From Planctomycetota bacterium (GTDB taxonomy: Bacteria; Planctomycetota; PLA2; JAEUHO01), in NCBI GenBank assembly GCA_965223505.1, contig CBDCWP010000001.1, positions 1 to 63,061 on the forward strand: a stretch of DNA of 63,061 nt, written 5' to 3'. Of the stretch, positions 1 to 63,061 are shown piece after piece (positions within the stretch are counted from its first letter, which is position 1; every line of letters starts with the position of its first letter). The translations under genes were made by a program, and so were the position numbers. The notes beneath the pieces were generated by a model. The model ran no database searches, had not been told where the DNA came from, and was given only the letters and a program-made list of their open reading frames with translations.

Positions 1-588
1 GAACGCCAGCAGGGCCGCGTTCGGCACCGCCATCGGCAACGGCTTCACATGCGGCGCCCACGTCACCACGACCTTGACCTTCTGAAACGCGGTCTTGCGG
101 CGCACGGTGAGCGCGTCCGCCAGACCCTGGTGCGGGTGGTCCATGGCCGACTCGAGGTTCAGGACGGGCACGGAGCTCGACGTGACGACCGAGGCCAGCA
201 CCGGGTCGCTCGCGTCGTGCGCGGCGTCCTGCATGCGCGCAAACGCGCGAACGCCGAGGCCGTCGACCATGCGCGCCAACACCCCGATGCCTTCGCGCGC
301 GTGCTCCGCGCGGTCACCGTCCATGACGACGCCGTCGCGGGTCTCCAGATCCCAGAGTCCCCCACCCACCTGCAGGTAGACCGCGTGCGCGCCGAGGTCG
401 GCCGCCGCTACCTCGAAGGACGTTCGCGTTCGCAACGACGCGTTGAAGAACACCATGGCGAAGCGCGATCCCTCCAGCAAGGGCTCTCGTCCACGGGGCC
501 CGGCAAGCACCTCGGCTGCGGCTAGAAGGCAGTTCCACTCGTCGGGAGACGGATCGCGGAGGTTCAGGAAGTGCCAGGGGGAGCTCAT
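1..588 (-). CDS. argF': N-acyl(acetyl/succinyl)-ornithine carbamoyltransferase ArgF', 3' end outside window
   Basis: Not in the ORF track; translated by hand from ATG at 588: MSSPWHFLNLRD...FFNASLRTRTSFE...WDLETRDGVVMDGDRAEH...VRAFA...NLESAMDHPHQGLAD...TWAPHVKPLPMAVPN. These are AOTCase/SOTCase-type motifs; the gene lies directly downstream of argD. Confidence 0.9.
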   Translation of the reverse strand, partial: MSSPWHFLNLRDPSPDEWNCLLAAAEVLAGPRGREPLLEGSRFAMVFFNASLRTRTSFEVAAADLGAHAVYLQVGGGLWDLETRDGVVMDGDRAEHAREGIGVLARMVDGLGVRAFARMQDAAHDASDPVLASVVTSSSVPVLNLESAMDHPHQGLADALTVRRKTAFQKVKVVVTWAPHVKPLPMAVPNAALLAF

Positions 589-627
589 CGCGGGCAGACC
601 ATACACAAGCAGCCGATGGGAGCGCTT

Positions 628-1870
628 CTAGTTGCGGCCCAGGATGCGAACAAGCGACGGAATCCATCGCAGTGCTTCGTCTTCCGTAAGCGTCAGCGGC
701 GGCAGCAGTCGCAGCTGGTTCGGCAGGCCGCCGCACGTACCGGTCAGCACGCGCTCGTCGAAGAGCGCCTTGCAAACCGGCTTTGCGGGTCGATCCAGGT
801 TCACACCGATCAAGAGCCCGCGTCCCGCCGTCGACGCGACCCCCGGCACCGCCTCGAGCGCGGTGCGCAGCGCGACGCCGACACGCGCTGCGTTCGCGGG
901 CAGCGCCTCGTCTTCGACGACCGCAGCCGTCGCGGCGATCGCAGCGCTCGCCAACGGACCGCCGCCGAACGTCGTCCCCGTGTTCACCGGGCTCGATGTT
1001 CTCGGCGATGGACTCGCGCACGAAGGCCACACCGGCCGGGAAGCCGCCGGCGATGCCCTTGGCGCCGGTGATGAGATCCGGCGTGACCCCGACGCCTTCG
1101 CCGAAGAAGTTCGTCCCCGTACGGCCGAAGCCGGTCTGCACCTCGTCGAAGATCAAGTACGTGCCGTTTTCCGTGCACGCGTCCCGCAACCCGTCGAAAT
1201 AGGCGTCCTCGGCAACGCGGATGCCCCCCATTGACGGAATCGGCTCGAGGATCACCGCCGCGACGTCGTCCGCCAACGCCGCACGCAGCGCGTCGATGTC
1301 GCCGTAGGGCACGTAGGTGTGCGCGTCGGTCGCGACGGGATACGTCGGGTGGTGGTACGCCGGCAAGCCCGTCGCGCTGAGCGAGCCGAGCGTTCGGCCG
1401 TGGAAGCCCTCCGCGGTGGACACCACGCGCCGGCGACCGGTGTGCATGCGGGCGATCTTCAGCGCGGTTTCGTTCGCCTCGGTGCCGCTGTTGCAAAGAA
1501 ACGCCTTGCGCAGGCCCTCGGGCGCCAGCGCCGCGAGCCGCGCGACCGCCGCCGCGCGAACGTCGCTGTAGACGACGTTGCTGTAGAAGAGCAGACGCTT
1601 CGCCTGCGCCCGGATCGCCTCCACGATGCGCGGGTGACAGTGTCCCGCGAGCGCCACGGCGTGGCCGCCGTAGAGATCGAGATACGTGTCGCCGTTCACG
1701 TCCGTCACGAACGAGCCGCGCCCTTCGGCGAGCGCGAGATCCCACTTCGCGTACGTCGTCACCTGCCAGCGGTCTTCCTCCGACCGGATGGTCTCGAAGT
1801 CGTCCGGCAAGGAGCCCAGCACGTCCTGCAGGCGCTGCGTGTCGTCCGCGAGGGCGGGGTCGTCGGTCAC
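628..1870 (-). CDS. argD: acetylornithine/succinylornithine aminotransferase (class III PLP); +1 frameshift as sequenced at 976-979
   Basis: YLDLYGGHAV, FLCNSGTEANE, FHGRT, LIFDEVQTGFGRTG and TGAKGIAGG lie in one frame; TTFGGGPLA...GRGLLIG...LRLLPPL continues in another. Removing one C from CCCC (976-979) gives EHGTTFGG. The GTG start overlaps the argC stop. Confidence 0.9.
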
Positions 1871-2892
1871 AGTCCCGCTCCCGGCAGGTTCAAGGCTGTC
1901 GTCTCGTCCAGCCCGAACATCAGGTTGAGGTTCTGCACCGCGGTGCCGGCCATGCCCTTCCCGAGATTGTCGATGGCGAGCGTGATGCACGCGACGCCGT
2001 CGCCCGCGTGCGTGCTCACGTCGACCATGTTGGTCCCGGCCACGGCGCGCACGTCCGGCGTCGCGTCGAAGAGCCGTACGAACGGCTCGTCGCCGTACGC
2101 GCTCTCGTAGCACGCGCGCAGACCGTTCGCGTCGAGCTCCGGCGTCGCCGTGAACGCCGTCACGTGGATGCCGCGCGCGATCGGGGCCGAGTGCGGAACG
2201 AAGTCGATGCGGGCCTCGGCGCCGAGCGCCTGCACGATCTCCGGCAGGTGCTGGTGGCGCAGCGGACGGTACGCCTTGAAGTTGGCGAACCGTTCCGGGT
2301 GATGGGTCGAGCGTTTCGCACGCGCGCCCCCGCCCGAGGATCCCGTCACGCTCACGACGCTCACGCGCCCGTTCAGGTGACCGGCGTTCGCGAGCGGCCA
2401 GATCGCCAGGATCGTCGCGATCGCGTGACAGCCCGGATTGGCGACGAGCCGCGCCGCGCGCAGGTCCTCGCGGCGGCCGCATTCCGGAAGCCCGTAGACG
2501 GCCTCGGCCAGTCGATCGGGATCGGGATGGGTGAAGTCGTACCACTCGGGGTACGCGGCGGCGTCCTTCAGACGGAAGTCGCCCGAGAGATCGACGATGC
2601 GTACGTTCGGCGCCGCGTCGAGCAGCGCCGGGAGCTCGGTCGCGGCGACGCCGTGTGGTTTGGCGTAGAGCAACAGGTCGTTGTCACGAGCGAGCGCCTC
2701 GCGCACCCCGGCGTCTTCGCGCGTGAAGCGCAGATCCGTGAACCCGCGCAGGTGCGGGTAGCGTTCGCCGACCGGGCCGTCCTCGGTTCGGCTCGTGAGC
2801 GCGGTGACCTCCACCTCGGGGTGGGCCAGGAGGAGACGGAGAAGCTCCATCCCTCCGTAGCCCGTACCGCCGAGAATGGCGGTCCGGATCAC
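1867..2892 (-). CDS. argC: N-acetyl-gamma-glutamyl-phosphate reductase
   Basis: GGTGYGG Rossmann motif, IVDLSGDFRL, catalytic VANPGC, IDNLGKGMAGTAVQNLNLMFG. Confidence 0.93.
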   Translation of the reverse strand: MIRTAILGGTGYGGMELLRLLLAHPEVEVTALTSRTEDGPVGERYPHLRGFTDLRFTREDAGVREALARDNDLLLYAKPHGVAATELPALLDAAPNVRIVDLSGDFRLKDAAAYPEWYDFTHPDPDRLAEAVYGLPECGRREDLRAARLVANPGCHAIATILAIWPLANAGHLNGRVSVVSVTGSSGGGARAKRSTHHPERFANFKAYRPLRHQHLPEIVQALGAEARIDFVPHSAPIARGIHVTAFTATPELDANGLRACYESAYGDEPFVRLFDATPDVRAVAGTNMVDVSTHAGDGVACITLAIDNLGKGMAGTAVQNLNLMFGLDETTALNLPGAGL

Positions 2893-3830
2893 GATGCGCC
2901 TGCCATCGCCTGCTTGACGTCCGCGATGCCGCTCGCGACGCCGTCCGCCGAGTGCTTCAGCGCCGCCTGCTCGTCGTCGTTCAGGTCGAGCTCGACGATC
3001 TTCGACACGCCCTTGGCGCCGAGGTGGATCGGCACGCCGAGGTACACGTCACTGAGCCCGTACTGACCGCTCAGCCACGTGCTGGCCGGAACGAGTCGGT
3101 TGGAGTCGTTGAGCACGGCCTCGGCCATGATCGTGGCGCTTGCGCCGGGCGCGTAGAACGCGCTCCCGGTGCCGAGCAGCTTCACGATCTCGGCGCCGCC
3201 GTTGCGCGTGCGATCGCTGAGTCGCTCGATCGTCTCGGCGTCGAGCAGCTCGGTGATCGGAACGCCGTTGACCGTGCTGAAGCGCGGGAGCGGAACCATG
3301 CTGTCGCCGTGCCCGCCGAGCACCATCGCCTTGACGTCCGTGGGCGAGCACCCGAGCTCCATCGCGATGAACGTCGAGAAACGGGCGGAGTCGAGGATGC
3401 CGGCCATGCCGACGACGCGCGACGGATCGAAACCGGTCGCTTGCTGCACGACGTAGGTCATCACGTCGAGCGGGTTGGTCACGACGATGACGATGCTGTC
3501 GGGTGCATGCTGCTTGATGGCTTCACCGGACGCCTGCGCGATCTCGGCGTTCTTTCGCAACAGATCCATGCGGTCCATGCCGGGTTTGCGCGGGAAACCC
3601 GCCGTCACGATGACGACCTCGGCGCCCGCGATCACGGAGACGTCGTGCGAGCCGCTGATGCGGCCGTCGAACCCGAAGACCGGACCGACCTGCGTCATGT
3701 CCAGCGCCTTGCCGGCCGGGACGCCCTCGAGGATGTCATAGAGACCCACGTCCGCCGTACCGCGGGACGCGACCTGATATGCCGCCGTCGCGCCTACGTT
3801 GCCGCCACCGATGATCCCGACCTTGCGCAT
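2889..3830 (-). CDS. mdh: malate dehydrogenase (LDH-like MDH)
   Basis: IIGGGNVG, TAGFPRKPGMDRMDLL, VTNPLD, GMAGILDSARF, VLGGHGD, RTRNGGAEIV, GSAFYAP. Confidence 0.96.
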   Translation of the reverse strand: MRKVGIIGGGNVGATAAYQVASRGTADVGLYDILEGVPAGKALDMTQVGPVFGFDGRISGSHDVSVIAGAEVVIVTAGFPRKPGMDRMDLLRKNAEIAQASGEAIKQHAPDSIVIVVTNPLDVMTYVVQQATGFDPSRVVGMAGILDSARFSTFIAMELGCSPTDVKAMVLGGHGDSMVPLPRFSTVNGVPITELLDAETIERLSDRTRNGGAEIVKLLGTGSAFYAPGASATIMAEAVLNDSNRLVPASTWLSGQYGLSDVYLGVPIHLGAKGVSKIVELDLNDDEQAALKHSADGVASGIADVKQAMAGAS

Positions 3831-4049
3831 CGCATGCTCCTTGGAGGCGCGCCACCGCGCCGTGCCGAGGAGGATAGATCCGAGCGGGAAACGGGCGAGG
3901 AAATGCGGGGTTGTGGGTGGTTGCGCGCAACGAGGAAATGCGTGCGGTCCCGGGCTCGCACCCCGGCGTCGCGATCCCGCCCCCGGCGGCGCGGTCGCGT
4001 CGGCCGCCGGCCGGAGCGCGCTCGCGAATGCGCCGTGCGCTCTGCCTCG

Positions 4050-5379
4050 CTACTTTCCGGCGTTCTGCTGCAGCACCTGGCGGAAGCGCTTCTCCGTGGC
4101 GCGCGAGCGCTCCATCGCGGCCCGGAACTCGGCCATGGCCGACTCGAGACGCGCTCGCACCTGCGGCGAGTCGACGTCGGGACGCGCCAGGATGCTCTTG
4201 AGGTCCTTGGTCACCTCGTCCAGATCACGCATCGCGCGGCTGTAGTTGAGCATCGCGCTGCGCAGGTTCTCGAACGCGATCTCGTCCTTCTCGGGCTCGT
4301 TCAGCAGCTTCCACGGATGCGCGCGCAGATCCTCCGACGCGTCCATCAGGTTCCGCGCCATGTCGTTGATCGTCTTGAGGAACAGGTCGAGGTCGACGCC
4401 TGCGTCGGCGACGATCGCGCGCACGTCCGGACCGAGGCCCTGGAAGTCGGCGGACAACGACGCGACGTTCTTGCCCGTGCGGTTGAGGTCGTCCAACAAC
4501 GTGTCGATCTTCGGACCGGCGCTTTCGACGATCTGATCGATGCGCTTCGACGTCGTCTTGAGCGTGTCGAGGATCTCGCCGAGGTCCTCGCGCACCTCCT
4601 CCATCGTCTCGGCGCCGATGGAAGTCAACCGGTTGAGGTTCGACGCCGCCTCGTCGATGTTGTTGGCGATGGGCTCGATGCGGCTCTCGACCTCGCCCAC
4701 CGTGCGCCGGATCGACTTGAGCGCTTCCTGCAGCTCGACGTTGATCTGCTCGGCGTCGATCGCGTCGACCTTCTCACGGATGTTGGCGACGAGCGCGCGG
4801 ATCTCGATCATCACCTCTTCGCCCTTGTCGACGAAGCCGCCGACCTTGACGATGAGCTCGTTGACCGTCTCCATCACGTCCTCGAGTCCGACGGCTTCGC
4901 CGGCGGGGATCGGGCTCTCCACGGTCTCGGCGTCGGACAGGTTCTCGATCGACTGCCCGGGCATCAGGGGAGAGCGTCCGCGAGCCCGTCAGCGACTTCT
5001 CGATCTGGGCCGTCGTGCCCTTCGGGATGACGACCTCGGCCGGCATCTTGATCACGGCGAGGATGTAGAGCTCGCGGATCTCACCCTCCTGGTCCGAGCC
5101 GACCCTCAGCCGGGACCGATCCTGGAGCGACATCGCCGCGATCTCGTGGACCTGCTCCTTCTGGTCGATGGCCGCGACCCGCCCGACCGAGGCGCCGTTC
5201 ATGTAGACGGTGTCGCCGACCTTCGGGGCGATGAAGCCGGGCTCGAACCGCAAGTGGACGTACCGGTAGTCGCCGAAGACGGACTCGGATCCGCCGGCGA
5301 AGTACAGAAACGACAGGAGCGCGGCGATGGCGATGAGCACGACGATGCCCGCCTTCAGCTCCGCCTGTTTGGTGTACAT
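4050..5379 (-). CDS. MCE/MlaD-family protein with long coiled coil; +1 frameshift as sequenced at 4967-4970
   Basis: N-terminal TM (ELKAGIVVLIAIAALL), MCE-like KVGDTVYMNGASVGRV and IEKSLTG. Removing one G from GGGG (4967-4970) joins SRTLS to LMPGQS and a helical C-terminus ending HPWKLL. Follows mlaE. Confidence 0.85.
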
Positions 5380-5391
5380 CCGCCGTCTCTC

Positions 5392-6204
5392 CTACAGCCG
5401 GAAGAGCAGGAAGTAGTTGAGAATCGCGTCGCTGACGATGATCGCGATGATCGACTGCACGACCGCGTTCGTCGTCACGCGCCCAACCCCTTCCGCGCCT
5501 CCCTCGACCTTGAATCCCTGATAGCAACCGACCGAACCGATGATGATTCCGAAAACCGTCGCCTTGATCAGCCCCCGCCAGATCTCCTCGTGATCGAGCG
5601 CGTCCCAAACGTGCTCGAAATAAACGACTTGTCCCATGTCGAGAATCGACTCGGCGACGATCAGTCCTCCTAGAATCCCGACCGCGTCGCCGATGATCGT
5701 GACGCAAGGTACCATGAGGAAAACGGCCAGCAGTCGGGGCGCGACGACGAAGCGCATCGGGTTCAACGACATCGTCCGAAGCGCCGTGATCTCTTCCGAC
5801 ACGACCATCGTCGCGATCTCTGCCGCGAGCGCCGCGCCGATGTAGCCCGCCATGATGATGCCGGTGATGAGCGGTCCGAGCTCGAGCACGATCCCGATGC
5901 CCATCAGGTCGCCGACGAACTCGACGACGCCGAGCGGGATCAGGATCTCGCCGCCGATGAGCGCGAGGATCATCCCGATGAACAGGTTCACGCAGCACAC
6001 GACGCCGAGGCTGCGCGGCCCGACGCGCACCGCCTGGTGCAGAAAGGCGCGCAGGCTGACCGCGCGGCCCTTGAAGAAGCCGCGGACGGTATGGCTGATC
6101 ACGTCCTTGCAGATCAGACCGAGGCCGCCGAGGAAGTGGAAGACGCCCAGCGTGACGCCACCGAGGGACTCGATCGCGCCGGTGATGAGGCGGGGTGCCT
6201 TCAT
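5392..6204 (-). CDS. mlaE: MlaE-family ABC permease
   Basis: ELGPLITGIIMAGYIGAALAAEIATMVVSEEITAL...PRLLA...GGAEGVGRVTTNAVV. Confidence 0.93.
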   Translation of the reverse strand: MKAPRLITGAIESLGGVTLGVFHFLGGLGLICKDVISHTVRGFFKGRAVSLRAFLHQAVRVGPRSLGVVCCVNLFIGMILALIGGEILIPLGVVEFVGDLMGIGIVLELGPLITGIIMAGYIGAALAAEIATMVVSEEITALRTMSLNPMRFVVAPRLLAVFLMVPCVTIIGDAVGILGGLIVAESILDMGQVVYFEHVWDALDHEEIWRGLIKATVFGIIIGSVGCYQGFKVEGGAEGVGRVTTNAVVQSIIAIIVSDAILNYFLLFRL

Positions 6205-6228
6205 GGTTCGGGGCCGTCCTCTGGTGGG

Positions 6229-6561
6229 CTAGCTCTGGAGCGCATCCTCACGCGAGTCCCGGAGGTCGAAGATCGAGGTCAGCTTGCTGAGCTCGAACAG
6301 GTTGCGGACCTCGGGCGACAAGCCGCAAAGACGTAGCCGGCCGCCGTACTTCGCGGTCGCCTGCAACGCTTCGATGAGCGTCGCCAGCCCGCTCGAGTCG
6401 ATGAACGCGACGGAGCTCAAGTCGACCACCAACGGGTTCACCTTGTCCTCGAGCGCGCCGCGCAGCGCGTTGCGCAGCTCCGGGCTCGTGTGCATGTCAA
6501 CCTGTCCTTCGACGACGAAGAGAGCGGCTGATTCGTGGCTTTCGCGAGTGACCTTCATCAA
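6229..6561 (-). CDS. STAS-domain anti-sigma factor antagonist (RsbV/SpoIIAA-like)
   Basis: GQVDMHTSPELR, VDLSSVAFIDSSGL with the phosphorylatable Ser, about 110 aa. Confidence 0.9.
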   Translation of the reverse strand: MMKVTRESHESAALFVVEGQVDMHTSPELRNALRGALEDKVNPLVVDLSSVAFIDSSGLATLIEALQATAKYGGRLRLCGLSPEVRNLFELSKLTSIFDLRDSREDALQS

Positions 6562-6992
6562 GAATCCTTTGCAGCGCCTGCGTGCTTGACCAACGTCAGG
6601 GTCGTTCCGCCGTGGGCGTTCTGGTTGTACTCGACCTCGTCCATCGTCGATCGGATGAGATGAACACCCAATCCACCGGGCCGCACTTCCTCGAGCGGAC
6701 GAGAGTGGATGTTCTCCGGGCTCACGTAGAGACCGTAGTCGATGATGTCGAGGTGGAAGCGATGGTCCTGCGCCTCGAGCACGAGGTCGATGCGCTTTTC
6801 GGTCGATCCTTCGTAGACGTGGCGAATGACGTTCGTAACGGCCTCGGTGACGGCGAGCACGATGTTGTGCCGGTCGTCGTCGTTGAACCCGGCCATGCTC
6901 GCGCCCTCGTCCACGACCGCGCGAACGAGCGGAAGGAACTTCGGATCCGACGAAAGCGTCACCGTGAGCTGGTTACGACGGAAATCAGCCAT
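6558..6992 (-). CDS. RsbW/SpoIIAB-like anti-sigma factor Ser kinase (HATPase_c)
   Basis: LAVTEAVTNVIRHVY (N box), IIDYG, RPGGLGVHLIRSTMDEV (G2 box). ATG at 6992; overlaps the STAS gene. Confidence 0.9.
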   Translation of the reverse strand: MADFRRNQLTVTLSSDPKFLPLVRAVVDEGASMAGFNDDDRHNIVLAVTEAVTNVIRHVYEGSTEKRIDLVLEAQDHRFHLDIIDYGLYVSPENIHSRPLEEVRPGGLGVHLIRSTMDEVEYNQNAHGGTTLTLVKHAGAAKDS

Positions 6993-7482
6993 CGGTCCCC
7001 CTCGGAAGATCGGGCGGCGGCGGCGGCGCCGGCAGCGCTGTGCTCGTCTCGTCCGGCGGAGCCGCCACCGGCGCCGTCGGCGTGGCCGCGCCGGAACGCG
7101 ACGCGTTCCACGCACGCCACTCCTCGAGATGCACGCGGCGCTCTTGGGCCGGAGCGTGCGCACGGAACGCGCCGACGGAACGACCCGTGAGCTCTTCGAG
7201 GGTGCCCGCCGCCACCATGCGGACGGCGGGGTCGGGGTCGTCGAGCATCTCGATCAACGTCGGAACGAACTCCGCCTGTCGATTGCGCTCGACGACGGCG
7301 ATCGCGGCCGTACGGCGCGAGGGGTTCGTGTGGAACAGGTCGTTCTCCGGGCTGATCACGACCGGCGGCTCGGTCGACGCGCAGCCCGCGAGCGTCGCGA
7401 CGGCGATCCACACCGCCGCCACCCGCGCGGACCCTGCGCGGCGGACCGTGGTTCTCCAGGCATGGTCGGCGAGAGTCCCCAT
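6985..7482 (-). CDS. HEAT-repeat lipoprotein
   Basis: Lipobox LAGC; HEAT motif VPTLIEMLDDPDPAVRMVAAGTLEELTG; Pro-rich tail. Confidence 0.75.
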   Translation of the reverse strand: MGTLADHAWRTTVRRAGSARVAAVWIAVATLAGCASTEPPVVISPENDLFHTNPSRRTAAIAVVERNRQAEFVPTLIEMLDDPDPAVRMVAAGTLEELTGRSVGAFRAHAPAQERRVHLEEWRAWNASRSGAATPTAPVAAPPDETSTALPAPPPPPDLPRGTDG

Positions 7483-7615
7483 TCGTTCGTCTTTGTCTAC
7501 CCGGCGGCTCCCTCATCGCCCGCGAGATTCGGGCGGCCAGGGGCGGATTCTCCGGGCCTGATCGAAACCAGTCAACGATCCGGTCCGGAACGTTCCCTCC
7601 TTGTTCGTCGCCGCG

Positions 7616-8587
7616 TCACAGCCAGCCCGCCTCGCGGTACCACAGCGCCGTCTGTGCGAACCCCTGCCGCGTATCCAGCGTGGCCCGCCACCCCGTGTCG
7701 CGCGCCAGCGCGGCCGGGCTGCAGACCCAGTGATGGGTGCTCAGCTCCCGAATGCGCTGGTCGCCGAGGACCGAGGCCCGGCCCGTGAGCTGCGACACGA
7801 GGTCCGTCACGCGCCCCAGGACCCGGCACGTGCTGACGGGCACGCGGACACGCCGGGCGCGGCAGCCCAATGCCGCCTCGGTCGCCGCGAGCATGTCCTC
7901 CTGGGTGACGATCTCGGGGTGCGCCACGTTGTAGGTGGCGCCCTCGGCGCGCGCGGACTCGACGACGGCGACCATCCCCGCCGCGAGATCGTGCGCGTGG
8001 ACGAGGCTGTAGCGGGCGGTCGGATCGCCGACGACCGGGGCAATGCCTCTTGCGACCGCCTTGAACTGCTGGAGGAAGTCCCCGTCACGCGGCCCATACA
8101 CGCCTGGCGGGCGGACGATCGACACGGCCAGACGATTCGCGTGCGCCGCGACCAGCCGCTCCGCGAGCACCTTGCTCTCGCCGTACCAGGTGATCGGCCT
8201 CGCCGGCATGCTCTCCAGAGTCACGTCGGCGTTCGGCCCCGACGCAGCCAGGCTCGAGCACAGCAGGAAGCGCCCGGGAAGGCGCGTCTCGACCGCGGCT
8301 CGCAGCAGGTTGAGCGTGCCGCCGGCGTTCGTGGCGAACATCGCCCGCCGCGTCATGCTCCGCGTCAACCCGGCCAGGTGGTAGACGTGATCGACGCCCC
8401 GGAGCGCGTCCGTGAGGGACGCTGCGTCGCGCACGTCGCCGCGCACAACTTCGACCTTACGTTCGGCGAGGAAGCGCGGCACCTCGGGCCGCCGAACGAG
8501 GCAGCGCACCGCCACCCCGCGCTCCAGCAAGAGCTCGGTGAGGTGGCTGCCGACGAAACCGTGGCCGTTGGTGAGGAGGACCCGCAC
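7616..8587 (-). CDS. extended SDR / NAD-dependent epimerase-dehydratase, candidate ceramide reductase (CerR-like)
   Basis: TNGHGFVG Rossmann variant, YHLAG, SSLAA, YxxxK (YGESK), RPPGVYGPRD; divergent from the SPT gene. Confidence 0.85.
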   Translation of the reverse strand: MRVLLTNGHGFVGSHLTELLLERGVAVRCLVRRPEVPRFLAERKVEVVRGDVRDAASLTDALRGVDHVYHLAGLTRSMTRRAMFATNAGGTLNLLRAAVETRLPGRFLLCSSLAASGPNADVTLESMPARPITWYGESKVLAERLVAAHANRLAVSIVRPPGVYGPRDGDFLQQFKAVARGIAPVVGDPTARYSLVHAHDLAAGMVAVVESARAEGATYNVAHPEIVTQEDMLAATEAALGCRARRVRVPVSTCRVLGRVTDLVSQLTGRASVLGDQRIRELSTHHWVCSPAALARDTGWRATLDTRQGFAQTALWYREAGWL

Positions 8588-8777
8588 GGCCGCGCAGCAT
8601 AGCCCCCACGAGACGGATCCCCGCGGCCTCGGGGGCGGCCCGGCAAACGCCCATGCGGAATTCGATGCGGTCGGGGGCGGTCGGCGGCGGGCCTTGCCAG
8701 TACCCTAGCCGGGCTCTGTGGGCGCGGACGGCAGGCCGTGCCGACCACGGACGGCAATTCAGGCGTGCAGTCGAGGA

Positions 8778-9977
8778 ATGGCGTTGGATCTCTTCGAGAA
8801 GGTCCGCAAATTCAGGCGGGCCGATCACTTTCGCGAGAAGGGGACCTACCCCTACTTCCGCGCCATCGCCGAGTCTGCCGGCGGTACGCGCGTGGTGATC
8901 GACGGCCGGACGTTCGTCATGGCCGGGTCCAACAACTACCTCGGGTTGACCCACGATCCGCGTGTGATCGCGGCGGCCCAAGAAGCGCTCAGCCACTTCG
9001 GCACCGGCTGCACGGGCTCGCGCTTCCTCAACGGGACGCTCACGCTCCACGAAGAGTTCGAGGAGCGTCTGGCGGCCTTCCTCGGCAAGGAGGCTTGCAT
9101 CACGTCCGGCACGGGCTACCAGACGAACCTGGGCGTCATCGAGACGATGGCCGGCCGGGAAGAGGTGGTCTTCGGCGACCGTGACAACCACGCGTCCATC
9201 ATCGACGGCTGCCGCCTGGCGTACGGCAAGCACTTCAAGTACCGCCACAACGACATGGAGGACCTGGAGCGCCTGCTGCGCGACACCAAGGTCCAGGACG
9301 GCGGCGCGCGGCTCATCATCACCGACGGCGTCTTCTCGATGCTCGGCGACCTCGCGCCCTTGCCGAAGATGGTCGAGCTCGCGAAGACCTACGGCGCGCG
9401 GCTGATCGTGGACGACGCGCACGCGCTCGGCGTCCTCGGCGATCACGGCCGCGGCACCGCGGAACACTTCGACGTGCTCGACGACGTCGACCTCGTCGTC
9501 GGCACCTTCTCCAAATCGTTCGCGTGCCTCGGCGGGTTCGTCGCCGGCCCACGCTACGTCATCGACTACATCAAGCACACGAGCCGCTCGGTGATCTTCT
9601 CCGCGAGCATGACGCCGGCGAGCGTCGCGACGGTGAACATGTGCCTGACGATCCTCGAGCAGGAGCCGGAGCGGCGCGCGAATCTGTGGAAGAACGTGCG
9701 CAAGATGAAGCAGGGGTTCGAGGAGCTCGGTCTGGACGTGATCGACGGCGGCAGCCCGATCCTGTCCGTCGTCATCGGCGACGAGGACACGACGCTCGAG
9801 TTCAACAAGATGCTGTTCGAGCACGGCGTCTTCGTGAATCCGGTGATCTCACCGGCGGTGCCGCCCGGCATGGGGCTGCTGCGAACGTCCTACATGGCAA
9901 CGCACACGGACGAGGATCTCGACTTGATCCTCGAGGCGTTCAAGAAGGTGGGCGAGCAGCTACGCATCGCTCCGTGA
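8778..9977 (+). CDS. spt: serine palmitoyltransferase-like alpha-oxoamine synthase (PLP)
   Basis: GTYPYFR, GSNNYLGL, GTGCTGSRFLNGT, NHASIIDG, DGVFSM, DDAHALG, GTFSKS, IFSAS. GAGGA lies just before the ATG at 8778. Confidence 0.82.
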   Translation: MALDLFEKVRKFRRADHFREKGTYPYFRAIAESAGGTRVVIDGRTFVMAGSNNYLGLTHDPRVIAAAQEALSHFGTGCTGSRFLNGTLTLHEEFEERLAAFLGKEACITSGTGYQTNLGVIETMAGREEVVFGDRDNHASIIDGCRLAYGKHFKYRHNDMEDLERLLRDTKVQDGGARLIITDGVFSMLGDLAPLPKMVELAKTYGARLIVDDAHALGVLGDHGRGTAEHFDVLDDVDLVVGTFSKSFACLGGFVAGPRYVIDYIKHTSRSVIFSASMTPASVATVNMCLTILEQEPERRANLWKNVRKMKQGFEELGLDVIDGGSPILSVVIGDEDTTLEFNKMLFEHGVFVNPVISPAVPPGMGLLRTSYMATHTDEDLDLILEAFKKVGEQLRIAP

Positions 9978-11089
9978 CGCAGCTCCAGGTCGACGTCGAG
10001 GCCTCGCGAGCCGACCGCAAGGCGTTCATCGAGCTTCCGCACCGCCTCTACCGCAAGCACCCCTACTGGGTTCCGCAGCCACGTTTGGCCGACAAGGCCC
10101 TGATGAACCGGCGCAAGAACCCGTTCTTCGCGCACGCGGACGCGCAGCACTTCCTCGCGCGCAGAGACGGTCGTGTCGTCGGGCGCATCGCCGCGGTCGA
10201 GAATCGCCGTCACAACGATACGCACGAGGATCGCGTCGGCTTCTTCGGCTTCTTCGACGTCGAGGAAGGCGATCAGGATGCGGCCACCGCCCTCGTAGAC
10301 GCCGCGCGTACGTGGCTGTCGACCCGCGACCTGGCGCCGATGCGCGGGCCGGTCAACTACTCGACCAACGACACGTGTGGCGTGCTCTTGGACGGCTTCG
10401 ACGAAGCGCCGACGTTGCTGATGCCGTACAACCGGCCCGACTACGACGCGCTGCTTCGCGGCGCGGGACTGACGCGGGTGAAGGAGCTGCTGGCATTCTG
10501 GATCAGCTCCGCGAATCCGGTTCCGGAGCGCTTCGAGCGGGTCGTGACGCGACGCCTCGGCCGGACGGGCACCTTGATCCGGCCGATCGACACGGCGCAA
10601 TTCGACCGCGAGATCCGGCTGCTACGCGATTTGTACAACCGGACGTGGGAACGCAACTGGAGCTTCGTCCCGGCGACCGACGCCGAGTTCGATCACGCGG
10701 CGAAGGACATGAAGATGCTCGTCGAGCCCGACGTCTCGGGCGTGGCCGAACGCGACGGCGCGCCGGTCGCGTTCTCGGTGTTCCTCCGCGACATCAACCC
10801 GATTCTGAAGCGGATGGACGGACGCGTGTTTCCGTTCGGATGGCTGAAGCTGCTGCTGGGGATCAAGCGCGTGAAGCGGTTGCGATGCATCTTGCTGGGT
10901 GTCGTGCCGGAAGCGCGGGGCGGCGCGCTCAACGAGGCGTTGTTCATTCGAGCGATGAAGCAGGCGGCGAGGATGGGCATCGAGGGCGCCGAGGCAGGTT
11001 GGGTCCTGGCGGACAACCGGGCCATGCGGGCGCCGATCGAAGCCGCGGGCGGGAAGGTCACCAAGCGCTATGCGATGTACGAGGGCTGA
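9974..11089 (+). CDS. GNAT-fold acyltransferase, candidate bacterial ceramide synthase (bCerS-like)
   Basis: FIELPHRLY..HPYWVP...KNPFF...FLARRDGRVVGRIAA...GFFGFFD...RGPVN...MPYN...WVLADN. The GTG start overlaps the spt stop (GTGA). Confidence 0.8.
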   Translation: MTQLQVDVEASRADRKAFIELPHRLYRKHPYWVPQPRLADKALMNRRKNPFFAHADAQHFLARRDGRVVGRIAAVENRRHNDTHEDRVGFFGFFDVEEGDQDAATALVDAARTWLSTRDLAPMRGPVNYSTNDTCGVLLDGFDEAPTLLMPYNRPDYDALLRGAGLTRVKELLAFWISSANPVPERFERVVTRRLGRTGTLIRPIDTAQFDREIRLLRDLYNRTWERNWSFVPATDAEFDHAAKDMKMLVEPDVSGVAERDGAPVAFSVFLRDINPILKRMDGRVFPFGWLKLLLGIKRVKRLRCILLGVVPEARGGALNEALFIRAMKQAARMGIEGAEAGWVLADNRAMRAPIEAAGGKVTKRYAMYEG

Positions 11090-11116
11090 CGACGAACGGA
11101 AGGCCCGCCGTGAAGA

Positions 11117-11338
11117 GTGAGCACCGCTCTTGGATCCGATGCGTCCAAGCGTCAGCCCCCCCACCTGCGTGTCGTGCCCGAGCCCGTTGTCGCCGGAAGC
11201 CTCGCACAGATCGCCGAGCGAGCGCACCCGACGACGGACTTAGCGTGCCTGTTTGAGGGCGCCACGGTCACGAACACGGGCACGGTATCGAGCACGACAC
11301 CAGGTGAGCACCGCGCTTGGATCCGATGCGTCCGAGCG
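11117..11338. repeat. two direct copies of a 35-bp palindromic REP-like element
   Basis: GTGAGCACCGC(T/G)CTTGGATCCGATGCGTCC(A/G)AGCG at 11117-11151 and 11304-11338, each with a CTTGGA..TCC(A/G)AG stem, between convergent genes. Confidence 0.75.
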
Positions 11339-11371
11339 AAACGCCCGCCCTCCGACCGGTACGTCGTCCCC

Positions 11372-12454
11372 TCAACGAGGCGGAGGCGCCTTGGCCTCGA
11401 TGGGCTGCTTCAAACGCTCGCGCAGCGCCGCTTCGTTCGTCTTGAACCAGTTGCGGAAGCTGCGCTGAACGCGCTGGCGCTCGTTGCGCCCCAGATGAGA
11501 CGAAAAGTTGAAGTCCGTCTGCGTGATGCCGACCAGCGCCTCGTTGGCCGCGGTGCGCACGAGGTCGTCACGGTCGTTCAGGGCGTCGATCAACGCGGGG
11601 ACGGCGTCGACGGACTCGATTCCGCCCAACGCCGTCGCGGCGCCGAGCCGCGCGTAGAAGTCCTTGTGGTCCTTGAGCACCTTGACGAGCGGCATCGCGG
11701 CGCGCAGATCCTTGAGCTCGTGCAGCTTGACCGTCGCCGTGAACACGATGTCGTTGTTCTTGTCCTCGAGACGATCGATCCAGCGCTTGACCTCGGCCTC
11801 GTGGTCCTCGTCGACCTCGGGCTCCTGCGCGACCGGCTCGGAAGGCACGGGATCCGCAGGCGGATCGACGCGGTCGGGCACGTCGGGAACAGGCCGGTCC
11901 TTCAGCGACTGCAGATCGTTCGCAATCCGGTTGATCTCGTCGCGCCAGGCCAGAATGTTGCGCATCTCCTCGTTCACCGTCGTGATGTTGTCGTCCGCCT
12001 TCTTGAAGAGATCGCGGACGTTGGTCTCGAAGGTGTCGAGCTTTCCAACGTGCTTCGAGAGCGCAAGGTGGATCTCGTCCCGATGCTCGCGCGCGGCGTC
12101 GAGCGCCTCCTTGAGCTGGGTCGCCTGCTTCGCGTTGGCCTCCTTCGTCACCTTGACGAGATGATCCTCGGTCTCCTTGGCGACCTCGCGGATGCGCGCC
12201 TCGACGACGTCGGGCACGGTGGGCGTCCCTTCGTCCTTCGGCGTGAGCTGCATGACGACGAGGAAGGTCGTCAGCGCGGCGGCGTAGAGCGCGAGGCCGA
12301 ACGTCACCCACGCACGCATGCCGGTGCGCTGCAACACGCGCTTGAGCGCGTGCGAAACGTACATGCTCTTCTTGCCGACCGTGATGGCGCGTCCGGCTTC
12401 GAACTCGCTATCCGGGATGGACTCGTTGGAGATGGCGCAGAATTTGATTTCCAT
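11372..12454 (-). CDS. membrane-anchored coiled-coil/HEAT-repeat protein
   Basis: TM (AWVTFGLALYAAALTTFLVV), coiled coil, Pro-rich linker, HEAT repeats (ARLGAATALG...VPALIDALNDRDDLVRTAA). Confidence 0.8.
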   Translation of the reverse strand: MEIKFCAISNESIPDSEFEAGRAITVGKKSMYVSHALKRVLQRTGMRAWVTFGLALYAAALTTFLVVMQLTPKDEGTPTVPDVVEARIREVAKETEDHLVKVTKEANAKQATQLKEALDAAREHRDEIHLALSKHVGKLDTFETNVRDLFKKADDNITTVNEEMRNILAWRDEINRIANDLQSLKDRPVPDVPDRVDPPADPVPSEPVAQEPEVDEDHEAEVKRWIDRLEDKNNDIVFTATVKLHELKDLRAAMPLVKVLKDHKDFYARLGAATALGGIESVDAVPALIDALNDRDDLVRTAANEALVGITQTDFNFSSHLGRNERQRVQRSFRNWFKTNEAALRERLKQPIEAKAPPPR

Positions 12455-12621
12455 GGTCGCCGCCTAGGGGGTCGGGTTGCGGGTCGGTCGCGAGGCACCG
12501 CCTCGCCTTCTTTCAAACGCCGGACGCCGCCGATCGGCTCCGGTTTGCTGGGAATCCGCCGCGATCGGCCTGCAATGGGGCCTGGACCCCGCGAAGGCCG
12601 CGTCGCGACGGATGGAGATGA

Positions 12622-13578
12622 TCACTTGCCGCCCGCCGGAGGCTCCCCCTTGGGCTGCCCCAACCGATCGCGCACGGCCTGCTCGTTCTCGCGCCACCAC
12701 TGTATTGCCGTGTTGCGCGCTCGCCTCCGCTCCTGGATCCGCGCCGTCGCCGAGATCTTCGTGTCGTAGCCCGTGATCAAGTAGATCGACTTGTTGGCCG
12801 TCTGCGCCACCTTGTCGTTCTTGTCCACCAACGCCTCGATGAGCGGCTCGACGGTATCCGCTGAGGCCAGGGCGCCGAGCGCCGTCGCGGACGCCATGCG
12901 GGCGAATGGCTCCTTGAAGTTCCCGAGAATGAACACGAGCCGGTCGGTCGCTTCGAGCACCTTGTACTTGCGCACCGTCTCGATGGCGGGCCACGCGACG
13001 CGATAGTCGTCGCTTTGGATGTCCTTGAGCGCCTTGGCGATCTTGGCCTTGACCACGTCCGGGTCTTCCATCTTGGTCGGCGGCAGCTTGGGCGTGTCGT
13101 CCTCGACCGGCTTCTGCGTCGGGGTGCCGCCCTTCTCGATGACGCGCTCGATGACCGCGGGCCGGTCTTCCACCTCCTTCACGCGCCTGCGCAGCGCCGC
13201 GACCTCCTGGCCCAGCTTGGACAGCTTGCCGGCGACGTCCTCGAGACCCTTGATGCGCTCTTCCATCGCTTCGAGCGTCCCGGCGTTCAGCCGCGCGGCG
13301 CTCTCCGCCTGCTCGTCGATCTTCTGGAGGCCCGCGACGGTCTCCTTGCGCAGCTTCTCGATCCGCGCGAGCCGCACGTCGAGATCCTTCAGCTCCTCGA
13401 GAACGGCGCTCTTCGCCTGCTTGCGCGCCTCCGTCACGGCCTCGCGCAGCTCGACGCTGCCCGCGCTCTCCGCCGGCGCGCCGGTGGCGGGCGCCGGGGC
13501 CGCCTCGGAGCGGTCGAGGAGCAGATAGGTCGATACACCCGCCGCGTAGAGAGCGAGCACCACCATCAGTTTCGACAT
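12622..13578 (-). CDS. secreted/anchored coiled-coil/HEAT-repeat protein
   Basis: N-terminal hydrophobic MSKLMVVLALYAAGVSTYLLL, coiled coil, HEAT repeats (ARMASATALG..VEPLIEALVD). Confidence 0.8.
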   Translation of the reverse strand: MSKLMVVLALYAAGVSTYLLLDRSEAAPAPATGAPAESAGSVELREAVTEARKQAKSAVLEELKDLDVRLARIEKLRKETVAGLQKIDEQAESAARLNAGTLEAMEERIKGLEDVAGKLSKLGQEVAALRRRVKEVEDRPAVIERVIEKGGTPTQKPVEDDTPKLPPTKMEDPDVVKAKIAKALKDIQSDDYRVAWPAIETVRKYKVLEATDRLVFILGNFKEPFARMASATALGALASADTVEPLIEALVDKNDKVAQTANKSIYLITGYDTKISATARIQERRRARNTAIQWWRENEQAVRDRLGQPKGEPPAGGK

Positions 13579-13689
13579 GATCGAAGGACTCCGCGCGGGA
13601 CGCAATCGACGCAACGCCGCGCCGATTCAAAGCTTACCAGCCCCCGACCATCGCGAACCGAATGCCGACGAACCGCGACGCGGGCGCCC

Positions 13690-14073
13690 CTAGCCGTCCC
13701 CGCCCGCCGACCCGGGCGTCTGCTCGTTCGCGACACGCTGCTTCATGAGTCGGCCGACCTTGAACTTGACGACGCGCTTGGCCGGAACGCTGACCTTCTC
13801 GAGGGTGCGCGGGTTCTGCGCCTTGCGGGCGGCGCGCTCCTTGATCTCGAAAACGCCGAACTCGCGGAATTCCAATCGGTTACCGCGACCGAGCTCGTCG
13901 ATGATCTCGTCGAGGAACATCTGGATGATGTCCTTCGCGACCACCTTCGTCTGCTTCGTCTTCTCGGCGATGCGCGAAACGAGCTCCTTCTTGGTGATCG
14001 TCCGCGGTCGCGCCGGAGGGGCGTTCTGCGAGGACCAGGAAGGGGGCGTTTCCATCGACATCGTTCCTCTCAT
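13690..14073 (-). CDS. HU/IHF-family DNA-binding protein
   Basis: TKKELV...LEFREFGVFEIKERAARKAQNPRT...VKFKVG. True start may be the internal Met at 14061. Confidence 0.93.
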   Translation of the reverse strand: MRGTMSMETPPSWSSQNAPPARPRTITKKELVSRIAEKTKQTKVVAKDIIQMFLDEIIDELGRGNRLEFREFGVFEIKERAARKAQNPRTLEKVSVPAKRVVKFKVGRLMKQRVANEQTPGSAGGDG

Positions 14074-14190
14074 TGCCTCGCGCCGAACGGCACCTCGTTC
14101 CCCACCCCGGCATCTCGCGAGGCGCCGCCGAGATGCCCCCGACGTACGGACGAAGGATATACGATTTTCCGTAGATCCTTTACCTGCATC

Positions 14191-14219
14191 ACTTTACGTC
14201 TGGCCTACGGGGGTGTCAA
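14191..14219 (-). promoter_or_regulatory. sigma70-type promoter of the HU/IHF-HEAT operon
   Basis: TTGACA-N17-TAAAGT on the minus strand, inside an AT-richer patch. Confidence 0.65.
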
Positions 14220-14295
14220 AGGTCCCGGCCGGAATTCCGGTCGTGCCTTCCCGGGGCCGAGCGGTAGCCTCGCTGCCCCATTGGGAGAGCCGCAC

Positions 14296-14709
14296 GTGGC
14301 CAAGTCGAAGATCCCCAACGCCCTCGAGATGCGCGATCTGAAATACGGCGACCGCACGGATGCCGAGCGTGACGCGCTGGCGATCACCCTGCGCGAGGCC
14401 GATCGCCGCTCCGAGGCGCTGCTCCTGTTCGAAGGCCGCCCGGACGCGCCCTTCCTGCGCGAGGAGCGCGTCTGGGCGGAAGAGCAGGGTGCCGCCTTCC
14501 ACCTGCGGTCCCTCGATCTGATGGGTGTGGAGATCCCGCCGGCGTCCTGGCAGGCGTGCGCCGCGACGGCCGAACGCAGGGAACGCTGGATGGACGCGCG
14601 AACGTGCTACGAGGCGCTCGGCGACGACGAAGCCATCGCGAAGATCGCCGAGCACCTACCGCCGTCGCTGCGGCCCGCGTCGGAGGAAGAGGCCACGGCC
14701 GAAGACTAG
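14296..14709 (+). CDS. hypothetical helical protein
   Basis: GGGAGAG RBS then GTG; GC3-biased codons; VAKSKIPNALEMRDLKYG...; fills the gap between HU and a convergent gene. Confidence 0.65.
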   Translation: MAKSKIPNALEMRDLKYGDRTDAERDALAITLREADRRSEALLLFEGRPDAPFLREERVWAEEQGAAFHLRSLDLMGVEIPPASWQACAATAERRERWMDARTCYEALGDDEAIAKIAEHLPPSLRPASEEEATAED

Positions 14710-16934
14710 TTCTCGCGGTCTTCCTCTTGCTTCTGCTTGCGCAGCGCCTTGCGCGACGCCGCGATCTTCTGCATCAGCGGGCTGTCGGCGTCGGCGCCGC
14801 GCTTCTTCAGGATCTGCTCTGCCTCGTTGAGTAGCTTGAACGCGCGCCCGTATCGGCCAAACCACTGTCCGAGGATCCACGCCGCCTCGATGCGCGCTTC
14901 GACGTGATCTCCGTCCGCCAGATAGGCCATCTCGAACTTCTCGAGCGCCAGCTCCCTGGCACGATCGTTGCCGTCCAGCAGATGTTGATGGCCCTGACGA
15001 TAGAGCTCCGCGCCCATCTCCTTCGAGCGGATCTTCTGGTGCTCGTACTCTTCGATCAGCTTCTTGCGGGACGCGGCGTCGGGCGCGTGCCGAATCGCCT
15101 CCTCGATCAGCGGCAGTCCTTCGCTCCAGCGCTTGAGCTCGCACAGCGAGTACCCGGCCACGGTGAGGTACTGCGAGTTGCGCGGTTGCAACCGCGCCGC
15201 CATGCGGAAGGCCTCGGTCTTGCGCTCGCGCTGGCCGAGCGCCTCGAGACAGACACCGATCGAGAAGTAGACCTCCGCGGCTCGCCGCACCTTACGGAGC
15301 GAATACTGCTTCGTGACGTCGCCCTCGTCGTCCGTGGTCTGCTGCAGCAGGGGATCGAGGCGCTTCGCCTCGTTGTAGGCGAGCAGCGCTTCCGCCGCAC
15401 GCCCGCGCGCGAGCAACACGGCGCCGAGCTCGATCGACGTCTCGATGCGGCCCTTCCCGGCCGGATGTTCGTTCGCCCGGCGCAGCACCTCGTGCGCGCG
15501 CTCGAGCTTCTGACGCCGTAGCCGAACCCACCGCTCGCGTTCGGGATTGGGCTGTCCCTCTGCATCCATGCTCGGTAGCGAGATCGATTCGAGTCGGGCG
15601 GCTTCCGCCTCTTTCCGCAGACGCCGGCCCAGGCGAAGCAGCGCGCCGATGTGATCCGGATTGCGCTCGAGCAGCTGTTCGTGGAACGCGTCGTCGCTAC
15701 GCCACGCCTGCGCCTCCCTGCGGGAGAGCACACCCAGCGCGAGCACGGCGACCAGCACGCCGACGGCACCCGGCGTGGCGTACGAGCCCACCGGCACGCG
15801 CCGTACCCAAAGCGCTTCGATCAAAACGCCTGCGACGGCGAAGAGGGGGATCAACACGACGTAGGCGAAGCGGTTCTCCAGCGGCGCCCCGATCGGCTGG
15901 ATCAGGATGGCCGGTATCGCCAGCGCAAGCGTCAGCAGCCAGGCGAGACCAGGCAGTCGGCAGCGGCGAGAGGCGACGAGGAACATCACGACCAGCGTGA
16001 TGCCGATCGCCAGCGCGCACGCGACCGCGGCCGCGCCTTCGACGACGTAGCCCTCGCCGGGCACGATCTCGTCGGTGTGGTCGCCGCGGAAGCTGATCGG
16101 GATCGCGAGCCGGATCAACAGTCGACCCAGGCCGGCGAACCCCACGAGCAAACGCGCGTCGATCGACTGTCGCGGCACGTCGGCCGCGGCATCGACGGGT
16201 CCCGTCCACAACGTGAGGAACAGGACCAGGCTCAGCGCCATCACGCCGTAGCCCGCAAGCCGCGGCAGCGACGTCGGACGCCGGTTCGCCGCGAGGTCCG
16301 TGAGTAGGAGCGCGAGCGGCAGCCCGAGCGCGGCGTCCTTCGAGAGCAGGGCGAGGAACCAGCAAAGCGCCGCCAGCGGGAGCCACGCGAAGTTCCGGCC
16401 GTCGAACGCGCGCCACCCGAGCGCGGCGAGGAGCGTGAAGAGCAACGCCAGCAGATCGGCGCGGCCCGCCAGCAGCGAGACCGTACCGGTGTGCAGCGGG
16501 TGAACCGCGAAGCACAGGGCGGCGCCGAGCGCGACGACCGGCCTGCCGGGCGCGAGGCGGAGAATCACCGCCATCAGCAACCAGGCACAGAGGCTGTGGA
16601 GCAGCAAGTTGGTGAGGTGGAAGCCGAACGGCTCGAGGGTCCCGTCGTTCGCTTTCCACAGCGGCGACTCGAGGGCGAACGAGGCGAGCACGAGGGGGCG
16701 ATAGGCGTTGGGCTCCATCTCGCCGGGCAGGGTTCCGGCGGCGAAGATCGTGCGCAGCGCTTTCGGCCCCCGCAGGACCTCGGGGTTCTCCGAGACGAGC
16801 GCGGCGTCGTCGAGGACCCATTCGTTGGAGAGCACGGCGCCCTGGGCGAGCCACGCGACGACGATCACCAGGAACGGCGCCCATGCGGGCAGCCGGGAAG
16901 GAGTGTCGTCGAGGGCGGGCGGCGATTCGCTCAT
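14706..16934 (-). CDS. TMTC-like GT-C membrane glycosyltransferase with C-terminal TPRs
   Basis: NEWVLDD acidic pair, YRPL, FHLTNLLLH, AVHPLH, GRADLLA, LLSKD, multiple TMs, then TPR helices. Confidence 0.82.
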   Translation of the reverse strand: MSESPPALDDTPSRLPAWAPFLVIVVAWLAQGAVLSNEWVLDDAALVSENPEVLRGPKALRTIFAAGTLPGEMEPNAYRPLVLASFALESPLWKANDGTLEPFGFHLTNLLLHSLCAWLLMAVILRLAPGRPVVALGAALCFAVHPLHTGTVSLLAGRADLLALLFTLLAALGWRAFDGRNFAWLPLAALCWFLALLSKDAALGLPLALLLTDLAANRRPTSLPRLAGYGVMALSLVLFLTLWTGPVDAAADVPRQSIDARLLVGFAGLGRLLIRLAIPISFRGDHTDEIVPGEGYVVEGAAAVACALAIGITLVVMFLVASRRCRLPGLAWLLTLALAIPAILIQPIGAPLENRFAYVVLIPLFAVAGVLIEALWVRRVPVGSYATPGAVGVLVAVLALGVLSRREAQAWRSDDAFHEQLLERNPDHIGALLRLGRRLRKEAEAARLESISLPSMDAEGQPNPERERWVRLRRQKLERAHEVLRRANEHPAGKGRIETSIELGAVLLARGRAAEALLAYNEAKRLDPLLQQTTDDEGDVTKQYSLRKVRRAAEVYFSIGVCLEALGQRERKTEAFRMAARLQPRNSQYLTVAGYSLCELKRWSEGLPLIEEAIRHAPDAASRKKLIEEYEHQKIRSKEMGAELYRQGHQHLLDGNDRARELALEKFEMAYLADGDHVEARIEAAWILGQWFGRYGRAFKLLNEAEQILKKRGADADSPLMQKIAASRKALRKQKQEEDREN

Positions 16935-17055
16935 TGCGGGGACCGGGCAGCACCTTACGAGGTCGCGGGTCTACAGAGGAACGAAACGGCGTGAAGCGGG
17001 TTCGATTCCGAGGCGGGGCCCCAACCGACGCGGGCGCGACCGACGCGCGCCGTTG

Positions 17056-17220
17056 GCGGGGCGCCCTCGTGGCTGCTCAATCGGGCGACCACGCCCCGAC
17101 ACCCGCACGATCAGGTGCACGTTCACGTGCACGTGGAGCAGGACCTGTAGGGGCAGCCCTTGTGGCTGCCCAATCGGGCGACCACGAGGATCTCCCCTAC
17201 GGGCGACGACGCGCCCCTAC
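17056..17220. repeat. GTAG-family REP/REPIN cluster
   Basis: GTAGGGGCAGCCCTTGTGGCTGCCC-AATC-GGGCGACCACGAGGATCTCCCCTAC at 17147-17200, a decayed copy at 17056-17100, and a CCCCTAC-ended half at 17201-17220. Confidence 0.8.
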
Positions 17221-17224
17221 GTCG

Positions 17225-19333
17225 CTACTTTCCCCAGTCCGTGCGCTTCGGCGGAACGTAGTCGTAGTCCGACAGGTCCATCGTCAACAGCCTCTTGAGA
17301 TGACCCTCGAACTCCTTCTGCATCTCCTCGAAGTCCTCTTCGTACTGCACGCCGAACGCCTGCCGGAAGCACCGGGCACCTTCGGTCGGCCCCTCCGGAC
17401 GCAGCATGTAGTTGTCGAAGAACGTGTTGAACTTCTCGCGGTACTTGCCGTTCTCGAACTCGTGCAGGAAGTGCACGAACGCCCACCCCTGTTGATAGAA
17501 CATCCCGCGCACGAAGCCCGGCGGCAGCTGCCAGTTCCGGCCGCCCCACATGTCGACCTGATGGTAGGTCGTGAACTGAATGAGCTGGTGCAGCGGGAAG
17601 ATCGGCATGTCCTTCTTGAACTTCTCCTTCACCGCGGACTGCACCTGCTTCATGCCCTTGATGCGCGGCACGTTGATGCCGTGGAACTGCACGTCGCGCG
17701 CCTTGTTGATCTTCACCGAGCCGATGTACTCGGCCAGACCCTCGCCGATCCAGTCCTGCGCGAACTTCGGATGACGCCACTTCGTGCGCTGACGGTTGAA
17801 CCAGTGCTCGAGTTGGTGCACGCCCTCGTGGACCGTCTTGTTGATCTCGAAGACGCGGCCGTCGGTCTCCTCGTCGTAGAGGTAGATCCAGCCGGTCTTG
17901 GGATGGAAGTAGCCGCCGACGCCGGGTGAGATGCCCTCGCCCTTGACCTTGTTGTGGTACTCCATCCAGCTGTTCTTGTCGCTGAAGATCCACACGACGA
18001 GCGGGCACCCGTCGACGAAGCTGCGGTAGGTCGCGTCGATGTCCGGCCGGCCACCCCACGGGTCCATCAGGGGCTTGAGACCGAATCGGTCCTTGTAGCG
18101 CCGCGTGAACTCCGCGTACAGCTGCTGATAGAGACGCGCCTTCTCGTCGAGAATGATGTCCCACTTCTTGCGCTTCTCTTCGAGCTCCTTGCGCTTCTCC
18201 GCGCGCTCCTTGCGGTCCTCGATGCCCATGAGCTCGTACTCGGACATGCGCTCGTTGCTGGAGTAGCAGATCATGTACGGCTCGGCCCAGCGCGTCGCGA
18301 AGTTGTAGTCCTTGAAGAACTCGTCGTTCTTGATGTTCGATCGGATGCTGTCCATCGCGCGGAACTTGTGGTCGTTCTTCAGCCGCTCGACGTGCGCTTC
18401 CGTCTCCTTCTGCGCCTTGAGCGCGAGGTCGTACTCTTCCTGGTCCTCCGGGAGCTTGAACCAGCGCTTCTTCGACGCGGTGACGGCGGCCTGGATGTAC
18501 GGGTAGTTCGGGTTGATCTCGTTCGAGACGACGTAGCCGAACTTCTTGTAGCCGAGCGCCTTGCGCGCCTCCTCGTCGTCGAAGCCGACGCCGTTGATGA
18601 ACTCCTCGTAGAGCTCCTTGAGCTTGGCCTCGCCCTTTCGCCCCAACGCCTTCAGCCGGCTGAAGTACCCCTGATAGTCACCCCTCGTCGTCGGCGCGTC
18701 CTTCGCCAGGTCCGCTACGACGCTCGAAAGCGTGTCCGCGGGCTGCGGCGGGGTCTCGACGACCGGCGTGTTCCCGGCGCCGTTCCCGTTCGTGCCCGTG
18801 TCTCCCTCGTTGTTGTCACTCGACGAGAGGATCAAGGCAGCGGCAACGGCCACACCGACGAGCGCGACGGCCGCGATCGGCAGCATCGCCTTGTTGCCTC
18901 CGCCCCCACGCGGCGGTGCGCCGCGGCTCGGACGGCCGCCCGCGCGGCCACGGCCCGCGGGCGCCGCCGCGACCCGCGTCTTCGGCGCGCGCGCCGGTCC
19001 GGACGGCTTTTGGCCGCCGCGCTGCACGGGCTGGTACTGCGGGCCCCGCGACGGCGCGGCGGGACCGCCCTGGACGGCCTTGCCGGGCGTGCGGGCGGCA
19101 GGCGACCTGCCGCCTCGCGACGGTGCGCGTCCACCGGGCTTGCGCCCTGCGGGCGCTCGGGCTGCGGGCGTACTCGCGGCCTGACGGCCTGCGCCCGGCG
19201 TGCGCGCTGCGGGCGCGCCGCCGGTGTGGGCGGTCAAGACGACGCCGCACGAACCGCAGGTGAACTGCTGTCCAGGCGAGAACGCCGACACGTCGAACTG
19301 GGCGCCACAGGCGTGGCAGGCTTGCAACTTCAT
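17225..19333 (-). CDS. zinc-ribbon, TM, HExxH (DUF1570/gluzincin-like) membrane protein
   Basis: CHAC..CGSC ribbon, Pro/Ala/Gly/Arg linker, one TM, then GGYF...HEGVHQL...WIGEGLAEY. GGAGAAGG RBS before ATG 19333; the frame stays open upstream to 19606. Confidence 0.8.
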   Translation of the reverse strand: MKLQACHACGAQFDVSAFSPGQQFTCGSCGVVLTAHTGGAPAARTPGAGRQAASTPAARAPAGRKPGGRAPSRGGRSPAARTPGKAVQGGPAAPSRGPQYQPVQRGGQKPSGPARAPKTRVAAAPAGRGRAGGRPSRGAPPRGGGGNKAMLPIAAVALVGVAVAAALILSSSDNNEGDTGTNGNGAGNTPVVETPPQPADTLSSVVADLAKDAPTTRGDYQGYFSRLKALGRKGEAKLKELYEEFINGVGFDDEEARKALGYKKFGYVVSNEINPNYPYIQAAVTASKKRWFKLPEDQEEYDLALKAQKETEAHVERLKNDHKFRAMDSIRSNIKNDEFFKDYNFATRWAEPYMICYSSNERMSEYELMGIEDRKERAEKRKELEEKRKKWDIILDEKARLYQQLYAEFTRRYKDRFGLKPLMDPWGGRPDIDATYRSFVDGCPLVVWIFSDKNSWMEYHNKVKGEGISPGVGGYFHPKTGWIYLYDEETDGRVFEINKTVHEGVHQLEHWFNRQRTKWRHPKFAQDWIGEGLAEYIGSVKINKARDVQFHGINVPRIKGMKQVQSAVKEKFKKDMPIFPLHQLIQFTTYHQVDMWGGRNWQLPPGFVRGMFYQQGWAFVHFLHEFENGKYREKFNTFFDNYMLRPEGPTEGARCFRQAFGVQYEEDFEEMQKEFEGHLKRLLTMDLSDYDYVPPKRTDWGK

Positions 19334-19602
19334 GGCGTGTCCTTCTCCGAGCCGTGCGTCGGCCGCGGGCGTTCGGGCGCTGGATGTCGATTCCGGGCCC
19401 GAAGGGGGCTGTTTATAGCACGCGTCCGTCGGGTCGAGGTTCGAGGTCCGATCCCTACCTCGCAAGCCCTGCACGCGTGATTGCAGGTCCTGAGAGGGAC
19501 CGAAGTCGGGTGTCGGGTCGCCGATGCGGCGCAGGTTCGCGGCCAGGGCGTCGTCGGCCCCGGGGCCGCTCTGCGGCACGTCGGCGGGCGGTCGAGAGGT
19601 CG

Positions 19603-20214
19603 TCACTGCGAGTCCCCCTTTGCTTCGGCCTCGGGCTCTTCATCGAGCCAGTCGCGTCCAATCCGCAGGAATCGATCGGCGAAGGCGGCTCGGGCCCGGC
19701 GCAGGCGCATCTCGGCGGCCTTCTCCGTCCAGCCGCCACGCGTCGCGATCTCCGCGACGGTCGCGCCGCCGCGGTAGTACGCGAGCAGCAGTGCGCGTTG
19801 CGCCGCCGGCATCAGGCCCAACGCCACGTGTACGAGGTCGCGCAGCTCACCGCGCTCGAGGGACTCGCCGGGCAGCGTCGTTTCGGTGAACGACTCCCAA
19901 CCGTCCGGCAACGTCACGATCGGCGGACGGCGCCCGCGGCGACGCAGCACGTCGGCCACCCTGCGGCGCGCGGTGCCGAGCAGGTAGGCGCCCGCGTCCC
20001 TCGGCCGACGCCCGTCCGCGAGTGCGCGATACAACGCCTCGAACGTCTGCTGCGTGACGTCTTCGGCGTCTTCGGCGGTCTTGAGGCGGCGGCGGGCGTA
20101 GCGGTACACGGCGTCCAGATGGTCCTCGACCCAGGCAGACGGAGGGCGCTCCGGTGCGGACGCGACGGTCCCCGGGCTCGGCTCCGGCGCCTGATTCGGT
20201 TCGGATCGGGTCAT
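19603..20214 (-). CDS. ECF-type RNA polymerase sigma factor
   Basis: Region 2 (VYRYARRRL..AEDAEDVTQQTF) and region 4 (TVAEIA...AAEMRLRRAR). Confidence 0.9.
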   Translation of the reverse strand: MTRSEPNQAPEPSPGTVASAPERPPSAWVEDHLDAVYRYARRRLKTAEDAEDVTQQTFEALYRALADGRRPRDAGAYLLGTARRRVADVLRRRGRRPPIVTLPDGWESFTETTLPGESLERGELRDLVHVALGLMPAAQRALLLAYYRGGATVAEIATRGGWTEKAAEMRLRRARAAFADRFLRIGRDWLDEEPEAEAKGDSQ

Positions 20215-20265
20215 GAATGCACCCGTAGAGTCGCTCTCAGCAACGGCAACCCTCGCACGCGCCGA

Positions 20266-21138
20266 TCACCAGTCGATGCCCGCCTTCTTGGCCGTCTTCT
20301 CGTTCGCCTCGAACCACGCTTTCGCCTCCGCGGTCGTGTCGAACTCGTGCTCCGTGATGGCCTTGAGCGCGCTCACGAGCCCCGGCTTCATGAGCTTCCA
20401 CATGTTCCACTTGCGTTCCCACCATTCGGCGGGCGGGTTGGACGGCGAGTTCACGGCGATGTCCGTCCCCGGCTCGCTCAGCTCCTCGGCCATCCTGCGG
20501 AAGAGGCGCGGGTCCGCGGTCGCCTCGATGTACGCACAGTAGTCCAGGAGGTGCTCGCCGAACTCCTTCTGGGGGTTCCCGTTCATCCAACGCCAGTCGC
20601 TCTCGACCTCCTTGAACTGCTTGGCGTCGAGCTTGATCTCCTTGTCGGCGTAGATGAGCAGGATCTTCCCCTTCACGCCGTAGCGCTTCTTGTTGGGCTT
20701 GGCCATGTAGGCCTTCCAGATCCCCTTCATCAGCTTGTCGTGCGCGCGCGGACAGAGCATCTCGGCCACGCGCATCGCGACTTCGCCGTTCTGGTGCGAC
20801 AGCATCTTGAGCAGCGGCTTCTCGAAGGACTCGTGCTTGTAGTCCTCGATCGCGTCGAGCGCCGGCATGATCTCCTTGGTCTTCTTCTTCTTCGCGACCT
20901 TCTTCAGCGCGGTGCTGAGCTTGCGCGCCTCCTCGGCACTCGGCTCTTCGAGCTCGTCGTCCTCCTCTGCCTCCGCGCCTTTCTCTTCCTCGCCGCCTTT
21001 CTCTCCCTCTTCTTCCGCCCCCTGCTCCCCCTCGTCTTCGGCGTGGGTGCACGGCGCGAGCGAGCCGGGTAGACCGAGCGCAAGAACGAGGAGGAGGGCC
21101 CAGAACAGCGTGAAGGACGAAATCGCTGCGTGTTTCAT
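20266..21138 (-). CDS. exported HEAT-like helical protein
   Basis: Signal peptide, acidic E-rich linker, Lys-rich helical domain ending ALKAITEHEF...WF; GGAGGAGG RBS. Confidence 0.7.
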   Translation of the reverse strand: MKHAAISSFTLFWALLLVLALGLPGSLAPCTHAEDEGEQGAEEEGEKGGEEEKGAEAEEDDELEEPSAEEARKLSTALKKVAKKKKTKEIMPALDAIEDYKHESFEKPLLKMLSHQNGEVAMRVAEMLCPRAHDKLMKGIWKAYMAKPNKKRYGVKGKILLIYADKEIKLDAKQFKEVESDWRWMNGNPQKEFGEHLLDYCAYIEATADPRLFRRMAEELSEPGTDIAVNSPSNPPAEWWERKWNMWKLMKPGLVSALKAITEHEFDTTAEAKAWFEANEKTAKKAGIDW

Positions 21139-21238
21139 GGGGACCTCCTCCACGGCTGGTTGGGGTGGCGCCTGGGCCATTCTAGCGGTCTGTCGCCCGG
21201 GCGGCTACGGGGGGCGGTTGCCGGCCCCCATACAGCAC

Positions 21239-22963
21239 TCAGCGTTGGTTCGGAGTGGGTTCGGGGCCCAGCGAGACGCTGTTGAAGTAGATGTCGTGGC
21301 CGACCGTGTCGTCGCGATCGTCGGCCCAAACGAGGAAGGCCTCGCCGTCGCAGGCGAGCTCGACCGCGAACGAATTGAAGGCGCCGAACTCGTCCCCCAG
21401 GTCGACCCTCGTGTCGGGCGAGGTCCAGCGAAGGCCCGCGTCATTCGAATGCGTCAGCCAGATGCTGAACGGATGGCTGATCTTGGGTGACGGCGCCGGG
21501 TGGAAGATGAAACGGTCGTCATGCCAGGCAACTGTCACGCTCTGACCGTCACAGCAGATGACCGGACGGAACGCCCGTGTGAACACCGGCGCGTGATCGA
21601 TCAAGCCGGCGTCGCCCACGAGGCTCCACGTGGCGCCACCGTCCATGGAACGCCCACAGTGGATCTCGGACGCGACGACGCGTTTGGTGAGGGAGCCGAC
21701 GAACGCATTGCGCTGCCAGCAGACGTAGGCGAGCTCGCCGTCGCAGCAGATGCGCGGCGCTTCGGACTCGATCGTGTAGGGCAGGATCGGAAATCCGTTT
21801 TGATCGACCGTTCGCTCGAGTCGATGGCTCTCGGCCAGCCACGTCCCCGCCGCGCCGCCGTTCTCGGATCGATTGACGAAGATGTTGGCTTTGGGAAGCT
21901 GGTACGGGAACGCGTCTCTCGGTTCCGGAATCGGCTCCGGATTCAGGATGACGTCCGGATTGTTGTTCGGGCCCGGCACGTTGAACCGTCTCGCGTCGTA
22001 GGCGACGATCACCCGGTCGCCTTCGCAACACAGATCGATGTACGTCGAGACACCGGCGGCATGGCCGCGTGCGCTGATGCGCTGACTCACCGCGTCGAAC
22101 GTCAAGCCGAAGTTGTCGGAGGCGTTGAAGTAAACGTCCCGCCCGCCGTCGCGCTCGTCGAGCCACGCCGCGTACAGGCGCGGTCCGTCACAGCAGATCT
22201 TGACGCTCTCCGAGCGCGAGGGGTTGCCGGAATCGTGATCGTGCACCGGCACGTCCCGCCGCAGCCACGTCGCTCCGCCGTCGACGGATCGGTTCGCGTA
22301 GATGTTCCAGGCGCCGTCGCGAAGATCACGCCACGCGACGTAGACGATGTTCATCGGGCCGTCGGCTTGCTGCACGGTCGTGCAGCAGATCTCGGGCTCG
22401 CGCGCGTTCGATCCGAACGGTGCGCTGTCGATCCGGATCGCCTCGCGCATCCAGGTGAGGCCGCCGTCCAGCGATCGATTGAAGTAGATCGCTGTGTTGC
22501 GCGTCACCCGGTCTTCCTCGTACCAGACGACGTAGACGTTGTTGCCGTTGCAGCAAATGCGCGGGACGAGCGCGTTCGTTCCCGGGCCGGTGTAGGGACC
22601 GGTGTTGAGCCGCTTGTCGAGTCCGTTCTCGACGCCCCAGACGCCGTCGGGTCCGCGCCGGTTGAAATACACGGACATGTTGCCGTTCGGATTGGGCGCC
22701 GTCTGCCCTTGCGGCCGACGGCCTTCGTACCAATCGACGTCGCGCCGGTCGTACCAGACGACGTAGACGTTGCCCGCGCCGGTGCAGACCTGCGGAGCAA
22801 CGGACAGCGCCTCTCCGTTGTCGTCCGTATCGACGCGGCCTTCGACGCCGGCCAGCATCGTGTTCGGTGCGACGTTTCGCGAGGGCGGACCGTCGGATCC
22901 GCATGCTGCCAGCAGGGCGACACACGCGAGGAGGACCCCCGCAGATCGAACGACACACCACAT
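21239..22963 (-). CDS. Asp-box (BNR) beta-propeller lipoprotein, sialidase-like fold
   Basis: Lipobox LAAC; Asp-box SxDGGxTW-like repeats (SLDGGLTW, SVDGGATW, SDNFGLTF, SMDGGATW, SNDAGLRW); eight repeats of I/L-C-C-x-G...Y-V-x-W. Confidence 0.85.
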   Translation of the reverse strand: MWCVVRSAGVLLACVALLAACGSDGPPSRNVAPNTMLAGVEGRVDTDDNGEALSVAPQVCTGAGNVYVVWYDRRDVDWYEGRRPQGQTAPNPNGNMSVYFNRRGPDGVWGVENGLDKRLNTGPYTGPGTNALVPRICCNGNNVYVVWYEEDRVTRNTAIYFNRSLDGGLTWMREAIRIDSAPFGSNAREPEICCTTVQQADGPMNIVYVAWRDLRDGAWNIYANRSVDGGATWLRRDVPVHDHDSGNPSRSESVKICCDGPRLYAAWLDERDGGRDVYFNASDNFGLTFDAVSQRISARGHAAGVSTYIDLCCEGDRVIVAYDARRFNVPGPNNNPDVILNPEPIPEPRDAFPYQLPKANIFVNRSENGGAAGTWLAESHRLERTVDQNGFPILPYTIESEAPRICCDGELAYVCWQRNAFVGSLTKRVVASEIHCGRSMDGGATWSLVGDAGLIDHAPVFTRAFRPVICCDGQSVTVAWHDDRFIFHPAPSPKISHPFSIWLTHSNDAGLRWTSPDTRVDLGDEFGAFNSFAVELACDGEAFLVWADDRDDTVGHDIYFNSVSLGPEPTPNQR

Positions 22964-23075
22964 TGCGGGCAGGGTACCTCCATCGCCGTCGGGCGGAACC
23001 CAGCGGCCCGTGTTTCGGCCTAACGCCAGACGAAGCTATCCTCCCGGCTCGTCATTCGGAGCACGGGAGGGTTGC

Positions 23076-23570
23076 ATGCCGCGGCGGTCACCGATCGAGT
23101 TGTCGAAATTGGACATCCAGAACGTCGTCGCGGACATCGAGACGATCCGGCAGGACAACCCCCAGCGCTACGAGTTCGAACAGCTCTCGTGGATCTGCCA
23201 CTTCGACCAGGAGGCGGGGGAGGTCGCCGGCGTGCTCGACGTGCCCGAGGACCCCTGGTGGGCGCGCGGCCACGTGCCGGCGCAGCCGCTCATGCCGGGG
23301 GTCCTGATGCTCGAGAGCGCGGCACAGCTGTGCTCCTGGGCGGTGCATCAGATCTACAAGGCCGAGAAGGAGGAGCGCATCTTCGGCTTCGGCGGGATCG
23401 ACAAGGTGAAGTTCCGTAGCACCATCTTCCCGCCGTCGAAGATGGTGATCGTCGGCAAGGCGGTGGACGTGCGGACGCGCCGCGCGATCTTCGATACCGC
23501 GGGCTACGACGAGACGTTGTCGCGGGCCATCTTCCAGGCGCAGATCACGGGGATGTGGGTCGGCCTGTAG
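23076..23570 (+). CDS. FabZ/FabA-like 3-hydroxyacyl-ACP dehydratase (hotdog fold)
   Basis: WWARGHVP..PLMPGVLMLESAAQL (His/Glu dyad), FGGIDKVKFR; GGGAGG RBS. Confidence 0.85.
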   Translation: MPRRSPIELSKLDIQNVVADIETIRQDNPQRYEFEQLSWICHFDQEAGEVAGVLDVPEDPWWARGHVPAQPLMPGVLMLESAAQLCSWAVHQIYKAEKEERIFGFGGIDKVKFRSTIFPPSKMVIVGKAVDVRTRRAIFDTAGYDETLSRAIFQAQITGMWVGL

Positions 23571-23589
23571 CGCCTCACAACCCCCGCAC

Positions 23590-24096
23590 CTACGACTCGA
23601 CCTGCCCGTCCCACACGCCGGTGGCGTGTTCCTTCGCGCGCATTACGTAGTGCGCGGCATGCTCCATCGCGATCCGCTTGCGTTCCTCCGGGTCGAAGGT
23701 CTTGACGATGCGCATCGGGGAGCCGACGGCCAGCGAGTACGGCGGCACCTCGGTGTTCTCCAACACGAGCGCACCGGCGCCGATCACCGCGCCCTCGCCG
23801 ATCTTGCATCCCCCCAGCAGAACCGCCCCCATCCCGATCAACGCATAGTCGCCGATCTCGACGCCGTGGCAGATCGCGCTGTGCCCCACGGTGACATCGG
23901 CTCCGAGCCGGTTCGGCGCGTCCGGATCGACGTGTACGACGGCGTTGTCCTGGATGTTCGTACGCGCGCCGATCGCAATGGGCGCGTCGTCGCCGCGGAT
24001 CGCGACGCCGTACCAGATGTTGACGTCCTCCCCCAGCGCGACGCGCGCGGTCACCGTCGCGGTGTCCGCGACGTACGCCTTGCCGACCGGGTTCAT
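23590..24096 (-). CDS. gamma-carbonic anhydrase family (hexapeptide repeat) protein
   Basis: IRGD, TNIQDNAVVH, TVGHSAICHG, IGMGA. Confidence 0.9.
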   Translation of the reverse strand: MNPVGKAYVADTATVTARVALGEDVNIWYGVAIRGDDAPIAIGARTNIQDNAVVHVDPDAPNRLGADVTVGHSAICHGVEIGDYALIGMGAVLLGGCKIGEGAVIGAGALVLENTEVPPYSLAVGSPMRIVKTFDPEERKRIAMEHAAHYVMRAKEHATGVWDGQVES

Positions 24097-24110
24097 CCGC
24101 GCCTGGCGCA

Positions 24111-25130
24111 CTAGCTCAACTCCCCCACCAGCACCAGCGGCAACAGCGTCATGCCGTTGTGCACCGCGTGCGCGATGATGCAGGCCGTCAGCGAATTGGT
24201 CTTCTCGAAGACGATGTTGAGGATCACCGCCAGCGCGAAGAGCGGCGCGAGCGCCGTCCAGCTCTGGTGGATCGCCGCGAAGAGCGCGGAGACGATGAAG
24301 ATGCCGATGACCGCCCCGCGCGTGCCGCCCCCGGCCGCGCGTTTGATGGCCGGATACAGAAGCCCTCGGAAGATGCTCTCTTCGACGATCGGCGCGAGGA
24401 TCGCGCCGTAGACCGCGATCAGGTACGGGTACCAGGACACCTGCGGCTCGATCACGTCGAGGACGAGGTCCTGGACCTGCGGCTCCTTGCCGAACATCGA
24501 CATCAACATGCCGACCAGCAAGCCCACCGGAATGACGATGGCGCTGGCCACACAGAACGTCCACAGGCCGATCTTGATGGCGCGGAGGAAACCGGGCGGG
24601 CGCGGATCGGCGAGCCGAGCCCGGCGGAACATCACGACGAACGCGACAGGAATCGTCACGATCGCGAGCGATGCGATCTTCTCCGGGAGGGTGGGCTTGA
24701 AGTCGTCCTGCCCGCCGGACAGGAAGGCGATGGCGATCAACGGGCCGATCGCCAACGCGAAGATGAAGAGGAGCAGCGCCGTGCCGACACCGGTCACGGC
24801 CGTCGGCTCGACCGGGTCCGGCGCCGGCACCAGCCCGGCGCGGATCTTGTCGGCGCGCACGTACAGCAGCACCAGCAGCACGAGCCCGATGACCAGCGGC
24901 ACGTACTTGCCGAGTAGCAACGTCCAGCGCGTGAGCGGCTTGCCCATCAGGACGTCCTCGACGCGGTCCTGGCGCGTGTCCTTCGCCTTCTCGGGCTCGG
25001 CTTCGGATTCGGACTCCGCCGCGGGTTCCGGCGGGTCGGGGTCGTCGTCCGCCCACAGGGGCGCCGCGACACCGAGCGCGGCGATGCCGAACAACAGCAG
25101 CGCGAGGAACGCGGATGCGCGTCTCGACAT
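24111..25130 (-). CDS. CPBP family intramembrane metalloprotease (CAAX/Abi)
   Basis: APIVEESIFRG, FAAIH, IIAHAVHN; multi-TM; start overlaps the thiG stop. Confidence 0.88.
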   Translation of the reverse strand: MSRRASAFLALLLFGIAALGVAAPLWADDDPDPPEPAAESESEAEPEKAKDTRQDRVEDVLMGKPLTRWTLLLGKYVPLVIGLVLLVLLYVRADKIRAGLVPAPDPVEPTAVTGVGTALLLFIFALAIGPLIAIAFLSGGQDDFKPTLPEKIASLAIVTIPVAFVVMFRRARLADPRPPGFLRAIKIGLWTFCVASAIVIPVGLLVGMLMSMFGKEPQVQDLVLDVIEPQVSWYPYLIAVYGAILAPIVEESIFRGLLYPAIKRAAGGGTRGAVIGIFIVSALFAAIHQSWTALAPLFALAVILNIVFEKTNSLTACIIAHAVHNGMTLLPLVLVGELS

Positions 25131-25933
25131 CACTGCGTTCCGGCGGGCTCGGGCGCGGTGATCACGCCCGTCACGGGGCTGGACGGCGTGGGCTTGCCCT
25201 TCGGCATGCGCCCCGCAAGGAACGCGTTGCGCCCCGCAATGCACGCGTCGCGCATCGCCGCGGCCATGCGCACCGGGTCGTCTGCGTGCGCGATGCCGGT
25301 GTTGAGCAGGACCCCGTCGCAACCGAGCTCCATCGCGACGGCGACGTCCGACGCGGTCCCGACGCCGGCATCGACGATGACGGGCACGTTGGCCTGGCCG
25401 ACGATCAGCTCGATGTTGATCGGATTGAGGATCCCGAGCCCGGTCCCGATGGCGCTGCCGAGCGGCATGACCGCTGCCGCGCCGGCCTCCTCGAGCTTGC
25501 GGGCCATCACCGGATCGTCGTTGGTGTAGACGAGGACGGTGAAGTCCTCGGCGACGAGCGTCTTGAGCGCCACGAGGGTCTGCTCCACGTCCGGCAGCAG
25601 CGTGTCGGGATCCGACAGCACCTCGAGCTTGACGAGATCGTCGATCCCGAGCTCGCGTGCAAGGCGCAGCACGCGCACGGCGTCATCCGCGTTGAAGCAC
25701 CCGGCGGTGTTGGGCAGCAACGTCCAGCGGTCGCCCAGCGCGTCGAGCAGGTTCTCGCCGTCCTTGCGTGCGAGATCGACGCGCCGCAGCGCGACGGTCA
25801 CGACCTCGGTTCCGCTCGTGGTCAGCGCCGCGACGGTTTCCTCGTTCGACTTGTACTTTCCGGTGCCGACGAAGAGACGGCTCTCGAAGGCATGGTTGCC
25901 GATGCGCAGCGGTTCGTCGGGAAACTCGGACAC
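25130..25933 (-). CDS. thiG: thiazole synthase
   Basis: [47 protein letters not shown]. Confidence 0.96.
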
Positions 25934-26157
25934 TAGCCACCTCCTACGAACGTGACGACCTCGACCTTGTCGCCGGGCGCCAGCGCGTGCGATGCGTGCT
26001 CGGCCCGCGGGACGACGTCGCCGTTCACCTCGACCGCGACGCGCTGCGCACCGAGGTCCAGCTCGGTGAGCAGGGCCGCGATGGTGGCGGCGCCGTCGCG
26101 CGCGCGGACGTCGCGCGGCTCGCCGTTGAGCACGATGGCGATGCTTGTCGTGGTCAC
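25933..26157 (-). CDS. thiS: sulfur carrier protein
   Basis: About 74 aa, LNGE, VAVEVNG, C-terminal FVGGG; abuts thiG. Confidence 0.93.
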
Positions 26158-26223
26158 GCGGCTCAGACTACGGCGGCCCCCGCGAAACGCGGAACCTCGC
26201 GCGACTCGTTGGGCGCCCGCCCC

Positions 26224-27585
26224 TCACTCGCTGCGGGTCTGCTCTTCGAGCGGCGCCGGGTCGTCGGCGCGCGGGGGCGCCTCGCCGCTGATGACCTTCT
26301 TCTCCCACTTGTAGAGATCGGCCACCTTGGCGAGCGTCTCCTTCTCGCCGAGGATCTCGGAGCGAATGCGGTTCTCCGCCTCGAGGCAGTACATCGCGCG
26401 GTTGGCGATCTCGACGGCGCCGGCACGCGGCACCACCATCACGCCGTCGTCGTCCGCCACGATCCAGTCGCCGGGCGCGCACTCGATGCCGTCGACGCGC
26501 AGGACCACGCCGATCTCGCCGAAGCCCTTGGGCTCGCCCGCATTGGAGGCGACGGCGCGCGCGAACACGGGCAGGCCCAGGTCGCGAATGTCGAAGGTGT
26601 CGCGGATGGCGCCGTGAACGACGACCCCGGCGAGTCCCTGCACGATCGCCGAGTTCGTCGCCAGCTCGCCCCAGACCGCCGGCGGCACGCCGCCCGCGTC
26701 GACGACGAGCATGTCGCCGGGTTGGCACTGGTCGATCGCCTCGACCGGCTTGGCCCAGTCGCCCGGCATCGAACGGACGGTGACCGCGCGGCCGACGGCG
26801 CGCACGCCGGGGGCGGTCACGTGCATGCCGGACCAACAGGGCGCGCGATGCATGGCGTCGCTGATGTTCGGCGTGGACACGTCGCGGAAGATGCGGCGGA
26901 TGTCGTCGTCGCTCGTGCCGCGCTCGGCGGTCTCACTGCGTCCGGCGATCCCGGTCTCCATGGCCTCGATCAGCTCGCGCGTGGCGGCCTCGGCGTCGCG
27001 GGCCTTGGTGATCGCCCCGCCGACGATGACGACGTCGGCGCCCGCCGCGACGGCGGCCGGCGCGGTGCGCGCCGTCAGTCCACCGGCGACGGTCACGGGA
27101 ATCGAGACCACCGCCCGAACGGCGCGCAGGGTCTCGAGCGGGTCGTTGCCGCGCACCTGCTCGTCGATCGGGCAGTGCACGTTCACCGCGTCGGCGCCGA
27201 CGGACTCGGCGAACTTCGCGCGCGCCGCCGGGTCCTCGCACCCCAACAGGTCGACGAGGATGCGAATGCCGTAGTTGCGGCCGGCCTCGACGCACTCGCG
27301 GATCGTGCTGTCGGACGAGACGCCCAGCACGGTGCCGATGTTCGCGCCCGCCTTGGCGGCATGCTCGAGCTCGAGACGACCGGCGTCCATCGTCTTGCCG
27401 TCGCAGACGATCTCGTGCTTCGGGAAGGCCTCGCGCAAGGCGCGCACGGCGTCGAGTCCCTCCGCCTTCAGCAGCGGGGTTCCGACCTCCAGGATGTGCA
27501 CACCGCCGCGCACCGCCTCGTGCGCGGCGCGCATCGCGCGATGGAGGTCGACCTGGTCCAGGGCAAGCTGCAAACGGGCCTTCAT
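26224..27585 (-). CDS. hxlA: 3-hexulose-6-phosphate synthase fused to an RraA/HMG-aldolase-like domain
   Basis: N-domain LQLALD, LEVGTPLLKAEG, DGKTMDAG, VAGG, IVGGAIT; C-domain STPNISDAM, GDWAKPVEAID, AVWGELA, GAIRD, GDWIVADDDGV. Confidence 0.85.
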   Translation of the reverse strand: MKARLQLALDQVDLHRAMRAAHEAVRGGVHILEVGTPLLKAEGLDAVRALREAFPKHEIVCDGKTMDAGRLELEHAAKAGANIGTVLGVSSDSTIRECVEAGRNYGIRILVDLLGCEDPAARAKFAESVGADAVNVHCPIDEQVRGNDPLETLRAVRAVVSIPVTVAGGLTARTAPAAVAAGADVVIVGGAITKARDAEAATRELIEAMETGIAGRSETAERGTSDDDIRRIFRDVSTPNISDAMHRAPCWSGMHVTAPGVRAVGRAVTVRSMPGDWAKPVEAIDQCQPGDMLVVDAGGVPPAVWGELATNSAIVQGLAGVVVHGAIRDTFDIRDLGLPVFARAVASNAGEPKGFGEIGVVLRVDGIECAPGDWIVADDDGVMVVPRAGAVEIANRAMYCLEAENRIRSEILGEKETLAKVADLYKWEKKVISGEAPPRADDPAPLEEQTRSE

Positions 27586-27713
27586 GGGCTGCCTACGCTA
27601 CGACCGCGTGCGCGCCGCGGCAACGCGGTACGGCAGGTTGGGATCCGTTCGCCTGCTGTACGTCGTAGCGGCCCCCGAGGGCCATCACTGGCCGCGGGCA
27701 CCGTCGCCTCGCC

Positions 27714-27741
27714 TTGACACTCCGCGCCGAAGAACGACAAT
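27714..27741 (+). promoter_or_regulatory. sigma70-type promoter of the nusA operon
   Basis: TTGACA-N16-GACAAT. Confidence 0.55.
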
Positions 27742-27769
27742 CCCTCGGACCACTTTGGCGCACGCAGAC

Positions 27770-27794
27770 GGCGGGCTCAATGGCCCGCCTTTTT
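27770..27794 (+). terminator. leader intrinsic terminator/attenuator upstream of nusA
   Basis: GGCGGGC-tcaatg-GCCCGCC followed by TTTTT, between the promoter and the nusA start. Confidence 0.7.
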
Positions 27795-27930
27795 CGTGCC
27801 CGCAGCGGTCGCACACACCCTGATACACGCCCCGATTTTCGAGCTTATCCGAGACGTTCGGACGGCCGCCAGGGGGCCTCCGTAGCGGAGGGCCCCGCGA
27901 CCCACCGAAGGTCGAAGGAGGTACCCCCGC

Positions 27931-29118
27931 ATGGACCCGGCAGACATTCTTCGCTTCGCCGACGTGGTCCATCGAGACCGCGGCATCGAGAAGGAAATCG
28001 TCTTCGGCGCGATCGAGCAGGGCATGCTCACCGCCGCCCGCAAGCGCTTCGGCGAAGACGCCGTGATCGAGGTGCGCCTCGACCGGCGCTCGGGCGACAT
28101 CGCGTGTCTGGTCAACGGACAGTCGCGCCGCGTCGAGTTCGGCCGCATCGCCGCGCAGACGGCGCGCCAGGTCATGAACCAGCGCATTCGCGAAGCCGAG
28201 CGGGACAAGCACCTCGACGAGTTCAACCGCCGGTTGAATTCGATCGTGACGGGTTCGATCCAGCGCATCGAGTCCGGCAACCTGATCGTCCATCTGGGAC
28301 GCGTCGAGGGCATCGTTCCGCGCTCGGAGCAGATCCGCGGCGAGACGTTCAAGGTCGGCGATCGCCTGCGCGCGTTCCTGTTCGAGGTGCGCCCGCAGGG
28401 ACAGCGCGTGCGCATCGTGCTGTCGCGCAGCCGCCCGGACTTCGTTCGCAAGCTCTTCGAGCTCGAGGTGCCGGAGATCGCAGACGGCGTCATCGTGATC
28501 CAGCGCATCGAGCGCGAAGCGGGCTACAAGACCAAGCTCGCCGTGGAGTCGCTCGACGCGAAGGTCGATCCGATCGGCGCGTGCGTCGGCGTGCGCGGCA
28601 GCCGCATCCGCAACATCATCGACGAGCTCAACGGCGAGAAGGTCGACATCCTGCCCTTCGAGGAGCAGCCCGAAGTCATGATCGCGCAGGCGCTCAAGCC
28701 CGCCCAGATCAACTCGATCACGCTGAACTGGGACACGCACACCGCCGACGTGCTGGTCGAGGAAGATCAGCTGTCGCTGGCCATCGGCCGTCGCGGCGCG
28801 AACGTGCGGCTGGCCTCGCGCCTGACCGGCTGGGACATCAACATCTCCGGCGAGGAGCCCATCGCCCCCGAGGGAGAGGCGCCGGACGAGGCGGACGCGC
28901 CGGAAGGCGCCGATGTGGAGGCGCCGGCGGAGTCGTCGCCTGACGCGCCCGCTGACGCACCCGCGAGTGCCGACGCCGCGGAAGCCGCGCCCGCACCGGA
29001 GGGTGCGACTCACGATGCGTCCGCGCCGGCGCCGGCCGCCGACACGTCGGATCCCGAGCAGGTCGAAGCGCCGGACGGCGCCGATCGAGTCGAGGAGGAA
29101 CCGACCCCCGGCGCATGA
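27931..29118 (+). CDS. nusA: transcription termination/antitermination factor NusA
   Basis: FGRIAAQTARQV, S1 domain, KH motifs (REAGYKTKLAV, GACVGVRGSRI, SLAIGRRGANVRLA); acidic Ala/Pro tail. Confidence 0.97.
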   Translation: MDPADILRFADVVHRDRGIEKEIVFGAIEQGMLTAARKRFGEDAVIEVRLDRRSGDIACLVNGQSRRVEFGRIAAQTARQVMNQRIREAERDKHLDEFNRRLNSIVTGSIQRIESGNLIVHLGRVEGIVPRSEQIRGETFKVGDRLRAFLFEVRPQGQRVRIVLSRSRPDFVRKLFELEVPEIADGVIVIQRIEREAGYKTKLAVESLDAKVDPIGACVGVRGSRIRNIIDELNGEKVDILPFEEQPEVMIAQALKPAQINSITLNWDTHTADVLVEEDQLSLAIGRRGANVRLASRLTGWDINISGEEPIAPEGEAPDEADAPEGADVEAPAESSPDAPADAPASADAAEAAPAPEGATHDASAPAPAADTSDPEQVEAPDGADRVEEEPTPGA

Positions 29119-29237
29119 CGCGCCCTTCGAGGGCGCGCGCGGGTTCGTTTCGCTCGTTCCGTGTGGGACTTGCCGCGGCGTGCTCGGTACCATGCGCGGC
29201 TTCGGGCCCATTTCCCGTCAAACCACCTAGGAACGCC

Positions 29238-31736
29238 TTGGCAAAACGCTTTTACCAGCTCGCATTCGACCTCGGAGTCCATCCGCGCGGATTCATGCGC
29301 GACCTCGCCAACGTCGGACTCTCGGTCGGCAACCAGATGGTGATCGTGCCGGACGAGCTCGAGGCTCGCATCCGCGAGGTCTACGATCAGATCCACGTGC
29401 CGGAGCCGGTCGCAACCGAAGAACCGCCGGCGCCCGCCACCCCCATCGACGCGCCCGTCGTCGAGACGGAGATCACCGACGTCGCACCGCAGGAAGCGGT
29501 TCCGGTCGAGGCGCCGGTCGAAGAAGCGGCGCCGCTGGAAGAGGTGCAGCCGGTCGCCGCCGACGCCGGTGACGCCGCCGTGGCGGGTGACGCGCCTGCC
29601 GAGGTGGAAGAAGAGACGGGACGCAAGCACGAGTCGGGGGCCACACCAAAGCCCAAGGACCTGGTGCCGACGCTCGACCCGCGTGCCGGACGATTGGTGC
29701 GAGAGGCGCCCAAGGGCGGGATTCCCGGCCTGCAGCCGCGGCCGCGTACGGCGCGCACGCCCGACCCGGCGACGATGAACCCGAACTTGCGTCAGCCGGA
29801 GCGCGCTCCCGGCGCGCGACGCGACAGCGGCCGCCGGACGACGCCGGATCGTTGGCGCCACAAGCGCGGCAAAGAGACGTTCCACATGCGTCGCCGCGGC
29901 TTCCGCTCGAAGTCGCGTCCCGCGCAGCCGAAGGTGCGGCCGGACAAGATCCAGGTCGAGCTGCCGATCACGGTGAAGCGGTTCTGCGAGCTCAGCACGT
30001 ACAAGGCAGCCGAGATCATCAAGGTCCTCTTCAGCAACCACAAGATCATGGTCCAGCCCAACTCGATGCTGGACAAGGACACCGTCGAGATCCTCTCGCT
30101 CGAGCTCGACATGGAAGTCGAGTTCGTCGAGAAGGCGACCGCGGAGGACGAGCTGCTGAAGGAGTTCGAGACGGAAGACGCCGTCGACGACCTTCGCCCC
30201 CGGCCGCCCGTCGTGACGGTGCTCGGTCACGTCGATCACGGAAAGACGACGCTGCTGGACAAGATTCGCGAGACCGACGTCGCGGGTCGCGAGGCCGGCG
30301 GCATCACCCAGCACATCGGGGCCTACCAGGTCACGCTGAAGAGCGGCCGCAAGCTGACCTTCATCGACACGCCGGGCCACGAAGCGTTCTCCGAGATGCG
30401 CGCGCGCGGGGCGCAGGTCACGGACATCGTGATCCTGATCGTGGCCGGCGACGACGGCGTCATGCCGCAGACCGTCGAAGCGATCAGCCACGCGAAGGCC
30501 GCGGGCGTGAACATCGTCGTGGCCATCACGAAGTGCGACAAGGACGGCTGCCAGCCGGAGCGCGTGAAGCAGCAGCTCACGGAGCACGAGGTCTACGTCG
30601 AAGGCTACGGCGGCGACGTCTCGGTCTTCGAGGTGTCGGGCATCACCGGGCAGGGACTGCCCGAGCTGCTCGAGCACATCGCGCTGATCGCGGAGGTCGA
30701 CGAGGAGCACTTCCGCGCGAACCCGAACCGTCTTGCGACGGGCACGGTGATCGAGTCGCAGAGCAACCCGAAGCGCGGCATCCTCACGACGGTCCTGGTG
30801 CAGAACGGCACGCTGCGCAAGGGCGACGCCGTTCTCGCGGGCGAGGCGTGGGGCACGGTGCGCGGACTCTTCGACGACAAGGGCAAGCCCGTGAAGGAAG
30901 CAGGCCCGAGCACGCCCGTGGAGATCATCGGTCTGGACAGCCCGCCCGAGACGGGCAGCAAGTTCTACGAGGCCGAGAACGCGACCAAGGCGAAGCGCAT
31001 CGCGGAGACGCGCGCCGTCGCCGCCCGCGAGGCGGAGCTGGCAGCGCAGACCAAGCCGACGACGGTGGAGTCGCTCCTCGGCGCCATCGACAGCACGAAG
31101 GTCGAAGAGGTCAACGTGGTCCTGAAGGCGGACGTACGCGGCTCGCTGGCGCCGCTGCGCACGGTGCTGGACCGGCTCGCGACGGACGAGGTGCGCGTGA
31201 AGGTGCTGCACGCGGCCGTCGGACCGATCAACGAGAGCGACGTCACATTGGCGGCCGCATCGAAGGCGTTGATCATCGGCTTCCACGTGAACGCCGACGC
31301 CAAGGCGCGTAACCACGCCAAGGAGCTGGGCGTCGACTGGCGCAACTACAAGGTCATCTACGAGATCGAATCCGACATCCGCGACATGATGGAGGGCCGT
31401 TTGGCCCCCGAGTACTACGAGGAGGTGCTCGGTCACGTCGAGATCCTGGCGATCTTCACCTTCTCGAAGATCGGCAACATCGCGGGCTGTCGCGTCAAGG
31501 ACGGCGTCATCAAGCGCGACGCGCTGGTCCGGGTCCATCGGGGTGAGGAGCTGATCCACGAAGGCCAGCTGTCCTCGTTGCGCCGCGAGAAGGACGAGGC
31601 CAAGGAAGTCAAAGAGGGCTTCGAGTGTGGTCTCACGATCAAGGGCTGGGACGAGTTCGAGATCGGCGACATGGTCGAGGCGTACGTCATCAAGACCAAG
31701 CGCCGCAAGCTCGGCGATTCGCGCAAGGACAAGTAG
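29238..31736 (+). CDS. infB: translation initiation factor IF-2
   Basis: [40 protein letters not shown] start inferred. Confidence 0.97.
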
Positions 31737-31742
31737 CGGGCC

Positions 31743-32150
31743 GTGGCAGCACCCCGCCGGATCCTGCGTCTCCAGCAGCTCATCTTGGAGACGGTCGCGA
31801 CGTTCGTTCAGCGGGAGCTCAAGGACCCGCGCATCGGCATGGTCTCGATCACGCGGGTCGAGCTGTCGCCGGATCTATCGCGCGCGCGCATCGGGTGGTC
31901 GTGTCTGGGCGACGAGAAGCAGCAGCGCACGTGCGAGCGTGGGCTGACGGACGCGACGGGCGCGGTGCAGCGGGCGATCGCGAAGGCGATGGCGACGCGG
32001 GTGACGCCGAAGATCCACTTCAAGCACGACGAGAGCATGGAGCGGGCGCAGAAGCTGGAGGAGATCTTCCATCAGCTGCATGAAGAGCGTGTGGAGCTCG
32101 GGCGGGAGCCGGAAGAGCCGTCCGAAGAGGGCGAACCGACCGACGGGTAG
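31743..32150 (+). CDS. rbfA: ribosome-binding factor A
   Basis: ELKDPRIG.VSITRVELSPDL, RVTPKIHFKHD; follows infB. Confidence 0.93.
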   Translation: MAAPRRILRLQQLILETVATFVQRELKDPRIGMVSITRVELSPDLSRARIGWSCLGDEKQQRTCERGLTDATGAVQRAIAKAMATRVTPKIHFKHDESMERAQKLEEIFHQLHEERVELGREPEEPSEEGEPTDG

Positions 32151-32227
32151 GCGTGTCGGGCGCCAACGGCGAGGGGGCGTGCGGTGGGCCGAGCGTTTCG
32201 AAGGCGCCGGGTCCTCCCATCCATCTG

Positions 32228-32255
32228 TTGACGCGGGGAACCGGATGCGGATACT
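32228..32255 (+). promoter_or_regulatory. promoter of tRNA-His
   Basis: TTGACG-N16-GATACT ending 15 nt before the tRNA. Confidence 0.55.
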
Positions 32256-32270
32256 CGCGACTCGCCGCGA

Positions 32271-32348
32271 GGTGGCTGTAGCTCAGTCGGTTAGAGCGCC
32301 GGATTGTGGTTCCGGAGGTCGCGGGTTCGAATCCCGTCAGCCACCCCA
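32271..32348 (+). tRNA. tRNA-His(GUG) with encoded G-1 and CCA
   Basis: Acceptor GTGGCTG/CAGCCAC, D arm GCTC/GAGC, anticodon stem CCGGA/TCCGG with loop TT-GTG-GT, T arm GGTTCGAATCC, discriminator C, CCA. Confidence 0.97.
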
Positions 32349-32381
32349 GATTTGCGATTCGAACCCGCGACCGGGTTGGGC

Positions 32382-32440
32382 GTAGGGGCAGCCCTTGTGG
32401 CTGCCCAATTGGGCGACCACCAGGGTCGCCCCCCCCCCCC
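32382..32440. repeat. GTAG-family REPIN, same family as 17147-17200
   Basis: GTAGGGGCAGCCCTTGTGGCTGCCCAATTGGGCGACCACCAGGGTCG followed by a C12 run. Confidence 0.8.
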
Positions 32441-32570
32441 GCGTAGAAGAGCGCGACGGCAATTCCGAAGCCCATGCCGATGTAGCCGATCCAGTCCGAG
32501 AGTCGTCGCGTCACGCGCCCCCAACATGGGCCGGCTCGGTCTCGCGCCGCCAGCCCACGACATTTTTCCT

Positions 32571-32605
32571 GATTTTGAGACTGATTCTCAGAATCTGTGT
32601 ATACT
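32571..32605 (+). promoter_or_regulatory. Fur-family-like operator overlapping the bfd promoter
   Basis: Near-perfect 25-bp palindrome GATTTTGAGACTGATTCTCAGAATC (7-1-7 core TGAGACT-G-ATTCTCA), then TATACT at 32600-32605. Confidence 0.75.
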
Positions 32606-32650
32606 TCCGGTCGTGGACGGCGCATCCCGCCGGGCCGCGAGGTTCCCGCC

Positions 32651-32848
32651 ATGATCGTTTGCCAGTGCAAAGGCACCACCGACCGGCAGATTCGCAAGGC
32701 CATGATGCGCGGCGCCCGCAGCTGCGAACAGGTCGGCCGCGAATGCGAAGCCGGCACGGCCTGCGGCGGTTGCATCCCCACCATCGAGTGCCTCGTCCGG
32801 CCCGACCACGCACGCGTCAAGACCTCTCGCCGCACCAGCGCCGCATAG
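32651..32848 (+). CDS. bfd: bacterioferritin-associated [2Fe-2S] ferredoxin
   Basis: MIVCQC...GTACGGC; directly upstream of bfr. Confidence 0.92.
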   Translation: MIVCQCKGTTDRQIRKAMMRGARSCEQVGRECEAGTACGGCIPTIECLVRPDHARVKTSRRTSAA

Positions 32849-32973
32849 CTCATCGCTGATTCTGACTCGCACTCTCAGCAACGCGGGACGATCGCGCCCC
32901 CCTTGCGAGTTCCTTTTCTCGCGGCCATTGGGAATGGGTACCCTTTGCCCCCCACAACCGGAAAGGGACCACC

Positions 32974-33444
32974 ATGCAAGGCGATCCTGATGTGATCGAG
33001 GCACTCAACGGCGTGCTCACCGCCGAGCTGACCGCCATCAACCAGTACTTCATCCACTACAAGATGTGCGAGAACTGGGGGTACGCGCGGCTCGCCAAGC
33101 ACCACTACGACGAGTCCATCGAGGAGATGAAGCACGCCGACAAGCTGATCGAGCGGATCCTCTTCCTCGAAGGCGTCCCGAACATGCAGCGGCTCAACCC
33201 CGTTCGCGTCGGCGAGACCGTTCCCGAACAGCATCAGCTCGACCTCGAGCTCGAGCTCGAGGCCGTCGCGCGCCTCAACGAGGGCATCAAGCTCGCACGC
33301 GAAAAGGGCGACAACGGCTCGCGTGAGCTGATGGAGCGCATCCTGGTCGACGAAGAGCAAGCCGTCGACTGGGCCGAGGCGCAACTCGGCCTCATCAAGG
33401 ACATCGGCGCCCCGGCCTATCTCGCAGAGCAGCTGAACGCCTAG
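32974..33444 (+). CDS. bfr: bacterioferritin
   Basis: [21 protein letters not shown] (heme Met), [16 protein letters not shown]. Confidence 0.96.
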
Positions 33445-33639
33445 CCCTCTGTTTGGAAGCTGCCGGCCTGGAGAAGGGGCCCCGGGGCATCTACAAGGGC
33501 CCGTACTTCGGGTATGGATCGTACGAGGAGGTTGGACGCCTCCCGAACCCCTGCATGCGGGACACCCCGGGGTGCCCGAGAGTCCGACGCGCGAAGCTCT
33601 CCTCGAATTGCGCGAATCTCGGGAGCGCGGGGTCGAACC

Positions 33640-34425
33640 CTAATCGCTGCGGCGGAGCTTGAACCGGAGCTTCAACTTCGGATCCGGCTCGGTGTCCACG
33701 ATCAGGCCCAGCTCGAGCGCGTCCGGCGTGTCATCGAGGAACCCGATCGCCTGCAGCCGCGCGCCGGTGCTCCAAAGCACCTCGCCGTCCAGCAGCACAT
33801 CGGCCGTCAGACGGCGGTGCCGCAGACGGTTCGCCACCTCGGCGGCGTCGCCATGCGCGACCTTGGCGCAGAGGGTGCCTTCGCCGATCCCGAGCACCTT
33901 GCCGTCGCACAGCGCATCCTGCGTGTCCACCTCGCGAATCCGCGTCAACAGGCGCTTGGGGCCGGCGCGCAACGGAACCATGTCGGACGGCAGCGCGTGC
34001 GCCTCGGCCTTCACCTCGTCGACCGACAGCCCGAACTTGCGCAGCTGGCTCCGCACGAGCGGCCGCGAGAAGCGGCAGCCGAGGAAGAGGTAGCCGGGTT
34101 CGTCGAGACGTATGTCGAGACGTACGAGCTCGACCTGCGCCCGAACGCCGCTCTGTCGGAGGCGAATCGCGAAGGGATTGCGGAAGTGCGTCTGCACCAG
34201 CACGAAGGGGTCGACCTCGCCGGCCTCCGCGGACTCCGGCTTGAGCGCCGACTCGGGAACGCGCATCAGCAGTCCCGTCGCGGAGAGATCGACGGTGTGC
34301 GCCTCCAACGTCCCGTACACACCTTTGATATCGACGTCGATGGCGAGGGCGTGACGCTGGGACTGCCGCTTCCCCCAGAGGAAGGCGCGCAGCGGATCGG
34401 TGCGGGGGGGCTCGGTGTACGACAT
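33640..34425 (-). CDS. PilZ-domain protein
   Basis: RQSQR (RxxxR) and DLSATG (DxSxxG), followed by a second, degenerate PilZ-like half. Confidence 0.8.
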   Translation of the reverse strand: MSYTEPPRTDPLRAFLWGKRQSQRHALAIDVDIKGVYGTLEAHTVDLSATGLLMRVPESALKPESAEAGEVDPFVLVQTHFRNPFAIRLRQSGVRAQVELVRLDIRLDEPGYLFLGCRFSRPLVRSQLRKFGLSVDEVKAEAHALPSDMVPLRAGPKRLLTRIREVDTQDALCDGKVLGIGEGTLCAKVAHGDAAEVANRLRHRRLTADVLLDGEVLWSTGARLQAIGFLDDTPDALELGLIVDTEPDPKLKLRFKLRRSD

Positions 34426-34516
34426 CCACCGGTTCCATCGACCAGCAGACTCGGCCTTACTAAGGCCATTCCGGGCCCGAATTGGTGTTCTGTTCGGTGT
34501 CCTTGGAGCCGGCGGC

Positions 34517-35785
34517 CTACCGGCGGCCCCCGCGCCCGCCGCCCTTGGGCCCCCCGAACCCACCGATGCCCGGCTGGCTGCGACGGCGACCGAGATAGCG
34601 CTTCTCGAATTCGGTCAGGCGCGCGCCCGTACGCGAACGCACCTCGAGGTTGCCGTAGGAGTACGGGTCGTAGTCGTCGTCCTTGGCCTCCGGCGGCAGC
34701 TTGAGCGCCTTGGAATACAGCCGACTCTCGAACGGGTCGTGCGGGAAGATCGCCAGGTGAATGAGCCGGCCGTCACTACCGATCCCGAGACCGCGGGAAC
34801 CGTCGTTCGCACGCACCAGCAGCAGGTCGCCGGCGGCACCCTTCGGCACGTCGCCCTCCTTGAACTTCGCCGTCATCAGCTTGCTGATCAGCTTGTTGGC
34901 CTTCTCGGTGACGATCTCGAGCGTCTCCTCCGGGTTGTCCTTGCCCGGAATCGGGATGCCGTACTTCTTCGCCTTCAACGCGATCGCCGCCGCGGCGTAC
35001 GTCAGCGACTTCAGGTTGGGATCGAAGTAGGCCTTGAAGAAGCGGTTGCTGCCGAACAGCTCCAGCGAGTGAATGCGACCACGCACCGCGGAGACGAAGC
35101 CCACCACGCGGCCCTCGTTGGCGTTCGGGAACTCGGCCATGGCCGCGTGGCACGGCGCGCAGTACTTGGAGAGCATCTCCGACTCGTTGATCGCCTCGAG
35201 CGACTTGCGCTTGTCCTTGTCGTTGCGGAAGCCCAAGTAGTGCGTCACGAAGATCGGCACCAGGTTGGACGAGGGATTGAAGATCGCGCGCTCGCGCAGA
35301 TAGCTGGGCGCCGTCGTCCACGACCGGTTGAACGGCGTGGGTTCGTCGCGCCGGTCGCTCGTGGACGCGGCCGGAATCGTCCGGAACTCGACTTCGGTGT
35401 TCGCCGGCACCAGGAAGTCTTCGAGGACGAGGCGGTCGCGCTCCCCGCCGACGAGGACCGTCCCGCCCTGGATCAGGACCGGCTTGTCGTTGCCGTTGTC
35501 GACCGTGACGTTGTAGCGCTTCTTCGGAAAGTCCGGCTCGGCGAACTGAAGCCGGCCCGTCGCCGTGTTCGGCTTGACGTCCAACTCCGGGGGCTTCTCG
35601 GCAGCGATGAGCGGGAAGATCACCAACTCGCGCGTGAACTCGCCCTTGCCGAGGGTGACGCCCTGCAGCGCCTTCTGAATGAAGTTGGGCTCCTTGTCCT
35701 TCGCGACGACGGCGGTCGTCGGCATCAGCAGGGCGACGAGGACGGCGATCGGCGCCAGCCGGCCCACACGTACAGCAACGTTCAT
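34517..35785 (-). CDS. exported ARPP-1/DUF6569-like protein
   Basis: Signal peptide; LVIFPL, VLIQGGTVLVGGERDRLV..DFLVP, VVGFV...LELFGS (family recalled from motifs). Confidence 0.65.
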   Translation of the reverse strand: MNVAVRVGRLAPIAVLVALLMPTTAVVAKDKEPNFIQKALQGVTLGKGEFTRELVIFPLIAAEKPPELDVKPNTATGRLQFAEPDFPKKRYNVTVDNGNDKPVLIQGGTVLVGGERDRLVLEDFLVPANTEVEFRTIPAASTSDRRDEPTPFNRSWTTAPSYLRERAIFNPSSNLVPIFVTHYLGFRNDKDKRKSLEAINESEMLSKYCAPCHAAMAEFPNANEGRVVGFVSAVRGRIHSLELFGSNRFFKAYFDPNLKSLTYAAAAIALKAKKYGIPIPGKDNPEETLEIVTEKANKLISKLMTAKFKEGDVPKGAAGDLLLVRANDGSRGLGIGSDGRLIHLAIFPHDPFESRLYSKALKLPPEAKDDDYDPYSYGNLEVRSRTGARLTEFEKRYLGRRRSQPGIGGFGGPKGGGRGGRR

Positions 35786-35878
35786 CTCACGCTCCTTTTC
35801 CCGAATCAGCGGGGGCCGGATTGTAGGAGAACGCCGAGCGAAGGGAAAAGGCGCCGCTGAATCCGCGGGCGATTCGCG

Positions 35879-36130
35879 CTACTTCTTCGTCAGACGCACC
35901 TGCACGACCGCCTCGTCACCCGCTGCGACCGTGACCCGGCCCTCGAAGACCTCGTCGTCAGGCGCCTCGATCCGCACCGTGTAGACGCCGGGCCGCAGCG
36001 CCCACTGGCGCGTGTGGCGCGTCCGATACAGGCCCATGTCCTGATAGATGTGGCCGTCGGGACCGATGATCCGGACGGTCGTCTGCATGCTGCGCGTGAG
36101 ACGAGGCGTTGTACGAAGGCTCACGGGCAC
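35879..36130 (-). pseudogene. orphan C-terminal PEGA/carboxypeptidase-regulatory-like beta-sandwich fragment
   Basis: LRPGVYTVRIEAP...GRVTVAAGDEAVVQVRL in a different frame from, and overlapping, the end of the TPR ORF. Confidence 0.5.
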
Positions 36131-37880
36131 GTACGAGCTCGTCCGGAATCAGCGCTTTCAAGAGCGCGTTGCGGTCTTCCAGGAGCTCAAGCAGCGCGAA
36201 TGCGCGACTGCTCTCCAGCACCTCGTTGAACGCATGGACGTCGCCGACTTCCGCGGCGGCGCGCATGCCGAGGTGGAAGAGACGCATCCGCCGGGCGCGT
36301 GCGCTCGCCTGCTGCGCATGTCCGAGGCCCCGCGTGCTCTCCGCCAGATACTCGATCCCCTCCCGCGCGGCGTCGAGGGCGCCGGCGTGGTTGCCCCGGG
36401 CAATCAGCGTTTCAGCGATGTTCCCGTGGATCTTCACGAGCTGGGGTACGAGCTCGGCGTCCACGGCGAGCGTCCGGGCCTTCTTGAACTCGGCGAGCGC
36501 CTTGTCGAATTCCCCGTTCTTGAAGTGCAGCTCGCCGAGTCCCTCGCGTGCGTCGACCTCGGAGGCCGTGGTCAGGTGCTTCGAGCCGAGCACCTGCTTG
36601 AAGTGCAGCTCTGCGAGCGGGTCCTCGTCCAGGGCGACGAGGGTGTGCGCGAGGTTCCCCTTGGCGACGTTGACCCATCGCGAGAGCTCGTCGCGACTCT
36701 GAGCGACCAGCGTGTCGTCCTCGCTCAACGCACGGAGCGTCGCAAGCGCCCGCTCGTACGGTGCGCGCGCGGCTTCGAATCTGCCTTCGTCGAAGTAGAC
36801 CAGCCCCAGCGTCCCCTGGGCACGCGCGACGTCGACGGTCGCATCGAGCGCCTTCGCGCCCTTCACCGCGGCCTTCGCGGCGGCCTCGGCCCGCCCCCAC
36901 TCACCGAGGCGCAGCAGGATCGTCGCAAGGCCGATGTCGGCCTCCACGATGTCGGCCTCGATGCCGGCCGAGACGGCCAGGTCGCGCGATTCCTGGAACG
37001 CCGCCAACGCGGCCGCGTACGGACCGACCGCGGCGCGCGCCCACCCGAGGTTCTGTAGTTGCCGGATGATGGTCTTCGTGTACTTGCCGTCTTCGTTGCG
37101 CGCGCGATAGATCTCGAGCCCTTCCTCCCACAGCGAGATGGCCGGCCAGGAGTCACCGAGATCCACGTGAAGCGCTGCGACGTTGGCGCGTGCCATCGCG
37201 GCGGCGATGACGTCGCCGCGGCGATCGTAGGCGGCCGTACACCGGGTCCACGACTCGAGCGCTGACTCGTACTCGCCGCGCTTGTGATGGACGTGCCCGA
37301 GACGCCAGTACGCGCGCGCCTCTCCCCAGATCCAGCCCATGTCTCTGGCCTGCTGGGCGGCGAGCTTGAGGAGGTCGAACGCACCCTCCAGATCGCCCGT
37401 CGCGACGCGGGCGTGCGCGCAAGCCAACGCCGCGTCGAGTCGCAGGAACGGGGGCGCGTTGTCTCCGAACGCCTTCCAGTGCTCGAGCACGGCGCTCCAC
37501 TGCTTCTTCTCCTTGGCGCCGTCAATGGCGGTCCACTGCGCGACGACACCGGCGTCGAGCCTCGCAGCCTTCCACGCGTCGATCTTGGAGAGCACCACGG
37601 AGAGATCCGGCTGATCCGTGGTGCGCGCGAACTCCTGTGCGAGGTCGGCCCTACCGAGGGAGACGAGGTGGAAGCAGACCTTCCACGCGTCGTGGAGCCG
37701 GGCCTGGAACTGAAGCACGCCGCGGTCGCCGTGCTCGTCCATGATCTTGATGATGTTCTTGGCGGCGTGGCGCGTGACGGACGACGGCTCGTCGGCTTGC
37801 GTCGGCGCGGCGATGATCAGGAGCAACGCGCTTACCGCGGCGAGGCGCAGGCAATGCAACACACGTCGGAACATCGACAT
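35958..37880 (-). CDS. exported TPR-repeat protein, probably a truncated TPR-CHAT protein
   Basis: Signal peptide and many TPRs ending in VLESSRAFALLELL; the last ~50 aa look off-frame. Confidence 0.7.
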   Translation of the reverse strand: MSMFRRVLHCLRLAAVSALLLIIAAPTQADEPSSVTRHAAKNIIKIMDEHGDRGVLQFQARLHDAWKVCFHLVSLGRADLAQEFARTTDQPDLSVVLSKIDAWKAARLDAGVVAQWTAIDGAKEKKQWSAVLEHWKAFGDNAPPFLRLDAALACAHARVATGDLEGAFDLLKLAAQQARDMGWIWGEARAYWRLGHVHHKRGEYESALESWTRCTAAYDRRGDVIAAAMARANVAALHVDLGDSWPAISLWEEGLEIYRARNEDGKYTKTIIRQLQNLGWARAAVGPYAAALAAFQESRDLAVSAGIEADIVEADIGLATILLRLGEWGRAEAAAKAAVKGAKALDATVDVARAQGTLGLVYFDEGRFEAARAPYERALATLRALSEDDTLVAQSRDELSRWVNVAKGNLAHTLVALDEDPLAELHFKQVLGSKHLTTASEVDAREGLGELHFKNGEFDKALAEFKKARTLAVDAELVPQLVKIHGNIAETLIARGNHAGALDAAREGIEYLAESTRGLGHAQQASARARRMRLFHLGMRAAAEVGDVHAFNEVLESSRAFALLELLEDRNALLKALIPDELVRAREPSYNASSHAQHADDRPDHRSRRPHLSGHGPVSDAPHAPVGAAARRLHGADRGA

Positions 37881-37939
37881 GGCGGCAGGGTACCCGGCAG
37901 GCGACGCTCGACGCCACCGCCGGAACGCAACGCGGGCCG

Positions 37940-39163
37940 CTAGAAGTCGACCCGGACGATGTACCAGAGACCGTCGATCTTCTGCAGGTGGTACGTGCGT
38001 TGGGTCCCGCCGCCGAAGTTGGCGTGGGCTGCGAAGACGATCCTGTCGTCACCCTTCTTCTGCGCCTTGCCCGTCGCGAGGGTCATCGACAGCAGCCGCT
38101 CGGTGTCCACGCGCGGCCGGTGCTTCGAGTTCGCGATGAACTCCGCGATCCACGCCTCCTTGAACTCTTCGACGGGCCGGCTGGTGGGCCACGATTTCGC
38201 GACCTCCGTCTCGTACGCGTACATCGTGTCCCAATGGAACGCCTCGGCGAGCAGCTTCTTGCGCGCCATGTGGTACCCGTACCCGAACTTCAAGAACGCC
38301 TGCTTCCAGCTCTTCGCGGGCTTCTCTTCGTCGAGCGTGACGCGCTCGCCCGCCGCGCCCTTCGGAACGACGTGCGCCGACGTCGTCTTGGCCACGATCC
38401 CGATCAATGCCCGGCTCTCCGGGTCCAGGTGGATGTCGAACTCGGCCTTGCCGCGGCGCGTCGCGGCGATCCAGCTCTTCCGGGCCTTGCCGGCCGTGTC
38501 GAACGTGCCGTCGCCCCGAATCGACACGACCGTCGGATCCGCTTCGGGCACCGTGGCTTCTTCCGGCGGCTCGACGACCAGCTCGTCGAACGACACGGTC
38601 GGCAGCGCGAAGGTCGTCTTCTCGCCCGCCGGACACGCGCGCAGGAACAGCAGCTGCGCAACCCGCCCGTACGTCGCGTCCTTCCGGGCGGTCACCTCGA
38701 AGGTCTGCGTCTCGCCGTTGCCGACCTCCGACTTCTCGGTGCGAATCACGCGGAACCCGTCGGCGGAGCGGGCGAACACCAGCGACGCGCCGCGGCCCTC
38801 CCGCGTTCGCTCGAGGTTGCCGCCCATCAGCGAGAGGTCCTTCGCCAGATGGAACTTGCGCTTCACACGCGTCTCGACGCCGCCGTAGTCGATGAAGACG
38901 TCCTCGGTGACCTGCCACACCGGCTTGCGCGCGAACATCGTCGCTTGGGCGGTGTACTTCACCTCCCCTGCCCAGATCTTGTCGATCACGACGTCGCCCT
39001 CGAAGCGCAGCGCCTTGTTGGGCAGCGGCATCGGCAACTTCCGGCGCACGGACGCCGCCGCCTCGAACGCCGGAGCGAGATCGGGCGCGCCTTCGTCCTC
39101 CGCCGCCGCCAACGGCGGGACGCACCCCAGGCAGACGAGAAGGCAGAGCAGGCGCAACGACAT
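37940..39163 (-). CDS. exported hypothetical protein
   Basis: GAAGGAG RBS, signal peptide MSLRLLCLL...AAA, beta-rich N-domain, NTF2-like ending (YHLQKIDGLWYIVRVDF). Confidence 0.7.
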   Translation of the reverse strand: MSLRLLCLLVCLGCVPPLAAAEDEGAPDLAPAFEAAASVRRKLPMPLPNKALRFEGDVVIDKIWAGEVKYTAQATMFARKPVWQVTEDVFIDYGGVETRVKRKFHLAKDLSLMGGNLERTREGRGASLVFARSADGFRVIRTEKSEVGNGETQTFEVTARKDATYGRVAQLLFLRACPAGEKTTFALPTVSFDELVVEPPEEATVPEADPTVVSIRGDGTFDTAGKARKSWIAATRRGKAEFDIHLDPESRALIGIVAKTTSAHVVPKGAAGERVTLDEEKPAKSWKQAFLKFGYGYHMARKKLLAEAFHWDTMYAYETEVAKSWPTSRPVEEFKEAWIAEFIANSKHRPRVDTERLLSMTLATGKAQKKGDDRIVFAAHANFGGGTQRTYHLQKIDGLWYIVRVDF

Positions 39164-39215
39164 CGATGTCTCCTTCGGACGGGACGATTCTAGATGGGTT
39201 CGCCGCGCGCGCCCG

Positions 39216-39437
39216 CTACTCGGGCGCGATGCCCTCGTCGAGGCGGAATCCGATCTTGACGGTGACCTGGTGCTCCGCGACGTTGCCGTCCTCGATCTTG
39301 CCACGGTGCTCGACGACCTCGAACCAGCCGAGGTTGTGCACCGTCTTCGAGGCGCGGTCGATCGCGTTCTGAATCGCCGCGCTGACGGACTCGGGCGACG
39401 TCCCGACGATCTCGATCTTCTTGAAGGCTCTACTCAT
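39216..39437 (-). CDS. dodecin flavin-binding protein
   Basis: FKKIEIVGTSPES...AIDRASKTVHNLGWFEV.EHRG...HQVTVKIGFRL. Confidence 0.93.
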   Translation of the reverse strand: MSRAFKKIEIVGTSPESVSAAIQNAIDRASKTVHNLGWFEVVEHRGKIEDGNVAEHQVTVKIGFRLDEGIAPE

Positions 39438-39604
39438 GTCGACTCCTTGTTCGGGGGCGACAGATTGCGCCGCAATCCGCAGGAGGGCAACCCGGAATCG
39501 CGCGGATTCGCAGGTTGTCGAGTGTTGCTTTACCTACCCCGCATCCGGCGGTACACCAGAAGCCTCGCCGAACCGGAGGCGATCACCGAATCGGAGCGAG
39601 TGCG

Positions 39605-39814
39605 ATGAATCGGGTATGGATTCTCGTCGTGGCGGCCGCGCTTGGCGGACTCGTCATGCTCGGCGCCTGCGGGCACGGATACGGTCACGGCCACGGGTAC
39701 GACTACTACTACGACGACTACTACTATTACGAAGACTGCTACTGCGACTTCTTCGGCTGCGACTGCTACTACTACAAGCCCGGCGATGCGCCGGCGTCCG
39801 GTGAGGTGTGGTAG
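39605..39814 (+). CDS. small Tyr/His/Cys-rich lipoprotein
   Basis: GGAG RBS, signal peptide with LGAC lipobox, mature part CGHGYGHGHGYDYYYDDYYYYEDCYCDFFGCDCYYYKP...; almost all codons end in G/C. Confidence 0.7.
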   Translation: MNRVWILVVAAALGGLVMLGACGHGYGHGHGYDYYYDDYYYYEDCYCDFFGCDCYYYKPGDAPASGEVW

Positions 39815-39915
39815 ACGGCGTTTCTTTCGACTAGCGCGCGTCACGGACCCAAAGGCGCGCGGAAGCGCCCGGGAATCGCGCCGCCGTGCCGCGTCGCGGC
39901 CCCACACTGTCGGCC

Positions 39916-41898
39916 ATGTCGAACGTGAAGCGCCGTCCGTACGGATCCTGGTCGTCCCCCATCACCGCAGACTTGCTTGCGCAGAGCGGCGTATCGATCA
40001 GCGAGCCCCAGTGGGACGACGGCGCGCTCTACTGGCTCGAAGGGCGTCCGACCGAAGGCGGGCGCTATGTGATCGTCCGCCGCGACCCGGATGGCACGGT
40101 CGAGGACGTCCTGCCCGAAGGCTTCAACGCCCGCACACGGGTTCACGAGTACGGAGGCGGCGCGTATCGCGCCCGCGGTGACGTCCTCGTCTTCGCCAAC
40201 TTCGACGACCAGCGCCTCTATCGCATCGACGGCGGCGGCGCGCCGCGGCCGATCACGCCCGAGCCCGCGTCGGCCCGGAGCCTGCGCTACGCCGACATGC
40301 GCTTCTCGCCCGACGGCGAGACGATCTACTGCGTTCGCGAGCGCCACGGCGACATGCCCGAGGCCGTCAACGAGATCGTCTCCCTGCCGGCCGACGGCGG
40401 CGAGGCGCCGCGCGTGCTCGTCACCGGGAACGACTTCTACGCGGCGCCGCGCGTCCGCGCCGACGGATCGGCGCTGGCGTGGATCGCGTGGAACCACCCC
40501 AACATGCCGTGGGACGGAACGGAGCTGTCCACCGCGTCGTTCCAACCCGACGGCACGCTGGGAGCGCCCGAGAGGGTCGCCGGCGGCGAGACGGAGTCGA
40601 TCTTCCAGCCGGCGTGGAGCCCGGACGGCACGCTTCACTACGTGTCCGATCGCACCGGCTGGTGGAACATCTACCGCGTCGAGGGCGATCACCGCATCAA
40701 CCTGGCGCCGATGCAGGCCGAGCTCGGACTCCCCCACTGGAACTTCGGCATGAACACCTACACGTTCCTGTCGAACGACCGGATCGCGGCGGTGATTCAG
40801 CACGAGGGCCGCGACACCCTCACGCTCATTCGAGACATCGGCGAACGTACCGACGTGGAGCTGCCGTTCTCGTGTCTGCTGTGCGCCGGGCAGATTCGCG
40901 GCGAGGGTACGCGTCTCGCGTTGATCGCGGGATCCGCGACGTCGTTCACGCAGCTCGTCACGTACGACGTCGAGACGCGCCGGCTCGAGACGATTCGAAG
41001 GAGCGTGGACACCGACATCGACACTGCGTTCGTCTCAGCGGCGCAGCCGATCAAGTTCCCGGTCGGCGAAGACGAGAACGGCGAGACGATCGAGGCGTAC
41101 GGCTACTACTACGCGCCCCACAACCCGCACTTCGAGGCGCCGGAGGGCGAGCTGCCGCCGCTCATCGTGTTCTCCCACGGCGGTCCGACGGGCTTCACGA
41201 CGCCGGTGCTGCGGCTGTCGATGCAGTTCTGGACGAGCCGCGGGTTCGCGCTGGTGGATGTCGACTACGGCGGCAGCACCGGCTATGGCCGCGCGTATCG
41301 CGAGCGGCTCAACGGCAACTGGGGCATCGTGGACACGCGCGACTGCGTCAAGGCGGCCGAGCATCTGCGCGACCAGGGGCTCGTCGACGGCAACCGCCTG
41401 GCGATCCGCGGCGGTAGCGCCGGCGGCTACACGACGCTGTGCGCGCTCGCCTTCCATGACGTGTTCCACGTGGGCGCCAGCTACTTCGGCGTCGGTGACG
41501 CCGAGGCGCTCATGCGCGACACGCACAAGTTCGAGAGCCGGTATGGACATCACCTCTACGGCGGCTCGGTGGAAGAGGCGGCGGAGATCTACCGCGCGCG
41601 CTCCCCGATCAACGCCACCGACCGAATCTCGTGTCCGATGATCCTCCTGCAGGGCCTGGAAGACCGCGTCGTCTCACCGGCCCAGGCGGAGCAGATGATC
41701 GCGGCGCTCGAGGCCAAGGGTCTGCCGTACGCGTACGTTGCGTTCGAGGGCGAGCAGCACGGTTTCCGCAAGGCGGAGAACATCCGGCGCGCCGCCGAGG
41801 CGGAGCTGTACTTCTACGCCCGCGTGTTCGGCTTCGAACCCGCCGACGACATCGAGCCCGTCGAGATCGCGAATCTGCCTACTTCAGGCGTGTCTTGA
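39916..41898 (+). CDS. S9 family (prolyl oligopeptidase/acylaminoacyl) peptidase
   Basis: PYGSWSSPIT, RTRVHEYGGG, HGGPT, GGSAGG nucleophile, QGLEDRVV, GEQHGFR. Confidence 0.93.
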   Translation: MSNVKRRPYGSWSSPITADLLAQSGVSISEPQWDDGALYWLEGRPTEGGRYVIVRRDPDGTVEDVLPEGFNARTRVHEYGGGAYRARGDVLVFANFDDQRLYRIDGGGAPRPITPEPASARSLRYADMRFSPDGETIYCVRERHGDMPEAVNEIVSLPADGGEAPRVLVTGNDFYAAPRVRADGSALAWIAWNHPNMPWDGTELSTASFQPDGTLGAPERVAGGETESIFQPAWSPDGTLHYVSDRTGWWNIYRVEGDHRINLAPMQAELGLPHWNFGMNTYTFLSNDRIAAVIQHEGRDTLTLIRDIGERTDVELPFSCLLCAGQIRGEGTRLALIAGSATSFTQLVTYDVETRRLETIRRSVDTDIDTAFVSAAQPIKFPVGEDENGETIEAYGYYYAPHNPHFEAPEGELPPLIVFSHGGPTGFTTPVLRLSMQFWTSRGFALVDVDYGGSTGYGRAYRERLNGNWGIVDTRDCVKAAEHLRDQGLVDGNRLAIRGGSAGGYTTLCALAFHDVFHVGASYFGVGDAEALMRDTHKFESRYGHHLYGGSVEEAAEIYRARSPINATDRISCPMILLQGLEDRVVSPAQAEQMIAALEAKGLPYAYVAFEGEQHGFRKAENIRRAAEAELYFYARVFGFEPADDIEPVEIANLPTSGVS

Positions 41899-42826
41899 GC
41901 GCCGTCTCGTTGGCGGCGACCCACTTCGCGTAGCCCTCTTGCAGGGCGGCCGGCTTGGGATTGCCCTCGAACGTCTTGCCGGTCAGCGCGACGAGGGCGT
42001 CGCGCGCAGCGTCGCGCACGAGCTCGTCCTTGTCCGCCAGCGCCTGGATGAGCGGATCGACGGCGTCGAAGCGCCCGCTCTTGCCGAGCGCCGTGGCCGC
42101 CTTCAGGCGGAAGTAGAAATCCTTGTGGCCGGACAGGTTCTTCACGTGCTCCGCGAACGTCGCCGGCCTCTCCTTCACCGGTGCGAACCCGGAAAACCGT
42201 CCAGCGCTGTTCGGGTCCTTGCCTTGCTGCAGCGCGCGGTACTTGCGCTGGATCTCGGCGCGCTCCGCGCGCGAGAGGCCGGACGTGAACCCGAAGTCCT
42301 TCTGGGTGATCTTGAAGAGCGCTTCACCCGCAGCGGTGCGCACGAGATCGTCCCGATCCTGGAGCGCGTCGATCAAGCTTGAAACGCCGTCTTTGTGGCC
42401 GATGTCGCCCAGCGCGGTCGCGGCACCCAGGCGCACGTAGAAGTCCGTGTGTCGCTCGAGCGTGCGGATGAGCGCAGGCACCGCGCGTGGCGACTTCAGT
42501 CGCGCCAGCTCGACCGTCGCGGTGAACGCTTCGTCGTTGTTCTCGACGCCGAGCTGCTTGATGAGTCCATCGACCGCCTCCGTCGACTCGCGCTCGCGGA
42601 TGAGCGCCGCGAGCGGCAGGTTGGCGAGGTGCTTTTCGAGCCCCTGGATCTTCCCGGTGAAGTAGTGGGCCGCCTCCTTGGTGTGGCTTGCCGCCAGCAG
42701 CTCCTCGTACCGCGAGATCTTCTTCTCGATCTCCTCGCGCTCGGCCCTGAGCGCACGGCCGTCGTCCGCCAGGGCCGGCGCCGCCAGGATCGCGATCGCC
42801 GCGAGAACCATCATCGAAATGCGCAT
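41879..42826 (-). CDS. exported HEAT-repeat protein with a duplicated HEAT module
   Basis: Signal peptide; two modules (DFYVRLGAATALG..LQDRDDLVRTAA and DFYFRLKAATALG..LADKDELVRDAA). Confidence 0.8.
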   Translation of the reverse strand: MRISMMVLAAIAILAAPALADDGRALRAEREEIEKKISRYEELLAASHTKEAAHYFTGKIQGLEKHLANLPLAALIRERESTEAVDGLIKQLGVENNDEAFTATVELARLKSPRAVPALIRTLERHTDFYVRLGAATALGDIGHKDGVSSLIDALQDRDDLVRTAAGEALFKITQKDFGFTSGLSRAERAEIQRKYRALQQGKDPNSAGRFSGFAPVKERPATFAEHVKNLSGHKDFYFRLKAATALGKSGRFDAVDPLIQALADKDELVRDAARDALVALTGKTFEGNPKPAALQEGYAKWVAANETALKTRLK

Positions 42827-42957
42827 GTCTGAATCTCCCTGCCGGAACGGGTCGAGGATAGCGCCTCTTACAACGCGCGCCGGCGGCCCTCGGGACGAAC
42901 TACTCGGCCGAAGGCGGCGAAACGTCCTGGGGGTTGCGAGTGATAGGGTCCGCGCCC

Positions 42958-43332
42958 ATGACGCAGATCCTCCTGGCCGGCCTGGGCGGGTTCGTCGGCG
43001 CGGCGCTGCGATACGGCGGCACCGAGCTGGCGAGCCGGCTTCACACGGGACCGGGCTTCACCTACGCGACCCTCATCGTCAACGTGCTCGGCTGCCTCGC
43101 GATCGGGTTGCTGGGCGGACTGAGCGAGGCGCGCGGCCTGCTCTCCCCGGAGGCGCGCGCGTTCCTGCTCGTCGGCATCCTCGGCGGGTTCACGACGTTC
43201 TCGACGTTCGGGTTCGAGACCCTGCAGCTGGTGCGCGCGGGTCATCAGGTGATCGCGATGGCGAACGTCGTGCTGCACCTCGTGCTCGGCCTCGGCGCGG
43301 TGTGGGCGGGGTGGAGTCTGGCGCGCGCGTAG
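42958..43332 (+). CDS. crcB: fluoride channel Fluc/CrcB
   Basis: GGFVGAALRY, TLIVNVLGC, GILGGFTTFSTF. Confidence 0.95.
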   Translation: MTQILLAGLGGFVGAALRYGGTELASRLHTGPGFTYATLIVNVLGCLAIGLLGGLSEARGLLSPEARAFLLVGILGGFTTFSTFGFETLQLVRAGHQVIAMANVVLHLVLGLGAVWAGWSLARA

Positions 43333-43460
43333 CGGGCGGGGCCTCGGCCCTACGTGACGCGGGACATGCGCACGCCAGGACCCCGTCAGCGACGATCGGG
43401 GGTCGAGCGACGGCTCGCACCCCGGGGTGTCTGCGCAGCGGGCGGGGCCTCGCTTCGCCC

Positions 43461-43733
43461 CTACTCCTGCCCCATCTGGCGCGCGTGGAAGAACATCACG
43501 TGCGCGCAGTTGCCGCAACGAACCCGAACCATGCGTGAGCCGCGGCCGAGATCAGGCGCGCCGTCGCGTCCGTGCGTGCCGAGCGTGACGTAGAAGTCCT
43601 TGCTGACCCGCAGATCCTCGTGACGACAGACCGGGCAGGCCTTCACACTGCGTGCTTGAAGCCACTTGCGGGCGGCAACGGGATCGACGTTCACCTTCGA
43701 CTTCACAGCTTGTCCGGATTTGCGGCTTTGCAT
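43461..43733 (-). CDS. small zinc-ribbon protein
   Basis: CPVC...CGNC with a VMFF ending; GGGAG RBS. Confidence 0.7.
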   Translation of the reverse strand: MQSRKSGQAVKSKVNVDPVAARKWLQARSVKACPVCRHEDLRVSKDFYVTLGTHGRDGAPDLGRGSRMVRVRCGNCAHVMFFHARQMGQE

Positions 43734-43847
43734 CGCTTGACTCCCTGAATACAAGCTACCCGAAATCGTCTCTCCGATGCGACGGGCCGCGTTGGTCCCC
43801 ACCCGTGATAGGTTCGCTCGGGGAGGAACGGGTCGGGGACGCAAACA

Positions 43848-44213
43848 ATGGCCCGCATCCTGATCGCTGACGACGACGCCGGCGCGCGCGAGATGCTCGG
43901 GCGCGTCTGCGAGTACCACGGGCACGACGTCGAGCGGGCCCGCGACGCCGCCCGGGCCGTGGCCGCGTACAAGTCGTTCCAGCCCCATGTCCTGATCGTG
44001 GACCTCGCCATGCCGCACGGCGGCGGGATGCAGCTGGTGCGCGACATCCGCGGGCTGGACGGCGACCCGTGCCCCGTGATCGTCATCAGCGGCTACGCGA
44101 CGACCCTGGATGCAGACGAGCGGGCATCCCTGGGCGCCGTGGCGTTCCTGGACAAGCCCGTCGAGATCACGTCGTTGATGAAGGCGCTCGACAGCGCGCT
44201 CGGCAAGAGCTAG
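43848..44213 (+). CDS. single-domain response regulator (CheY-like)
   Basis: ILIADDD, VDLAMP (phospho-Asp), ISG, FLDKP. Confidence 0.92.
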   Translation: MARILIADDDAGAREMLGRVCEYHGHDVERARDAARAVAAYKSFQPHVLIVDLAMPHGGGMQLVRDIRGLDGDPCPVIVISGYATTLDADERASLGAVAFLDKPVEITSLMKALDSALGKS

Positions 44214-44605
44214 TCGTCGTCCTCGTCGTCGGACGAAGCATCTCTCTCGATGCTGCGGGGGCGCCCGTGCCGGTCGATGGCGACCATGATGAACTCGGCG
44301 CTCGTGCAGTGCGTCCGCTCCCCGGTATCGAGGTACTCGCCGTAGGTCTCCACGAGAATGCACATGGACGTGTTGCCGACGCTGCGCAGGGACGCCACGA
44401 CCTCGACCGCCCAGCCCTCCCAGATCGGCGCCTTGAAGTCGACCGACTGGATGTGCGCGGTGACGACCGGCCCCTTGGCGACGCGGTGCCCGAGCATCCC
44501 TGCGGCTTCGTCCATCAGGCTCAGCGCGACGCCGCCGAACAGACTCCCGTGACGGTTCGTCTGGCCGGGCATGACGAGTCGCTGGATCTTGACGGACTTC
44601 TTCAT
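44210..44605 (-). CDS. acyl-CoA thioesterase (YciA-like hotdog)
   Basis: MPGQTNRHGSLFGG..LSLMDEAA, VVTA, VDFKAP, VGNTSM. Confidence 0.9.
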   Translation of the reverse strand: MKKSVKIQRLVMPGQTNRHGSLFGGVALSLMDEAAGMLGHRVAKGPVVTAHIQSVDFKAPIWEGWAVEVVASLRSVGNTSMCILVETYGEYLDTGERTHCTSAEFIMVAIDRHGRPRSIERDASSDDEDDD

Positions 44606-44650
44606 CGCCGCCAAGCGTACGATGCGCGCTCACGGGACGGAGTTTCGAAA

Positions 44651-45172
44651 ATGAACACGGCGGGCGAACAGTTCCTGCGCGACACGGTCATGCGCTTCCG
44701 GCAGGAGTACCTCCCGCGGCTCGAGCAGGCGATCGGCGCGCTCGCGCCGGAAGATCTATGGTGGCGTCCGCACGACGGCGTGACCAGCGTCGGCATGCTG
44801 CTCACGCACCTCGAGGGAAACGTCCGTCAGTGGATCCTGTCCGGGCTCGGTGGCGAACCCGACCGTCGCGAGCGCGACCGGGAGTTCCAACCCGGCGACG
44901 AGAAGGATGCGCGCGTGCTGCTGGAACGGCTGAAGAAGACGACCTTGCTCGCGTGCCACCAGCTCGACGCGACGGACCACGGGCGGCTCACGGAGATCGT
45001 CGAGATCCAGGGCTTCAAGATGTCCGTGCTCAGCGCGGTCTATCACGTGCTCGAGCACTTCGGCTGGCACACGGGACAAATCACGTGGATCGCGAAGGCG
45101 CGCGGCGGTCCCGACCACGGCATCGCGTACTACGAGGACGAGGCGCTCAACGAAGCGCGCAATCCCGAGTAG
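44651..45172 (+). CDS. DinB/DUF1572-like protein
   Basis: LWWRP, SVGMLLTHLEGNVRQWI, RERDREF, HVLEHFGWHTGQI. Confidence 0.85.
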   Translation: MNTAGEQFLRDTVMRFRQEYLPRLEQAIGALAPEDLWWRPHDGVTSVGMLLTHLEGNVRQWILSGLGGEPDRRERDREFQPGDEKDARVLLERLKKTTLLACHQLDATDHGRLTEIVEIQGFKMSVLSAVYHVLEHFGWHTGQITWIAKARGGPDHGIAYYEDEALNEARNPE

Positions 45173-45184
45173 CGCTGCGGGGTC

Positions 45185-46537
45185 TCACGGCGCGTCGCCG
45201 TCGCCGCTCTCGCGGGAGGAGGCCTGGCCATCCGCGTCGAGCCGCGCCAGGGCCTCACGAGCGGCCCGGGCGCGCGCCGGCCGGGTATTCGGGAACGACA
45301 GGGCGAGTCGAAAGGCATCGCGCGCCGCGTCGCGGCGGTCGAGTGCGAGGCACGCGCGTCCGAGCGCCAGGTAGCCCCGGCCGACCTGGCTCGAGTACGG
45401 GTGAAACGTCACGTAGCGGCGAAGCGCCGCGTGCGCCTCTTCGTGCTTCGCCTGGGCCGACAGCGACAGGCCGAGATAGAGCACGCCCTCGTCGTAGAGC
45501 CCCGTGCGCCCCAGGTCCTGCTCGATCATGGCGCGAAACGCCGCCTCCGCTTGCGCGTGACGGCCGAGCTCGAACAGGGAACGCCCACGGTAGAAGCGCG
45601 CCGTCGGCGCGAATGCGGTCGCTCCATGCGCCGTCAGGAACGCGTCGAGCTCGTTGAGCGCCGCCTCGTAGGCGCCGCGGCGATAGGTGGACTTCGCATC
45701 GCGAATGTCGGACAGCCCGCGCGCTTGACCGAGGATGCGAGCCTTCGCGTGCTCGCGCAGTCCGTTCCGGTACGCAAGCCAGCTGCGCTTCGTCACGTGC
45801 GACATGGCGTCCCGCGCGAGCGTGCCGCGCTCGATCAGCCGGCAGAAGCGCCGCACGCCGTCGTTCGGAACGAGCTTCGCGAGATACTCGATCGAGAGAT
45901 AGGCATACGGGTACGCGACGAGCTTGCGTTCGCGCTCCATGAGCCCCGTCATGAGCGCCTCGACGTCTTCGCTGACGGCGAGGTTGCGGCGAATGTGGCG
46001 GTCGCCTTCGTCCGCCGTCCAGAGCGCGAGCCCCTCGCGCACCCAATGCGGCAGCGCGTGGTACCTCCGCGGCCCCATGCGCTCGCGCATGACCGCGTGC
46101 ACGAGCTCGTGGTCGATCGTGGTTGCGAGGTCGCTGTCGCCGGTCAGGTAGTACTGGGTGAAGAGGACGATCTCGTGGCGTCCGAGCTCGTGCCCGCCCG
46201 CATCGTGCCCCTTGCACGAGTAGCAACGCGCGCGATCACCTCCCCGACGCTTCGGATCGATGTCTTCGACGACGATGCGGATGCGGCCGGGATCGAGGGC
46301 CGTCAAGCCCAGCCGTCGCTCGCAACGCGCGAGCGCACGCGCGACGAGCGCGGGCAACCGCTCGAACGTCGCGGAGAAGCGCGGGTCGTCGGCGAACTCA
46401 CCCTTGTAGGCGTCGAGCGCGATCTCGACGCGCGCCGGCGCCGCGTCGATCGGGGCCCGACTCGTCACGAGCAGTGCGACGGCAGCGCACGCCGCGATAC
46501 CAGCCCCTGCTCGGCTCCAACGCCGTCGTCTTCGCAA
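45185..46537 (-). CDS. exported HExxH metallopeptidase-like (MA clan) plus TPR protein
   Basis: Signal peptide; HELVH...WVREGLA; C-terminal YbgF/BamD-like TPRs. Confidence 0.75.
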   Translation of the reverse strand: MRRRRRWSRAGAGIAACAAVALLVTSRAPIDAAPARVEIALDAYKGEFADDPRFSATFERLPALVARALARCERRLGLTALDPGRIRIVVEDIDPKRRGGDRARCYSCKGHDAGGHELGRHEIVLFTQYYLTGDSDLATTIDHELVHAVMRERMGPRRYHALPHWVREGLALWTADEGDRHIRRNLAVSEDVEALMTGLMERERKLVAYPYAYLSIEYLAKLVPNDGVRRFCRLIERGTLARDAMSHVTKRSWLAYRNGLREHAKARILGQARGLSDIRDAKSTYRRGAYEAALNELDAFLTAHGATAFAPTARFYRGRSLFELGRHAQAEAAFRAMIEQDLGRTGLYDEGVLYLGLSLSAQAKHEEAHAALRRYVTFHPYSSQVGRGYLALGRACLALDRRDAARDAFRLALSFPNTRPARARAAREALARLDADGQASSRESGDGDAP

Positions 46538-46668
46538 TCCGCGCCTCCTTCGACGCGCCAGAAGCTAGCAGTGCCCTCCCCCCGCTCCGCGGGACAATCC
46601 GAACGCTGTCGCGGCTGGAACCCCAGGTACAAGGGGGCTTGCGCGATCTACGCCCCACAGGAGCCCCC

Positions 46669-46995
46669 ATGTCCATACCCCGTTTCGCTCACTCCGCCTT
46701 GCCCTGGATCGCCGCGTCGCTCATCGGCGCGGCCATCGTGATCGTTCCGCTCACGTCGAACGGCAACCCGGCGCACGCCAAGGACGAGGCGCACTCGCTG
46801 TTCCTCTCGATCACCGGCGAGGGTCCGACCGCGAAGGCCTGGTACGACGAGGCACCGCCGGCCGGCGTTCCGATCCAGGACGCGTTGGACAAGTTCTCTG
46901 CCGAGGGCTATCGCATCGTGAAGGTCACGGAACCCCACGGCAGCACGACCGGCGGGTTCGTCTGGTCGATCCTGATGGAGCGTACGGGGAAGTAG
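46669..46995 (+). CDS. small exported hypothetical protein
   Basis: AGGAG RBS, hydrophobic signal ending AHA, LDKFSAEGYRIV motif. Confidence 0.65.
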   Translation: MSIPRFAHSALPWIAASLIGAAIVIVPLTSNGNPAHAKDEAHSLFLSITGEGPTAKAWYDEAPPAGVPIQDALDKFSAEGYRIVKVTEPHGSTTGGFVWSILMERTGK

Positions 46996-46998
46996 CGC

Positions 46999-47979
46999 TC
47001 AGGCGGTCCACGACCGGCCCAACACGCCGAGTACGCGCGCCGACCACAGGAGGGCGTAGAAGCAGACGACGCGCAACACGATCGCCGCAACGAGCAGCAG
47101 GAAGAACCCCTCGGGGCGAACCGTCAACAACACGACCTCGGTGATGCCGACGACCCACCACCCCACCGCGCCGCCGAGACAGGCGAGCGGCGCCTTGAAG
47201 ACCCACGGCAGCGCGTTCCAGGGCCACTTGAGCGTGTGGTCGCCCAGCGCCGTGCCGAGCGCCATCACGGGGACGTAGGCCGTCGCCACGATCAGCAACA
47301 CGACGCCGACGAACCAGGCCCCGTCGAACTGCATGAGGACGAGCGCCGGCACGAACAGCGCGACGGCCCGGACCATCAGCGAGGCGTACTCCTGAATCGA
47401 AGAGCGCGCGTCTCGCGTCTCGAGCGGCAACCCCTGCTTCCACGCCTCGGGCGTGTCGTCGCCGTCCGCGACCTTGCTGATGACGGCGAGCTGGGCGCAC
47501 AGAAAGAAGAACCCTACGAACACCTTCAGCGGCCACGTGAAGAACAACAGCCCGTCGACGTACCCGAGCGCGTCGAGCATCACGTAGACGACGGCGCCGG
47601 CGCCGATCAACGCGGGACCGGGCTTGCGCAAGGGAAACTGCACCGACTCGCCCGGCCAATCGTCCGGCGGGGGCACGGGTCCGACCGTCGCCTTGCGTTG
47701 CTTGCCTTGGCGCTCCTTGACGGTGCGCGTGTCGACGTCGCCGTCCTCGTGGGGGTCGGACTCGACGGGCGCCGGCCGTTTGGTCGTGTCCTCGGGGTCG
47801 CGGCGCACAGGCGGCGGCGTCCGTGACACCACACGCGGCTCGATCTCGCGCGCATCCTCCAGCTCGAATTCCGAACCGTCCTTCTTCGGCGCGGACGGCT
47901 TCGGCTGGTCCTCCGGCGGCTCACGCTCGGGACGGTCGTCTTCCGGCTCGAGCTCGAAGGGGTTGCTCTCGTTGGGCAC
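46999..47979 (-). CDS. membrane protein with acidic/Pro-rich N-terminus
   Basis: Disordered N-terminus followed by about six TM segments; starts just after the smc stop. Confidence 0.7.
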   Translation of the reverse strand: MPNESNPFELEPEDDRPEREPPEDQPKPSAPKKDGSEFELEDAREIEPRVVSRTPPPVRRDPEDTTKRPAPVESDPHEDGDVDTRTVKERQGKQRKATVGPVPPPDDWPGESVQFPLRKPGPALIGAGAVVYVMLDALGYVDGLLFFTWPLKVFVGFFFLCAQLAVISKVADGDDTPEAWKQGLPLETRDARSSIQEYASLMVRAVALFVPALVLMQFDGAWFVGVVLLIVATAYVPVMALGTALGDHTLKWPWNALPWVFKAPLACLGGAVGWWVVGITEVVLLTVRPEGFFLLLVAAIVLRVVCFYALLWSARVLGVLGRSWTA

Positions 47980-47988
47980 GGAAGCAGG

Positions 47989-50900
47989 CTACCCGGCGGC
48001 GACGGCTTCCTGGTACTCCGTCAGCCGCACCGCGACGCGCTTGCTCACGCCCGGCTCCTCCATCGTCACGCCGTACAGCACGTCCGCCGTCTCCATCGTG
48101 GCCTTCGCGTGGGTCACGATGAGGAACTGGCAGCGGTCGGTGAACTCCCCCACCAGGCTCACGAGCCGGCGCACGTTCGCCTCGTCGAGCGCCGCGTCGA
48201 CCTCGTCGAGAACCGAGAACGGGCTCGGCTTCGTCTTGAAGACCGCGAACAGCAGCGCCACCGCGGTCAGGGTGCGCTCGCCGCCGGAGAGCAAGCTGAT
48301 CGTGCGCTGCTCCTTGCCGGGCGGGCGCGCGACGATCTCGATGCCGGACTCGAGTACGTTCGAGGCGTCCTCGAGCACGATCTCCGCCCGTCCGCCGCCG
48401 AACAGACGGCGGAACGTCTCGCGGAAGTTCTCGCGGATGACCTCGAACACCTCGCCGAAGCGCTCCGTCGAGAGTTGGTCGAGCTCGTGAATGGCGCGCT
48501 CGAGGTCGCTCTTCGCCTGCAGCAGGTCCTTCTCCTGATTCTGCAGGAACGTGACGTGCTCTTCGACTTCCTCGAGCTCGGCGATCGCGTTGAGGTTCAC
48601 GTTGCCGAGCCCGGCGAGCTTGGTGCGCAGCGTATCGACCTCGGCGTCCATGGCACCGAGATCGATGTCTTCCGTCGCCTCGGTCTCCTGCGAGACGGCC
48701 GCGAGATCGAGGTCGTGATCCTGCCGCACCTGATCGAGCAGCGACTCGATGCGAACGCGGAATTCGGAGTCGCGCAGACGGAATGCCTCGAGCTCGCTTC
48801 GCAGCTGATCGTGAAGGTCCGCCACCTCGCGTTGCCGGCGATGGACGTCGCTCGTGGACGACTCGAGATCGTCGAGCACTTTCCGCGCCGCGACGAGGGC
48901 GTTGCCCGCCTGCTCACGCTCGGCTTCACGCTGGCGCATGGTCGCCTGGGCCTCGGTGACCTCGACCTCGGCCTTCGACATGCGCTGCGACAGCTCCTCC
49001 GCCTCTCGGTCCAAGCCGGCGGCGCGTTCCTCGAGCCCGCGCGCCTCTTCGTGCGCACGCTCGACGCGGCGGCGCGCCGCTTCGGCACGTGAACGCGCCT
49101 CGGCCTGCGCGAGGCGTACGTCCATGCGGTGTTCGGAGGCGCGCTTGCGCGCGGCGTCGATGGCGAGATAGCCGCGCGCGGCTTCCTCCGCCTTTTCCTC
49201 GAGCGACTCGCGCTCGGTCTCGAGCGCGGCGACGCGCGCGGCGACCTCTTCCGCCGATCGACGCGAGTCACCCAGAAGCCCGTTGAGCTCCGCGGTCTCC
49301 GCGCCCAGGACCTCGAGACTCTGCTCGACGTGCGCGCGTTCCTTCTCGACGCGCGCGAGCGCCTCGCCGCGCCGGCTCTTGTCCTCGGCGCGGTCGGCCA
49401 GCTCGGTCCGGAGGCGGCGAATCTCCTCGTCGCTCTGCTTGACGGCTTCGTCGGCGGCTTGCGCCTCGGCGCGCGCCTGGTCGGCTTCGCCCGAGAGGCG
49501 CTCCAGGTCCGCGCGCAGCGCGCGGATCTCGGCGGTGCGCTCCACGAGGCCCATCGAGTGCGCGTCCTGTCCACCCAGCACGGCGCCCGAGGTCGTGACC
49601 CGCTCGCCCGCCTCGGTCACGGCGTTGACGCCGCGCTCCCGAAACGCGCGAATGCCGGCCGACAGGTCGGGCACCAGCTCCGTGCCGTCGATGACCGAGC
49701 CGACGAGGCGCTCGATCAGGAAGTCGCATCCGAGTGGCGCGACCTCGGCGACGCGCTCCTCCGCGCCGGGTCGCACGAGGTCGAGGCAGAGGAACCGGGC
49801 CCGCGCACCCTTGCCGTGGTTGCGAAGCCACTGGATCCACGACAGCGCATCGTCCGCCGTCTGCACGACGAGCGCGCCGGCGGCGTGACCGAGCAGGCGA
49901 TCCAGCTTGACGGCCTTGTCCGGCGCCGGGCGCACGAGGTCGGCCAACAGGCCGAGCACGCCGCGGCGGCTTCCGTCACCGTCCGCCGCTTCGCCCGCAA
50001 GCTCTTCCATGACGAGCCGCGCGCCTTCGTCGACGCCTTCGTTCGCGGCCGCCAGACGCTGCAGGACCTCGAGCCGCGCGGCCTTCGTCGCGCGGGCTTC
50101 GGAGACCTCGGCGCGTTTCGCCGTCGCGGCCTCCGCCGCGCTCAACCGTTGCGCGCGGCGCTCCTCGGCCGCCTCGAGCGCCGCCGCGCGCTCGCGCGAT
50201 TCCGCCTCGAAGCTCGCTGCGAGCGCGTAGAGCTCGCGCGCCTCCGCTTCGATCTTCTCGCGCTGCACCTGCTGCTCGGCATGCTGCGCCGCCAAGCGCT
50301 GCAGACGTTCCTGCGCCTGCCGGATCTCCGCGCGGTACTCGGCTTCTTCGTTGCGCGCGTCGCCGATCCGGCCGAGCGCGTTCAGCGCTTCGCGTTTCGC
50401 GCCTTCGTGGGCGTCACGAATCGACGCGGCCTCGCGGTCGAGCCGCTCGAGCTCCTCGTCGGCACCGCGCACGCGCGCGTTCTGCTGCTCGGCCTCGCCG
50501 TCGGCGCGCGCGGCGTCTTCCTCGAGGCGCTTGACCTCGTCGCGAATCTCTTCGATGCGCGCACGCGCGACGCGCGCCTGCTCTCTGGCGCTCGCAACGC
50601 GTGCACGCAGGTCTTGGATGGTCATCGCGGCGTACTTGGCGCGGTCGTCGGCGGCGCGCGCGTCGGCGGCGGCGCCCGCGATCTGCGCTTCGACCTCGTG
50701 GACGGTCTCGCGCGCAGCCTCCCGCTCGGCGTCGGCCGTACGCACGCGTTCCTCGATGGACGCGAGCTCGTTCGCGGCCGCGGACTCCTTCTCGAGCACC
50801 GCGGCCATGCTGCTTTGCAGGGACTCGCGCTCCGCGGCGATCGAGCGATAGCGAACGACGGCGCGCAGGACACGCTTCTTCGACAGGTCCTCGCGCAGCG

Positions 50901-51549
50901 CCTGGTAGCGGCGAGCGCGCGAGGCCTGATTGCGCAACGACCGGAAGCGCTTCTCTTCCAGCTCCAACACGTCGCGCAGGCGTTCGAGGTTGTCCTGGGT
51001 GCGCCGCAGCCGCTGGTCGGCCTCCTTGCGGCGCTGCTTGTAGCGGCTGACGCCGGCGGCTTCCTCGAAGATGCCGCGCCGGTCGTGCGGGTTGGCGGCG
51101 AGCAGGGCGTCGATCTGCCCCTGCTCCATGATCGAGTTGCCCTCGTGCCCCAATCCCGTGTCGAGGAAGAGCTCGCGGATGTCGCGCAGGCGCGCGGTCT
51201 GGCCGTTGATGAGGTACTCGCTGTCCCCGGCGCGATGCAGGCGCCGCGTCACGGCGACCTCGGTGTGCTCGGTGGGCAGCAGGCCGTCTTCGTTGTCGAG
51301 GATGAGGGAGACCTCGGCCATGCCCAGGGCCTTGCGGGTCCGGGATCCGGCGAAGATCACGTCGTCCATGCGCTTGCCGCGCAGGCTGCGGGGACTCATG
51401 TCGCCGAGCACCCACTTGATGGCGTCGACGACGTTGCTCTTGCCGCAGCCGTTGGGACCGACGATGGCAGATACGCCTTCGCCGAACTCGAACACCGTTC
51501 GATCGGCAAAGGACTTGAACCCTTGCACTTCCAAGCGCCGGATCTTCAT
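47989..51549 (-). CDS. smc: chromosome segregation protein SMC
   Basis: GFKSF, GPNGCGKSN (Walker A), coiled coils, hinge, LSGGE signature, VLDEVDAALD (Walker B). Confidence 0.97.
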   Translation of the reverse strand: MKIRRLEVQGFKSFADRTVFEFGEGVSAIVGPNGCGKSNVVDAIKWVLGDMSPRSLRGKRMDDVIFAGSRTRKALGMAEVSLILDNEDGLLPTEHTEVAVTRRLHRAGDSEYLINGQTARLRDIRELFLDTGLGHEGNSIMEQGQIDALLAANPHDRRGIFEEAAGVSRYKQRRKEADQRLRRTQDNLERLRDVLELEEKRFRSLRNQASRARRYQALREDLSKKRVLRAVVRYRSIAAERESLQSSMAAVLEKESAAANELASIEERVRTADAEREAARETVHEVEAQIAGAAADARAADDRAKYAAMTIQDLRARVASAREQARVARARIEEIRDEVKRLEEDAARADGEAEQQNARVRGADEELERLDREAASIRDAHEGAKREALNALGRIGDARNEEAEYRAEIRQAQERLQRLAAQHAEQQVQREKIEAEARELYALAASFEAESRERAAALEAAEERRAQRLSAAEAATAKRAEVSEARATKAARLEVLQRLAAANEGVDEGARLVMEELAGEAADGDGSRRGVLGLLADLVRPAPDKAVKLDRLLGHAAGALVVQTADDALSWIQWLRNHGKGARARFLCLDLVRPGAEERVAEVAPLGCDFLIERLVGSVIDGTELVPDLSAGIRAFRERGVNAVTEAGERVTTSGAVLGGQDAHSMGLVERTAEIRALRADLERLSGEADQARAEAQAADEAVKQSDEEIRRLRTELADRAEDKSRRGEALARVEKERAHVEQSLEVLGAETAELNGLLGDSRRSAEEVAARVAALETERESLEEKAEEAARGYLAIDAARKRASEHRMDVRLAQAEARSRAEAARRRVERAHEEARGLEERAAGLDREAEELSQRMSKAEVEVTEAQATMRQREAEREQAGNALVAARKVLDDLESSTSDVHRRQREVADLHDQLRSELEAFRLRDSEFRVRIESLLDQVRQDHDLDLAAVSQETEATEDIDLGAMDAEVDTLRTKLAGLGNVNLNAIAELEEVEEHVTFLQNQEKDLLQAKSDLERAIHELDQLSTERFGEVFEVIRENFRETFRRLFGGGRAEIVLEDASNVLESGIEIVARPPGKEQRTISLLSGGERTLTAVALLFAVFKTKPSPFSVLDEVDAALDEANVRRLVSLVGEFTDRCQFLIVTHAKATMETADVLYGVTMEEPGVSKRVAVRLTEYQEAVAAG

Positions 51550-51653
51550 GAGGGGAGTACCGCCGGCCCGCTAAGGAATGAATCGTCGGCGCGGACGGCC
51601 GACTTGACGCCCTGCGGCTGCGCCACAGGGCAAAACAGAGCTGCGGGGTGCCT

Positions 51654-52165
51654 CATGCGGTCCCTCCGCCGACGCCCCGAGCCACGCGGAGGTGGCACGT
51701 CCGGGTGGCTTGCCACCCGGCGCGGAGGACGTCTGTGTCACCGACGCGCGGGGTCATGTGGTTCCTCCGCCGACGCTGCGGGCCACGCGGAGGTGGCACG
51801 TCCGGGTGGCTTGCCAGGTCATGTGGTTCCTCCGCCGACGCTGCGGGCCACGCGGAGGTGGCACGTCCGGGTGGCTTGCCACCCGGCGCGGAGGACGTCT
51901 ACGCCACCGACGCGCGGGGTCATTGGGCCCCTCCGCCGACGCTGCGGGCCACGCGGAGGTGGCACGTCCGGGTGGCTTGCCACCCGGCGCGGAGGACGTC
52001 TACGCCACCGACGCGCGGGGTCATTGGGCCCCTCCGCCGACGCTGCGGGCCACGCGGAGGTGGCACGTCCGGGTGGCTTGCCACCCGGCGCGGAGGACGT
52101 CTGCGCCACCGACGCGCGGGGTCATTGGGCCCCTCCGCCGACGCTGCGGGCCACGCGGAGGTGGC
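51654..52165. repeat. tandem array of a 101-bp palindromic unit (REPIN/BIME-like)
   Basis: CTCCGCCGACG anchors at 51664, 51765, 51830, 51931, 52032 and 52133 (period 101, one 65-bp deleted unit). Each full unit has CCGGGTGG-CTTG-CCACCCGG and CCTCCGC..GCGGAGG stems. Confidence 0.92.
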
Positions 52166-54389
52166 GCAGCGGCCATGGGGCGAGGGAGTATTCGAAGACG
52201 CGTGCATCGTGTTCCACGGTGTCGAACGATGATCGCAGGTCCTGCAGGGGCGGCCGGCGCTCCCCGTCGATTCGGTGCCGCACCCGCACGCGGCTGCGCT
52301 CTCCGCCGCTCGGGTCGGCGCAGATGGGCTCCCGGCGCACACCCAATCCCAGGTCGGGGCGGTACGTGGGGGCCTCGCCCTCGGCCCACCACGTGGACGT
52401 CTGGGGAAAGCGCTCGCGATCGATGCGCGCCAGCCGCGAAGCCGCCTCTTCGCTGACCGCTTCGACGACGACGGCGTTGATCCGGTGCGCGGTCGCCTCG
52501 TGCATGACGCGCTGCGCTGCGTGCGAGACGATGCGCGTTCGAAGCGCCGCACGGGCGGCCTCCGAGTCGGCCTTGTGCGGCGCGAGCAGGGTGACCGCCT
52601 GATCCACGCCGACCAGCTCGACCAGGTGGCATGCGCTCTCCAAGTCGACGAGCGGATGGGTGCCGCGGCAGAGCTCGTACAGCGCCCCACCGGGATCGTT
52701 GCAGACCCCCAGCAGAAGGCCGTGGCGAGCCGCGGCCGCCTCGACCGCAAGACCGGCCAGGCGCTCGACCTCGCGCATGAAGTCGTGCAGGCCCGCCTTG
52801 CGCGTGCGTAGCGCCGCGGCGACGAGGTTGACCGCGGTCGCGGAGGCGGCGGACACGTCGCCGCGATCGAACCGCAGCGGATCGAGGGCCTCGGACTCGG
52901 TGACACGGTGCCAGCGCGACCCACGCGAGGTCGTGGCGGCATCGTCCAGCACGATCACCGGCTCACCGGTCTGGGCGGCAGCGGTCAGCGCCTGGTTGAC
53001 CAGCGCGACCATGGCCGCGTCGCGGTCGCCGCGGCGAGGCACGAGAAGCGTGAGCGCGCACGGGACTTCGTGACCGTCGCGTCGAAGCGCGACCGCCTCG
53101 CGCAGGAACGCCCGCGTCACGCGCAGCGCGGCGTCGGCAAGATCGCCGTAGGTACGCCCGGGCGGTGAGGGCGGGGGCGTCTCGATCGAGCGCAGCCGCT
53201 CCGGCACCTCGGCCGAGAGCCCGAGCTCGACGGCCAGCAGGCCACCGCGCCGATGCCACGCGGCCAGGACCGGGCCGAGCAGGAGCTGGCGCACCTCCTC
53301 TCCCAGCGCGTCCTCGTCGAGGTGCGCCCAGAAGGGCGCGAGCAGGACGTTGACGTGCTCGAGCGCCAGCACGCGCGCGACGTGCGGCGCGTGCCGCAGC
53401 AGCACTTCTTCGAGGGCGCGCGTCACGCGGCGGATGCCGCCGCCGTGGGAGAAATGCTCACCGTCGAGATGCGCGCCGACGACGTTGGCCGCGTCGAGCC
53501 CGACGGCTGTGAGACGTAGCGGCGCGCCGAGGTCGTAGGCGTGCAGGTCGCCCACGCGTTGCGCCTCCGCCACCGCCGGGGGCAAGACGCCGTCGAGCAG
53601 ATGCCGCGCGATCATGCGCTCGCCCAGTCCGGCGGCCACGCTCGCCGGCGAGGTCGCACGCCGGTGCGTGAGCCCTTCTCGAAGCGCCCGGTCGATGTGG
53701 GACGCGGGCAGGCCGACGACCTCGCCGCGACCGATGGTCGAGGTGCGGCCGCGACGGAACATCTCGGTGCGCACGAGCGCGATCAGCAGGTCCTGCGAGA
53801 TCCGCGGCACGCCCGAGCTGAGAATCTGCTCTTCGACGCTGCGCGCGATGTCCTCGGCCTCGTTGCGATCGAGCCGGTCCTGACGTTCGAGCGCGTGCAC
53901 GATCTCGGCCTTCGACCAGCGGCGGGTGCCCGTACGCGAAGCCGCGCTCGTCGCGGCGTCGGCGACGTCCGGCTCACTCGCTTCGGGCAGCACCGACGCC
54001 GGCGAACCGGAGCCCACGAGGGGACGAACGGCGTCTTCTACGGCGCCCGGGACGTGGGCCTCGGCGCGGCGTCGCCGGGCCTGGGCGCGGCGGTCGCGAT
54101 AGAGGATGTACGACTTGGCGGTGCGCGCGTGGCCGGCCTCGATCAGCACGCGCTCGACGGTGTCCTGGACATCCTCGATGGTCGGGATCCAGAGCCGCGC
54201 GCGGGCGCTCTCGCCGCCCGGCGCCAGACGCTCCAGCTGGCTGGTCACGACACCGGCGAGCTCCTCGGCCAAGAAGCGGTCCTCGCCGCCGACCGACTGC
54301 GCGGCGCGGAAGATGGCCTCCGCGATCTTCTCTCGGTGGAAGGGCACGAGCCGGCCGTCCCGCTTTCGAACCTGTCGAATTCGCTTCAA
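52122..54389 (-). CDS. ATP-cone plus degenerate class III ribonucleotide reductase (NrdD)-like protein
   Basis: ATP cone (VRKRDGRLVPF..EKI...IEDVQDTVERVL...AKSYILYR); NrdD-like remnants GDLHAYDLG, VNL..AA, LVGVDQAV, RLARIDRERFP; no glycyl-radical or Zn motifs; start overlaps the nrdR stop. Confidence 0.8.
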   Translation of the reverse strand: MKRIRQVRKRDGRLVPFHREKIAEAIFRAAQSVGGEDRFLAEELAGVVTSQLERLAPGGESARARLWIPTIEDVQDTVERVLIEAGHARTAKSYILYRDRRAQARRRRAEAHVPGAVEDAVRPLVGSGSPASVLPEASEPDVADAATSAASRTGTRRWSKAEIVHALERQDRLDRNEAEDIARSVEEQILSSGVPRISQDLLIALVRTEMFRRGRTSTIGRGEVVGLPASHIDRALREGLTHRRATSPASVAAGLGERMIARHLLDGVLPPAVAEAQRVGDLHAYDLGAPLRLTAVGLDAANVVGAHLDGEHFSHGGGIRRVTRALEEVLLRHAPHVARVLALEHVNVLLAPFWAHLDEDALGEEVRQLLLGPVLAAWHRRGGLLAVELGLSAEVPERLRSIETPPPSPPGRTYGDLADAALRVTRAFLREAVALRRDGHEVPCALTLLVPRRGDRDAAMVALVNQALTAAAQTGEPVIVLDDAATTSRGSRWHRVTESEALDPLRFDRGDVSAASATAVNLVAAALRTRKAGLHDFMREVERLAGLAVEAAAARHGLLLGVCNDPGGALYELCRGTHPLVDLESACHLVELVGVDQAVTLLAPHKADSEAARAALRTRIVSHAAQRVMHEATAHRINAVVVEAVSEEAASRLARIDRERFPQTSTWWAEGEAPTYRPDLGLGVRREPICADPSGGERSRVRVRHRIDGERRPPLQDLRSSFDTVEHDARVFEYSLAPWPLRHLRVARSVGGGAQ

Positions 54390-54880
54390 CCCTTGCCCTT
54401 CTTGCGGCCCTTGGCGGACTTCTTCGAGCGGCGGGGCAGCATCGCTTTCAGCTCCTCCGCGAAATCCGTGATGTCCTCGAACTCCCGGTAGACCGAAGCG
54501 AAGCGGACGTACGCCACCTGGTCGACGTCGCGCAGTGCGTCCATCACCAGCTGGCCAATGTAGGAGACGGGGACCTCACTGTCGTACTTCTCGAGAACCT
54601 TGTTCTCGATGGCGGCCGTCGTGTCCTCCAGGACGGAGATCGGGATCGGACGCTTCTCGCACGCCTTGATGAGGCCGAGGAGGATCTTGCGGCGTTCGAA
54701 GGGCTCGCGCCGCTCGTCTTTCTTGATGACGCGCAGCGGGCTCTCTTCAATGCGCTCGTAGGTCGTGAAGCGGCGCTCGCAGGCCAGACACTCTCGACGG
54801 CGGCGGATGGCGAAGCCGTCGTTGCTGGCGCGCGAGTCGATGACCTTGTCATCGTCCTCTTTGCAGAACGGGCATCTCAC
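54386..54880 (-). CDS. nrdR: transcriptional repressor NrdR
   Basis: MRCPFC..DKVIDSR...IRRRREC..C..RFTTYE, ATP cone, DQVAYVRFASVYREF. Confidence 0.97.
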   Translation of the reverse strand: MRCPFCKEDDDKVIDSRASNDGFAIRRRRECLACERRFTTYERIEESPLRVIKKDERREPFERRKILLGLIKACEKRPIPISVLEDTTAAIENKVLEKYDSEVPVSYIGQLVMDALRDVDQVAYVRFASVYREFEDITDFAEELKAMLPRRSKKSAKGRKKGKG

Positions 54881-55041
54881 AGCCCAATCCTCGCGTCGAG
54901 CCCAAGCAAAGCCACCGCGTTCACCTGCCCTCCGGAGTCGACACGGAGCCGGAGGTCGGCAACGTGCTTACCGAACCTGCCGTCGGCCGCCCGCTCTCCC
55001 GCCGGGCCCCGCGACGCACGCCGCTCGTCCTGGAGGTCGAC

Positions 55042-55089
55042 CCCCAACACCTTGTGCCGACAAAACCCTACCACCCATACAGATGGTGT
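55042..55089. promoter_or_regulatory. tandem NrdR boxes upstream of nrdR
   Basis: CCCCAACACCTTGTGC (55042-55057) and CCCATACAGATGGTGT (55074-55089) resemble acaCwAtATaTwGtgt; 32 bp start to start. Confidence 0.65.
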
Positions 55090-55216
55090 GCAAAGGCGCC
55101 GAATGGCGGGTCTTGATTTCGTCGGAATTCCGTCTCGGGGTGAGGGCTGAGACGCATAATGGCGCAGCCTGAGCACTCCAGTGTCTTGATGACGCGTCAA
55201 CCGGGGGGCGCCTGCC

Positions 55217-55975
55217 TTGACCGTTGCCATCCTGGCCGACATCCACGCCAACATCGAAGCGCTGTCGACTGTCATGGACGACATGGCGCATCGGGGCATC
55301 AACCGGATCGTCTGCCTGGGCGACATCATCGGGTACGGGCCCAACCCGCGCGAGTGCCTGAAGTTGCTCTTCCCCTCCGAGGTCGCCATCATGGGCAACC
55401 ACGAGGAAGCGGTCATGTTCTACGGGGAGGACTTCAACCCGAAGGCACGGGCCTCCATCGAGTGGACGAAGGACCAGCTGAATTCCACGGAGTTCGAGCG
55501 GACCGAGAACTACGACATGTGGAACTTCCTCGGGACCATGCAGCAGGTCGTCGAGGACGGCGACGTCATGTACACGCACGGCAGCCCGCGGGTGCCCACG
55601 CGCGAGTACGTGGTTCCGGCGGACATCCGCAACCACGAGAAGATGCAGGGCATCTTCGATCTGATCACGAAGGTGTGTTTCATCGGGCACAGCCACATTC
55701 CGCACATCTACACGTCGGACATGAAGCACGCCTCGCCGGAGAAGCTGAACCACGCGATCGACCTGCGCAAGCTGGGGGATCGGAAGATCATCATCAACAC
55801 CGGCAGCGTGGGCCAGCCTCGCGACGGCGACCGTCGGCTGTCGTACGTGACGTTCGACGGCAACGTGGTCCGTTTCCACCGGCTCGAGTACGACGTCCAG
55901 ACGACGGTCGACAAGATCTACGCGGTCGACGAGATCCCGAACTTCCTGGCAGATCGGCTCCTAGTCGGCAGGTAG
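55217..55975 (+). CDS. metallophosphoesterase (calcineurin-like)
   Basis: DIHAN, LGDIIGYGP, GNHE, THGSP, GHSH, NTGSVGQPRD. Confidence 0.92.
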   Translation: MTVAILADIHANIEALSTVMDDMAHRGINRIVCLGDIIGYGPNPRECLKLLFPSEVAIMGNHEEAVMFYGEDFNPKARASIEWTKDQLNSTEFERTENYDMWNFLGTMQQVVEDGDVMYTHGSPRVPTREYVVPADIRNHEKMQGIFDLITKVCFIGHSHIPHIYTSDMKHASPEKLNHAIDLRKLGDRKIIINTGSVGQPRDGDRRLSYVTFDGNVVRFHRLEYDVQTTVDKIYAVDEIPNFLADRLLVGR

Positions 55976-56049
55976 CGAAGAAGACGCGGGGGGCCGGGCC
56001 GAGCGCGCCCTCCCACTGGCCCGGCGATGCACAGGCCGTCTCGGGCTTC

Positions 56050-56170
56050 CGGGAACACGGGATGCGGGACCCGGAATGCGGGAAACGGGACGTCCGACGG
56101 CAAGGTGGATCGACGCGTGAGGTGAGACGTCCCGTTTCCCTACTCCCGCGTCCCGTTTCCCGTCTCCCGT
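56050..56170. repeat. inverted pair of heptamer tandem-repeat tracts
   Basis: (nCGGGAn)-type heptamers at about 56050-56095 face (TCCCGnn) heptamers at about 56127-56170; GGGAAACGGGACGTC pairs perfectly with GACGTCCCGTTTCCC. Confidence 0.7.
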
Positions 56171-56276
56171 CTTCGGCCCCTTCGCGGCCCACGCCCCATC
56201 CCCCGTGAAAGAATCCAGGGGTTCCCCGCCGCGACCTAAACTCAACGGCTTCACCCCGGGTTTTGGGATCCGCCTG

Positions 56277-58247
56277 ATGGAACGCCGAATGCTGCTGGCC
56301 GTCGTCCTGTCGTTTCTGGCAGTGACGCTCTGGAGCTCGATCACGGGCCGCAGCTGCTTCGCTCCGCCGAAGAAGCCCGACGAAGACAACGGCAAGCCCG
56401 TCGAAGGCACCGAGAACCCCGACGATCCGCCCGCGGCGAACGGCGAACAACCGAAGGATCCGCCCAAGGACCCCAACGGCAACGGTGACGTTCCCGAACC
56501 GCCCCAGGACCCCGACGGCAACGGCGACGGCCCGGAACCGCGCAAGGACGATCCGATCGAGGACCATCCGCACAGCGGACTCGAGGTCGAGCGCGCGGTG
56601 CTCAAGTCCACCGAGCTCGAGGTCGGCTTCACTACGCTCGGCGGTTCCGTCGAGTACGTGCGGTTGCTGCGCCAGTTCGAGACCGACAAGGAGACGCCGC
56701 TGGACGTCATCGTCCCGGCGGACCCCTGGCACATGCTGGGACACGTCGACGACACGGCGCTCGTTCCGAGCGTGTCGCCCGGCGGCGCGGACCGCCGCGA
56801 CGAGCCGGCCGGCCCCATGCGCAAGCTCAACTGGCGCATCCAGAGCGTCAACGAGAAGGGGATCGTCTTCTTCTGGGAAGCGAACGGCGTGCGGCTCACC
56901 AAGCGCTGGACGATGCCGGTCGGCGAGGACCAGTTTGCGCTGAAACTCACGCTTTCCGGCAAGGCGACGTCCGGCGACGCCAAGGCGCTCGACGTCAAAG
57001 TCCTCGTCAGCGGCAACCAGTTCCGCGAAGAGGTCCAGGGCATGGACATGTTCCAGGGCACGCGCGCCGTCGTGCGGCTCTCGAACCAGGGCGAGGTCTC
57101 CGAGGACTTCCACTTCGGCATCCCCGTCGAAGAGCTCACGCTCGGCGGCGTCGACAACCCGCGCCTGCGCATGCTCGGCTCGCGCTCGCTCTACTACATG
57201 GTCGCCTACTACCGGGAGGCCGGTGAGCCCGAGCCGCCCATCACGCGCGCCTGGATCACGGGTGAGGACGCCTCCCAGCGGCCGACGATGGAGGAGAACG
57301 TCAAGGCGTTCTTCGAGCAGCGCGGCCGCGCGATCGAGGGGGACAGCCGCGACGAGGCGCTGGCGCTGCGGCTCAAGCGCAGCGTGGCCCAGGCGCACCA
57401 CGCGTGGGTGGTCGTGCAGCTGCCGCTCGACGAGAAGCCGGTCGAGCTGCCGATCTACGTCGGGCCGATGTCGCGCGGCGTCCTCGCGCAGGAGTCGTAC
57501 CGCGAGCTCGAGCCGACGATCACGTTCCCGTTCTCGTTCGACATCGTCGCGAAGGCGCTGATCGGCATCTACGACATCTGGCTGAGCCTCTTCGGCAGCG
57601 CGGGTCTGGCGGTGATCCTGATGACGCTGGTCGTACGCGGGCTGATGATGCCGCTCTCCATCCGCAACCAGCTCTCGATGCGCAAGTACAGCCGCAAGGT
57701 CGCCAAGCTCAAGCCCAAGCTCGCCGCGCTGCAGCAGAAGTTCGGGAAGAACCCCAAGAAGATGCGCGAAGAGCAGATGAAGCTCTACCGCGAACACGGC
57801 ATCGGCTTCCCCGGCGGCTGCTTGATGATGCTGCTGCAGATTCCGATCTGGTTCGCGCTGTTCAGCTCGCTGCGGCGCGAGTTCACGCTGCGCGGCGCGT
57901 CGTTCCTGTGGATCGACGACCTGTCCGGTCCCGACAAGCTGATCGAGCTCGGTACCAACATCAATCTCATGGTGTTGCAGCTCAGCTCCATCAACCTGCT
58001 GCCGCTGCTCATGGTGACGCTGTCGATCATCCACACGCGCTCGATGCCGAAGCCGCAGGACGAGCAGACGGCGCAGCAGTACAAGATGATGAAGTGGATG
58101 CCGATCATCTTCGCCGTCATCCTGTACAACTACACCGCGGCGCTGATGCTCTACATGGTGCTCAGCTCCGCGTTCGGCATCCTCGAAGCGAAGATCGTCC
58201 GCGTCAAGGACGAGAGCGCGGCGGACGCCGCCCCGGCGCCCGCCTGA
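56277..58247 (+). CDS. yidC: membrane protein insertase YidC
   Basis: N-terminal TM, large periplasmic domain, YVGP, GLAVILMTLVVR...PL, MKLYREHG...GGCL..LLQIPIWFAL, FLWIDDLSGPD. Confidence 0.95.
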   Translation: MERRMLLAVVLSFLAVTLWSSITGRSCFAPPKKPDEDNGKPVEGTENPDDPPAANGEQPKDPPKDPNGNGDVPEPPQDPDGNGDGPEPRKDDPIEDHPHSGLEVERAVLKSTELEVGFTTLGGSVEYVRLLRQFETDKETPLDVIVPADPWHMLGHVDDTALVPSVSPGGADRRDEPAGPMRKLNWRIQSVNEKGIVFFWEANGVRLTKRWTMPVGEDQFALKLTLSGKATSGDAKALDVKVLVSGNQFREEVQGMDMFQGTRAVVRLSNQGEVSEDFHFGIPVEELTLGGVDNPRLRMLGSRSLYYMVAYYREAGEPEPPITRAWITGEDASQRPTMEENVKAFFEQRGRAIEGDSRDEALALRLKRSVAQAHHAWVVVQLPLDEKPVELPIYVGPMSRGVLAQESYRELEPTITFPFSFDIVAKALIGIYDIWLSLFGSAGLAVILMTLVVRGLMMPLSIRNQLSMRKYSRKVAKLKPKLAALQQKFGKNPKKMREEQMKLYREHGIGFPGGCLMMLLQIPIWFALFSSLRREFTLRGASFLWIDDLSGPDKLIELGTNINLMVLQLSSINLLPLLMVTLSIIHTRSMPKPQDEQTAQQYKMMKWMPIIFAVILYNYTAALMLYMVLSSAFGILEAKIVRVKDESAADAAPAPA

Positions 58248-58289
58248 CGCGGCGCGTAACCGCCGGCCACCGTCGCGCGATGTCGGCGC

Positions 58290-58988
58290 GTGCAACGACT
58301 TCCCTTCCACCGCCACACGAACGGCCAGTCGGGTAGCCGGCCGAGCGATCTCGAGCTCCGGGACGCCCTCGGCATGGGCGGCCCCGGTGCGCTGACGGAC
58401 CGCGAGCTGCTCTCCATCCTCATCAACAGCACGGACGTGCTGCGTGCCGAGGGGTTGCTTCGCAAGTACGGCTCGCTGCGTGCCCTGGCGCGGGCCAGCG
58501 TGCACGAGCTGCAGTCCGGCGTCGGCAGGCTGGGACCGGTGACGTCGCTGCGCGTCGTCGCCGCGTTCGCGCTCGGGCGCCGGGTTCGCACCGAACGACT
58601 GCCGAGGGGTCGGACGCTCAAGTCGAGCGGCCAGATCTTCGAGTACTTCCACGAACGGCTGCGCGACCTGAAGAAGGAGCGCTTCATCACGGTGCTGCTG
58701 GACGGCAAGAACCGCGTGATGCGCGAGGACCGGGTCTCGGAGGGCATCCTCACGGCGAGCCTGGTCCATCCGCGCGAGGTCTTCTCGCCGGCGATCCGGG
58801 AAGCGGCTGCGGGCATCGTGTTGATCCACAACCACCCGTCGGGCGATCCGGAGCCGAGTCCGGAGGACCTCGAGGTCACGCAGCGGTTGTGCGCGGTCGG
58901 CGAGCTCGTCGGGATCCGCGTGTTGGATCACCTCGTCATCGGCGACGGGCGCTACGTGTCGTTCCTGGAGCGGGGGCTATTGGACTGA
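58290..58988 (+). CDS. radC: RadC (JAB/MPN domain) protein
   Basis: ALTDRELL, KERF, SLVHPREVF, HNHPSGDPEPSPED, VLDHLVIG. Confidence 0.95.
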   Translation: MQRLPFHRHTNGQSGSRPSDLELRDALGMGGPGALTDRELLSILINSTDVLRAEGLLRKYGSLRALARASVHELQSGVGRLGPVTSLRVVAAFALGRRVRTERLPRGRTLKSSGQIFEYFHERLRDLKKERFITVLLDGKNRVMREDRVSEGILTASLVHPREVFSPAIREAAAGIVLIHNHPSGDPEPSPEDLEVTQRLCAVGELVGIRVLDHLVIGDGRYVSFLERGLLD

Positions 58989-59065
58989 CGGGAAACACCG
59001 CGAGTAGCGAACAGGGAAACCGGGCTTCGTAAGGTGATGGGGTCCCGTCTTCGGGCACCTCTCCA

Positions 59066-59248
59066 GGATCGGGTCGCGACTGCGCCTTGCTGATCGCCAT
59101 TGGCGTCGACGCGGATGGAAGACGCCGCGTGCTGGGAACGAGCGTGAGCCTCTCGGAGGGCGATGTCCACTGGCGCGAGTTCCTCAGCTCGCTCCAGGAC
59201 CGCGGGCTTCACGGGGTCGAGCTCATCACCGAAGGGCGCAAGGGGCTG
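59066..59248 (+). pseudogene. internal fragment of an IS256-family transposase
   Basis: RDCALLIAIGVDADGRRRVLGTSVSLSEGDVHWREFLSSLQDRGLHGVELIT is nearly identical to part of the full transposase downstream, in opposite orientation. Confidence 0.85.
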
Positions 59249-59313
59249 CGACTCTTCACTTGCTCTCCGTTAGCTGCTGGACGTACAGTCTGTTGCGATA
59301 AGGGAGATGTGAT

Positions 59314-59465
59314 ATGGCTAGCGCGTACAAAATTGACAGTCGCATTGTGGACCAAATGACCGGCCATGGTGTCGCCGGTGCCGTGGTCGAGGCGTGGGAC
59401 AAGGACCCCTACTACGACGACCTCGTCGGCACTACGACGACGGATGATGATGGATACTTCCATCT
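59314..59465 (+). pseudogene. 5' stub of an IS-interrupted gene (transthyretin/carboxypeptidase-regulatory-like domain)
   Basis: GGGAG RBS, ATG, MASAYKIDSRIVDQMTGHGVAGAVVEAWDKD...DDLVG...TDDDGYF, cut exactly at the IS end. Confidence 0.7.
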
Positions 59466-60863
59466 GGCAGAGCAACGTTCTTTCTGTAAATCGCTGAGCG
59501 GTTGATCAAGCGTCGTCCCTCGGCAAGTACCTCCGTCCGGTTTCCCATTCCTCGCTGATCTCGATGAGCACCGCGCTCGCAAGCCGCAGCAAGGACGCTT
59601 CGTTTGGAAAGAGTCCGGCAACACGCGTGCGCCGCCGGATCTGTTGATTCAGGTTTTCGAGGCTGTTGGTGGTGCGCAGGCGCTTGCGTTGCGCCTCGTT
59701 GAGGCCATGGTCGAACACGGTGAATCCCTGCGAGATGTTCTCCTCGGCCCAACGCGCCAAGTCGGGCGCGGGCTTGTCCCACTTCTTTACGAAGGCCTCG
59801 AGCTTCTCTTGAGCCTCGCGCCGCGACGTCGCGTTGAACGCGGCGCGAAGATCAGCGGCGACGTCGCGTCGAAGCTTCTGACGCGGCACGTAAGCTTGTG
59901 CGTTCTGCTGCAGGTGGAACTGGCAGCGCTGCCAGGCGACGCCGGCGAAGCGGGCAGCGAGCGCGGCGGCCAAGCCCTTGTGGCCGTCGCTGGTGATGAG
60001 CTCGACGCCATGCAGTCCGCGGTCCTGGAGCGAGCTGAGGAACTCGCGCCAGTGAACCTCGGCTTCCGAAAGGCTCACGCTCGTTCCCAGCACGCTGCGC
60101 CTGCCGTCGTGGCCGATGCCGATGGCGATGAGCAGCGCGCAGTCGCGCACCGATCCGCCGTGGCGCACCTTCTCGTAGCGGGCATCGAGCACGAGGTACT
60201 TGAATGCCCCGAGCGGCCGTGTGCGCCAACGCGAAAGCTCCTCATCGAGCAGCGCAGCTGCTCGCGACACGCTCGTGGAGCTGATTTCAAGGCCGTTGCA
60301 AAGCACCTTCGTAATCTCCTCGACACGGCGCGTCGAAACACCCTGGACGTACATCTCCGCCAAAGCCAGCGTGAGCGCTCTCTCGCTTCGCTGGCCGCGT
60401 TCAAGGCTCGATGGGTAAAACGCATCGCCGCCCTCGACGTCGCGCACCTGAGGCACCTGTACGTCGATCTCGCCTAGGCGCGTGCGAACGCGCTTGGGCT
60501 TGAACCCGTTGGCGTACCCGCGACGCTGCTCGCTGCGCTCGTGCGGTTCAGCGCCGAGGAAGGCACTGCGTTCGATTCTCATGGACTCGTTGATCAGCAC
60601 TCGCATCGCCTCGGCCATGCCGTCGAATCCGCTCTCGCTGAGCGCTTCCAGGGCGTCGGCCCACGGCGTACGCTGTTCGTGGTGGGTCACGTCGATCTCC
60701 AATGCAAGTTGTCGTAGACCTGCAAAGGTACGGCGTTGATCCGCCACTCAGTTGACCCCGGGAGATGGCGGCGCGCCCGCTTCGCTTGAATCAGCTAGCT
60801 GATTCAAGCGAAGCGAGCGCCTCTCCTCCGGGGAGCCATTTACAGAAAGAACGGTACACCCTC
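59466..60863 (-). mobile_element. IS256-family insertion sequence, 1398 bp
   Basis: Imperfect terminal inverted repeats GGCAGAGCAACGTTCTTTCTGTAAAT and (reverse complement) GAGGGTGTACCGTTCTTTCTGTAAAT around an intact transposase; no target duplication. Confidence 0.92.
59506..60690 (-). CDS. IS256 (mutator) DDE transposase
   Basis: YANG, EMYVQGVSTRRV, LDARYEKVR, ITSDGHKGL, WQRCQFH, RTTNSLENLN, FPNEASLLRL. GGAG RBS before GTG 60690; the ORF track extends to 60747. Confidence 0.95.
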   Translation of the reverse strand: MTHHEQRTPWADALEALSESGFDGMAEAMRVLINESMRIERSAFLGAEPHERSEQRRGYANGFKPKRVRTRLGEIDVQVPQVRDVEGGDAFYPSSLERGQRSERALTLALAEMYVQGVSTRRVEEITKVLCNGLEISSTSVSRAAALLDEELSRWRTRPLGAFKYLVLDARYEKVRHGGSVRDCALLIAIGIGHDGRRSVLGTSVSLSEAEVHWREFLSSLQDRGLHGVELITSDGHKGLAAALAARFAGVAWQRCQFHLQQNAQAYVPRQKLRRDVAADLRAAFNATSRREAQEKLEAFVKKWDKPAPDLARWAEENISQGFTVFDHGLNEAQRKRLRTTNSLENLNQQIRRRTRVAGLFPNEASLLRLASAVLIEISEEWETGRRYLPRDDA

Positions 60864-60864
60864 C

Positions 60865-62901
60865 GTCGAGGCCGGCGCGCCTGCTGTGGCAAGCGTTGCC
60901 ATCGAAGACGCCCCGGCCATGGGGTTTTATCCCGACGATGTCTCGGTCGCCCCAGGGGGGACGGTCCAGTGGACGAACAACAGCCAGTTCCACCACACGG
61001 TTACCTCCAAGGCCGGCGCCGGCATCAACACGCATTGCCTCAACGGACGTGGATTCGTCGGAAACTCACCGACCATCATCGGATATCAGGGCCAGAAAAT
61101 CCGCTGGTACGTCTTCAACCTCGACCTCAGCCACGAGTTCCACAACTTCCATCCTCACTCGCAGCGATGGCGTCTGGCCGGAGAGAACATCGATGTCCGC
61201 AGCCTGAGTCCCGCAGAGTCCTTCCAAGTCGAAACCGCGGTCCCGCCGGTGATCCTGCTGACCGATGAGATGGAGGCCATCCAGGCGCGCGCCGACCGGC
61301 CGGCAGACGCGACGCTTTATCGCTTGAAGGGTGACTTCGTTTTCCATTGCCATGTGCACCACCACATGATGAACGGCATGATCGGTATTGTGCGGGCGCG
61401 CCAGAGCGTGTGGCTTACGCCGACCATGGTCGAAGACATCGAGACGCGAACGGGACTGCCGATCGACGACTTCACGAATGCGTGCCCGACAGTCGATCCA
61501 ATGCGGTGCAAGAAGCTGGCAGGCGGTCGCATCGAGGAGATCCCGGCCGATCCCGAAGTGATCATGATGCACGCCGCGTTGTTGGCAAACAGCGAGCGCG
61601 TGTTGATCTGGGGCAAGACGCGCCCGGACCAGTCGCGCATCTATGACGCGGTGGCCGGAACGTTCACCGCTCCGGCGAACCAGCCGGCTTCGTTGCCGGG
61701 CGAGGATCAAAACACGTCCAACCTCTGGTCTGCGGCGCACGCCTTCCTCGATGCGGCTGAAGGCACGCTCCTTGCCCACGGTGGCCTCACGAGGGACGTG
61801 AACAACGACCCCAACAAGTGCTATCTGTTCGATCCGACGACAGACCTGTGGTCTCCGGCGGCCAACACGGCCCACGGCCGCTTCTACGCCACGACCATCA
61901 CACTCGCCGACGGCAAGATCCTGACCTACTACGGCAATGGCGGCCCGCCGATCGTCTCCGACACGTTCGAGGTGTACGACCCGTCCGCTGACAGCTGGTC
62001 CGCGCCCAAGCAGGCCAGCTTCGCCTATCTGTACTATCCGTGGATGTACCTACTCCCGAACGGTGAGCTATTCGTCGCCGGTCCGCAGGTCCCCGCAAGA
62101 ACGATCGACTGGACCCAGCCGGGCCCGATTCCCGACGACCCAATGCGGCAGTTCGATACGGGCAAGGCGGGACGCGGCAGCAACATGAACGGGACGTCGG
62201 TGCTTCTCACCTTGCGTCCCCCCAACTACGAGCCTGTCGTCATGATCATGGGTGGCCAGGACGCGACGGTGCGCCAGTCCGTGCAGCAGATCGACCTCTC
62301 TGTCGCCGCCCCCGCCTGGAGCGATCTAGCCGACCTCAACCACGAGCGAGTGAACTGCACATCGGTTCTGTTACCCGATGGTCAGGTATTCATCTGCGGA
62401 GGTATCTTCGGCATTCCCGGTGGCGGTCCCATCGAGACTTTCGATCCGGCGAATCCCGGCGACGGCTGGAAGCTCGGGCCCGAGTCCGCTTATCCCCGCC
62501 TCTACCACTCCTCGATGATCCTACTGCCGGACGGCAGCGTGCTGATCGGCGGAGACGACGACGGCGCGGATCCATGCGAGCGCTACTACCCCGCCTACTA
62601 CGACTTGCCGAGGCAGACGATCACGAACGCGCCGGCCAGCCTGTCCTGGGGCGATGCGTTCACGGTCCAGACCACCGGCGCACCGGTAGACGAAGTCGTC
62701 CTCATGCGCGCCGGCGCCGTAACGCACGGCTTTGACATGTCGCAGCGACGCATCGAACTCCAGATCACCGGGGGCGGCCCGAACGACGTGAACGTCGATG
62801 CGCCGCCAAACGGCAACGTTGCGCCTCCGGGCTACTACCTGTTGTTCGTGCTTGACGCGAGCCGCGTGCCGTCGACGGGTCGTTGGATCCGACTGACGTA
62901 G
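60865..62901 (+). CDS. multicopper-oxidase domain plus galactose-oxidase-like kelch and DUF1929 fusion, 5'-truncated by IS256
   Basis: Cupredoxin-like GTVQWTN..HTVT; MCO motifs HNFHPH and HCHVHHHMMNGM; kelch motifs GRFYAT..LADG, YYPW, RLYHS..LLPDG; C-terminal VTHGFD, APPGYYLLFV. Confidence 0.88.
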   Translation, partial: VEAGAPAVASVAIEDAPAMGFYPDDVSVAPGGTVQWTNNSQFHHTVTSKAGAGINTHCLNGRGFVGNSPTIIGYQGQKIRWYVFNLDLSHEFHNFHPHSQRWRLAGENIDVRSLSPAESFQVETAVPPVILLTDEMEAIQARADRPADATLYRLKGDFVFHCHVHHHMMNGMIGIVRARQSVWLTPTMVEDIETRTGLPIDDFTNACPTVDPMRCKKLAGGRIEEIPADPEVIMMHAALLANSERVLIWGKTRPDQSRIYDAVAGTFTAPANQPASLPGEDQNTSNLWSAAHAFLDAAEGTLLAHGGLTRDVNNDPNKCYLFDPTTDLWSPAANTAHGRFYATTITLADGKILTYYGNGGPPIVSDTFEVYDPSADSWSAPKQASFAYLYYPWMYLLPNGELFVAGPQVPARTIDWTQPGPIPDDPMRQFDTGKAGRGSNMNGTSVLLTLRPPNYEPVVMIMGGQDATVRQSVQQIDLSVAAPAWSDLADLNHERVNCTSVLLPDGQVFICGGIFGIPGGGPIETFDPANPGDGWKLGPESAYPRLYHSSMILLPDGSVLIGGDDDGADPCERYYPAYYDLPRQTITNAPASLSWGDAFTVQTTGAPVDEVVLMRAGAVTHGFDMSQRRIELQITGGGPNDVNVDAPPNGNVAPPGYYLLFVLDASRVPSTGRWIRLT

Positions 62902-63061
62902 GAGGCCTACCGAGTCGCGCGGGGTCATCGCGCGAGGCTCAGACCGCCTGCGAGACGAAAGCCCCCGTCGCCCGCGTCGTCGAGCGATCGCATGTGGAAA
63001 AGGACGTGCCGGGCCCGTGAGATTCAGTGGCGGGAGCCAGCCGTACCACATCGTCCCCCTC

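Follow-up and report, generated by a model that had tools for sequence, protein, structure and literature searches.

Class III RNRs of the NrdD type with an N-terminal ATP-cone, known from P. copri (8P2S), S. thermophilus (9D3X), T. maritima (4CON) and T4 (1H78), are the closest described relatives of the protein reported here, designated X. In class III RNRs, the finger-loop thiyl Cys lies in a motif of the MGCR or MCCR type (PMC9669993), and the NxN flap and the HxHD triphosphate motif are further hallmarks; the radical Gly of P. copri NrdD is Gly711 (PMC11226230). The repressor NrdR assembles via cone-cone contacts (PMC9110341), and its operators consist of two 16-bp boxes 31 to 32 bp apart at the promoter (PMC12051234). 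In cone-bearing NrdB, the cone acts from a non-catalytic subunit (PMC5794259), and in multi-cone RNRs the inner cones drift from the nucleotide-binding form (PMC9669993). The inactive R1 homologues of betaherpesviruses, HCMV UL45 and MCMV M45, lack catalytic residues and have been kept for protein binding (PMC5469499). A literature search, whose scope excluded the supplementary tables of RNR phylogenies and most subscription journals, found no description of a dead bacterial class III reductase. RNRs belong to the most intensively studied enzyme families, yet the only dead RNR family member found described is viral.

X is encoded directly behind nrdR in a 63,061-nt stretch of a Planctomycetota genome (contig CBDCWP010000001.1, positions 1 to 63,061), here called the window. 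Like class III NrdD, it has an N-terminal cone, the first His and the Asp of HxHD, and a barrel that matches the four structures above with Z 26 to 27 and an rmsd of ∼3 Å over 434 to 461 residues (cone-free matches). Unlike NrdD, it has neither of the catalytic Cys sites (beta-A and finger loop), nor an NxN flap, Zn finger or glycyl loop, and no activase was found for it; it also evolves faster and has two cones. With NrdR it shares an ATP-cone in the same operon, and its cone 2 profile matches the NrdR cone, but it lacks DNA-binding domains, the Zn ribbon included, and has a barrel of 490 residues in addition. As in UL45 and M45, a relative of an RNR catalytic subunit appears without its catalytic residues; those proteins, however, are viral, class I-derived and aimed at host signalling, whereas X is cellular and class III-derived, keeps its cones and stays in an RNR regulatory locus. 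Cone-bearing NrdB and multi-cone RNRs are active enzymes, while X appears catalytically dead, with its inner cone among its best-kept parts.

Organization of the nrdR-X locus

Table 1. Coordinates of the features of the nrdR-X locus within the window
Feature	Position	Strand	Remarks
nrdR	54386..54880	-	164 aa; Zn ribbon + ATP-cone repressor; TIGR00244 195.7 bits (cut-off 124.65); Pfam
X, dead two-cone class III RNR (pseudo-NrdD)	52122..54389	-	755 aa; no internal stop
X ATP-cone 1, residues 6-102	54084..54374	-	Pfam; 17/17 signature positions as in intact relatives
X cone 2, ∼residues 153-216	53742..53933	-	Degenerate cap, conserved helical surface
X alpha/beta barrel, residues 246-738	52176..53654	-	Superposes on P. 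copri NrdD 120-675
X Ala295, replacing beta-A Cys	53505..53507	-	Alignment
X finger loop, T-S-R-G-S-R-W instead of A-C-C-R	52905..52934	-	Alignment
NrdR-box-like site 1, weak	55074..55089	-	1.5 bits; between conserved -35-like and -10-like elements
NrdR-box-like site 2	55042..55057	-	7.1 bits; 32 bp from site 1
101-bp tandem repeat array	51653..52165	.	Private to the X locus; gives the last ∼14 codons of X + stop
smc-like gene, conserved downstream neighbour	47989..51549	-	Named from Walker A motif + coiled-coil layout

The original prediction described nrdR followed by an uninterrupted, overlapping frame with one good ATP cone, a weaker cone-like segment and a decayed NrdD-like barrel, and the analysis bore out each part. 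The upstream gene encodes a full NrdR by both TIGR00244 and Pfam, and the TTG start codon of X overlaps its TGA stop by 4 nt. Cone 1 was matched by the Pfam ATP-cone family with E 1e-21 (77.7 bits). The window's own cone 2 fell below the Pfam match level of E≤0.1, but the segment is real, as this level was reached by 55/71 dead-form copies and the cone 2 profile matched the NrdR cone at 88% (E 3e-6). Over 71 dead forms, 8 cone 2 positions are conserved at ≥90%. By sequence, cone 2 had no match in the PDB below E 0.79. X contains no CxxC and no Zn ribbon, which Pfam places only in the neighbouring NrdR.

For the barrel, the Pfam NRDD match was weak (residues 251 to 664, E 1e-9), and the NCBIfam NrdD score was 31 bits against a cut-off of 326. 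The AF2 model of X, from a 73-row alignment, had a pLDDT of 89.4, and every top Foldseek/VIA row was a class III RNR. P. copri NrdD superposed on the model with Z 26.5 and an rmsd of 3.0 Å over 436 residues; the matched stretch comprises the barrel and stops short of the glycyl domain with Gly711. Structure prediction thus gives X a class III RNR scaffold of two ATP-cones plus barrel (Z 27 to NrdD), with a predicted 10-stranded alpha/beta barrel of that type.

The repeat array contributes only the last ∼14 residues of X, which replace a short variable tail. Truncation of X by the array was rejected because repeat-free relatives share its end point and all 20 aligned family members stop at the same barrel strand.

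Tandem NrdR boxes had also been proposed upstream of the operon. A regular expression for NrdR boxes alone was too loose; scores were taken from a matrix built from 72 boxes of intact loci. The positions and the 32-bp spacing proved exact. What speaks for the two sites is that their position is conserved in relatives: the same register gave the best pair in 12/17 family loci, only 3 of which reached 10 bits; the sequence match itself is weak (8.6 bits for the pair), a level of ≥8 bits being reached by 160 of 10.3 million pair positions genome-wide. A sigma-70 scan found no promoter, the -35-like and -10-like elements being judged by eye. Upstream of nrdJ, a pair 31 bp apart at positions 118844 to 118890 of contig C24 scored 17.9 bits, and 8 genome positions reached 17. 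Because of this difference in score, NrdR control, as read from the box sequences, appears likely for nrdJ and only plausible for the nrdR-X operon.

Catalytic positions and conserved regions

To compare catalytic positions, 20 complete family members (the window included) were aligned with 1 intact relative. In the beta-A region, VYCSSH of the intact enzyme is replaced by RLTAVG in X (A295), and in the finger loop LAACCRL is replaced by SRGSRWH (S491/R492). HxHD reads HAYD, retaining the first His and the Asp. Family members are colinear with the intact relative up to the last barrel strand (QLTISP versus EYSLAP) and then end after W-P-R-R; X has neither Zn finger nor RxxGY loop because the chain ends right after that strand. 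None of the 20 family members has the beta-A Cys, either finger-loop Cys, the NxN flap or the radical Gly, and several contain no Cys at all. Hence the predicted absence of catalytic Cys, CxxC Zn site and RxxGY loop held on alignment, where neither catalytic Cys nor Gly came to light in any of the 20.

In a wider set, forms were called dead when the CCR motif was missing (7 rows judged by eye). As this label rested on CCR loss, other catalytic sites were checked separately: the beta-A Cys was found in 0/76 dead rows versus 28/28 intact rows, and the radical Gly in 0/76 versus 24/28.

The only NrdD-like match in the X genome was X itself. The separate reductase that the original prediction proposed to look for is a class II NrdJ, intact-looking and without a cone. 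No nrdG had been noticed near X, and none was found in the 92%-complete genome by TIGR02491 (no match) or TIGR02495 (none over cut-off); the negative rests on these families, an activase HMM having been built on 4 sequences, perhaps not all NrdG. A split enzyme with a detached glycyl domain was rejected: searches of this genome revealed neither a glycyl-radical domain nor a separate C-terminal piece, an HMM of 49 intact C-termini giving no six-frame hit at E≤1 and a DNA pattern for RxxGY occurring at chance level (90 hits versus 96 controls). Among the genomes bearing X, 72/74 also encode a class I/II reductase; one carries an NrdD over cut-off elsewhere, and in another such a gene is divided between two contigs.

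Conservation among the dead forms is uneven. In the 65 outside the X family, cone 1, cone 2, a G-x-P-x-x-D segment, helix alpha-A and structural barrel residues are conserved, with positions at ≥55% clustering in the two cones and helix alpha-A. The mean top-residue frequency was 0.53 to 0.54 in the cones versus 0.19 to 0.28 in the barrel, the latter lowered by misalignment. On a signature of 17 cone 1 positions, picked from the intact consensus and not from superposition, 36/76 dead forms scored ≥15 and 32/76 scored ≤11. Two single-contig genomes lack nrdR, and the one X inspected from their genus scores 2/17. Judged by these residues, nucleotide sensing by cone 1 is not a predicted property of the whole wider family.

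A conserved finger loop, R-G-x-R-W-x-R, is peculiar to the X family, in which H283, D286 and R652 are invariant; in other dead families, the loop is family-specific and often deleted. At specificity-site positions inferred from motif spacing in PMC11226230, a putative Glu is kept in 13/20 and a loop-2 Arg in 11/20 family members, and the Glu in 21/65 other dead forms. No new polar active-site residue common to the dead forms was seen.

Distribution, selection and descent

X matches were obtained in 27/28 genomes of the same family and 11/11 of the sister family, and 0/40 genomes searched in the order had an NrdD over cut-off; close relatives with a full NrdD were thus not found. Named relatives are Planctomycetota, and similar clusters in the Atlas came from Planctomycetota and Hydrogenedentota. 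Brocadiia and other Planctomycetota carry the nearest intact enzymes, two-cone NrdDs that are colinear with X at ∼30% identity. In the loci compared here, nrdR lies upstream in 80/80 (62 intact-type and 18 dead, overlapping in part with the 28 + 11 genomes above), and a radical-SAM motif occurs within 2.5 kb downstream in 41/62 intact-type versus 0/18 dead loci.

Of 301 genomes of the phylum searched with a profile, 237 gave matches, in part via other cones. From the listed matches with intermediate scores, 60 loci were fetched, of which 58 are dead forms. Cys/Gly-less NrdD homologs following nrdR, which it had been suggested to search for, were plentiful: nrdR lies directly upstream in 53/58, overlapping or nearly abutting X, and smc lies downstream within the fetched DNA in 48/58, in many cases overlapping X or no more than 260 nt away. 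The dead forms, with open frames of ∼470 to 820 aa, were seen in 34 Planctomycetota families, which is a lower bound, and nrdR-X-smc is their usual arrangement. Family f81 represents a near-intact stage with the Zn finger kept, a glycyl motif reading RIADY and no finger Cys; in genome L338, a lone cone is left between nrdR and smc; and in six loci, X is lost and nrdR lies directly next to smc, which also follows many intact nrdD genes. X is kept in family f53, where nrdR is unlinked, and in genomes G047, G109, G063 and G212, where nrdR was not found. NrdR is kept without X in many genomes, and 0/150 NrdR frames were NrdR-X fusions.

Nei-Gojobori omega was 0.14 to 0.52 in 12/12 pairs of dead forms (0.12 to 0.53 for the barrel alone) and 0.03 to 0.26 in 5 intact pairs, values from a crude method at high G+C with some pairs near saturation. 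In three pairs of the X family, omega was 0.12 to 0.13 for the barrel versus 0.19 to 0.26 for the cones. The dN/dS comparison that had been called for therefore indicates purifying selection, on the barrel too, and no decay of X. X is very probably a selected, catalytically dead protein.

The same family groupings appear in the X tree and in one built from NrdR + the SMC head, which fits vertical descent; the split between intact and dead forms in the X tree may be long-branch attraction. A second dead clade, from profile-free hits, clusters with an intact enzyme annotated as WOR-3 (98); the fast alignment of all hits misplaces the finger loops of distant rows and served for survey only. A single origin of all dead forms was rejected with AU p 2.5e-8, on a quick tree with a plain model and a test chosen after the tree was seen, while for the Planctomycetota dead forms a common origin was not rejected (p 0.42). 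The second dead clade, by these trees, appears to be of independent origin. It has nrdR upstream in 7/27 loci, and smc was found in 0/80 second-lineage loci. Among intact second-lineage enzymes with 1.5 kb of upstream DNA, which are kin and not independent, nrdR lies upstream of 18/21 matching from cone 1 and 0/8 matching only from cone 2.

Candidate functions of X

The proposal that X is a repurposed pseudoenzyme stands, because no catalytic Cys or Gly was found in the 20 family members, the 40 genomes searched in the order have no NrdD over cut-off and the protein is under selection. The reading preferred here, to which a probability of about one half is given, is that X acts as a non-catalytic, cone-presenting regulator or partner in the NrdR circuit. 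On this reading, X descends vertically from the two-cone NrdD found behind nrdR in anaerobic Planctomycetota, and lineages that turned to class I/II reductases lost the radical chemistry and kept the protein for a second, non-catalytic job. X may dimerise through the barrel as NrdD does, presenting four cones, of which cone 1 in the window genome probably binds ATP/dATP. It could then tune NrdR by cone-to-cone contact, through sequestration or by setting the dATP threshold, and so alter the output of NrdR-boxed genes such as nrdJ. An X with cone 1 stripped of its nucleotide residues would serve as a constitutive partner.

The NrdR-partner reading is favored by conservation centered on the cones, the coupling to nrdR, the lone-cone remnant in L338, the link between cone 1 and nrdR in the second lineage, the eroded cone 1 in the genus of the nrdR-less genomes (one X), the cone-cone contacts by which NrdR assembles (PMC9110341) and the box pair upstream of nrdJ. 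Linkage of nrdR and X is no proof of partnership, since it was inherited from an intact ancestor. Against this reading are the absence of fusions, the occurrence of X without a linked or detectable nrdR and of NrdR without X, the few second-clade loci with nrdR upstream and the poor cone 1 signature in 32/76 dead forms. A cone-only role would also leave unexplained why, in the X family, constraint on the barrel equals or exceeds that on the cones. A broader proposal is put forward only tentatively: two-cone NrdDs may also partner NrdR directly, the enzyme scaffold reporting nucleotide status to its repressor, and on two or more occasions in bacteria this job may have persisted after catalysis was lost, giving rise to a widespread family of pseudo-reductase co-regulators. 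If true, an NrdD-NrdR partnership would be an undescribed layer of dNTP control.

Other functions were weighed against partnership with NrdR. Since the NrdJ of the window genome has no cone and nearly all X-bearing genomes have a class I/II reductase, X might regulate the working reductase in trans, with dATP-dependent binding giving NrdJ activity control; in RNRs lacking a cone on the catalytic subunit, the cone has been found relocated to a different one (PMC5794259). This is unlikely, as the partner reductases are of several types, at least four of them (L209, L210, L212 and L213) bearing their own cone (by eye, first 110 residues), and no class I/II gene lies next to X in the compared loci (the queries were the window neighbours, and an NrdJ query had no hit in second-lineage loci). 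A stand-alone dNTP sensor or buffer, signalling elsewhere, e.g., to SMC and the chromosome cycle, through its cones and remnant specificity site, is a slightly weaker candidate. The frequent smc neighbour, the Glu and Arg kept in the X family and the survival of X without nrdR in a few genomes speak for it; the smc link, however, belongs to the operon, because nrdR-smc adjacency outlasts the loss of X and smc also follows intact nrdD genes, and second-lineage loci have no smc, while most other dead forms lack the Glu.

A new non-radical ligand-binding or catalytic activity of the barrel, at least in the X family, would account for the conserved family finger loop, the invariant H283, D286 and R652 and the strong barrel constraint, but seems improbable given that the loop varies or is deleted between families and that the dead forms share no new polar residue. 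The data already speak against X as a slowly decaying relic, either cut short by the repeat or kept open so that the operon stays coupled to smc. Its long branches, erosion that differs by family and a graded series, with f81 near-intact, then a lone cone and finally loss, would suit such a relic, which is nevertheless very improbable in view of omega in all 12 pairs, long open frames in 34 families, a confident fold, direct nrdR-smc junctions and the shared end point of repeat-less relatives. Hardly credible at all is an active split or atypical reductase with its radical domain supplied in trans: X retains the barrel fold and, with H283 and D286, part of the triphosphate site, but the finger loop has no thiyl-radical Cys, several family members are Cys-free, and the genome, 92% complete, yielded neither glycyl domain nor NrdG.

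A cellular pseudo-reductase spread so widely in one phylum and remade in a second lineage implies an unexplored non-catalytic function of class III enzymes. Database entries label the members as "ATP cone domain-containing protein" or as active reductase, and mislabelling as active anaerobic reductases can mislead the genome-based inference of anaerobic growth.

Neighborhood of nrdR-X-smc and the repeat array

In the family, the gene block upstream was kept together with nrdR, X (the catalytically dead two-cone NrdD-like protein of the window), and the smc-like gene; its genes were named from motifs, and these names are presumptive. The gap between X and the smc-like gene was 572 nt in the window versus 81 to 244 nt in relatives, having been widened by a tandem array with a near-palindromic core of 16 bp. 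The array was not found a second time when the rest of the genome was searched, and its folding was not unusual (z, −1.4). The array may have expanded recently at this locus.

Coordinates of features in the window and elsewhere in its genome (G000)
Feature	Location	Description
Tandem array	window 51653-52165	101-bp unit; 3.3 near-identical copies plus partial copies
Upstream gene block	window 55217-58988	presumed metallophosphoesterase-like, yidC-like, and radC-like genes
IS256-like transposase	window 59506-60747	follows the upstream gene block
Tandem NrdR box pair	G000:C24:118844-118890	31-bp spacing; ~500 nt upstream of nrdJ

NrdR box pairs elsewhere in the genome

The class II nrdJ downstream of the tabulated box pair encodes a product without a cone. 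The two top-scoring pairs in the genome were located at G000:C30:227374 and G000:C20:34539, in front of genes which we take to resemble glycyl-tRNA synthetase/sigma factor and D-Ala-D-Ala ligase, respectively; these two pairs may be promoter-like chance matches.

A second dead clade and other cone-bearing frames

An independent family of dead two-cone NrdD (L246 to L314) carries an acidic N-terminal extension, E-G-x-F-D-A-Q-L-S-F, and two of its loci, L265 and L266, have another NrdD-like match (29%) ~3 kb upstream. In the single-contig genome G047, a short frame (G047:C1:1124376-1124996) contains two cone matches in tandem; no nrdR and, at an E value of 1e-30, no class I/II barrel were found in this genome. 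Another cone-bearing gene, L067 (G000:C39, near 169520), presumably encodes a P-loop kinase resembling 2-phosphoglycerate kinase and is followed by a gene assumed, likewise from motifs, to be phosphoglycerate-mutase-like.
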